Shown one piece after another: positions 1 through 32,149 of a DNA stretch of 32,149 nt. How positions within the stretch are numbered: the stretch's first letter is position 1; the number at the start of each line of letters is the position of its first letter. The position numbers were made by a program, and so were the translations under genes. Source of the stretch: a virus (taxonomy: Duplodnaviria; Heunggongvirae; Uroviricota; Caudoviricetes); the IMG/VR virus record IMGVR_UViG_3300025000_000058. One strand, written 5' to 3'. The notes under the pieces were generated by a model. That model was not told the origin of the DNA, ran no database searches, and was given only the letters and a program-made list of their open reading frames with translations.

Positions 1-186
1 AATTACACTGAAAAAGAGAAGAATTTATAATAGTGGATAAATTAATTCGGTTCTTCAAATTTAATAATGGGGATTGAATTGTCTAACCGCATTGTAATAA
101 ATTAAGTTTGTAAGAACAATTATAAATTCGCAAGCAATATCCCTTAATTTTATATAGTTGCAATAAATAAAAAGATGGCGAATTAT

Positions 187-295
187 AATTAATAAATTAA
201 CTATATTTTCAGAGGATAGAACAGGCATCTATCATCATATATTTTGAAGATGTGGGACATGTCACCCCACCTAAAATATAGTTAATTTATTAATT
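187..295 (+). ncRNA. Candidate structured RNA: three-arm junction closed by a 23-bp stem
   Basis: Perfect inverted repeat AATTAATAAATTAACTATATTTT (187-209) / AAAATATAGTTAATTTATTAATT (273-295). It encloses GATAG-AACAGGCAT-CTATC (215-233), a weak middle arm, and GTGGG-ACATGTCAC-CCCAC (252-270). Strand is inferred from neighbouring genes. Confidence 0.4.
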
Positions 296-303
296 TTAAA
301 CAA

Positions 304-395
304 ATTTTGATTATATGAAGGTGAGAAAGGTTACTCATACCACTCTTTATAAAGTGGAGATTAGGAAGTTACTACCCCTAGCATATAATCAAAAT
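304..395 (+). ncRNA. Candidate tRNA-like (cloverleaf) RNA or degenerate tRNA with an extended 14-bp closing stem
   Basis: Perfect inverted repeat ATTTTGATTATATG (304-317) / CATATAATCAAAAT (382-395). Inside are a D-like arm TGAG-AAAGGTTA-CTCA (322-337), an anticodon-like arm CCACT-CTTTATAA-AGTGG (340-357) and an imperfect T-like arm TAGG..CCTA (362-380). No TTC T-loop, no CCA. Confidence 0.45.
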
Positions 396-400
396 ATTAT

Positions 401-496
401 GGATGGGTACTCAAGTGAATTAAGAGGGTAGTTTTGAAAACTACTAGGTGATATGAATAATATCATGCGTGGGTTTAAATCCCACTCCATCCTCCA
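401..496 (+). tRNA. trnS: tRNA-Ser(TGA)
   Basis: Acceptor GGATGGG/TCCATCC, anticodon arm GTAGT-TTTGAAA-ACTAC, long variable arm TGATAT-GAATA-ATATCA, T arm GTGGG-TTTAAAT-CCCAC, encoded CCA at 494-496. Confidence 0.92.
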
Positions 497-498
497 AA

Positions 499-525
499 AT
501 TATTATTATTATTATTATTATTATT
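499..525. repeat. (ATT)9 microsatellite
   Basis: Nine perfect ATT units between the tRNA-Ser CCA and the AAGGAGG ribosome-binding site of the next gene. Confidence 0.95.
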
Positions 526-556
526 AAAATTAAAAGAATAAAAGGAGGAATTTACA

Positions 557-1186
557 ATGGCACAAATGACAATTACGAGAGTGCTTGCAGAAATAGACGT
601 TTTAAATAAGAGGATTGAAAAAGAAACAAGGAATGCAAGATTTATTGCATGTGTTAAAAATACTGCAACAAAAGTTGATGGAGTGCAAACAAAAGCAGAA
701 TTTTCAAGTTCAGCACAATCTAGTTATGATTCAATTATAGATATGATTGAAAAGAGAAAAAAATTGAAAGCCAAGTTAGTTATGTCAAATGCTACAACAA
801 TTGTTAATATTTGCAACAAGGATTATTTTGTAGCTGAAGCAATTGAAAGAAAAAATATGATTCATCTTGAGCAAGCATTGATTGCAGAAATGGTTAGTCA
901 ATATAACAAAATGGTTGCAAATTATAACAGAAAAGCAGAAGAATTAGATGGTAGGTATGATGAATTTTTAAGAACATTAGGTGTTAAAGATAGTAAAAAT
1001 ATCAGTGAAACAATGCTAGAAGCAGGAAAGAATTTCTTGGCAGAGAATGGATGGTCAATTTTAGATCCAATTAAATTAAAAGAGAAAATTGATGCATTGA
1101 CAGATGAAGTTGAAAATTTCATGAAAGAAGTTGATTTCACTTTAAGTGAATGTAATAGTTTGACTAAAATAGAAATTGAAGAATAA
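557..1186 (+). CDS. Conserved-type hypothetical helical/coiled-coil protein (possibly DIP1984/DUF6847-like), paired with a downstream structured RNA
   Basis: Strong SD AAGGAGG at 542-548. The 209-aa protein has a two-fold internal repeat: TITRVLAE...SNATTIVNI and YFVAEAIERK...CNSLTKIEI. Family resemblance is from memory of the 'AEA' and 'N..T' motifs and has not been verified. Confidence 0.85.
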   Translation: MAQMTITRVLAEIDVLNKRIEKETRNARFIACVKNTATKVDGVQTKAEFSSSAQSSYDSIIDMIEKRKKLKAKLVMSNATTIVNICNKDYFVAEAIERKNMIHLEQALIAEMVSQYNKMVANYNRKAEELDGRYDEFLRTLGVKDSKNISETMLEAGKNFLAENGWSILDPIKLKEKIDALTDEVENFMKEVDFTLSECNSLTKIEIEE

Positions 1187-1214
1187 CAATATTGAAGAGA
1201 AATTTATTGAAGAT

Positions 1215-1573
1215 TATTAATTAAATTTATATTGTGGGTTATTTGAAAATGATAAAATTCAAATTCCTTTGAGATATAGGTTAATTATCTCACTTTGTTC
1301 TTTTGATATAAAAAAGAAGAAATTATTTAAGTGCATCTATTAATGCATTTACATATAATAGATATTATGTATATTTATACACTAAATTTATTAGAAAGAT
1401 CAAAGTTTAAAGATTAAAGTACAAAGATTACATTTCAAAGTTCTTTTTGTTAAAGATTAAGTTTCAAAGCATAAAGATCGATGAAATCCAAGGGATAAGG
1501 TTATAGACATTAATTTGTTTAGTCTGTCATTTCCTCTTGGCTGAGTAATTCACAATATTAAATTTAATTGATA
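1215..1573 (+). ncRNA. Candidate ~350-nt structured ncRNA or 3' UTR element
   Basis: Long closing helix: AATTAAATTT-ATATTGTG-GGTTATTT (1219-1244) pairs with GAGTAATT-CACAATAT-[T]-AAATTTAATT (1543-1569), including G-U pairs. Hairpins at 1270-1292, 1298-1318, 1329-1350 and 1350-1371, an unpaired AAAG tract at 1395-1479, and a 3' arm CCAAG-GGA (1488-1495) / TCC[T]CTTGG (1532-1540) enclosing TAGAC/GTCTG. No ORF in the track on either strand. Confidence 0.7.
1395..1479 (+). repeat. Phased AAAG-NNN heptamer tract
   Basis: AAAG at 1395, 1402, 1409, 1416, 1423, 1437, then 1452, 1466, 1473. These form two blocks in exact 7-nt register with variable 3-nt linkers. Confidence 0.9.
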
Positions 1574-1601
1574 TAAATTTAGCAGGCACTTATTTTATCC
1601 A

Positions 1602-1625
1602 TGAAGGAGTTAATTAACTTCTTCA
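1602..1625. other. 10-bp hairpin just upstream of tRNA-His (processing or stability element)
   Basis: TGAAGGAGTT-AATT-AACTTCTTCA. No U-tract follows, so it is not a convincing terminator. Confidence 0.45.
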
Positions 1626-1629
1626 ACAT

Positions 1630-1706
1630 GGTAGTGTAGATGAAATAGGTTGACATGCCAAACTGTGAATTTGGATTAGTGGGTTCAAATCCCGCACACT
1701 ACCCCA
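1630..1706 (+). tRNA. trnH: tRNA-His(GTG)
   Basis: Encoded G-1 (1630) opposite C73 (1703), acceptor GTAGTGT/ACACTAC, anticodon arm CCAAA-CTGTGAA-TTTGG, T arm GTGGG-TTCAAAT-CCCGC, CCA at 1704-1706. Confidence 0.92.
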
Positions 1707-1707
1707 T

Positions 1708-1784
1708 TTCCTTGTAGCATAATGGATAATGCACAAGATTACGGATCTTGGTTTATCTGGGTTCAAATCCTAGCAAGGAAGCCA
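1708..1784 (+). tRNA. trnR: tRNA-Arg(ACG)
   Basis: Acceptor TTCCTTG/CAAGGAA, D arm GCAT-AATGGATA-ATGC, anticodon arm CAAGA-TTACGGA-TCTTG, T arm CTGGG-TTCAAAT-CCTAG, G73 plus CCA. Confidence 0.94.
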
Positions 1785-1789
1785 ATTAT

Positions 1790-1861
1790 GCTCCTCTAGT
1801 ATAAAGGCTATTATAGTTGACTTGTAATCAATAGATTCCAGTTCGATTCTGGAGAGGAGCT
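1790..1861 (+). tRNA. trnT: tRNA-Thr(TGT), CCA not encoded
   Basis: Acceptor GCTCCTC/GAGGAGC, anticodon arm GTTGA-CTTGTAA-TCAAT, T arm TCCAG-TTCGATT-CTGGA. Followed by T then TCA instead of CCA. Confidence 0.9.
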
Positions 1862-1915
1862 TCATAAAGTCTTTACGACAACTGAATTAAATTAAGAGAA
1901 TAAAAGGAGATAAAA

Positions 1916-2179
1916 ATGGAAAATAATCAAATGGTACTTGAATTTCTTAATAATCCGTATATTAATGGAATGGTAGAAAAATATAAAGAAAATTATGAGG
2001 TTCAATTTGCAGATGAACATAATTTAAGATTAATGATTTATTTAAATGCGAGGTTAGAATTGCCAGCAATTAGAGATGATTTACAAAGTGTAGAAAAAAT
2101 TGTAAAAATAACTGATATGTTAAAATCAAGATTGAGGTTAAAATCAATTCAGATTAATGAAAGTAAAGACACTAATTAA
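1916..2179 (+). CDS. Hypothetical protein (87 aa)
   Basis: SD AAGGAG at 1905-1910 before the ATG, followed by a terminator. No recognisable motif. Confidence 0.8.
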   Translation: MENNQMVLEFLNNPYINGMVEKYKENYEVQFADEHNLRLMIYLNARLELPAIRDDLQSVEKIVKITDMLKSRLRLKSIQINESKDTN

Positions 2180-2193
2180 TTAGTGTCTTTTTT
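2165..2193 (+). terminator. Rho-independent terminator
   Basis: AAAGACACTAAT-TA-ATTAGTGTCTTT followed by further T residues. It separates the RNA island from the packaging genes. Confidence 0.8.
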
Positions 2194-2238
2194 GTTGTAT
2201 AGTTTTGTATTAATAAATGAATGAAAGGAGTGTTTAAT

Positions 2239-3438
2239 ATTTCAACAGAATTAGAAACACCAGTAAAAAAACCAAGGGGCAGACCTCCAGGTAAAAGTAC
2301 TACAACAGCTACAAAAATAAAAACTAAGCAAGCACCAAGAAGAAATGAATTAGAACCATTAATAATAAAGCCAATTGGCTTAAAGTGTGAATATTGTGGA
2401 AAAACAAAAAAATCACATCATTTTAATAGATGTATTTTTAATAAAACTGGATATGAAGTTTATTGTAAAGAATGTAAAAATAGTTTAGTTACAGATAAAC
2501 AAGAATTAATAGAATATTTAGAATTGAATAATATGCGATTCAGTGAAGAATTGTGGGATGAAAGTGAAAAATGGATTAGATACCATATGGATTTAAGATT
2601 AGAAGGTGTTGAAGAATTACCAGAAGACATTAATGAAAAAGTGATGAAAAAAATAGTAAATCGTTATTATTCAGTAAAGGGTTTAAATGGAAATAGGGTT
2701 GGTTATCATCCAGATGATAAAGCCAGAGATGAAGAAAATAAAAAAGTATTTGACAATATCTCTCCAGATGATGAAATATTTAAAAATGATGGAGGTATTA
2801 TTCAAAGGAGAAAAAGAAAAGTGAATTCTCCAGTAGAATATATTGATTATGGTTTAGAAAAAAAATGGGGAAAAAATTATAATCAAGAAGAATATGAAAA
2901 ATTAGAAGGTTTTTATCAAGATATGAAAGCAAATTTTGAGATAGAAACTGCGGCTCATATTGATTATCTTAAAAAGATTTGTAAAGTTTCAGTGCAAATG
3001 GATAAAGCATTGGAAGAGAATAACATTGATGTGTTTCAGAAATTAAGTGGTATATATGATAAATTAATGCATAGTGCCAAGTTTACAGCAGTTCAAAGAA
3101 GTGCTTCAGATAGAACAGGTGGTATGAATACTATAGGTGAGATATATGATTTTTTAGAAAAAAATGGATTTATACCAAAATTTCATACAGATGAACCACT
3201 TGATATTGTTGATATAACAGAACACAACCTTAAAGAATATACAAAAAAATTAGTACTTGGAGATACTAATATAGCTAATATTATTGAATCATCAATACAA
3301 AAAATTATAGAAAAAGAAGAATTAGAAAGAAATAATTTAGAAGAAGATGCAAAAACTGTAGAAGAGTTAGAAGATGAAGATGAAGAATATGAAAGTTATA
3401 TAAAAGATTATGATTATGAGGTCAATAAAGATGGCTAA
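2239..3438 (+). CDS. Putative terminase small subunit with AT-hook and CxxC-x22-CxxC zinc finger
   Basis: Directly upstream of and overlapping terL. PRGRP at 2272-2286, CEYC...CKEC at 2386-2475, helical C-terminal half with acidic tail. The track ATG at 2221 has no SD, whereas AAGGAGTG (2225-2232) is well spaced to an in-frame ATT at 2239. Confidence 0.7.
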   Translation: MSTELETPVKKPRGRPPGKSTTTATKIKTKQAPRRNELEPLIIKPIGLKCEYCGKTKKSHHFNRCIFNKTGYEVYCKECKNSLVTDKQELIEYLELNNMRFSEELWDESEKWIRYHMDLRLEGVEELPEDINEKVMKKIVNRYYSVKGLNGNRVGYHPDDKARDEENKKVFDNISPDDEIFKNDGGIIQRRKRKVNSPVEYIDYGLEKKWGKNYNQEEYEKLEGFYQDMKANFEIETAAHIDYLKKICKVSVQMDKALEENNIDVFQKLSGIYDKLMHSAKFTAVQRSASDRTGGMNTIGEIYDFLEKNGFIPKFHTDEPLDIVDITEHNLKEYTKKLVLGDTNIANIIESSIQKIIEKEELERNNLEEDAKTVEELEDEDEEYESYIKDYDYEVNKDG

Positions 3439-5218
3439 AGTTAAAAAATTTCAAAAAGATAGTGCAAAATATACAAATGGAATTAAAGATATTTATAATC
3501 CCGAAGGTAATAGTTATGAAAAACAAAATGAAGAAAAGTTATCAAGAATACAAAAATTATTACCTGTGTTAATGCAATATGCAAGTTTTTGGAGAAGCTA
3601 CCCTGATTTATTTATAGATTTTATAACTCCTAAAGATAGTAGTTTTAAATTATTTTTTTACCAAAGATTATTTTTAAGAATAGCAATTAGATATAGATAT
3701 GTATTTATGACATTTCCAAGAGCATTTTCAAAATCGTTTTTATCTATATTAATATTATTTTTAAAATGTATATTTTATCCAGGTATTAAAATATTTATAT
3801 CAGCAGGAGGAAAAGAACAAGCGAGTAATATTGCAAAAGAAAAAGTAGAAGAATTGTTTGAGTTGTTTCCTTTATTAGAAAAAGAGGTAAAAAGATATCA
3901 GACCTCAAAAGATTATGTAAAACTTATATTCCACAACGGTAGTAAATTAGATATAGTTGCAGTACAAAATTCTTCAAGAGGTGGTAGAAGACATTGTGGT
4001 CTTTTAGAAGAAGCAATATTAATAGATGGTAAATTACTTAATGAAGTAATTATCCCTTTAATGAATGTAAACAGACGAGCAAGAAATGGTGATGTTGATG
4101 AAAATGAAATACATAAGCATCAAATTTATGTGACAACCGCAGGCTATAAAAACACTTTTGCTTATCAAAAATTAATACAAGTATTAGTATGGATGATAAC
4201 AAGAGGAAATGCTTTTGTATTAGGTGGAGATTATAAAATTCCTGTAATGCATAAATTATTAGATAAAGACTTTATTGAAGAACTTAAAGAAGATGGAACT
4301 TATAATCCAATGTCATTTGCGAGAGAATATGAAAGTAATTGGACAGGAACATCAGAAGATGCTTTTTTTGACAGTGAATTTATTGATAGAAATAGAATAT
4401 TAACTGAATCAGAATATGAACCAGAAACAGGAAGAAAAAGAAAAGTAGAATATGTTATAGCAACAGACGTTGCAAGAGTACAAGGTAAAAAGAACGCTGA
4501 TACTGTAGCATTAGTAATAAAAATTATTCCAAGAGCAAATGGTACTTATATAAAACATATAGTTAATATGTTTGTATTTAATGGAGAACATTTTGAAAAT
4601 CAATCAATAAAATTAAAGAAAATTGTATTTAAATATAAAGCTAGAATGCTTGCAATTGATGCAAATGGTTTAGGTGTGGGATTGGTCGATTATCTTGTTA
4701 AAGAAAATGCAGATGAAGTTACTGGAGAAATATTTCCTCCATTTAGTGTAACTAACGATTCAGATTATGATAAATATAAAACAAGTAAATCATTACCTTT
4801 ATTATATAATATAAAATCAACACCAGCAAACACAACGCATATTCATGTAAATTGTTTATCACAAATAAGTAGTGACAAAGTTAAATTTTTAACAGACGAA
4901 ATAACTTCAAAAGCAAAATTATTAAGTACTAAGAAGGGACAAAAACTTACTCCTGAAGAAGTTGCAAAACATTTAGTACCATTTATATTAACTACTATAA
5001 TGAAAGAAGAAATGATGAATTTAAAAAAGAAACCAGAAGGTAAAGGTGTGCAATTAGAAAGAATTAACACAAGAATGGGAAAAGATAAATTTTCTGCTCT
5101 TGAGTATGGCTTATGGTACATTAAATCATTGGAAGATAAAAATATTAAAAAAGACGTTAATGTTGATGGGAAAAAGTTTTGTATGATAAAAAAACCTAAA
5201 TACAGGAAATATCATTAA
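3431..5218 (+). CDS. terL: Terminase large subunit
   Basis: Walker A-like PRAFSKS, Walker B-like GLLEEA, motif III VTTAG, RNase H-like nuclease motifs IATDVAR, DANGLG and KDKFSAL. GAGGT SD at 3418-3422 supports the ATG at 3431 rather than 3410. Confidence 0.93.
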   Translation: MAKVKKFQKDSAKYTNGIKDIYNPEGNSYEKQNEEKLSRIQKLLPVLMQYASFWRSYPDLFIDFITPKDSSFKLFFYQRLFLRIAIRYRYVFMTFPRAFSKSFLSILILFLKCIFYPGIKIFISAGGKEQASNIAKEKVEELFELFPLLEKEVKRYQTSKDYVKLIFHNGSKLDIVAVQNSSRGGRRHCGLLEEAILIDGKLLNEVIIPLMNVNRRARNGDVDENEIHKHQIYVTTAGYKNTFAYQKLIQVLVWMITRGNAFVLGGDYKIPVMHKLLDKDFIEELKEDGTYNPMSFAREYESNWTGTSEDAFFDSEFIDRNRILTESEYEPETGRKRKVEYVIATDVARVQGKKNADTVALVIKIIPRANGTYIKHIVNMFVFNGEHFENQSIKLKKIVFKYKARMLAIDANGLGVGLVDYLVKENADEVTGEIFPPFSVTNDSDYDKYKTSKSLPLLYNIKSTPANTTHIHVNCLSQISSDKVKFLTDEITSKAKLLSTKKGQKLTPEEVAKHLVPFILTTIMKEEMMNLKKKPEGKGVQLERINTRMGKDKFSALEYGLWYIKSLEDKNIKKDVNVDGKKFCMIKKPKYRKYH

Positions 5219-5242
5219 ATTAAATAAAGGTGGTGAAAATTA

Positions 5243-6769
5243 TTGAGTGATGTTGAAATTAAAAAAGAAAAAAACAAAGAAGAAGAATTATTTACAAGGA
5301 AAAATGCAAATGTAATAATGAATTTTGCCACATTGCAAAAATTAATTACAGCAGATCTTAAAAATAATAGAAATACAATTCAATATTTTCAACAATACAC
5401 TAAAGAAGATATAAGAACATATCTCCAAAGTCCTCAATCATATGAGAAAATACTTAGAGAATTAAGTAATTCTTTATATGTTATGAGTCCACATTATAGA
5501 AGATTAATAAATTATTTTTCTAAAATGTTATTATTTAGATATGTTGTAGAACCTTATAAGATTGATATTGAAACCATTGATGTTAATACATTAAAAAAGA
5601 AATATCTTAAAACATTGGACATAATAGAAGATATGAACATTGCACATGAATTTATTAAAATATTAAATATTGCTTTTATTGACGATATTTTTTATGGTTA
5701 TGTTCATGAATCCAATGATTCATTTTTTATTCAAAAATTAGATCCACAATATTGTATGCTATCTTCTATTGAAGATGGCGTTTTTAATTTCGCATTCAAT
5801 TTTTCATATTTTGATAGTAATAAAGATAAATTAATAAATTATCCAGCAGAGTTTACTACAAAATATAATCAATATTTAAGAGATAGAATTAAATGGATTG
5901 AATTAGATCCACAATCTACAATATGTATTAAAATCAATGAAGATGTCGCATATCCAATGCCACCATTTATTGGTATACTTGAATATGTTTTAGAATTAGA
6001 AGATTATCAAGCATTAAAGAAAACAGAGAATGAAACAGATAATTTTAAAATATTAGCACAAAAAATACCAATGCGTGAAAACTCAGATAATAATAATGAT
6101 TATGCTATAACATTAGATCATGTTACAGAATTTCATGGCAACATCGGTTCAACATTGCCTGACCAAATTGGTCTAATTAGTTCTCCAATGGAGATTAAAG
6201 AAATTGATATTAATAAGAAAAGATATGAAAAAGATAGTGTTCAAGAAGCTGAAAGATCATTATATAATGCTGAAGGTGTAAGTCAATTATTATTTAACTC
6301 TGATAAAGGTGGAAGTATTGGCTTAGAGAGGTCAATTAACACAGATGAAGTTATTGCATTTGCTGTATTAAGGCAAATAGAAAGATGGATAAACAGAAAA
6401 TTAAAATATACTTCAACAACTAGGTTGTTTAAAATTAATATGCTAAATATAACTCGCTATAATGAAGATGAATTCTTTGAAAAGTCATTAAAAGCGGCAC
6501 AATTTGGTATTCCTACTAAATTAATGACTGGTGCAAGTATGGGTTTATCTCCAAGTGCAATGACAAATATGGCATTTTTAGAAAATACTGTGCTTGGGTT
6601 AGAAGAAGCATTGATCCCATTGGCAAGTTCACACACACAGAATAGTGATACAGGTAGCACAGATAATACAGGTGGTAGACCAAGTAAAAATACCAATAAA
6701 TTAAGTCAAAGTGGGGAATCACAAAAAGATAATAATAAAAATAAAAATAGAGCAAAAAAGAAAAAATAG
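5243..6769 (+). CDS. Portal protein
   Basis: 508 aa, immediately after terL, TTG start behind AAGGTGGTGA. Size, position and motifs (HYRRLINYFS, IERWINR, basic disordered C-tail) fit SPbeta-type portals. Confidence 0.82.
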   Translation: MSDVEIKKEKNKEEELFTRKNANVIMNFATLQKLITADLKNNRNTIQYFQQYTKEDIRTYLQSPQSYEKILRELSNSLYVMSPHYRRLINYFSKMLLFRYVVEPYKIDIETIDVNTLKKKYLKTLDIIEDMNIAHEFIKILNIAFIDDIFYGYVHESNDSFFIQKLDPQYCMLSSIEDGVFNFAFNFSYFDSNKDKLINYPAEFTTKYNQYLRDRIKWIELDPQSTICIKINEDVAYPMPPFIGILEYVLELEDYQALKKTENETDNFKILAQKIPMRENSDNNNDYAITLDHVTEFHGNIGSTLPDQIGLISSPMEIKEIDINKKRYEKDSVQEAERSLYNAEGVSQLLFNSDKGGSIGLERSINTDEVIAFAVLRQIERWINRKLKYTSTTRLFKINMLNITRYNEDEFFEKSLKAAQFGIPTKLMTGASMGLSPSAMTNMAFLENTVLGLEEALIPLASSHTQNSDTGSTDNTGGRPSKNTNKLSQSGESQKDNNKNKNRAKKKK

Positions 6770-6796
6770 TTTAAGGGATAGGAGGGAGTGAAAAAT

Positions 6797-8419
6797 GTGT
6801 CAAAAGATTTAGATAATAAAATAAATATTCCTATCATGTTTCAAAAAATACAAAACTATGAAGTAGAAGATACAAGGTTTACTAAAGTGAAAATATGGTT
6901 AATGCATATTGGGAAAAATCTAAATAATAGTTATTTTGAAAAATCTGTAGTTGAAGAAGCAATACCTAGTTTAGCAAACACTCCCATACTTGGATATATA
7001 GAAGATAATTCTGAAGGAGAAATTGATTTCTCTGACCACAGGAATATATTAGTAAAAGAAAATGGTAAATATTCGCTAAAATATATTGGCAATATTTATG
7101 GGGTTATACCAGAAACTAATAACGCTAAATTTGAATTAAGATTATGTGATGATGGCATAGAAAGAGAATTTTTAACTGTTGAAGGACTTATATGGGAAAA
7201 ACAAGATGAACCTATAGAAATACTTAATAGAGATAAAATTTTGAAAGAATCAATGGAAATACATGATAATTATGAAGGTTTTATAGATGAAACAGATAAT
7301 TGTTATTATTTTAGCAAATTTACATTCTTTGGTGCTTGTATATTAGGAAAAGATTATCATCCAGCAATGATGAATGCTACAGTGGAAACAGAATTTACTA
7401 TTAAAGATGTAATAAAAGAAACTCAAATGAGAATGGAACAATTTAAGCAATTTCAAAAAAATCAAATGTCATTTGAAAATAATAATGATAATGATATAAA
7501 TAATCAAGAAGGAGGTAATAATGTGGAAAATAAATTAGCATTAATTGCTAAGTATCAGTTTACAGTAGATATGTTAACTGAAAAAAATATTAGTTCTGAG
7601 CAATTAGAACAATATACTGTAGAAGAGTTAGAAGCGAAATTAATAGAGTTTACTACTGAAGAACCAGAAGTGCCTGCCCAAGATTTTGCCTTAAATGGGC
7701 AAATAAGACAAGAAATTCAAGCCGAATTAAGTAAAATAAAAATAAAAGATGATTGGGGTTATGAATATTCTCGTTATTGGTATTATGATCATGATGAAAA
7801 TACTGTATTCGTTGAAGATAAACAAGATAAGTGGAGACTTTATGGTATGTCTTATAGTATGAGTGGTGATAAACCAGTAATAGATTTTACGAGTGCCAAA
7901 AGAAAGAAAATTGAAATTGTAGATTTTATTGATGGCACTACAGAAAATGATGTTATATTAATTCCTCAAACATTTGCAGAATTACAATTACAAAATCAGA
8001 AATCAACAATTGAATCTGCATTTGCACAAGAAAAAGAAGATATATTAAAAGAATACCAAGTAAAAGTAGATGAAGTAAATGAAAAATATTCTGTATTAGA
8101 AAAAGATACTTTAGAATTAAAAGAATTTAAATTAAAATCTTTGGCAAAAGAAAGAGAAACTAAAGAAAATGTATTATTTTCACAATTTACAACTCAGTTA
8201 ACTGAAGATGAAATTAAAGTATTTAAAGAAAAAGCTAATGAATTTACAATCGAAGATTTAGAAAATCAATTATATGTTTTAGTTGGTAAAAAAGCTACAA
8301 GTTTTAGTTTAAATAGTAATGATGATAATAAGCAAGGTACATTAAGAGTGCCATTCATTAACAACGATGAAAAAATTGATGATGGCTATGGTGGATTATT
8401 GTCAAAAGTAAAAAGATAA
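6797..8419 (+). CDS. Prohead protease/scaffold fusion
   Basis: Lies between portal and capsid genes. N-terminal globular domain (HIGKNLNNS, DFSDH, FFGACILG), then a linker and an acidic coiled-coil scaffold-like C-terminus. SD GGAGGGAG (6781-6788) favours the GTG at 6797. Confidence 0.75.
   Translation: MSKDLDNKINIPIMFQKIQNYEVEDTRFTKVKIWLMHIGKNLNNSYFEKSVVEEAIPSLANTPILGYIEDNSEGEIDFSDHRNILVKENGKYSLKYIGNIYGVIPETNNAKFELRLCDDGIEREFLTVEGLIWEKQDEPIEILNRDKILKESMEIHDNYEGFIDETDNCYYFSKFTFFGACILGKDYHPAMMNATVETEFTIKDVIKETQMRMEQFKQFQKNQMSFENNNDNDINNQEGGNNVENKLALIAKYQFTVDMLTEKNISSEQLEQYTVEELEAKLIEFTTEEPEVPAQDFALNGQIRQEIQAELSKIKIKDDWGYEYSRYWYYDHDENTVFVEDKQDKWRLYGMSYSMSGDKPVIDFTSAKRKKIEIVDFIDGTTENDVILIPQTFAELQLQNQKSTIESAFAQEKEDILKEYQVKVDEVNEKYSVLEKDTLELKEFKLKSLAKERETKENVLFSQFTTQLTEDEIKVFKEKANEFTIEDLENQLYVLVGKKATSFSLNSNDDNKQGTLRVPFINNDEKIDDGYGGLLSKVKR
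7523..8419 (+). CDS. Nested in-frame scaffold protein (internal start)
   Basis: Perfect SD AAGGAGGT at 7509-7516, 6-nt spacer, in-frame GTG at 7523 at the boundary between the protease domain and the coiled-coil region. Confidence 0.65.
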   Translation: MENKLALIAKYQFTVDMLTEKNISSEQLEQYTVEELEAKLIEFTTEEPEVPAQDFALNGQIRQEIQAELSKIKIKDDWGYEYSRYWYYDHDENTVFVEDKQDKWRLYGMSYSMSGDKPVIDFTSAKRKKIEIVDFIDGTTENDVILIPQTFAELQLQNQKSTIESAFAQEKEDILKEYQVKVDEVNEKYSVLEKDTLELKEFKLKSLAKERETKENVLFSQFTTQLTEDEIKVFKEKANEFTIEDLENQLYVLVGKKATSFSLNSNDDNKQGTLRVPFINNDEKIDDGYGGLLSKVKR

Positions 8420-8450
8420 TTTAAATGTAATAAAAGGAGAGTGATATAAT

Positions 8451-9507
8451 ATCATACTTGATACTCATGTAAAAATAACATGGAATGCAAAAAAATAAAG
8501 CACATTATATAGAATGTGGATATATATTTACAAAAATTGGTGAAGTATTTGAAATTGATATTAAACATATCACTAAAGGTAGTTACGCAATAATTAGAGT
8601 ACAATGTGATTATTGTGGTACAATAATTGAAAAAGAATACTATAAATATTTAAAAAATAAAAATATAGTAAATAAAGATAGTTGTAGTAATTGTATAAGT
8701 AAGAAGATAAAAGAAAGCAATATGATTACTTATGGGGTAGAAAGTGTTTTACAATTGAAAGAAGTAAAAAATAAATCGAAAATAAAAAGTTTAGAAAAAT
8801 ATGGAACACAATATCCTGCACAAAGCAATAAAATAAAAGAAAAAATAAGAAAAACAAATATAAGTAAATATGGAGTTGAAGTACCAGCAAAAAATAAAAC
8901 TATAGCTGAAAAAATAAAAAATACTTGTATAGAAAAATATGGATGTATATGCCCATCAAAAAACAAAAATGTTCAAAATAAAATAAAACAAACTAATATT
9001 AAAAGATATGGTGTAAATTGCCCTTCAAAAAACAAAGAAATAAAAGAAAAAATAAAACAAACAAATTTAAAGAGACATGGGGTAGAATATCCAACGCAAA
9101 ATAAAAATATACAAGATAAAATAAGACAATCATTCTATAAAAATAATAGTGGTAAAATTTCAACACAACAATTAGAAATATATAATATGTTATTAAATAA
9201 TAAATATAATGTTAAATTAAATTATCCAATAAATAATTTAAGTTTAGATATAGGATTATTTGTTGATAATTATAAAATTGATATTGAATATGATGGAGTA
9301 TATTGGCATCAAGATGAACAGAAAGATAGACGTAGAGATGAATTCTTAAAAAGTGAAGGATGGAAAATATTAAGAATTAAAAGTAATAGAAAAATGCCAA
9401 CATTAGAACAACTTATTGAAGGAATAAATAAACTAATAAAAACAACAAGAACATTTACACAGATTGAATTAGAAGATGTAAAAAATATATTAAAAGAAAG
9501 TATTTAA
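8451..9507 (+). pseudogene. Free-standing homing-endonuclease-like gene (Zn-ribbon, 23-aa repeats, Vsr/DUF559-type PD-(D/E)xK domain) with an apparent frameshift near the 5' end
   Basis: C-terminal DIEYDGVYWH..D..RD.FL...GWKILRI motif and CDYC..CSNC. SD AAGGAGAGTGA precedes ATC at 8451, which reads ILDTHVKITWNAKK-stop. Removing one A from the A7 run (8489-8495) joins it to NKAHYIECGY of ORF 8485..9507. Confidence 0.65.
8731..9144 (+). repeat. Six 69-bp (23-aa) coding repeats
   Basis: YG/HG codons at 8731, 8800, 8869, 8938, 9007 and 9076. Consensus (K/R)YG...P..N..I..KIK.T. Confidence 0.9.
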
Positions 9508-9545
9508 AATTTAAAAATATTAATTATATTAGGAGGTTATATATA

Positions 9546-10124
9546 ATGGCTTATGGTGTAGTGAGGATTGACAAGGTAAAATCAACCTATGTCGGGCATT
9601 TAGAATCAATGCAATTTACTGGTACAGTAACAACTACAATATTTCCACAAGGTAAAATTGAGAATGGTATGATTTGTAATAAAGGAGCTTTAGTTACAGG
9701 TGAAAGAGAAATTCGTACATTAGAAGTTCCTGCAACAGCAACATTAGGAACAGAATCTATATATTTAATTGCTGTTCCTGAGATTAATTACACTCAATAC
9801 AAAAAGACTGATGCATCATTACAAAATTTTGCAAGTGATACTGACGAAGTTGTAAGAACATATACTTTAGAACAAGATGATATTTTTTCTGTTTCAGCAA
9901 ATATGATTACAGCTTTAGCTAACGATACTCCAGTTGTAGGAAATTATGTTATTGCTGCAAATGGTGTTTTAAAATTAAAAGAATCAGCAAGTATTGTAGG
10001 TACAGAAAAGTTTGTTGGCAAAATTATTTCTAAAGAAACTCTTGGAACAACTACATATATTGGTGGAGCTGGAGCTATTGTTCGTCCAATTACTTTATAT
10101 GCAATTGAAGTTGTTAAAAACTAA
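9546..10124 (+). CDS. Putative capsid decoration/stabilising protein
   Basis: AGGAGGT SD, 192 aa, beta-rich (IENGM, lambda gpD-like position) directly before the major capsid gene. Confidence 0.6.
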   Translation: MAYGVVRIDKVKSTYVGHLESMQFTGTVTTTIFPQGKIENGMICNKGALVTGEREIRTLEVPATATLGTESIYLIAVPEINYTQYKKTDASLQNFASDTDEVVRTYTLEQDDIFSVSANMITALANDTPVVGNYVIAANGVLKLKESASIVGTEKFVGKIISKETLGTTTYIGGAGAIVRPITLYAIEVVKN

Positions 10125-10164
10125 TTGAAAAGTTAAAATATTAAATTATAGGAGGTAATATTAA

Positions 10165-11169
10165 ATGTCTGAAGCTGTAAAGCAAAATTTAATTAAGTTA
10201 TGTATTGATGCTTCAAAAAATCGTGTGCAAAATTATACAGCACAACAAACATCTGAAGCAATCAGAGATGCATTTATGAGTTTAATGGGTACTGATAAAC
10301 CAAATCAGAGACAATTTAGAAAACATGCACCTGATATTTTTGAAATTATTGAAGTAATTTTAGAACAAGTTGTTGTAGACAATTTAGCTAATAATCCTTT
10401 CTTTGAGCAGTTTGTAGAATATCGTGATTTAAATCTTGGTGATACAAATGAGTTTTATGTTGAAGATAAAACAATGCTTACTGTTAGTAAAGTCGCTAGA
10501 GGTACTTGGGATTTACGTAGGCAGAAATTAGATATTGGTGACAGTTTTACTGTTAAAACATCTACTTATGGTATTAAATTGTATTCTGATTTTCTAAGAG
10601 TTATGGCAGGTAGAATGGATTGGAATGCTTTTGTAGCAAAAGTAGAACAAGCATTAAAAAATAAAATGGCAGAAGAAATTTATACAAACTTTATGTCTAC
10701 AATTGATTATTTACCAACAGAATTCAAGAAAACAGGTACATTAGATGAAGATGTATTAATGGAAATTGTAGACCACGTATCTGTAGCAAGTGGTAATAGT
10801 CCAGTTACCATTGCTGGCACAAAAACAGCATTGAAAAAATTAACTGGTACTGTAACTGATTATTGGTCTGATAGTATGAAAGACGAAAAATATAATACTG
10901 GTGCGTTAAAAATGTGGGAAGGTATTCCATTATTAGTAATTCCGCAAATTCATACTGCAAATACTTTTAACTTTGCAATTAGCAATACAAGATTAATTGT
11001 ATTGCCTGCAAGTAAACCAATTAAAATCGTTAGAGAAGGGCAAAGTTTAATTAAAGAAACTACAGCAGGAACAGAAAATATGGATATGTCTGTAGAATAT
11101 ACATATCTTACTAATTACGGTATTGCTGTGATCTTTAACATACTATATGGAATGTATGAAATGGCTTAA
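10165..11169 (+). CDS. Major capsid protein
   Basis: AGGAGGT SD, 334 aa, HK97-fold-type features (FEIIE, FVEYRDLNLGD E-loop region, I.GT..AL), followed by a hairpin. Confidence 0.85.
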   Translation: MSEAVKQNLIKLCIDASKNRVQNYTAQQTSEAIRDAFMSLMGTDKPNQRQFRKHAPDIFEIIEVILEQVVVDNLANNPFFEQFVEYRDLNLGDTNEFYVEDKTMLTVSKVARGTWDLRRQKLDIGDSFTVKTSTYGIKLYSDFLRVMAGRMDWNAFVAKVEQALKNKMAEEIYTNFMSTIDYLPTEFKKTGTLDEDVLMEIVDHVSVASGNSPVTIAGTKTALKKLTGTVTDYWSDSMKDEKYNTGALKMWEGIPLLVIPQIHTANTFNFAISNTRLIVLPASKPIKIVREGQSLIKETTAGTENMDMSVEYTYLTNYGIAVIFNILYGMYEMA

Positions 11170-11174
11170 ATAAA

Positions 11175-11199
11175 AATAGGAGAAATAACTTCTCCTATT
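11175..11199 (+). terminator. Hairpin or attenuating terminator after the capsid gene
   Basis: AATAGGAGAA-ATAAC-TTCTCCTATT with an interrupted U-tract. Confidence 0.55.
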
Positions 11200-11238
11200 C
11201 TATCTTATTATTAGGAATAAAAGGAGGTCATTTAATTA

Positions 11239-11829
11239 ATGGCAATTATAAAAAAAGAAAAAGAAGTAAAAGATAAAGATGCAACAGAAAATGCAACACA
11301 AGAAGAAGTAAAAAAGGAAGTAATAATAGAAGAAGTAGAAGAAATTAAAGTCCCAAAGAAAAAAACAAGATCACAATTTGACAGGAATGAAATGGTAACT
11401 TGTAAGTGTATGGTTAAAGGTGGACTAATATATAAATCTAAAAAGAATATTGGTTCAGATACAACATGGGATGATTATGGTTCTGAAGAAGATTTAGATA
11501 TTGGTGAAATAATGACAATTAAAGCATCTGTGCCAAGATTTTTAACTGAACCTTGGTTTAAAATTATGAATAATGATGATTTAGTTGAATATTTAGGTTT
11601 AACTAAAATGTATAACGCTATTTTAGCTGTTGAAGATATTGATATTGTATTTAGTAAAAAACCTGAAGCAATACAGAAATTATTACAAGAAGTGCCTAAA
11701 GGTATGAAAGAATTAATTGTTGATCGTGCTAAACAACTAATAGTAGAAAAAAATTTATATGATTTAAGAGTAATTAATACTCTTGAAAAAGAGTTAAAAG
11801 TAGATTTAAAAATATTTATTGAAGAATAG
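11239..11829 (+). CDS. Conserved phage head-associated hypothetical protein
   Basis: AAGGAGGT SD, 196 aa, charged N-terminus, located directly after the capsid gene. Confidence 0.75.
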   Translation: MAIIKKEKEVKDKDATENATQEEVKKEVIIEEVEEIKVPKKKTRSQFDRNEMVTCKCMVKGGLIYKSKKNIGSDTTWDDYGSEEDLDIGEIMTIKASVPRFLTEPWFKIMNNDDLVEYLGLTKMYNAILAVEDIDIVFSKKPEAIQKLLQEVPKGMKELIVDRAKQLIVEKNLYDLRVINTLEKELKVDLKIFIEE

Positions 11830-11841
11830 GGGGTATAATAA

Positions 11842-12267
11842 ATGACACCCTATAGTAATATATATGCTAGATTTATGAGAAAGATTACAGATTATAATTT
11901 AGCAGAACTGGTACAAGAAACTGCTGAAGAAATTATAAAAGGCTATTTAATTAGCTCAATTGCTAAATATAATAATTGTGAACAAGATTTAAATAACAGA
12001 GATGATGAAGTTGATACATTTAACATTACTTTAACTGAAAAAGAAGAAGAAATATTATCAATTAATATGGTTGTAGAATGGTTAAATCCAAAAATACTTA
12101 CAGATGAAAATATTAAATTATTAATTACTAATAAAAATTGGCAAACTTATTCGCCTGGTAATTTATTAAAAGAGTTGCAAAATGTTAGAAAAACATTTAA
12201 ATCAGAAGTAAATAATTTAATTAATGCTTATATCTCTACTGTTGAAAGGATAAGAGTGTTGAGATGA
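11842..12267 (+). CDS. Putative head-tail adaptor
   Basis: 141-aa helical protein beginning MTPYSNIYARF with EILS..MVVEWL, in the neck position. Confidence 0.6.
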   Translation: MTPYSNIYARFMRKITDYNLAELVQETAEEIIKGYLISSIAKYNNCEQDLNNRDDEVDTFNITLTEKEEEILSINMVVEWLNPKILTDENIKLLITNKNWQTYSPGNLLKELQNVRKTFKSEVNNLINAYISTVERIRVLR

Positions 12268-12569
12268 AAACTAGATATAATAATATGGATTTAAATATCA
12301 ATGTATATTTAGACCAATTAAAAAATCGTGTATATAAAATACTTCCTTTAACAGAAGAGTGTAATACAGGATTGCCAAAGTACTTAGATGCATTATTATG
12401 TGAATTAACAGGTGGAAAAGAATTATTACAAGATTTATCAAATAATTCAAATTATATAAGTTTGTTAATGTCACTAGAATGTTTAAAAAACACTAAAGAA
12501 TTAGTAAAAGTAAAAAGTAAAGTATTTGAATGTATTAGTGTAATTAAAAAAATTCAAGATAGCTTATAA
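12264..12569 (+). CDS. Hypothetical neck-region protein
   Basis: ATGA start/stop overlap with the upstream gene, 101 aa. Confidence 0.7.
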   Translation: MKTRYNNMDLNINVYLDQLKNRVYKILPLTEECNTGLPKYLDALLCELTGGKELLQDLSNNSNYISLLMSLECLKNTKELVKVKSKVFECISVIKKIQDSL

Positions 12570-12583
12570 AAAGGAGGTATAAT

Positions 12584-13804
12584 ATGCCAAATTATTTTGA
12601 TATATATAAACAAAGAGTTGCAGTAAAAGGCACAAATGTAGTTGAAAGTCTTGCAAATGCAACTAAATATATCATAAAAAAAGAATTTAAATACTCTCCT
12701 TTTTATAAACAGGGAATTATAAATGGTGAATCAATAGATGTAAGGATAGTAGAAAATGAAATTAGTACCACAACAAATGAAGGTAAAAGTGATAATCAAA
12801 AACAATTATTATTATTACCTGACACAGTAGTTAAAATTGGAGATATTATTAATATAGAAAATGAAAATTGGTTAGTAATTGATTTTAATAATAATGAAAT
12901 ATTTCCAGAAGCAAAAGTAAACATATGTCATACTAGCTTAAAATATCTTAATGAAAAAGGAGTTATAATTCAAACGTATGGGTTTGTATCAACAAAAAAT
13001 ATATCAAACGATGTAAGTGAAAATAGATATATTATTGTTCCTGATGGATATTTAAAGTATGTTGTACAAAGTAATGCTGATACAGTAAAAATAATTAGAG
13101 ATAAAAGATTTTTGTTAAATGATTCAGCATGGAGAGTTACATTTGTAGATAGAATAACTCAACAAGGTTTAATATATTTAACATTGAAAGAAGAAGAAAT
13201 TAATGAAACTAATGATAATATACAATTAGGTATTGCAGATTACTATAATAATTTACATGGGTATTTTATTGCAATATTAAATGGAACAACTATATCATTA
13301 GACACTACACAAACACTTCAAATTAATGTTCAAGTATTAGATAATGGGTTTATTATGGATAATCCTTCTATAGTATATTCTAGTAGCGATACGGATATAG
13401 CAATAGTATCTTCATCTGGTTTAATTAATTGCAATGCAGTAGGCAATTGTATAATTACTGCTATGTGTAACAACGTAAGTGATAATATAGAATTAAATGT
13501 TGTAGAAATATTACAACATAATTACTCTGTTGAAATACAAGGAAGTACAACATGTACTATAAGTCAACAGCAAGTATATAATGCTATATGGAAAGACAAT
13601 GGCAACGTGATTATAGACAATGCAATAGAATGGTGGTTAACTGCTGATAATGGAATTGATGCAACTAATTTGGCAACAATAACATATTTAAATAATATAT
13701 GTACTATTAAAGCAAATAATAATGCAGGGTATGTAAGATTATATGTTAAAAATGCAAATGAATTGCAAAGTTATCTGAGAATACAGATAAAATCATTGTG
13801 GTAA
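12584..13804 (+). CDS. Putative head-closure protein with C-terminal Ig-like (Big_2-type) domains
   Basis: AAGGAGGT SD. N-terminal beta-barrel-like region (LLPDTVVKIGDII, WLV, WRVTFVD) and C-terminal YSSSDTDIAIVSSSGLI motif typical of Big_2. Confidence 0.65.
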   Translation: MPNYFDIYKQRVAVKGTNVVESLANATKYIIKKEFKYSPFYKQGIINGESIDVRIVENEISTTTNEGKSDNQKQLLLLPDTVVKIGDIINIENENWLVIDFNNNEIFPEAKVNICHTSLKYLNEKGVIIQTYGFVSTKNISNDVSENRYIIVPDGYLKYVVQSNADTVKIIRDKRFLLNDSAWRVTFVDRITQQGLIYLTLKEEEINETNDNIQLGIADYYNNLHGYFIAILNGTTISLDTTQTLQINVQVLDNGFIMDNPSIVYSSSDTDIAIVSSSGLINCNAVGNCIITAMCNNVSDNIELNVVEILQHNYSVEIQGSTTCTISQQQVYNAIWKDNGNVIIDNAIEWWLTADNGIDATNLATITYLNNICTIKANNNAGYVRLYVKNANELQSYLRIQIKSLW

Positions 13805-13819
13805 AGGGGTGGATATATT

Positions 13820-14317
13820 ATTAGTGGTAAGTTTGAAATGCTAGATGAGAATATGACAAATATAATGTTAAAGATGATATCATCTCAAAATTTATGTAAA
13901 TATTTATATTATACTAGCAAAAATCCTTTAATAGAACCAGATATAAAAGATGCAGGAATGTTATTGCTTAATAATATATTCCCCATTCCAAAAATACCAA
14001 CAGTAGAAGAAAATGCTAGTAGTATTATAAATGTAGTATTAGATAATTTTACTTTGCATAAAACAGCATATAAAAATTCTATGATTATATTTAATATAAT
14101 GGTACATATTGATTTATGGTTAATAAACGAGTTAATAAATGATGAAGTAAAAAATAAGATAAGACCATTTAAAATACTTAATGAAATGGACATATTGTTT
14201 AATGGACAAAGAGTATTAGGTATTGGTAAATTGGAAATTAATAATTGTAAATGGCTAATTTATAATGACAAATATTATGGTTATCTACTAAGCTATAATG
14301 TAACAGAATTTAATTGA
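13820..14317 (+). CDS. Putative tail terminator/completion protein
   Basis: Motif RP.KI..E.D..FNG...GIG.L and position before the tail tube. AAGGGGTGG SD (13804-13812) fits an in-frame ATT at 13820 better than the ATG at 13838. Confidence 0.55.
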   Translation: MSGKFEMLDENMTNIMLKMISSQNLCKYLYYTSKNPLIEPDIKDAGMLLLNNIFPIPKIPTVEENASSIINVVLDNFTLHKTAYKNSMIIFNIMVHIDLWLINELINDEVKNKIRPFKILNEMDILFNGQRVLGIGKLEINNCKWLIYNDKYYGYLLSYNVTEFN

Positions 14318-14324
14318 ACGAAAT

Positions 14325-15017
14325 ATGGATATAAATTTAAATAATAAATTAAAGTCATTATTAGCCAAATCAATAAAATTGAATAATTATGAAATAAAAC
14401 CATTAACAATAAATGAAATATGTGAAATTGGAATAGAAAATTATTATAAATATGTTTATATATCAACATGTAAATTGGAAGGTATAGAAGAAGAAGAAGA
14501 TATGTATGATGTATTTTGCTTTATAGAAGAATTTAGGAATATATTTATCGAAGCATCATCTATATTTTTAAAGAATAAGGTTATCTTCAGAAACAAAGAA
14601 GATAACTATTTTTTTTATATTGAGAATGATGAATGTTGTCATATTATAAATAAATTTAATTTTATGGATTATGTAAATACAATAAAATATCAAAATGGAG
14701 TTGGTCAAAATGATGAACCAAAACCATTTAATGATACAGCAAAAGAAATGATGGAAAAATTAAAAAAATTAAGAGCAAAGTACGCAACTAAACAAAATGA
14801 AGAAGAATCAGATATTGTAGATATTATATCTTCAGTATGTTCCAAACATCCTAGTATTAACCTTTTAAATGTTGGGGAATTAACAATACTACAAATAATA
14901 GATAAGTTTAAAAGATTAAATATGATTGATTCATATTATTTAAATTTTGAAGCACTAATGCATGGAGCTTCAGGAGAAGATACACAGCTTAAGCATTGGT
15001 CATCTAAAATAAAATAA
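14325..15017 (+). CDS. Conserved tail-assembly hypothetical protein
   Basis: 230-aa ORF between the putative terminator gene and the tail tube gene. Weak SD. Confidence 0.7.
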   Translation: MDINLNNKLKSLLAKSIKLNNYEIKPLTINEICEIGIENYYKYVYISTCKLEGIEEEEDMYDVFCFIEEFRNIFIEASSIFLKNKVIFRNKEDNYFFYIENDECCHIINKFNFMDYVNTIKYQNGVGQNDEPKPFNDTAKEMMEKLKKLRAKYATKQNEEESDIVDIISSVCSKHPSINLLNVGELTILQIIDKFKRLNMIDSYYLNFEALMHGASGEDTQLKHWSSKIK

Positions 15018-15032
15018 GGGAGGAAATATTGA

Positions 15033-15806
15033 ATGTCAAAACAATTCGCAATTAAAGAAGTGTTAAATTACACTATTTATGACTATGTAACAAAAGCACC
15101 AATAGTTTATACAGATTATGCAACTGATGCAATCGTAGAAACAAAAGCAGAGAGATTAACACTTAGAGGTGGTCAAGGTAATTATACATTAATTGCTATG
15201 GATCACACTAAGGAAACATTATTCAAATCTAAATTGCCTTTGGTTGATTTAGAATTAATTGCTCATTTAACTGGTAAAGCGTTGGCTACTGGTGCTACAC
15301 AAGTACCTAAAAGAGAAGTATTATATGCAAGTGCAAGTAATACAATTACACTATCTCAAACTCCTGTAACTGGAACATTAAAGATTTATTTGCTTACAGA
15401 TACAAGGGATCATGGAACAGAACAAACTGTAGGCACTCCTGGTACAACTCCTAACCAATACTCTATTTCAACTGCAACAGCTACTTTAAATGCCACTACT
15501 GCACCTACTGGCACTGCATTTGTATGCTATTATGATTATATGTCTAGTGCTTCTTCAAGAAAAATTACTCTAACTGCTGATAAATTTCCTGCATTCGTAA
15601 GAATCACAGGTGAAGGTATTATGATTGACCAAGTAACTGCTGTTGCATATCCTGTAGTATTTGATATTAAGAAAGCTAAATCTAAGCCCAATTTTACAGT
15701 TACAACTTCAGCTACATCAGCAACAGAAATTGATTTAGAATTTGATTTATTTGCTGTAGATATTGCTAATGAGAAAGTGTATTTAAATATGACACAAATT
15801 GTGTAA
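15033..15806 (+). CDS. Major tail (tube) protein
   Basis: GGGAGG SD, Thr/Ala-rich beta protein of 257 aa, tail-tube position upstream of the tape measure gene. Confidence 0.75.
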   Translation: MSKQFAIKEVLNYTIYDYVTKAPIVYTDYATDAIVETKAERLTLRGGQGNYTLIAMDHTKETLFKSKLPLVDLELIAHLTGKALATGATQVPKREVLYASASNTITLSQTPVTGTLKIYLLTDTRDHGTEQTVGTPGTTPNQYSISTATATLNATTAPTGTAFVCYYDYMSSASSRKITLTADKFPAFVRITGEGIMIDQVTAVAYPVVFDIKKAKSKPNFTVTTSATSATEIDLEFDLFAVDIANEKVYLNMTQIV

Positions 15807-15832
15807 ATCAATAATAGGATGGTGAGTTTTAA

Positions 15833-16093
15833 ATGATTAAGTTAGCAGGATTAAAAATTAAATATACTCACCCTGCTTCTATTATTGAATTTGATGTAAA
15901 TAAAGTTTATGAAATTAAATATGAAAATAAATACTTTATTATTGGCAATTCAGGTGATAAAGTATTTATGGATTTAGAATTAATAAAAACTTTATTTACT
16001 CCAATTGATAAGAGTTGGGATGAATTAGAAAAAGATGAAGTTAAGGAAGTAGTTATTAAGAAAAAAGAAATTAAAGAAGTAAAAGAATTATAA
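15833..16093 (+). CDS. Hypothetical protein (86 aa)
   Basis: GGATGGTGA SD, followed by a terminator. Confidence 0.7.
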   Translation: MIKLAGLKIKYTHPASIIEFDVNKVYEIKYENKYFIIGNSGDKVFMDLELIKTLFTPIDKSWDELEKDEVKEVVIKKKEIKEVKEL

Positions 16094-16099
16094 ATAATA

Positions 16100-16143
16100 G
16101 GAGCATGTAGAAAATAATAAAACTACATGCTCCTTATTTTTTT
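16100..16143 (+). terminator. Rho-independent terminator
   Basis: GGAGCATGTAG (16100-16110) / CTACATGCTCC (16123-16133) followed by TTATTTTTTT. Confidence 0.85.
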
Positions 16144-16242
16144 AACTATTTATCTATGATAATTATATAAGTAAGTATATTTGTTAGAGATAAGTAGTTA
16201 AACTACTTAAATAAAATTAAAATACAAGGGGGATACTACATA

Positions 16243-16851
16243 ATGAGTATTAAATATGAAGAAATTAAGGAATTGGTTAAAGATGAAATTAACATAGTAA
16301 GATTTGAGAATTTAAAAGAAAAAATTGAAGTAAAATATTATTTACCAATTTTAGAAAAAATTGGTATTATTGAAACAATTGTAGATAGTAGTTTTATTGA
16401 AGATGAAGAAACAAAATTAAAAAGATATAACCCAATAATTAAAGAAGTAATGACAGATTATCTTATAGTAAAGTCATATACTAATTTAATAGAAGATAAC
16501 TTAGAAGAAGATATAAAAAATATATATGATATATTAAAACAGAATTCATTAATAGATTTAGTATACACAGCAATTAATAAAACTGAAGTAGATATGATTA
16601 AAAATTGTGTAGAAGAGCGCATTAAAGAAGAACAAAGATTTATTGAGAATAAAACTAATATGGGATTTATTGTAGAGCAGTTAATTAATAAAATAAAAGA
16701 ATTTAGTAAAGAAGCAATGAGTTTAGTAGGTGAAATAAATGAAAATAAATTGGGATTAATAACAAATTATTTTTCAACTGTGAACAATGATAATGGATTT
16801 ACTGTTAAAGATATATTGAAAAATTTAAAAAATATAATTGAAGTAAAATAG
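16243..16851 (+). CDS. Putative tail assembly chaperone
   Basis: AAGGGGG SD, 202-aa helical protein (YLPILEK, YDIL...LID) between the tube and tape measure genes. Confidence 0.55.
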   Translation: MSIKYEEIKELVKDEINIVRFENLKEKIEVKYYLPILEKIGIIETIVDSSFIEDEETKLKRYNPIIKEVMTDYLIVKSYTNLIEDNLEEDIKNIYDILKQNSLIDLVYTAINKTEVDMIKNCVEERIKEEQRFIENKTNMGFIVEQLINKIKEFSKEAMSLVGEINENKLGLITNYFSTVNNDNGFTVKDILKNLKNIIEVK

Positions 16852-16861
16852 AGGGATTATA

Positions 16862-17380
16862 ATGACTATATGTAAAACTATAACACAATTAAAAATGGAA
16901 ATGGGCAAGCGTATAAAAAAGTCATTAATACAAGTAGGAGATATGGTAATTAAAGAAATACAACAATATTTAATGAAACATTTATATGCCAATACGCCAG
17001 AAGATTATGAAAGAACATGGGATTTATTTAATAGTCTTACTGTAAAAGAAATAAAAACATCAGGTGATATTTATACTATTGAAGTATATTTTGATAAAGA
17101 TAAAATTAAATCGAATGAAATATTAAATAACTGGAATCAACATATGAGCTTTGTAACAAAAAATAGAAGTGCAGGAGAAGCAAAATATTGGGAAGGACAA
17201 AGTATAAGTCAAGCATTACCTTGGTGGATAGAATTGGGGGAAGATTCACTTATTTTTCCAAGAGAAGGTATACATATGGTAAAGAATACTACAGAAAAAT
17301 TAAGAAGTACTAAGGAGCATATAGAAGAATTGAAAAAAATACTAAAAACTAAATATAATATTAAATGTAATATTATATAA
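16862..17380 (+). CDS. Putative tail completion protein (HK97 gp10-like)
   Basis: Motif Y.P..YERT.DL.NS and WIELG...FPREG..MVKNT, 172 aa. Confidence 0.55.
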   Translation: MTICKTITQLKMEMGKRIKKSLIQVGDMVIKEIQQYLMKHLYANTPEDYERTWDLFNSLTVKEIKTSGDIYTIEVYFDKDKIKSNEILNNWNQHMSFVTKNRSAGEAKYWEGQSISQALPWWIELGEDSLIFPREGIHMVKNTTEKLRSTKEHIEELKKILKTKYNIKCNII

Positions 17381-17389
17381 ACAATTGAT

Positions 17390-17415
17390 AAAGAGTGATA
17401 TATATCACTCTTTTT
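17390..17415 (+). terminator. Rho-independent terminator upstream of the tape measure gene
   Basis: AAAGAGTGAT-ATAT-ATCACTCTTT followed by more T residues. Confidence 0.7.
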
Positions 17416-17443
17416 ATTATTTTATAGAAAGAAGTGATATATT

Positions 17444-20400
17444 ATGAATGATATGCTATCAATGCAGGTATCAGCAATATTAAATATTACACAAAAAGAT
17501 TTACAAACACAATTGAATACAATTAGACAACAAATAAATGAAACACCTTTAGAAATAAAAATTAATATAGATAAAACAATATTATCTGATCTTAAGGAGT
17601 TTACTAAAGCAGTTAAAGATATTAATATTGTTCATAAAGAACAAAAACAAGTAATAAGAGAAGAAATAGATGTAATTAAAGAGTTAGATGGAGTTACTAA
17701 AACATATACGAAAACAGTATTAGCAAATGGAGTAGTTAAAGAAAGAATTAAAAATGTTGTAGATAAAAATAAACAGGCAATAATTGATGCAACAAAAGCA
17801 GAAGGCAAAGTACTTGATGAATTAACAAGTAAATATGGTAAATTAACAAATGAAGTAATTAGAAAAAATGCCGCTGAAAAAGAAACAAGTCGTTCTATGA
17901 CATATAAAGACCTAAATGGTAGAATGACAACTGTAAATACTGCTGGAGGAAAGTCTACTTCATTTGTAGAAAGATATAATAAAGAAGCACAAGATAGATT
18001 AATAGCAAATTTAGAAGTTTATAAAAGTAGATTAAATAATGCTTTAGATAAAAGTATTAATACTATTACTAAGCAAACAGCAGGTAAAATAGATACTACT
18101 CAATTAACAAAATTAAAAACAGATTTAAATGGTTTGAATGTAGGTCTTCCTAATTTAGATAAATCTATGAAAACTATCAATCAAGATATAAAAAATACCA
18201 TTAATAATATAAAATTAGAAATAGCAGAATTAAATAGATTAGATGTAATACAAGCACAAAAAAATAAATTTATTAATGGATTAACTAGAATGTCTAATAA
18301 CAATACAACATCAATGTATATGAGTCAAGAAGAAATAAATAATGTTAAAAAACTAATAAATTCTTTGAATGACTTAAATAAAACAAGTTTACAAAAAATA
18401 AGAGATGAAATTGCAAAACTGGGTCAAACAGCCAGCAATAGAATGTTTACTACAAGAACTTTACAGTCATTAGAAATAGAAAAAACTAAATTGTCAGATA
18501 GTTTAAATAAATTAACTAATAGTAACATAGGTAAATTGATACCTGAAACAGAAATAAATAAAGTAAAATTATTAATAAGCGAATTTAATACTTTAGATAA
18601 AGTAAAATTACAAAATATAAAAAATCAAATAGGTAATTTAAGGCAAGAAGCAAATAAACTATTTGATATGCAACAAGCTCAAAAAACATTAGATATATAT
18701 AAAAGACAGGCAGAAATAAATGTACAAAGTGCGAATAGAAAGTATTCAGGATTAGTAAATGTTGAAGAATTAAAGAAATATCAACAAGCAGTAAATGCAT
18801 TAAAAGTAAATCCAAATATACAAAATCAAATGGCACAATTAAGTATGAGATACAGAGAAATTACTGAAAGTGCAAAAAACTCTGCTTCAGCAATGAATAC
18901 TGCAAGTAAATCAGCAATGACATTTGGACAATCATTAAAAGTAGCATTTGAAAAGTTTCCTATATGGATAATTGCGTCAACAGCAGTAATGGATTTTATT
19001 CATAAAATACAAGATGCTTTTTCATACATGTTAGAAATGAGTCAGTTATTTACTAACCTACAAATGGAAATGACTGAAAAGAATTTAAACTTTGATGAAA
19101 TTACTGAAAGTACTGTAAGATATGCAAATGCATTAAGTAGTACAAGTAGTGAAGTTATGAAAGCAATTAGTGTATTTGGGACATATACAAGTACAATGGA
19201 ACAAGTATTACAACGTAGCGAAGCAGCAATTGTACTTGCAAATATTTCTGGAAGGTCAATGCTTGAAGTGTCTGATGATTTAATGTCTGCACAAATACAA
19301 TTTAAAAAAGGTGCAGATGAATTGATGGGTGTTGTAGATACTTATGCCAGTGTTGCAAGAAATTTACAAGTTGACTTTCCCAAAGCACTTGGGGAAATAT
19401 CTGCTGGTATGAAATATGTAGGTACTGTTGCAACAGAAGCTAAAATTCCATTAGAAGATTTGTCAGCAATGTTAGGAACATTGATTGAAACTACTCGTAG
19501 ATCAGGTCAACAAGTGTCAAATGGTTTAAAAACTATTGTGTCTAGGATATCTAATGTAGGTGATGAAGTAAATCCAGAAGACTTTAAGAAAATAGAAAAA
19601 ACATTTAATGATGTTGGAGTAAGTATAAAAAAAGATGCAGAAACAATTAGACCAGTAAATGATATACTTAAAGATATGGCAGATAAATGGGAAACAATAT
19701 CAGATGTACAACAGCAACAAATAGCAAAAGATGCGGCTGGTATTTATCAAAGAAATATATTTCTTGCTTTAATGAAAAATTATAATAAAGTATTAGAAAA
19801 TACAGAATCAGCATATAACAGTCAAGGTGTAGCATTATCTAAACAAGAAATATTTGCTAGATCACTTACAGCTTCTATAAATCAATTAACCAATTCATGG
19901 CAACAATTTTATTTAAGTGTTATAAATAATAATGTAACAAAAACACTTATAGATTCTAGTAAACTAATGTTAGATAGTTTTACAAATTTAAGTGATTCAA
20001 TTGGTGGTTTGCCATTAGTATTAACTACTGCATTATTAGGAACTTCAATGTTTTTTAGCGGATTTAGAAATAAAATGAATACTGTTATTGGAGAAATCAA
20101 CAGTGTTAAAGCATTACAAGCAAAAAATATAACACCTAGTTTTACAATGGGCAATGTAGGAGTGTATTCAGCTACATTAACTAAATTAATTACTGGTGTT
20201 AAAACATTTAATAGTAATCTTAATGCTTCAAAAATAGCATTTGCAACAACATATGGAACAATGCCAACAAAATTAGAAAGTATAAAATTAGGATTTAATG
20301 CTTTAACAATGGGAATACGTGGTACAACGGTTGCCACACTTGCATTAAGAACTGCAACAGTAGCTTGGCAAACAGTAGCAACATTAGGTTTAGCTGTAGC

Positions 20401-23400
20401 ATTTACTTATGCTATGTCTGGCATAATAAAATATATAGATAATTTAATTAATAAAACAGAAAAAGCTAAACAAGCATTTGAAGAATTAAATAATGAAACA
20501 CTTAATCTTAGAGATGAAATATCTGACTCTCAAAAATTAATTAAAATATATGATGAATTATCAAAAAAAGCAACATTAACAGCAGAAGAAAAAGATAGAC
20601 TTGCAGATGCAACTGAAAAATTAGCAACATTATATCCAAATGCAATTGAATTATATGATGCAGAAGGAAAAGCAATAGATTTAAATAAAGATAAATTAAA
20701 TGAGTATCTTAAAGTTAAAGAAAAAGAATTAGAATATAAACGTCAAGAATTATCTGCAAGCTATAATAAATCAGCAGATCAAGATGTTACTACTATAAAT
20801 AATAATATTAAATCAATAGAAAATTATAATAATGAATTAAAAGAATTAGAAGAACAAAAAAATAAATGGATTCAACTGGGAAAAGCAAATAAATCTAATA
20901 ATGTTTACCAAGATATATTAAGTGATATAGAAAAAATTACTAAAGAGAGAAATAAATTACAAAATGAAACAAATAATTTAATAGAAAATAATAAAACTGG
21001 TTTAAAAGCAGTATTACAAGGCACTGACGGTTTTAAAAATTTAAATACACAAGAATTAAATAATTTTATAAACTCATTAATGAGCATTAAAGATATTTAT
21101 AAAGAGATAGAAAAAAATGGTGCTCAGACATTTGGAGATAAAATTACGAAATCTGGCTTTATTAATGCTTATAACGATATTAATAAAGAATTTAATAAAC
21201 TAAGTAAAAATACAAATAGAACACAACAAGATATAGATAATTTTAATAATAATGCTGTAAATAAATTAACACAAAACTTACAACAATTTGGCAGTATTAC
21301 AGGCAACATAGCAGAAAATATTATTAAGAATCAATTTACTTTATCAGTAATTGAAGCAAAAGAAAATATTGTAGACTTTAGCAACGCAATAGAGTTAATT
21401 CAAAATACAACAATAGAAACTTCAGATAAAATAGAATTATATAATCAAATACTAGAAAAGTCAAAAGAATCAAATAATGATGCGGCTCAAGAAGTAATGA
21501 AACATGTAGATAAACATAAAGATTTATACGATGTTGTTCAAGTAGAAAACGGAATACTAGTATTAAATACAGCAAAATTAAATGACTTAAAAAATAAAAC
21601 TATTGAAACAGCAATTGCTACAAATAATGCAGAAATCAATAAAGCAAAAATAGTTTCTACACAAACTACAGCCAGATTAGCTCAATACCAATTAGAAATA
21701 GAAAAATTAAATACATTATTAAAAATCCAAGAAGCATATCTAAAAATAAGTAATTCTTTATATACTCAATATTCTACTGGCAAAATAGATAATAATGAAT
21801 TATTTAGTAAATTAGATCAAGCAAAAAAAGATGTTACTGATATTTATGTCGCTAATAGATTAGATAGTTTAAAGAATATGAATGATGCCGAAAAATTATT
21901 TGAAGAATGGAAAACAGAAAGAGGATATTCTAGCGATATTAAAGATTCAAAAGAAATGTCGGCAATGCGAGATAAAATTTATGGATATGTTGAATTAAAA
22001 CAAGCGGTAGAGAAAGCTAATGCAGTTATTAATACTCCTAATCTTGGAGTTAAAGACTCATACTCCACATCAGACGCAAAATCAGCAGAATCCCTAGTAT
22101 GGGAAATAGTAACAAATGAAATAAAAAAATACGATAATGCTCTTAAATCACTAGAAGACACTACTTCTAATATGGTCAAAGGTTCTAAAGCACGTAGAGA
22201 TTCCCTACATGCTGAAAATCTTAAAATAAAGGAGCAAATTGATTATTTAAAAGCACAAAAAGATGGATTGGATACTATATCAATTATATCTAATTATTCA
22301 GCAAGTAATGGTAAATTGCCTAATCCAATACCTGGCACACAATTAAAAGATTCCTTTGGAGCACCTAGAGATGGTGGTGCTCGTAAACATGAAGGAATTG
22401 ACATAATGGCTGATAGAGGTACTGAAATACATTCAACTACATCTGGTAAAGTATTAAGTGCAGGAAATACTGGTGCTAAAGGTGGTTGGGGTGTAACTAT
22501 TTCTGACCCTCAAGGTAACACACATTATTATGCACATATGAATACTGATCCTAGTAAAATATTAGGGATTGGGCAAGAAATATTAGCAGGACAAGTAATT
22601 GGATATGTTGGAGATAGTGGCAATGCTAAAGGTGGAGCAACACATTTACATTATGGGATTAAAGATTCTAATAATAAAGCAATTAATCCTTATGATTTAT
22701 TAACAAATGATATATCTACACAAAAATCTGTAACAGTTAACACTTCACAATCTGCTATAAATAAATATGGTATATCACCTGAGATTGTTAATACTGTATT
22801 ATCTCTTGCACAGAAATATAATGTTGATCCTGCATTAATACTAGCAATTGGAGAACAAGAAACAAATTGGGGCAAATCAGGTGATGGTAAGAAAGGAATG
22901 TACCTTGGCTATGGATCATATGATTCAGGATCAGATTATAGCCAAGCAGGATTAGAAAATCAAGTTGAAAAAGCTGTTAAGAAAATGAAAGCTTGGGGTA
23001 TGAGTCCAGGTAATGTTAGTTTTGATAGATTAAATCAAGGTAATAATGGCAATTTGCCTACTGGTATATATGCTACAAGCAATGAATGGCAAAATGGTGT
23101 ATGGAATCTATATAAAGAGTTTTCAAATGGTCAAATGACAACAGCACTAAGTGGTGGTTTGTCTAAATCAGAATTATCATACGAAAAATTAGTAGAAGAC
23201 CGTATTAAGCACCAAGAAGAAATAAACGCTAAAATACTAGAACTAGAGAAAAAATTTGCTCAAAATTCTAAAGATTGGTATACAGATTTATGGCAAGAAT
23301 CAGATAATATTATTAATGAATTTGAGCAGAAAAGCAATTTCTCTAAAATGTTTTCTGAAAGTATGTCTAAATCATCACCAGAATATAGGGAACAATTAAG

Positions 23401-25204
23401 TATACAAAAAAATAATACAATAGGTGTTCAGACTCAATTAGCAGAACAAGCTAAACAAATGGATCAAGCAATAGAAAATATGAAAAAAGGAATCACAGAA
23501 GGTACTTTTAAAGATGAGCAATTTTTAAAAGAAACAATAGAGAAAAGGAAAGCATTGTCTGCTGAGTGGTGGAATAAACAAAAAGAAATATCTGATAAAC
23601 AAGCAGAGATAACATCCAGCGAAGTTGAAGAAGTAACAAATAAGATAAATGAATATAATAATGTAATAGCAATTTCTCAATCACAACAGGAAATGAATGA
23701 AAAAGGAACAAATGAATATAATAATGCCTTAAAAGAAGAAGTTATTCAATATTCTAATATAGAATCTGCTTTAAAAGCAAAACAAGCAATATATCAAAAA
23801 GAGTTAACAGATACTTTTGTTGGCACTCTAAGATATGAAGAATTACAAAGAGCAATAAATGACACAACAAAAGAAATAATAGACAATGAAAAAGCATTAT
23901 ATGATAAAAAGAAACAAATTATAGATTATGCAATAGAAACAATAAAAAAAGCATATGAAAAACAAAAAGATATAGCAATAGATGCAATTGAAGAACAAAT
24001 TGATGTAGAAAATGAAAGGCATAAACGAGTAAAAGAAAACATAGAAGATGAATCAAACCAATATAAAGAATCAGTAAATCAAAGGATAAAATTACTTGAT
24101 GAATTATCTGATAAAGAAAATTATGAAGCAGATATTAAAAAACTGAATGAAGAAAAGTTAGATATTCAAAAACAAATAGAATCATATGCTAATGACGATT
24201 CTTATGAAGCCAAATCAAGAAAAGAAGAATTGTCAAAACAATTGTCAGATAAAGAATTAGAAATACAAAAAGCACAAAAACAAAGAGAATTAGAATTAAG
24301 AAAAGATTCTTTAAATGATCAGTTGGATAAATATGAAAAAGAAGTTAAAGAGAAAGAAAAGGCTGAAGATAATAAGTATGATGCAGAAAAAGAAAGATTA
24401 GAAAAAATAAAAAATGATACAGAAAAACATTATCAAGATTTGATTGACAACGAACTTAACTATACTAATATTAGTAAAGAATTGATGAAAGGAAATATAG
24501 ATAATACTATTTCAGAACTACAAAGATTATTAATATTTGTTAAAAATAATATTAGTAATTTAGGTTCAGGAGTTGGTAATACTCTTGCTAATGAAATAAA
24601 TAATAGTATTGAACAAATAACAGGCAATTTAGGGAGTAACAATAATACAAATACAGGCAATACAGGAAGTAATACTACTCAACATAGTCAATATTATCCT
24701 TGGAAAACACAAATAAACCATATTATATATGATAAAAAAATGTGGCAACAAGGATATGAAACAGGAAATCAACAAATGATGCTTGATGCTGAAAATGAAG
24801 CAAAAATTTATTATGATCAAATACCAGATTATATTGCAAAATTATTACAAAGTATGAATTATAATAGTGCAAATGCATGGTATAAAACAAACGTATTTCA
24901 TAAAGGAGATGTAGTTGGTGGTACAGGTTCGAAAGAAGCTGAATTAATTGATAAAATATTTAATAAAGGGCAAAATGAACATATAAGTAAATTATTAAAA
25001 GGAGAAGTAGTATTATCACATTCTGCAATACAAAGAGTTGCACCTATATTAAATGCAGTAAATACTCCTTCTGTAAATGGAGGGAATAGTACTGTATATA
25101 ATTTAGAGATGTATATTGCTAATGTTAATGGAAATAAAGAAGGGGCGAACTTATTATTTACTGAAGTGAAAAAAGGAATTAATAAATTAGGAAAAAAATA
25201 TTAA
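17444..25204 (+). CDS. Tail tape measure protein with M23 peptidase and lysozyme/transglycosylase-like domains
   Basis: 2586 aa, largely coiled coil. TP901-type core at about 18900-19900. M23 motifs HEGID (22388) and HLH (22643). AQKYNVDPALILAIGEQETNWG lysozyme-like motif at about 22807-22872. C-terminal FHKG...GEVVLS motif. Confidence 0.93.
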   Translation: MNDMLSMQVSAILNITQKDLQTQLNTIRQQINETPLEIKINIDKTILSDLKEFTKAVKDINIVHKEQKQVIREEIDVIKELDGVTKTYTKTVLANGVVKERIKNVVDKNKQAIIDATKAEGKVLDELTSKYGKLTNEVIRKNAAEKETSRSMTYKDLNGRMTTVNTAGGKSTSFVERYNKEAQDRLIANLEVYKSRLNNALDKSINTITKQTAGKIDTTQLTKLKTDLNGLNVGLPNLDKSMKTINQDIKNTINNIKLEIAELNRLDVIQAQKNKFINGLTRMSNNNTTSMYMSQEEINNVKKLINSLNDLNKTSLQKIRDEIAKLGQTASNRMFTTRTLQSLEIEKTKLSDSLNKLTNSNIGKLIPETEINKVKLLISEFNTLDKVKLQNIKNQIGNLRQEANKLFDMQQAQKTLDIYKRQAEINVQSANRKYSGLVNVEELKKYQQAVNALKVNPNIQNQMAQLSMRYREITESAKNSASAMNTASKSAMTFGQSLKVAFEKFPIWIIASTAVMDFIHKIQDAFSYMLEMSQLFTNLQMEMTEKNLNFDEITESTVRYANALSSTSSEVMKAISVFGTYTSTMEQVLQRSEAAIVLANISGRSMLEVSDDLMSAQIQFKKGADELMGVVDTYASVARNLQVDFPKALGEISAGMKYVGTVATEAKIPLEDLSAMLGTLIETTRRSGQQVSNGLKTIVSRISNVGDEVNPEDFKKIEKTFNDVGVSIKKDAETIRPVNDILKDMADKWETISDVQQQQIAKDAAGIYQRNIFLALMKNYNKVLENTESAYNSQGVALSKQEIFARSLTASINQLTNSWQQFYLSVINNNVTKTLIDSSKLMLDSFTNLSDSIGGLPLVLTTALLGTSMFFSGFRNKMNTVIGEINSVKALQAKNITPSFTMGNVGVYSATLTKLITGVKTFNSNLNASKIAFATTYGTMPTKLESIKLGFNALTMGIRGTTVATLALRTATVAWQTVATLGLAVAFTYAMSGIIKYIDNLINKTEKAKQAFEELNNETLNLRDEISDSQKLIKIYDELSKKATLTAEEKDRLADATEKLATLYPNAIELYDAEGKAIDLNKDKLNEYLKVKEKELEYKRQELSASYNKSADQDVTTINNNIKSIENYNNELKELEEQKNKWIQLGKANKSNNVYQDILSDIEKITKERNKLQNETNNLIENNKTGLKAVLQGTDGFKNLNTQELNNFINSLMSIKDIYKEIEKNGAQTFGDKITKSGFINAYNDINKEFNKLSKNTNRTQQDIDNFNNNAVNKLTQNLQQFGSITGNIAENIIKNQFTLSVIEAKENIVDFSNAIELIQNTTIETSDKIELYNQILEKSKESNNDAAQEVMKHVDKHKDLYDVVQVENGILVLNTAKLNDLKNKTIETAIATNNAEINKAKIVSTQTTARLAQYQLEIEKLNTLLKIQEAYLKISNSLYTQYSTGKIDNNELFSKLDQAKKDVTDIYVANRLDSLKNMNDAEKLFEEWKTERGYSSDIKDSKEMSAMRDKIYGYVELKQAVEKANAVINTPNLGVKDSYSTSDAKSAESLVWEIVTNEIKKYDNALKSLEDTTSNMVKGSKARRDSLHAENLKIKEQIDYLKAQKDGLDTISIISNYSASNGKLPNPIPGTQLKDSFGAPRDGGARKHEGIDIMADRGTEIHSTTSGKVLSAGNTGAKGGWGVTISDPQGNTHYYAHMNTDPSKILGIGQEILAGQVIGYVGDSGNAKGGATHLHYGIKDSNNKAINPYDLLTNDISTQKSVTVNTSQSAINKYGISPEIVNTVLSLAQKYNVDPALILAIGEQETNWGKSGDGKKGMYLGYGSYDSGSDYSQAGLENQVEKAVKKMKAWGMSPGNVSFDRLNQGNNGNLPTGIYATSNEWQNGVWNLYKEFSNGQMTTALSGGLSKSELSYEKLVEDRIKHQEEINAKILELEKKFAQNSKDWYTDLWQESDNIINEFEQKSNFSKMFSESMSKSSPEYREQLSIQKNNTIGVQTQLAEQAKQMDQAIENMKKGITEGTFKDEQFLKETIEKRKALSAEWWNKQKEISDKQAEITSSEVEEVTNKINEYNNVIAISQSQQEMNEKGTNEYNNALKEEVIQYSNIESALKAKQAIYQKELTDTFVGTLRYEELQRAINDTTKEIIDNEKALYDKKKQIIDYAIETIKKAYEKQKDIAIDAIEEQIDVENERHKRVKENIEDESNQYKESVNQRIKLLDELSDKENYEADIKKLNEEKLDIQKQIESYANDDSYEAKSRKEELSKQLSDKELEIQKAQKQRELELRKDSLNDQLDKYEKEVKEKEKAEDNKYDAEKERLEKIKNDTEKHYQDLIDNELNYTNISKELMKGNIDNTISELQRLLIFVKNNISNLGSGVGNTLANEINNSIEQITGNLGSNNNTNTGNTGSNTTQHSQYYPWKTQINHIIYDKKMWQQGYETGNQQMMLDAENEAKIYYDQIPDYIAKLLQSMNYNSANAWYKTNVFHKGDVVGGTGSKEAELIDKIFNKGQNEHISKLLKGEVVLSHSAIQRVAPILNAVNTPSVNGGNSTVYNLEMYIANVNGNKEGANLLFTEVKKGINKLGKKY

Positions 25205-25206
25205 AA

Positions 25207-25247
25207 ATAAAATAGAGTAGATAAATATCTACTCTATTTTATTTATT
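25207..25247 (+). terminator. Terminator-like hairpin after the tape measure gene
   Basis: 17-bp inverted repeat ATAAAATAGAGTAGATA / TATCTACTCTATTTTAT, T-rich downstream, possibly bidirectional. Confidence 0.7.
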
Positions 25248-25263
25248 AAATGGAGGTGATATA

Positions 25264-26037
25264 TTGACAATTCGTGCATCAGAATATTTTATATTTAATA
25301 ATGAGTATTCAACTAATTATGGAATAAAAAATTGTAATATACAAACTGGAATACAAGAAGAATTATTTATGCATTCAAGAGAGATTCTAACTACACAAAT
25401 CAAAGGAAAAGAATCGCCTTATTTACAATATATTAAACCCTCGCCTTTAAAGCTTAATATTACATTGGTGTTTGAGGAAGATTTTAATTTTGAAAAGTTA
25501 AATAATCTTGCTTACTTATTAAACCAACCATATTATGTTCCAATGATATTTTCTGAAGATTTGCATAAAATATATTATGTATTATTATCAGATGATAGTA
25601 ATTTAAATCATAATTGTATAAATCAAGGATACGTTACTTTAACATTTATATGTAATTCTCCTTATATATATTCATCTATTTATAAAAGCCCTTTATACGA
25701 TTTAACAAGTAATCCTACATATACAGATATTGAATTCGTTAATTTTGGATATGTAGACTGTATGCCTGAATTATACTTAAGTAAAATAGGAAATGGAGAT
25801 TTTTCAATAATTAATTTATCAGATGGAGGAAAAGAATTTAAATTTATAAATTTAATTGATGAAGAAGAAATTAGTGTTAATAATGAATTAAAACTTATTA
25901 CAACATCATTGTCAGCAACAAATCGTTATGATAATTTTAATTTTAAATTTTTAAGTATGAATCGTGGTAAAAACATATTAAGAATTACAGGAACAGCACA
26001 ATTTTATTTTAAATATCAATTTAAATTTTTATCTTAA
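25264..26037 (+). CDS. Distal tail protein (Dit)
   Basis: TTG start behind GGAGGTGA, 257 aa, directly after the tape measure gene. Dit-type motifs (F.FN..YS..YG, TFICNSPY.YS, GKN.LRITG). Confidence 0.82.
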   Translation: MTIRASEYFIFNNEYSTNYGIKNCNIQTGIQEELFMHSREILTTQIKGKESPYLQYIKPSPLKLNITLVFEEDFNFEKLNNLAYLLNQPYYVPMIFSEDLHKIYYVLLSDDSNLNHNCINQGYVTLTFICNSPYIYSSIYKSPLYDLTSNPTYTDIEFVNFGYVDCMPELYLSKIGNGDFSIINLSDGGKEFKFINLIDEEEISVNNELKLITTSLSATNRYDNFNFKFLSMNRGKNILRITGTAQFYFKYQFKFLS

Positions 26038-26062
26038 CTTAAAATTAGGAGGTGAATCAATA

Positions 26063-29000
26063 ATGTTTGAGTTAGATTTATCTAAAATAAATGAAGAACC
26101 AAAATTATACATCTGTAAACCAAATTTAAATTTTTCAACTATTGGCATATTAAATGATGCATTTAATATAAAAATAGATTATAAATTATCACAAATAAAT
26201 GAATTAAACTTTTCTATCTTCACAGATATTGAAATTAATCATGAATTAGTTAGAAATCCTAACTATGAATTATTGAAATATAGATATTTAATTAGATATG
26301 AATATAATAATTACAAGGAATATTTTATAACAAATGTTCCAGAAGATGTTTCAGATGATTCTGGTTATGTAAAAAATATAACTTGTTATTCTTTAGCATA
26401 TTCATTAAATGATGAAATAATAAATAGCTATAAATCTAATAATTCAATAAATGCAACACAAGCTTTAAATGATATATTATTGGATACTGCATGGAGCGTA
26501 GGAAATATAGATGCTAGTTTTGATATTATGTATAGACAATTTGATATATCAGGAAAAACAGCATTAGATGCTGTATATGATATTGCTAATACATTTAGTG
26601 CAGTAGTCATATTTGATAGTATTAATTATAAAATACATTTACACAAAACAGAAGATGGCTTAGATGAAGGACTTATTTTTGACTATGGTAAATATATTAA
26701 AGATATATCTAGCAAAATAAATCCTGATGATTTTGCTACTCAATTATATGTATATGGTAAAAATAATTTAACCATTAGTACAGCTAATGTTAATGGAAGT
26801 CCACATTTACAAAACTATATGTTTTATGTATTTCCTTTCGAAAGAGATGAAAATAGAAATGTATTAAAACGTTCTGATTATATGAGTGATGAATTATGTC
26901 ATGCAATATTAGATTATAATATATTATTAGAAAGCAAAGAAGGGGAATATAATACATTATATAATAATAAAATAAATTATATAGATATTGTTAATACTAA
27001 AACAACAGAGTTAACAGATATAAAAACATCAATGTTAGTTATACTTGACTCTTTATATCTGGCACAAGCAAATAATTTACCTACTTCTGAGTTAATTTTA
27101 CAAAGAGATAATAAACAAATAGAAATTGATAATAAAATAAAAGAAATTAAATCAGTATTATTTAGTATAAACATTACTAATGGTTGTGTTGCCAGTGGAA
27201 ATATTAATATAACAATTGATGATAAATCTATGGATATACCATTAACAGCAAATGATAATATTAACAATGTCGCTTTAAAAATTAATAACTATATTAATAG
27301 TAAATATTATAATGTTGATAATAATTTTCCTTTAAACCCACTGATTAAATGTAGTGTTGTCAATGGAGTTATTAATGTGATTTATTTTACTACCAAAAAT
27401 AATTTAGATGTTAATGTTACATATAATGATATAGATAATACAGGTATTGCATTAAATATTGGAGATAAAATTAATAATGGATTAGAAAATTTAGTAAGCA
27501 ATATTAATAGTCAAATGTCAACTTTGTTTACTTTATTATCAATGGAAAATAATTTTACTATTAATAATATTACTGAGTTAAAAAGATCGTTTATAAATAA
27601 AAAAATAATAAGAAATGAATATATATCAGATGCTAAAGAATTATTAATATGGGGGAAAAAAGAGTTTGAAAAATATTATTATCCTCCAACAATAATAGAA
27701 TTGTCTATTGTAGATTTGTTTAGATGTATAGATATTGGATGTCAAGTTGATAAAAATAAATTGCAATTAGAAGAAATAGTAAGAGTTAGATATGAAAAAT
27801 TTAATATTGATATAAAAGCAAAGATAATAGAATTAAGTATAGATTTTGAAAATAGTGATATTAGTGTTGTAATAAGTAATATTTCAGAAATAAACAGAGA
27901 TAAAGATAAATTTATTAAATTATTAAATCAAAGCATTAACAGTGCAATGACATTAGAAGTAAATAAAGAGAATTGGAGCGATATAACAACAGCAAATAAT
28001 AATATAGCTAACATAATGGATATATTACGTGGTAATATAAAAAATGAAATAAATTTAGCTTCTAATGAGACAGTAACACTAAACAAAAGTGGGTTGACAG
28101 CAGTTGACATAAATGATCCAAATAGATTTATCAGAATAACACATAGTTGTTTAGGATTAACAAAAACTGGAGGCAACACATATGAAACTGCAATAACACC
28201 AGATGGAGTAATAGCAGAAAAATTAATAGGTAAAATATTAGCAGGAATAAATTTAACAATTGATGCATCAGATTCGCAGGGAAATAAAACATTTGAAGTA
28301 AATCAAAATGGTGTAAAAATTTCAGGTTTAGCTTTAGAGATAACAAATGGTGGTATACCAGAATCACAAATAAACCCAACCTCCGTAGCAAATTGGAATT
28401 CTGCATCCCAAGAAGCACAAGATTACGCAGATGCAATATTAAATATATTTAAAACTACAACATATAATACAGATATAACAAATTTACAATCACAAATAGA
28501 TGGGAATATTACAACTTGGTTTTATGATTATGAACCTACATTAATTAATATCCCTACAAGTAATTGGACTACAGATGAAGATAAAAATAATCATTTGGGG
28601 GATCTGTTTTATAATATTACAACTGGATATGCTTATAGATTTGCATTTAATATAACATATCAATGGATTAAAATTACAGATACAGATGTAACTAAAGCTC
28701 TAGCTGATGCTTCAAAAGCACAAGATACTGCTGATAATAAACGTAGAGTGTTTATGTCACAGCCAATTCCGCCTTATGATATTGGTGATTTGTGGAGGAT
28801 AGAAGGAGAAACTGATTTAAAAATTTGTACTACTCCTAAAATAATTGATCAATTATATTTTGTTACAGATTGGGTATATGCTACAGATGTTCAAACTTGG
28901 GTAAACACACAAATATCTGAAATTGATACTTCTATTGCTACACTACAATCAAATATTGATCAATTCTCTAGTGATTTAGTATTAAGCTTATCAGAAGCAA

Positions 29001-31054
29001 ATACATTAAAACTTTCATTAGATAACGTTACAGCAGAATCTACAGATATCATTAATATTGCTACAAGCTTAGGAATTACCACTGAAAAAAATAATTATTC
29101 AATAGCATTAACAACTTTAATTGATTATCTAAATACTAATTGGTTAGGGAAAACGTATCCATTAACAATTACTTTAACTCAAAGAACAAATGTAACTACT
29201 TATTTTCAAAATGTTGAATCCAATAAATCAGTTTTAATTAATAAAATTACAGCAGTTAGAGAACAAAATGCTAATTTATATTCTGATGCTAATTTAAATG
29301 ATTTTATTGATAATATTTATGTAGCAGATCAATTAAATATACAATCTCAAATTGATGGGAAAATTGAATCATATTTTACTACAACAGATCCTAATATTTG
29401 GTTAGAAGTAGATAGAGTGAAACATGACGGAGATATGTGGTATAATACTTCAACTAAATTATTAAAACGATATAATTCGTCAACTAATATATGGGAATTG
29501 ATAGAAGATCAAAAAGCTATTGATGCTTATAATAACGCATCTGTTGCACAAGATACAGCAGATGGTAAAAGAAGGGTTTTTGTTGCACAACCTGTCCCTC
29601 CCTATGACATTGGTGATTTGTGGACACAAGGTATTAGTGGAGATTTAATGAGATGTACAGTAGCTAAATTATCAGGTACTTATACTATTACAGATTGGAT
29701 TTTAGCAACTAAATACACTGATGATACTATAGCAAATCAAGCACAACAAGATGCTATTAATGCACAAAATACAGCAAATATTGCAAATGCATTGCTTGCA
29801 GATTTGGCAAATGATAATAAATTAACAGCTTCAGAAAAACAATTAACAAAACAAGAATGGGATATTATAATGTCTGAAAAATCTATAATTGAATCCCAAG
29901 CAAATTATTATGGTATAGTAACAGAATTAACAAATTATAATAATAGTTATTCAACATTAAATACATATATAACACCATTATTAACAGATTTAACTACAAC
30001 AAGTGATATTGAAGGAACAACTTTTAGAAATAATTTTAAAGTATATTATGATAATAGAACAACATTACTCACTGCAATATCAAATAAAGCAAAATTATTA
30101 GCAGATAATGCACAGGCAACCGCAAATAATAGTGTACAGCAAGGAACATTGTATAATGGTGTAAAACTAGATAGTGTTGATGGATTAGCAGTTACAAGAT
30201 CAGATAACAAATCAAGATCAATATTAAATGCTACAGATGGATTGAAAATACAAATAGGGGATGGGACAGGAAATACGTGGACAGATAAATTATATGCTGA
30301 TACAAATGGAAATTTAAACTTACTTGGAAATTTAATAGTTGGGGCAGGAAATATTATAGTAAAAGCAGACAACAATGGTTTATATGCTGGAAATTCAGTA
30401 TTTGCATCTGCACCATTTAGAGTAGATATGAATGGTAATTTATCAGCAAATAGTGTAGATATTAAAGGTAATATTGATTGTGATTTATTAAAAATAAGTG
30501 GAGTTAGTATTCTTGATGAATTAAATCAAAAAATTAATGGTACATATTTAGCAGATAATAGCATTGGTGCATCAAAAATAAAAACCAACGAATTAATCGT
30601 TGGTACAAATATTACTATGGGTGCGAATGCAAGTATAACTTGGGGACAAATAACAAGTCAACCATTTATACCTGTAACTGCTAGTGATGTTGGAGCAGTT
30701 GCAGTAAATAGCTATGTTACAACACTTCCTAACTTTATTCAATCAACAAAAATAACTCAAACAAGAATAGAAAGTCCAGAAATAGTAGGAGGAAGTATTG
30801 CAAGTAATACAACTATTGATGTTGGTACAGATGCGAAAATAGGACGCAACTTATTTTTAACAGCAGAGGAACTTAGTACAATATTTTGGAAAGATATATT
30901 AAATGTAGAATATGGAAGAATAGAAATGGAATCGCCAGCAAAAAGATTATCAATATATGGAACTAATGCAACTCAAATTGGTATAACTGGAAAAAATACA
31001 TATATAAATGGAAATGTTACATTCGAAAATCCAATAGTTGCAAAATTTGGGTAA
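26063..31054 (+). CDS. Tail hub/spike-fibre protein (prophage endopeptidase-tail-like N-terminus, duplicated fibre modules)
   Basis: AGGAGGT SD, 1663 aa after Dit. N-terminal hub motifs (TRL-like ATQLYVYGKNNL, EEIVRVRY...IKAKIIELS) and two copies of QDTAD.KRRVF..QP.PPYDIGDLW. Confidence 0.85.
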   Translation: MFELDLSKINEEPKLYICKPNLNFSTIGILNDAFNIKIDYKLSQINELNFSIFTDIEINHELVRNPNYELLKYRYLIRYEYNNYKEYFITNVPEDVSDDSGYVKNITCYSLAYSLNDEIINSYKSNNSINATQALNDILLDTAWSVGNIDASFDIMYRQFDISGKTALDAVYDIANTFSAVVIFDSINYKIHLHKTEDGLDEGLIFDYGKYIKDISSKINPDDFATQLYVYGKNNLTISTANVNGSPHLQNYMFYVFPFERDENRNVLKRSDYMSDELCHAILDYNILLESKEGEYNTLYNNKINYIDIVNTKTTELTDIKTSMLVILDSLYLAQANNLPTSELILQRDNKQIEIDNKIKEIKSVLFSINITNGCVASGNINITIDDKSMDIPLTANDNINNVALKINNYINSKYYNVDNNFPLNPLIKCSVVNGVINVIYFTTKNNLDVNVTYNDIDNTGIALNIGDKINNGLENLVSNINSQMSTLFTLLSMENNFTINNITELKRSFINKKIIRNEYISDAKELLIWGKKEFEKYYYPPTIIELSIVDLFRCIDIGCQVDKNKLQLEEIVRVRYEKFNIDIKAKIIELSIDFENSDISVVISNISEINRDKDKFIKLLNQSINSAMTLEVNKENWSDITTANNNIANIMDILRGNIKNEINLASNETVTLNKSGLTAVDINDPNRFIRITHSCLGLTKTGGNTYETAITPDGVIAEKLIGKILAGINLTIDASDSQGNKTFEVNQNGVKISGLALEITNGGIPESQINPTSVANWNSASQEAQDYADAILNIFKTTTYNTDITNLQSQIDGNITTWFYDYEPTLINIPTSNWTTDEDKNNHLGDLFYNITTGYAYRFAFNITYQWIKITDTDVTKALADASKAQDTADNKRRVFMSQPIPPYDIGDLWRIEGETDLKICTTPKIIDQLYFVTDWVYATDVQTWVNTQISEIDTSIATLQSNIDQFSSDLVLSLSEANTLKLSLDNVTAESTDIINIATSLGITTEKNNYSIALTTLIDYLNTNWLGKTYPLTITLTQRTNVTTYFQNVESNKSVLINKITAVREQNANLYSDANLNDFIDNIYVADQLNIQSQIDGKIESYFTTTDPNIWLEVDRVKHDGDMWYNTSTKLLKRYNSSTNIWELIEDQKAIDAYNNASVAQDTADGKRRVFVAQPVPPYDIGDLWTQGISGDLMRCTVAKLSGTYTITDWILATKYTDDTIANQAQQDAINAQNTANIANALLADLANDNKLTASEKQLTKQEWDIIMSEKSIIESQANYYGIVTELTNYNNSYSTLNTYITPLLTDLTTTSDIEGTTFRNNFKVYYDNRTTLLTAISNKAKLLADNAQATANNSVQQGTLYNGVKLDSVDGLAVTRSDNKSRSILNATDGLKIQIGDGTGNTWTDKLYADTNGNLNLLGNLIVGAGNIIVKADNNGLYAGNSVFASAPFRVDMNGNLSANSVDIKGNIDCDLLKISGVSILDELNQKINGTYLADNSIGASKIKTNELIVGTNITMGANASITWGQITSQPFIPVTASDVGAVAVNSYVTTLPNFIQSTKITQTRIESPEIVGGSIASNTTIDVGTDAKIGRNLFLTAEELSTIFWKDILNVEYGRIEMESPAKRLSIYGTNATQIGITGKNTYINGNVTFENPIVAKFG

Positions 31055-31058
31055 TAAT

Positions 31059-31568
31059 CTATTTCTTTAAAATATTATTTAAAAAATACTCATATTTTAC
31101 ATAAGTTCTATCTCTGTAAATAATATAATTAACATTATCTATTCGCATACCTGTACCATTAAATATACCTAGATATTTATCATTTAAATTACTACAATTA
31201 GCAAATACAACATTATTAATGTCAATAAATTCTATATTATCTTTAATATATTTATCAAGTGTTAATGTATTTAATTGTGTTGTATTTTTATTTTGTTCAA
31301 TTTCAATTTGTTTTAATTCATCATTCCATTTAATATTACAATGTAATAAATCACCTATTTTCTTTAGTGGAATATAAGTATTGCCATCATAATTTAATAC
31401 AGGTAATTCAGAGGTATATTGTGTTCCATTAACTAGAATAGGATAATTTACTTTTTGTAATACGTATTGTTTTACTGGTTCGGCAAAAGCAATTGTGGAA
31501 CAAAATAATGTACCCATAATAATTCCTGAAATAAAATATTTAATTTTTTGTGTATTAAATTTAAACAT
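31059..31568 (-). CDS. Secreted protein with copper-amine-oxidase-N/stalk-like domain
   Basis: Signal peptide (KIKYFISGIIMGTLFCSTIAFA/EP). Motif YPILVNG...LNYDGNTYIPLKKIGDLL...IKWN typical of the stalk domain. GGAGAG SD on the minus strand. Confidence 0.8.
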   Translation of the reverse strand: MFKFNTQKIKYFISGIIMGTLFCSTIAFAEPVKQYVLQKVNYPILVNGTQYTSELPVLNYDGNTYIPLKKIGDLLHCNIKWNDELKQIEIEQNKNTTQLNTLTLDKYIKDNIEFIDINNVVFANCSNLNDKYLGIFNGTGMRIDNVNYIIYRDRTYVKYEYFLNNILKK

Positions 31569-31625
31569 TAATAATCTCTCCTTTTTTTAATTAGTATATT
31601 TATAATATATCCATATTATATGTTT

Positions 31626-31634
31626 ATTATACCA
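31626..31634 (-). promoter_or_regulatory. Putative extended -10 (TGnTATAAT) promoter for the minus-strand gene
   Basis: Plus-strand ATTATACCA reads TGGTATAAT on the minus strand, about 60 nt upstream of the ATG at 31568. AT-rich context raises the chance of a random match. Confidence 0.4.
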
Positions 31635-31730
31635 TATATGCTTGTGTTTGTATTGAAAAATTTGTCGAATAATTTGTAATAAATATAAAATATTATTAAT
31701 AAATTTATATATTGAAGGTGGTGACTTAAT

Positions 31731-32149
31731 ATAAATAATAACTTAATAAAAACAAAAAAATATTTCATAGAATTCTATGACAAATCTAATCCAAATTTAA
31801 TTAAATCTTTCAATGGTAAAATAAGACATGATTTTGATAAAATACCAGAATTAATGTCTGCTGAATTAACTTCAGAACAATTAAATAAATTAACTAAACA
31901 TGAAAAAATAAAAAATATTAGACTAGTAGGTAAATGTACTGGTTCTGCTCAATCTATGGATTGGGGTTATATTGCCACAAAGGTAAATACTAGATATAAA
32001 GGTGTATACACAGGCAATGGTGTAAATGTAGCAATTATTGACACAGGATTAGCATATCATGAAGATTTACCTTCTGCTACTGCCTGGATAGATTATGTAG
32101 ATAGTCAATCTACGCAATATGATGATAATGAACATGGAACTTTTTGTGC
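31731..32149 (+). CDS. Subtilisin-like (S8) serine protease, 5' part, truncated by the window end
   Basis: Stop-free frame from 31731 gives an I9-like propeptide (KYFIEF...IRHDFDKIPELMSAELTSEQL..L) then QSMDWG, GNGVNVAIIDTG (catalytic Asp at 32040) and DDNEHGTFC (catalytic His at 32133). SD AAGGTGGTGA, 6-nt spacer, ATA. Not in the ORF track. Confidence 0.88.
   Translation, partial: MNNNLIKTKKYFIEFYDKSNPNLIKSFNGKIRHDFDKIPELMSAELTSEQLNKLTKHEKIKNIRLVGKCTGSAQSMDWGYIATKVNTRYKGVYTGNGVNVAIIDTGLAYHEDLPSATAWIDYVDSQSTQYDDNEHGTFC

What the first reader, a model, noticed from the sequence alone, without database searches (positions are those of the whole stretch)
1395..1479. AAAG-NNN heptamer register: invariant tetramer with variable linkers
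Nine AAAG motifs lie in exact 7-nt phase in two blocks (1395, 1402, 1409, 1416, 1423, 1437 and 1452, 1466, 1473). The linkers differ (ATC, TTT, ATT, TAC, ATT, TTC, ATT, CAT, ATC), and skipped units (1430, 1459) keep the register. Slippage repeats would copy the linkers too, so spacing and the AAAG core appear to be what is conserved. By analogy with TRAP binding spaced (G/U)AG repeats around a ring, this looks like a multivalent single-stranded landing track for an oligomeric protein, plausibly the product of 557..1186.
Basis: partly seen in the sequence, partly recalled or inferred. Interest (0 to 1): 0.75.

Follow-up and report, generated by a model that had tools for sequence, protein, structure and literature searches.

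The report
Conserved heptamer track in phage RNA
The AAAG-every-7-bases tract is real: it is the most conserved, apparently unpaired core of an undescribed ~330-base structured RNA that always follows one small helical-protein gene in hundreds of phages (T5 included) and prophages, and it looks like an ordered docking track for many copies of a protein.

Summary
Observation confirmed and extended. The nine in-phase AAAG motifs exist as described and exceed chance. The tract is not a slippage repeat. It lies inside a ~330-nt RNA element (window ~1219-1569, + strand) closed by a covarying helix, with a 5' H-type pseudoknot candidate and a covarying 3' hairpin. A covariance model of the tract plus 3' domain hit 88 of 88 viral or phage loci that carry the neighbouring gene (phrog_1491; T5.085 in phage T5). 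It also hit 79 of 80 independent bacterial-genome loci, always downstream on the gene's strand, and hit nothing else in six whole phage records. Across 40 non-redundant members, conservation itself has a 7-nt period. The first two A's and the U two bases upstream of each unit are near-invariant, and the other positions vary. There are 11 units (7, a linker, then 4) at fixed spacing, and no tract column covaries with a pairing partner. The family motif is U-Y-A-A-(A-G)-N rather than AAAG. No Rfam family and no paper I could find describes it. The neighbouring protein is predicted to form a homodimer, but binding to the RNA is untested. The landing-track idea is therefore partly supported. HutP and the T4 gp32 operator are closer analogies than TRAP. 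This scan found the same family earlier on other DNA (e1-5804244).

The parts
557..1186 (+). Gene of the 209-aa helical protein (phrog_1491; homologue of T5.085). It is the obligate upstream neighbour of the RNA.
   Evidence: PHROGs E 6.8e-61. tblastn finds it in 742 phage records. AlphaFold model has pLDDT 90.4. No Pfam, NCBIfam or PADLOC family matches. Homodimer predicted at ipSAE 0.65 against a best control of 0.00.
1219..1244 (+). 5' strand of closing helix P1. The conserved core is 1233-1244; this phage extends it outward to about 1219.
   Evidence: MFE fold has z = -5.07. All 11 core pairs show compensatory changes among 40 sequences.
1266..1292 (+). H-type pseudoknot candidate: CCT 1266-1268 pairs with AGG 1278-1280, and TGAGATA 1270-1276 pairs with TATCTCA 1286-1292.
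   Evidence: The same interleaved pattern occurs in 40/40 family members against a mean of 17.3/40 in shuffles. Both stems differ in sequence between lineages (CCC/GGG, CGC/GCG, CGT/ACG, GGC/GCC).
1293..1392 (+). Variable hairpin region. Its length and sequence are not conserved in the family.
   Evidence: Gappy columns 100-270 of alignment A3. Three hairpins in the MFE fold.
1395..1443 (+). Heptamer block 1: seven units starting at 1395, 1402, 1409, 1416, 1423, 1430 and 1437.
   Evidence: Unit-to-unit distance is 7 in 40/40 sequences at four of the six junctions in this block, and 7-8 at most others.
1444..1451 (+). Linker between the blocks (U-C-U-U conserved from 1442). Other lineages carry a UUCG or GAAA tetraloop hairpin inserted here.
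   Evidence: The distance 1437->1452 is 14-17 nt in 29/40 sequences and 20-39 nt where a hairpin is inserted.
1452..1479 (+). Heptamer block 2: four units starting at 1452, 1459, 1466 and 1473.
1480..1492 (+). Invariant junction GAUGAAAUCC followed by the 5' strand of helix Pa (CCAAG 1488-1492).
   Evidence: A1485, A1486 and C1488 are invariant in 40/40, and the distance 1473->1485 is 12 nt in 40/40. Pa is 98.5% paired, with 4 of 5 pairs changing on both sides.
1502..1527 (+). Inner hairpin of the 3' domain.
   Evidence: RNAalifold. Its pairs are among the top covarying pairs in the independent set.
1536..1569 (+). 3' strand of Pa (CTTGG 1536-1540), invariant GCUG (1540-1543), and the 3' strand of P1 (1543-1554, extended to about 1569).
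1631..1861 (+). tRNA-His, tRNA-Arg and tRNA-Thr directly downstream. This is context, not part of the element.
   Evidence: ARAGORN and Rfam.

Best explanation
Shown: the tract is the sequence-conserved, apparently single-stranded core of a ~330-nt structured RNA. This RNA is transcribed on the + strand together with the upstream gene 557..1186, either as its 3' UTR or as an RNA processed from it. The RNA has a closing helix, a 5' pseudoknot candidate, variable hairpins, and 11 units of U-Y-A-A-(A-G)-N at 7-nt spacing. The units run as 7, a short linker or hairpin, then 4. An invariant AAAUCC junction and a 3' hairpin domain follow. Inferred: the 11 in-register units form a lattice on which identical protein modules dock side by side, one per unit, each reading the invariant U..AA. 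The structured flanks would hold the lattice open and fix its ends. The most likely occupant is the dimer-forming helical protein encoded just upstream. Because gene and RNA lie on one transcript, it could load in cis onto its own mRNA and give a defined ribonucleoprotein particle made early in infection. What the particle does is unknown.
For: (1) Periodicity exceeds chance in the window and in the genome. (2) A homologous element sits right after the homologous gene in Clostridium phage D-1873 and other named phages: phiCD211, Brevibacillus Jenst, Vibrio Brizo, Pseudomonas UNO-G1W1 and T5. (3) Covariance model R1 (tract plus 3' domain) hits 88/88 gene-bearing viral or phage loci. It hits 0 of 6 control loci. 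It hits 79/80 independent bacterial-genome loci. All hits lie on the gene's strand, downstream. There is exactly one hit per whole record in six phage genomes. (4) RNA-level selection is clear. P1 plus Pa are 91.3% paired against 57.7% in shuffles, with covariation 0.873 against 0.239 (0/500 shuffles as high), and slid controls reach 0.235 or less. G-U pairs occur on the + strand only, and the + strand folds better (z -5.07 against -3.71). Intrinsic terminators directly follow the element in Gram-negative phages and in Jenst. (5) Information content has a 7-nt period. The first and second A of each unit and the U two bases upstream score 1.1-2.0 bits, while the other positions fall as low as about 0.0. 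The independent set of 80 shows autocorrelation peaks at lag 7 (0.41) and lag 14 (0.38). (6) Unit number and spacing are fixed: 7 nt in 40/40 at five junctions, and a 3' half of 165-175 nt in most members. The only indel seen among close relatives is one 17-nt deletion. (7) No tract column has a covarying partner, and RNAalifold leaves the tract open. (8) The neighbouring protein is predicted to homodimerise. ipSAE is 0.65 against a best control of 0.00. That mark was reached by 20 of 30 solved homo-pairs and 1 of 23 single chains. The runs agree in at least 94% of contacts, and pLDDT is at least 87. The alignment was my own, so the calibration holds only roughly. (9) There is precedent for the logic. 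The T4 gp32 operator combines a pseudoknot with an unstructured run of UUAAA/UAAA repeats that the protein coats cooperatively (PMC535899).
Against: No binding, expression or processing data exist for any family member. The protein is mildly acidic (window pI 5.4; family median 5.6; net charge about -2.5). It has no recognised RNA-binding fold. Its best solved match is 3kdq_A at Z 11.3, a protein of unknown function. Several conserved basic residues (R67, K71, R98) lie inside the predicted dimer interface, so they may serve dimerisation rather than RNA contact. Single-sequence thermodynamic folding gives the tract a pairing probability of 0.5-0.6, no lower than its surroundings. Single-strandedness therefore rests on the absence of conserved pairing, not on energetics. 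Gene-RNA linkage would also arise if the RNA were only a cis-acting 3' UTR, or if the two bound a common third partner.
Confidence: 0.5

Rival explanations
1. Host-factor sponge. The tract binds and titrates a host single-strand RNA-binding protein or ribonuclease (for example RNase E or Y, a cold-shock protein, Hfq, S1 or an SSB-type protein), or a defence nuclease. The neighbouring protein would then be a chaperone, or functionally separate.
For: Many identical exposed sites on one stable scaffold is the design of the CsrB/RsmZ sponges (established knowledge). The element occurs in phages of both Gram-positive and Gram-negative hosts. The gene lies in the early/tRNA region of T5, which fits a host-takeover role. 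The neighbouring protein is acidic.
Against: A host partner shared by Clostridia, Bacillales, Vibrio, Pseudomonas and E. coli would have to read the same U..AA at 7-nt spacing, and no such factor is known to me. The 167/168 linkage with one phage gene is left unexplained.
Confidence: 0.2
2. RNA architecture without a protein lattice. The conserved U..AA units make repeated tertiary contacts within the RNA (A-minor contacts or base triples). Alternatively they mediate RNA-RNA multimerisation, as in the large cage-forming ROOL and GOLLD RNAs of phages.
For: Invariant adenosines in formally unpaired strands are typical of tertiary contacts. ROOL and GOLLD are phage-associated, lie near tRNA genes and self-assemble (my own knowledge, not checked here). 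The RNA is knotted and closed by P1.
Against: The RNA has only about six helices to receive 11 regularly spaced contacts. The helices between P1 and the tract vary in number and length, whereas the tract does not. The strict 7-nt register with free intervening bases is more typical of protein footprints. No Rfam large-RNA family matches.
Confidence: 0.12
3. T-loop decoy. Read from the preceding G, the family unit is G-U-U-C-A-A-A. These are the letters of tRNA G53-T54-Psi55-C56-R57-A58, in a 7-nt unit the size of a T loop. The tract would present 11 stem-less T-loop-like sites to a factor that reads tRNA elbows or T loops.
For: The invariant tract positions correspond to U55, R57 and A58. The element often lies among phage tRNA genes.
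Against: Known T-loop readers need the T stem and the folded elbow (established knowledge). 22 of 30 prophage loci examined have no tRNA gene within 2 kb. UUCAAA is an unremarkable A/U-rich word. The window's own units are mostly GAUYAA.
Confidence: 0.06
4. DNA-level site: heptad iterons bound by a DNA-binding protein. Examples would be an operator or centromere like the omega-protein heptads of pSM19035, or a replication origin.
For: Contiguous 7-bp repeats in two blocks resemble omega-type heptad arrays (my own knowledge). Several carriers are plasmid-like prophages (D-1873, phiCD211).
Against: The flanking helices covary with G-U pairs on one strand only. The element is always on the gene's strand and is followed by a terminator. 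It is equally conserved in strictly lytic phages such as T5. The neighbouring protein has no DNA-binding family match.
Confidence: 0.03
5. Decaying microsatellite with no function.
For: The genome is A/T-rich. TRF finds weak 7- and 14-nt periods. One 29-nt internal near-duplication is visible: AAAGATTACATTTCAAAG at 1423 and AAAGATTAAGTTTCAAAG at 1452.
Against: The same 11 units at the same spacing persist across loci of 20-60% G+C and across hosts from Clostridia to Pseudomonas. Conservation is position-specific and there is no copy-number variation.
Confidence: 0.01

Closest known systems
T4 gene 32 translational operator (bound by gp32)
   Same: It has a 5' RNA pseudoknot and an unstructured stretch of more than 40 nt carrying several UUAAA/UAAA repeats. 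Protein monomers coat this stretch cooperatively, and both parts are needed (PMC535899). Here there is a pseudoknot candidate and 11 U-Y-A-A-A units. From my own knowledge, the gp32 site size is about 7 nt.
   Different: The operator lies in the 5' leader, overlaps the ribosome-binding site and regulates an OB-fold SSB gene. Here the element lies 3' of a helical, non-SSB gene and is closed by a long helix. About 100 nt of hairpins separate the knot from the tract, and the tract has a fixed number of units. No sequence homology was tested or claimed.
HutP and the hut mRNA of Bacillus subtilis
   Same: From my own knowledge: a ring protein reads NAG triplets separated by 4 nt, giving a 7-nt period, in two blocks separated by a linker. 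That matches the period and the two-block layout seen here.
   Different: HutP reads 3+3 UAG sites in an antiterminator leader. Here there are 7+4 units whose invariant letters are U..AA. There is no terminator/antiterminator alternative, and the neighbouring protein has no HutP family match.
TRAP and the trp leader
   Same: From my own knowledge: 11 repeated short motifs on single-stranded RNA wrap around an 11-subunit ring. Eleven units are counted here too.
   Different: TRAP reads (G/U)AG with 2-3-nt spacers, a 5-6-nt period. The motif, period, location and protein all differ here. The neighbouring protein is a helical dimer, not a beta-sandwich ring.
CsrB/RsmZ-type protein sponges
   Same: Many copies of a short motif on one stable non-coding RNA sequester many copies of one protein (established knowledge).
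   Different: Sponge motifs (GGA) sit in hairpin loops at irregular spacing and vary in number. Here the units are contiguous, in strict register and fixed in number.
ToxI-type antitoxin RNAs (type III toxin-antitoxin)
   Same: A tandemly repeated RNA is encoded next to the gene of the protein that binds it. Phages carry such systems (PMC8860590, seen).
   Different: ToxI repeats are about 34-36 nt, lie upstream of an endoribonuclease toxin and are cut into units. Here the units are 7 nt, lie downstream and are embedded in a larger fold. The protein has no PADLOC or toxin family match.
RAGATH-27 RNA motif (Rfam RF03100), named closest known by an earlier report of this scan
   Same: An orphan candidate RNA of unknown function.
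   Different: Searched directly in the window's genome and four phage records that carry the element. No match at the element even at E <= 10, and the best hits elsewhere score 12-15 bits against a cut-off of 76.1.

Membership tests
Any Rfam 15 family (4227 models) | Covariance-model match at or near the gathering score | tested here: not met
   No match over window 1187-1630 at E <= 5. None over the element in D-1873 or in six other phage loci at E <= 1.
RAGATH-27 (RF03100) | Match to the 86-position model (cut-off 76.1 bits) | tested here: not met
   No hit at the element in five records. Background hits score 15.5 bits or less.
TRAP-binding RNA | 9-11 (G/U)AG triplets separated by 2-3 nt | tested here: not met
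   The period is 7 (sometimes 8) and the invariant letters are U..AA. G is only moderately conserved.
TRAP-binding RNA | A TRAP (MtrB) protein is present | tested here: inconclusive
   The neighbouring protein has no Pfam hit of that family. The rest of the genome and the host were not searched.
HutP-binding RNA | Two sets of three UAG motifs separated by 4 nt, in a terminator/antiterminator leader upstream of the regulated operon | tested here: not met
   The 7-nt period is shared, but the motif is not UAG. The element has 7+4 units, lies 3' of the gene, and forms no alternative terminator structure.
gp32-type translational operator | Pseudoknot 5' of an unstructured run of UUAAA/UAAA repeats | tested here: met
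   The pseudoknot pattern occurs in 40/40 members against 17.3/40 in shuffles. There are 11 U-Y-A-A-A units with no conserved pairing. The pseudoknot was not counted on an alignment, and about 100 nt of hairpins lie between the two parts.
gp32-type translational operator | Lies in the 5' leader, overlaps the RBS of an SSB gene, and is bound by that SSB | tested here: not met
   The element lies 3' of a non-SSB helical-protein gene. No start codon or RBS lies inside it.
Type III toxin-antitoxin RNA | Tandem repeats of about 34-36 nt upstream of a ToxN/AbiQ-type endoribonuclease gene | tested here: not met
   The units are 7 nt and lie downstream. The protein has no PADLOC hit and a helical fold.
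Omega-type heptad operator/centromere (DNA) | 7-bp repeats acting as double-stranded DNA, strand-independent, bound by an RHH protein | tested here: not met
   Conservation is strand-specific, with G-U-compatible covariation in the flanking helices. There is no RHH or other DNA-binding family in the neighbour.
New family defined here (heptamer-track RNA plus phrog_1491 gene) | R1 match immediately downstream of a phrog_1491 gene on the same strand, with the P1 closing helix and 7+4 units | tested here: met
   Window 1391-1559 scores 128.5 bits, E 5.8e-24. P1 and Pa pairs are present. The units are counted.

The most novel reading that the evidence does not exclude
The gene and RNA encode an obligate, previously unrecognised phage ribonucleoprotein. 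Eleven in-register U-Y-A-A-A-G-N units would template an ordered array (ring or short filament) of the neighbouring helical dimer, held between a pseudoknotted 5' domain and a 3' hairpin domain. This particle type would be conserved from T5 and Felix-O1-like coliphages to Clostridium and Bacillus prophages and made early in infection. It may exploit the T-loop-like GUUCAAA letters of its units to engage the host's tRNA machinery or tRNA-directed defences.
Probability: 0.35. Interest if true: 0.9.

Novelty: categorically new. Interest (0 to 1): 0.8.

Why it matters
If the reading holds, a very widespread phage module has gone unannotated. It occurs in 742 phage records by protein match, including the model phage T5, and in many Bacillales and Clostridia prophages. 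The module would be a structured RNA whose core is a fixed 11-site, 7-nt lattice, paired with a protein family of unknown function that is currently mislabelled 'tail fiber protein'. It would add a new example of how a short RNA register can measure out a protein assembly, alongside TRAP, HutP and the gp32 operator. It would also assign a function to conserved non-coding DNA in the tRNA/ncRNA-rich early regions of large phages, which hold several orphan RNAs (skipping-rope, drum, the T5 stable RNAs). Because T5 and E. coli carry it, every prediction is testable at the bench with standard tools. Even if the protein-lattice idea is wrong, the RNA family itself is a solid new entry for RNA databases. 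Its support includes covarying helices, a specific covariance model, and presence in 167 of 168 loci that carry the gene.

Tried and rejected
1. blastn of the spacer against 50,697 phage records found no match.
3. Loci of terminase relatives (60-80% identity) lack the gene, the tRNAs and the tract, so synteny with the packaging genes is not conserved.
4. A scan of viral contigs for five in-phase AAAG gave more than 118 unrelated hits, mostly tandem repeats in giant-virus contigs. It was uninformative.
6. Sequencing runs: no RNA holder is listed. The DNA contigs of X1 and X3 are identical to the window over 1100-1700. One X5 contig covers 1144-1400 and ends there, and nothing of X5 is laid between about 1400 and 1658. 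This gave no variants and no expression data.
7. The promoter-like site at 1348-1375, just upstream of the tract, is no more than chance (15 sites found, 15.8 expected) and falls in a variable hairpin.
8. Single-sequence pairing probabilities do not single out the tract.
9. Structure searches with the protein model gave only proteins of unknown function: 3kdq in the PDB, and uncharacterised phage proteins in BFVD. A faint NCBIfam DIP1984-family hit (E 0.068) and atlas leads to DUF6847 were not followed further.
10. Paper searches by motif, by T5 locus tag and by family names found nothing describing the RNA or the protein. This covers only the open-access library.
11. I first judged nine loci and Bacillus phage KLEB27-3 to lack the element, based on a crude AAG-phase count. 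The covariance model found it in all of them.
Full report
**1. The observation.** The window is part of a 165,697-bp, roughly 26% G+C virus record from groundwater. Between the stop of ORF 557..1186 and tRNA-His (1631) lies a 444-nt spacer with no ORF of 30 aa or more. AAAG starts at 1395, 1402, 1409, 1416, 1423 and 1437, and, shifted by one base, at 1452, 1466 and 1473. AAAGNNNAAAG occurs 10 times in the window against 5.35 +/- 2.43 expected, and half of those lie here. I scanned all tetramers at periods 5-12 over the whole genome. Only four arrays fill 6-7 of 7 slots, and ten third-order Markov genomes never exceeded 5. Tandem Repeats Finder scores the tract weakly, so it is periodic without being a clean tandem copy.

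**2. Relatives.** Direct DNA searches and close-relative protein searches found nothing. The upstream protein belongs to phrog_1491 (E 6.8e-61) and has tblastn matches in 742 phage records. In the best match, Clostridium phage D-1873, the homologous gene (44% identity) is followed by an unannotated gap. That gap aligns with the window's spacer and has the same closing-helix sequences: ATATTGTG(G/A)GTTAT...TGAAAA at the 5' end and TAATTCACAAT at the 3' end. It also has a 7-nt periodic run, AAAGTTC AGAGTTA TAAAGTTC AAATTTC and so on. A periodic tract followed by a conserved AAATCY motif also appears after the gene in:
- Clostridioides phages phiCD211 and ES-S-0107-01
- Brevibacillus phage Jenst
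- Vibrio phage Brizo (T5-like)
- Pseudomonas phage UNO-G1W1 (Felix-O1-like)

An earlier first-reader note on this window (e1-5446769) had pointed to the closing helix. I tested that lead below.

**3. A family, and how tightly it is tied to the gene.** A protein-profile scan of viral contigs gave 80 loci, from which I aligned 40 non-redundant elements of 275-388 nt (A3). I built a covariance model of the tract plus 3' domain (R1, 171 positions).
- R1 hit all 88 loci that carry the gene: the window, 7 named phages and 80 viral contigs. These include nine loci, and Bacillus phage KLEB27-3, that I had first judged to lack the element.
- R1 hit none of six terminase-only control loci.
- In an independent set of 80 bacterial-genome loci, R1 hit 79. 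These are mostly Bacillales and Clostridia and look like prophages; none were used to build the model. The exception, L313, has the 5' part and the first block and is then interrupted by unrelated sequence.
- Every hit is downstream of the gene on its strand.
- Six whole phage records, 707 kb in total, have exactly one hit each.
- In T5 the gene is T5.085. The RNA lies in the unannotated gap after it (record 43143-43316 for the 3' half, E 4.8e-11). It is not one of the stable RNAs annotated in T5.
- tRNA genes flank the pair in large lytic phages but are absent within 2 kb in 22 of 30 prophage loci examined. The conserved link is therefore gene to RNA, not RNA to tRNA.

**4. It is an RNA.** RNAalifold finds an 11-bp closing helix P1 (window core 1233-1244 with 1543-1554) and a 5-bp helix Pa (1488-1492 with 1536-1540). 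15 of the 16 pairs in these two helices show compensatory changes. Counted formally, 91.3% of cells pair against 57.7% in shuffles. Covariation is 0.873 against 0.239 (0 of 500 shuffles as high), and partner-slid controls reach 0.235 or less. Changes such as A-U to G-U are tolerated on the + strand only. The + strand folds better than the - strand (z -5.07 against -3.71). In Gram-negative phages and in Jenst an intrinsic terminator follows the element directly. The 5' domain holds an H-type pseudoknot candidate, present in 40/40 members against 17.3/40 in shuffles. In the window, CCT 1266-1268 pairs with AGG 1278-1280, and TGAGATA 1270-1276 pairs with TATCTCA 1286-1292. Both stems differ in sequence between lineages. 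I did not count this knot on an alignment. No Rfam family matches. RAGATH-27, which an earlier report of this scan named as closest, does not match the element in five records.

**5. The tract within the family.** Column information content has a strict 7-nt period.
- The first A of each unit is invariant or nearly so (40/40 at 1416, 1430, 1437, 1452 and 1466).
- The second A scores 0.7-1.8 bits.
- The U two bases upstream of each unit is near-invariant at most units (40/40 at 1400 and 1407).
- The third A and the G are moderately conserved.
- The remaining two positions are nearly free.

The family motif is therefore U-Y-A-A-(A-G)-N, and the window happens to have an unusually regular AAAG version. 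That gives 11 units: seven, a linker, then four.

Spacing between unit-first columns is 7 nt in 40/40 sequences at five junctions and 7-8 nt at most others. The linker distance (1437->1452) is 14-17 nt in 29/40 sequences. In the rest it carries an inserted hairpin, often with a UUCG or GAAA tetraloop. The distance from the last unit to the invariant AAAUC is 12 nt in 40/40. The 3' half is 165-175 nt in most members. The independent set of 80 shows the same consensus, with autocorrelation peaks at lags 7 and 14. Among close relatives the only indel is one 17-nt deletion between two TTCAAAGTT copies. This pattern is the opposite of a slippage-prone microsatellite.

**6. Is the tract unpaired?** RNAalifold leaves it open. 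An all-against-all covariation scan of the independent alignment singles out only Pa and the inner hairpin. No tract column stands out. Single-sequence thermodynamics are uninformative, with P(paired) of 0.5-0.6 as elsewhere in this A/U-rich RNA. So the tract is conserved in sequence and register, not in pairing.

**7. The protein.** The AlphaFold model is confident (pLDDT 90.4). It shows a long helical bundle capped by a small sheet made of the N- and C-terminal strands and a hairpin. It has no Pfam, NCBIfam or PADLOC family. Its solved and viral structural neighbours are of unknown function. The 'tail fiber' label looks unfounded, since in T5 the gene lies in the early/tRNA region. A homodimer is predicted at ipSAE 0.65 against a best control of 0.00. 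That mark was reached by 20 of 30 solved homo-pairs and 1 of 23 single chains. The runs agree in at least 94% of contacts and pLDDT is at least 87. I used my own alignment, so the calibration holds only roughly. The family is mildly acidic (median pI 5.6) but has seven conserved basic positions.

**8. Mechanism.**
- *Shown:* a conserved structured RNA, co-oriented and almost certainly co-transcribed with one gene, whose core is an 11-unit, 7-nt-register, sequence-specific tract that does not covary with any partner.
- *Inferred:* such a pattern, with two to three invariant bases per 7 nt, free bases between them, and fixed unit number and ends, is what repeated docking of identical protein modules produces. 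Known examples are TRAP, HutP and the gp32 operator. The gp32 operator also couples a pseudoknot with UUAAA/UAAA repeats (PMC535899).
- *Most economical partner:* the neighbouring dimer-forming protein, which could load in cis on its own transcript.

I put the RNA family and periodic core at about 0.9. I put a protein lattice at about 0.55 and the neighbouring protein as the partner at about 0.4. The whole statement gets 0.5. The rivals are a host-factor sponge, RNA-only architecture, a T-loop decoy, DNA iterons and a dead microsatellite. They are weighed in their own sections, and the last two are essentially excluded.

**9. Novelty.** I found no Rfam family, no annotation in 48 Otagovirus records or in T5, and no paper in the searchable library. 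The library is open-access only, so a description elsewhere cannot be ruled out. An earlier follow-up of this scan (e1-5804244) reached a similar reading on another genome. I confirmed independently its points on the periodic core, the T5 occurrence and the gene linkage. I did not confirm its RAGATH-27 comparison.

Noticed in passing
window 204-278 and 311-388: Two skipping-rope RNAs (Rfam RF02924; 47.4 and 37.0 bits) lie directly ahead of tRNA-Ser (401-496). Brevibacillus phage Jenst has a skipping-rope RNA between the phrog_1491 gene and the heptamer RNA (L146:3125-3202). D-1873 has a drum RNA about 400 nt after it (L126:4407-4514). Orphan phage RNAs cluster around this module.
   Followed up: partly
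window 1398-1479 (family consensus): Read from the preceding G, the family unit is G-U-U-C-A-A-A. These are the letters of the tRNA G53-T54-Psi55-C56-R57-A58 motif, in a 7-nt unit the size of a T loop. The invariant tract positions match U55, R57 and A58. This may be coincidence.
   Followed up: no
L318 (phage T5, NC_005859) 23144-23500, minus strand: T5 carries the element in the unannotated gap after T5.085 ('tail fiber protein', record 43505-44143). It is not among the eight 'stable RNAs with unknown functions' annotated in the T5 record. The tail-fibre label looks unfounded, because the gene sits in the early/tRNA region.
   Followed up: partly
L140 / L150 (c-st-like UViG 641736147): A 17-nt deletion between two TTCAAAGTT copies at the linker between the blocks is the only length change seen among the five close relatives of D-1873.
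   Followed up: no
L296 2726-2924 and 3071-3282: A Parabacteroides MAG contig has two tandem matches to the RNA model after one gene. It is the only duplicated case in 168 loci.
   Followed up: no
L313 2820-2900: In Desulfogranum japonicum the gene is followed by the 5' part of the RNA and a first heptamer block. Unrelated sequence then replaces the rest, probably an insertion in a decaying prophage.
   Followed up: partly
L145 4644-4861 (Bacillus phage vB_BauM_KLEB27-3): Here the RNA lies 1.5 kb downstream of the gene, in an unannotated gap. Three small annotated ORFs lie in between. This is the widest separation seen.
   Followed up: no
window 499-526: A perfect (ATT)9 microsatellite lies between tRNA-Ser and the ribosome-binding site of ORF 557.
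   Followed up: no
window 1600-1626: A 10-bp hairpin (GAAGGAGTTAATTAACTTCTTC) without a T run sits just before tRNA-His. It may be a processing signal rather than a terminator.
   Followed up: no
window 2221-3438: The 405-aa ORF ahead of the large terminase gene matches phrog_3314 (unknown function). Its N-terminal four-cysteine region gives weak hits to Lar-like and HNH/endonuclease VII families. It may be a small-terminase-like or zinc-ribbon DNA-binding protein.
   Followed up: no
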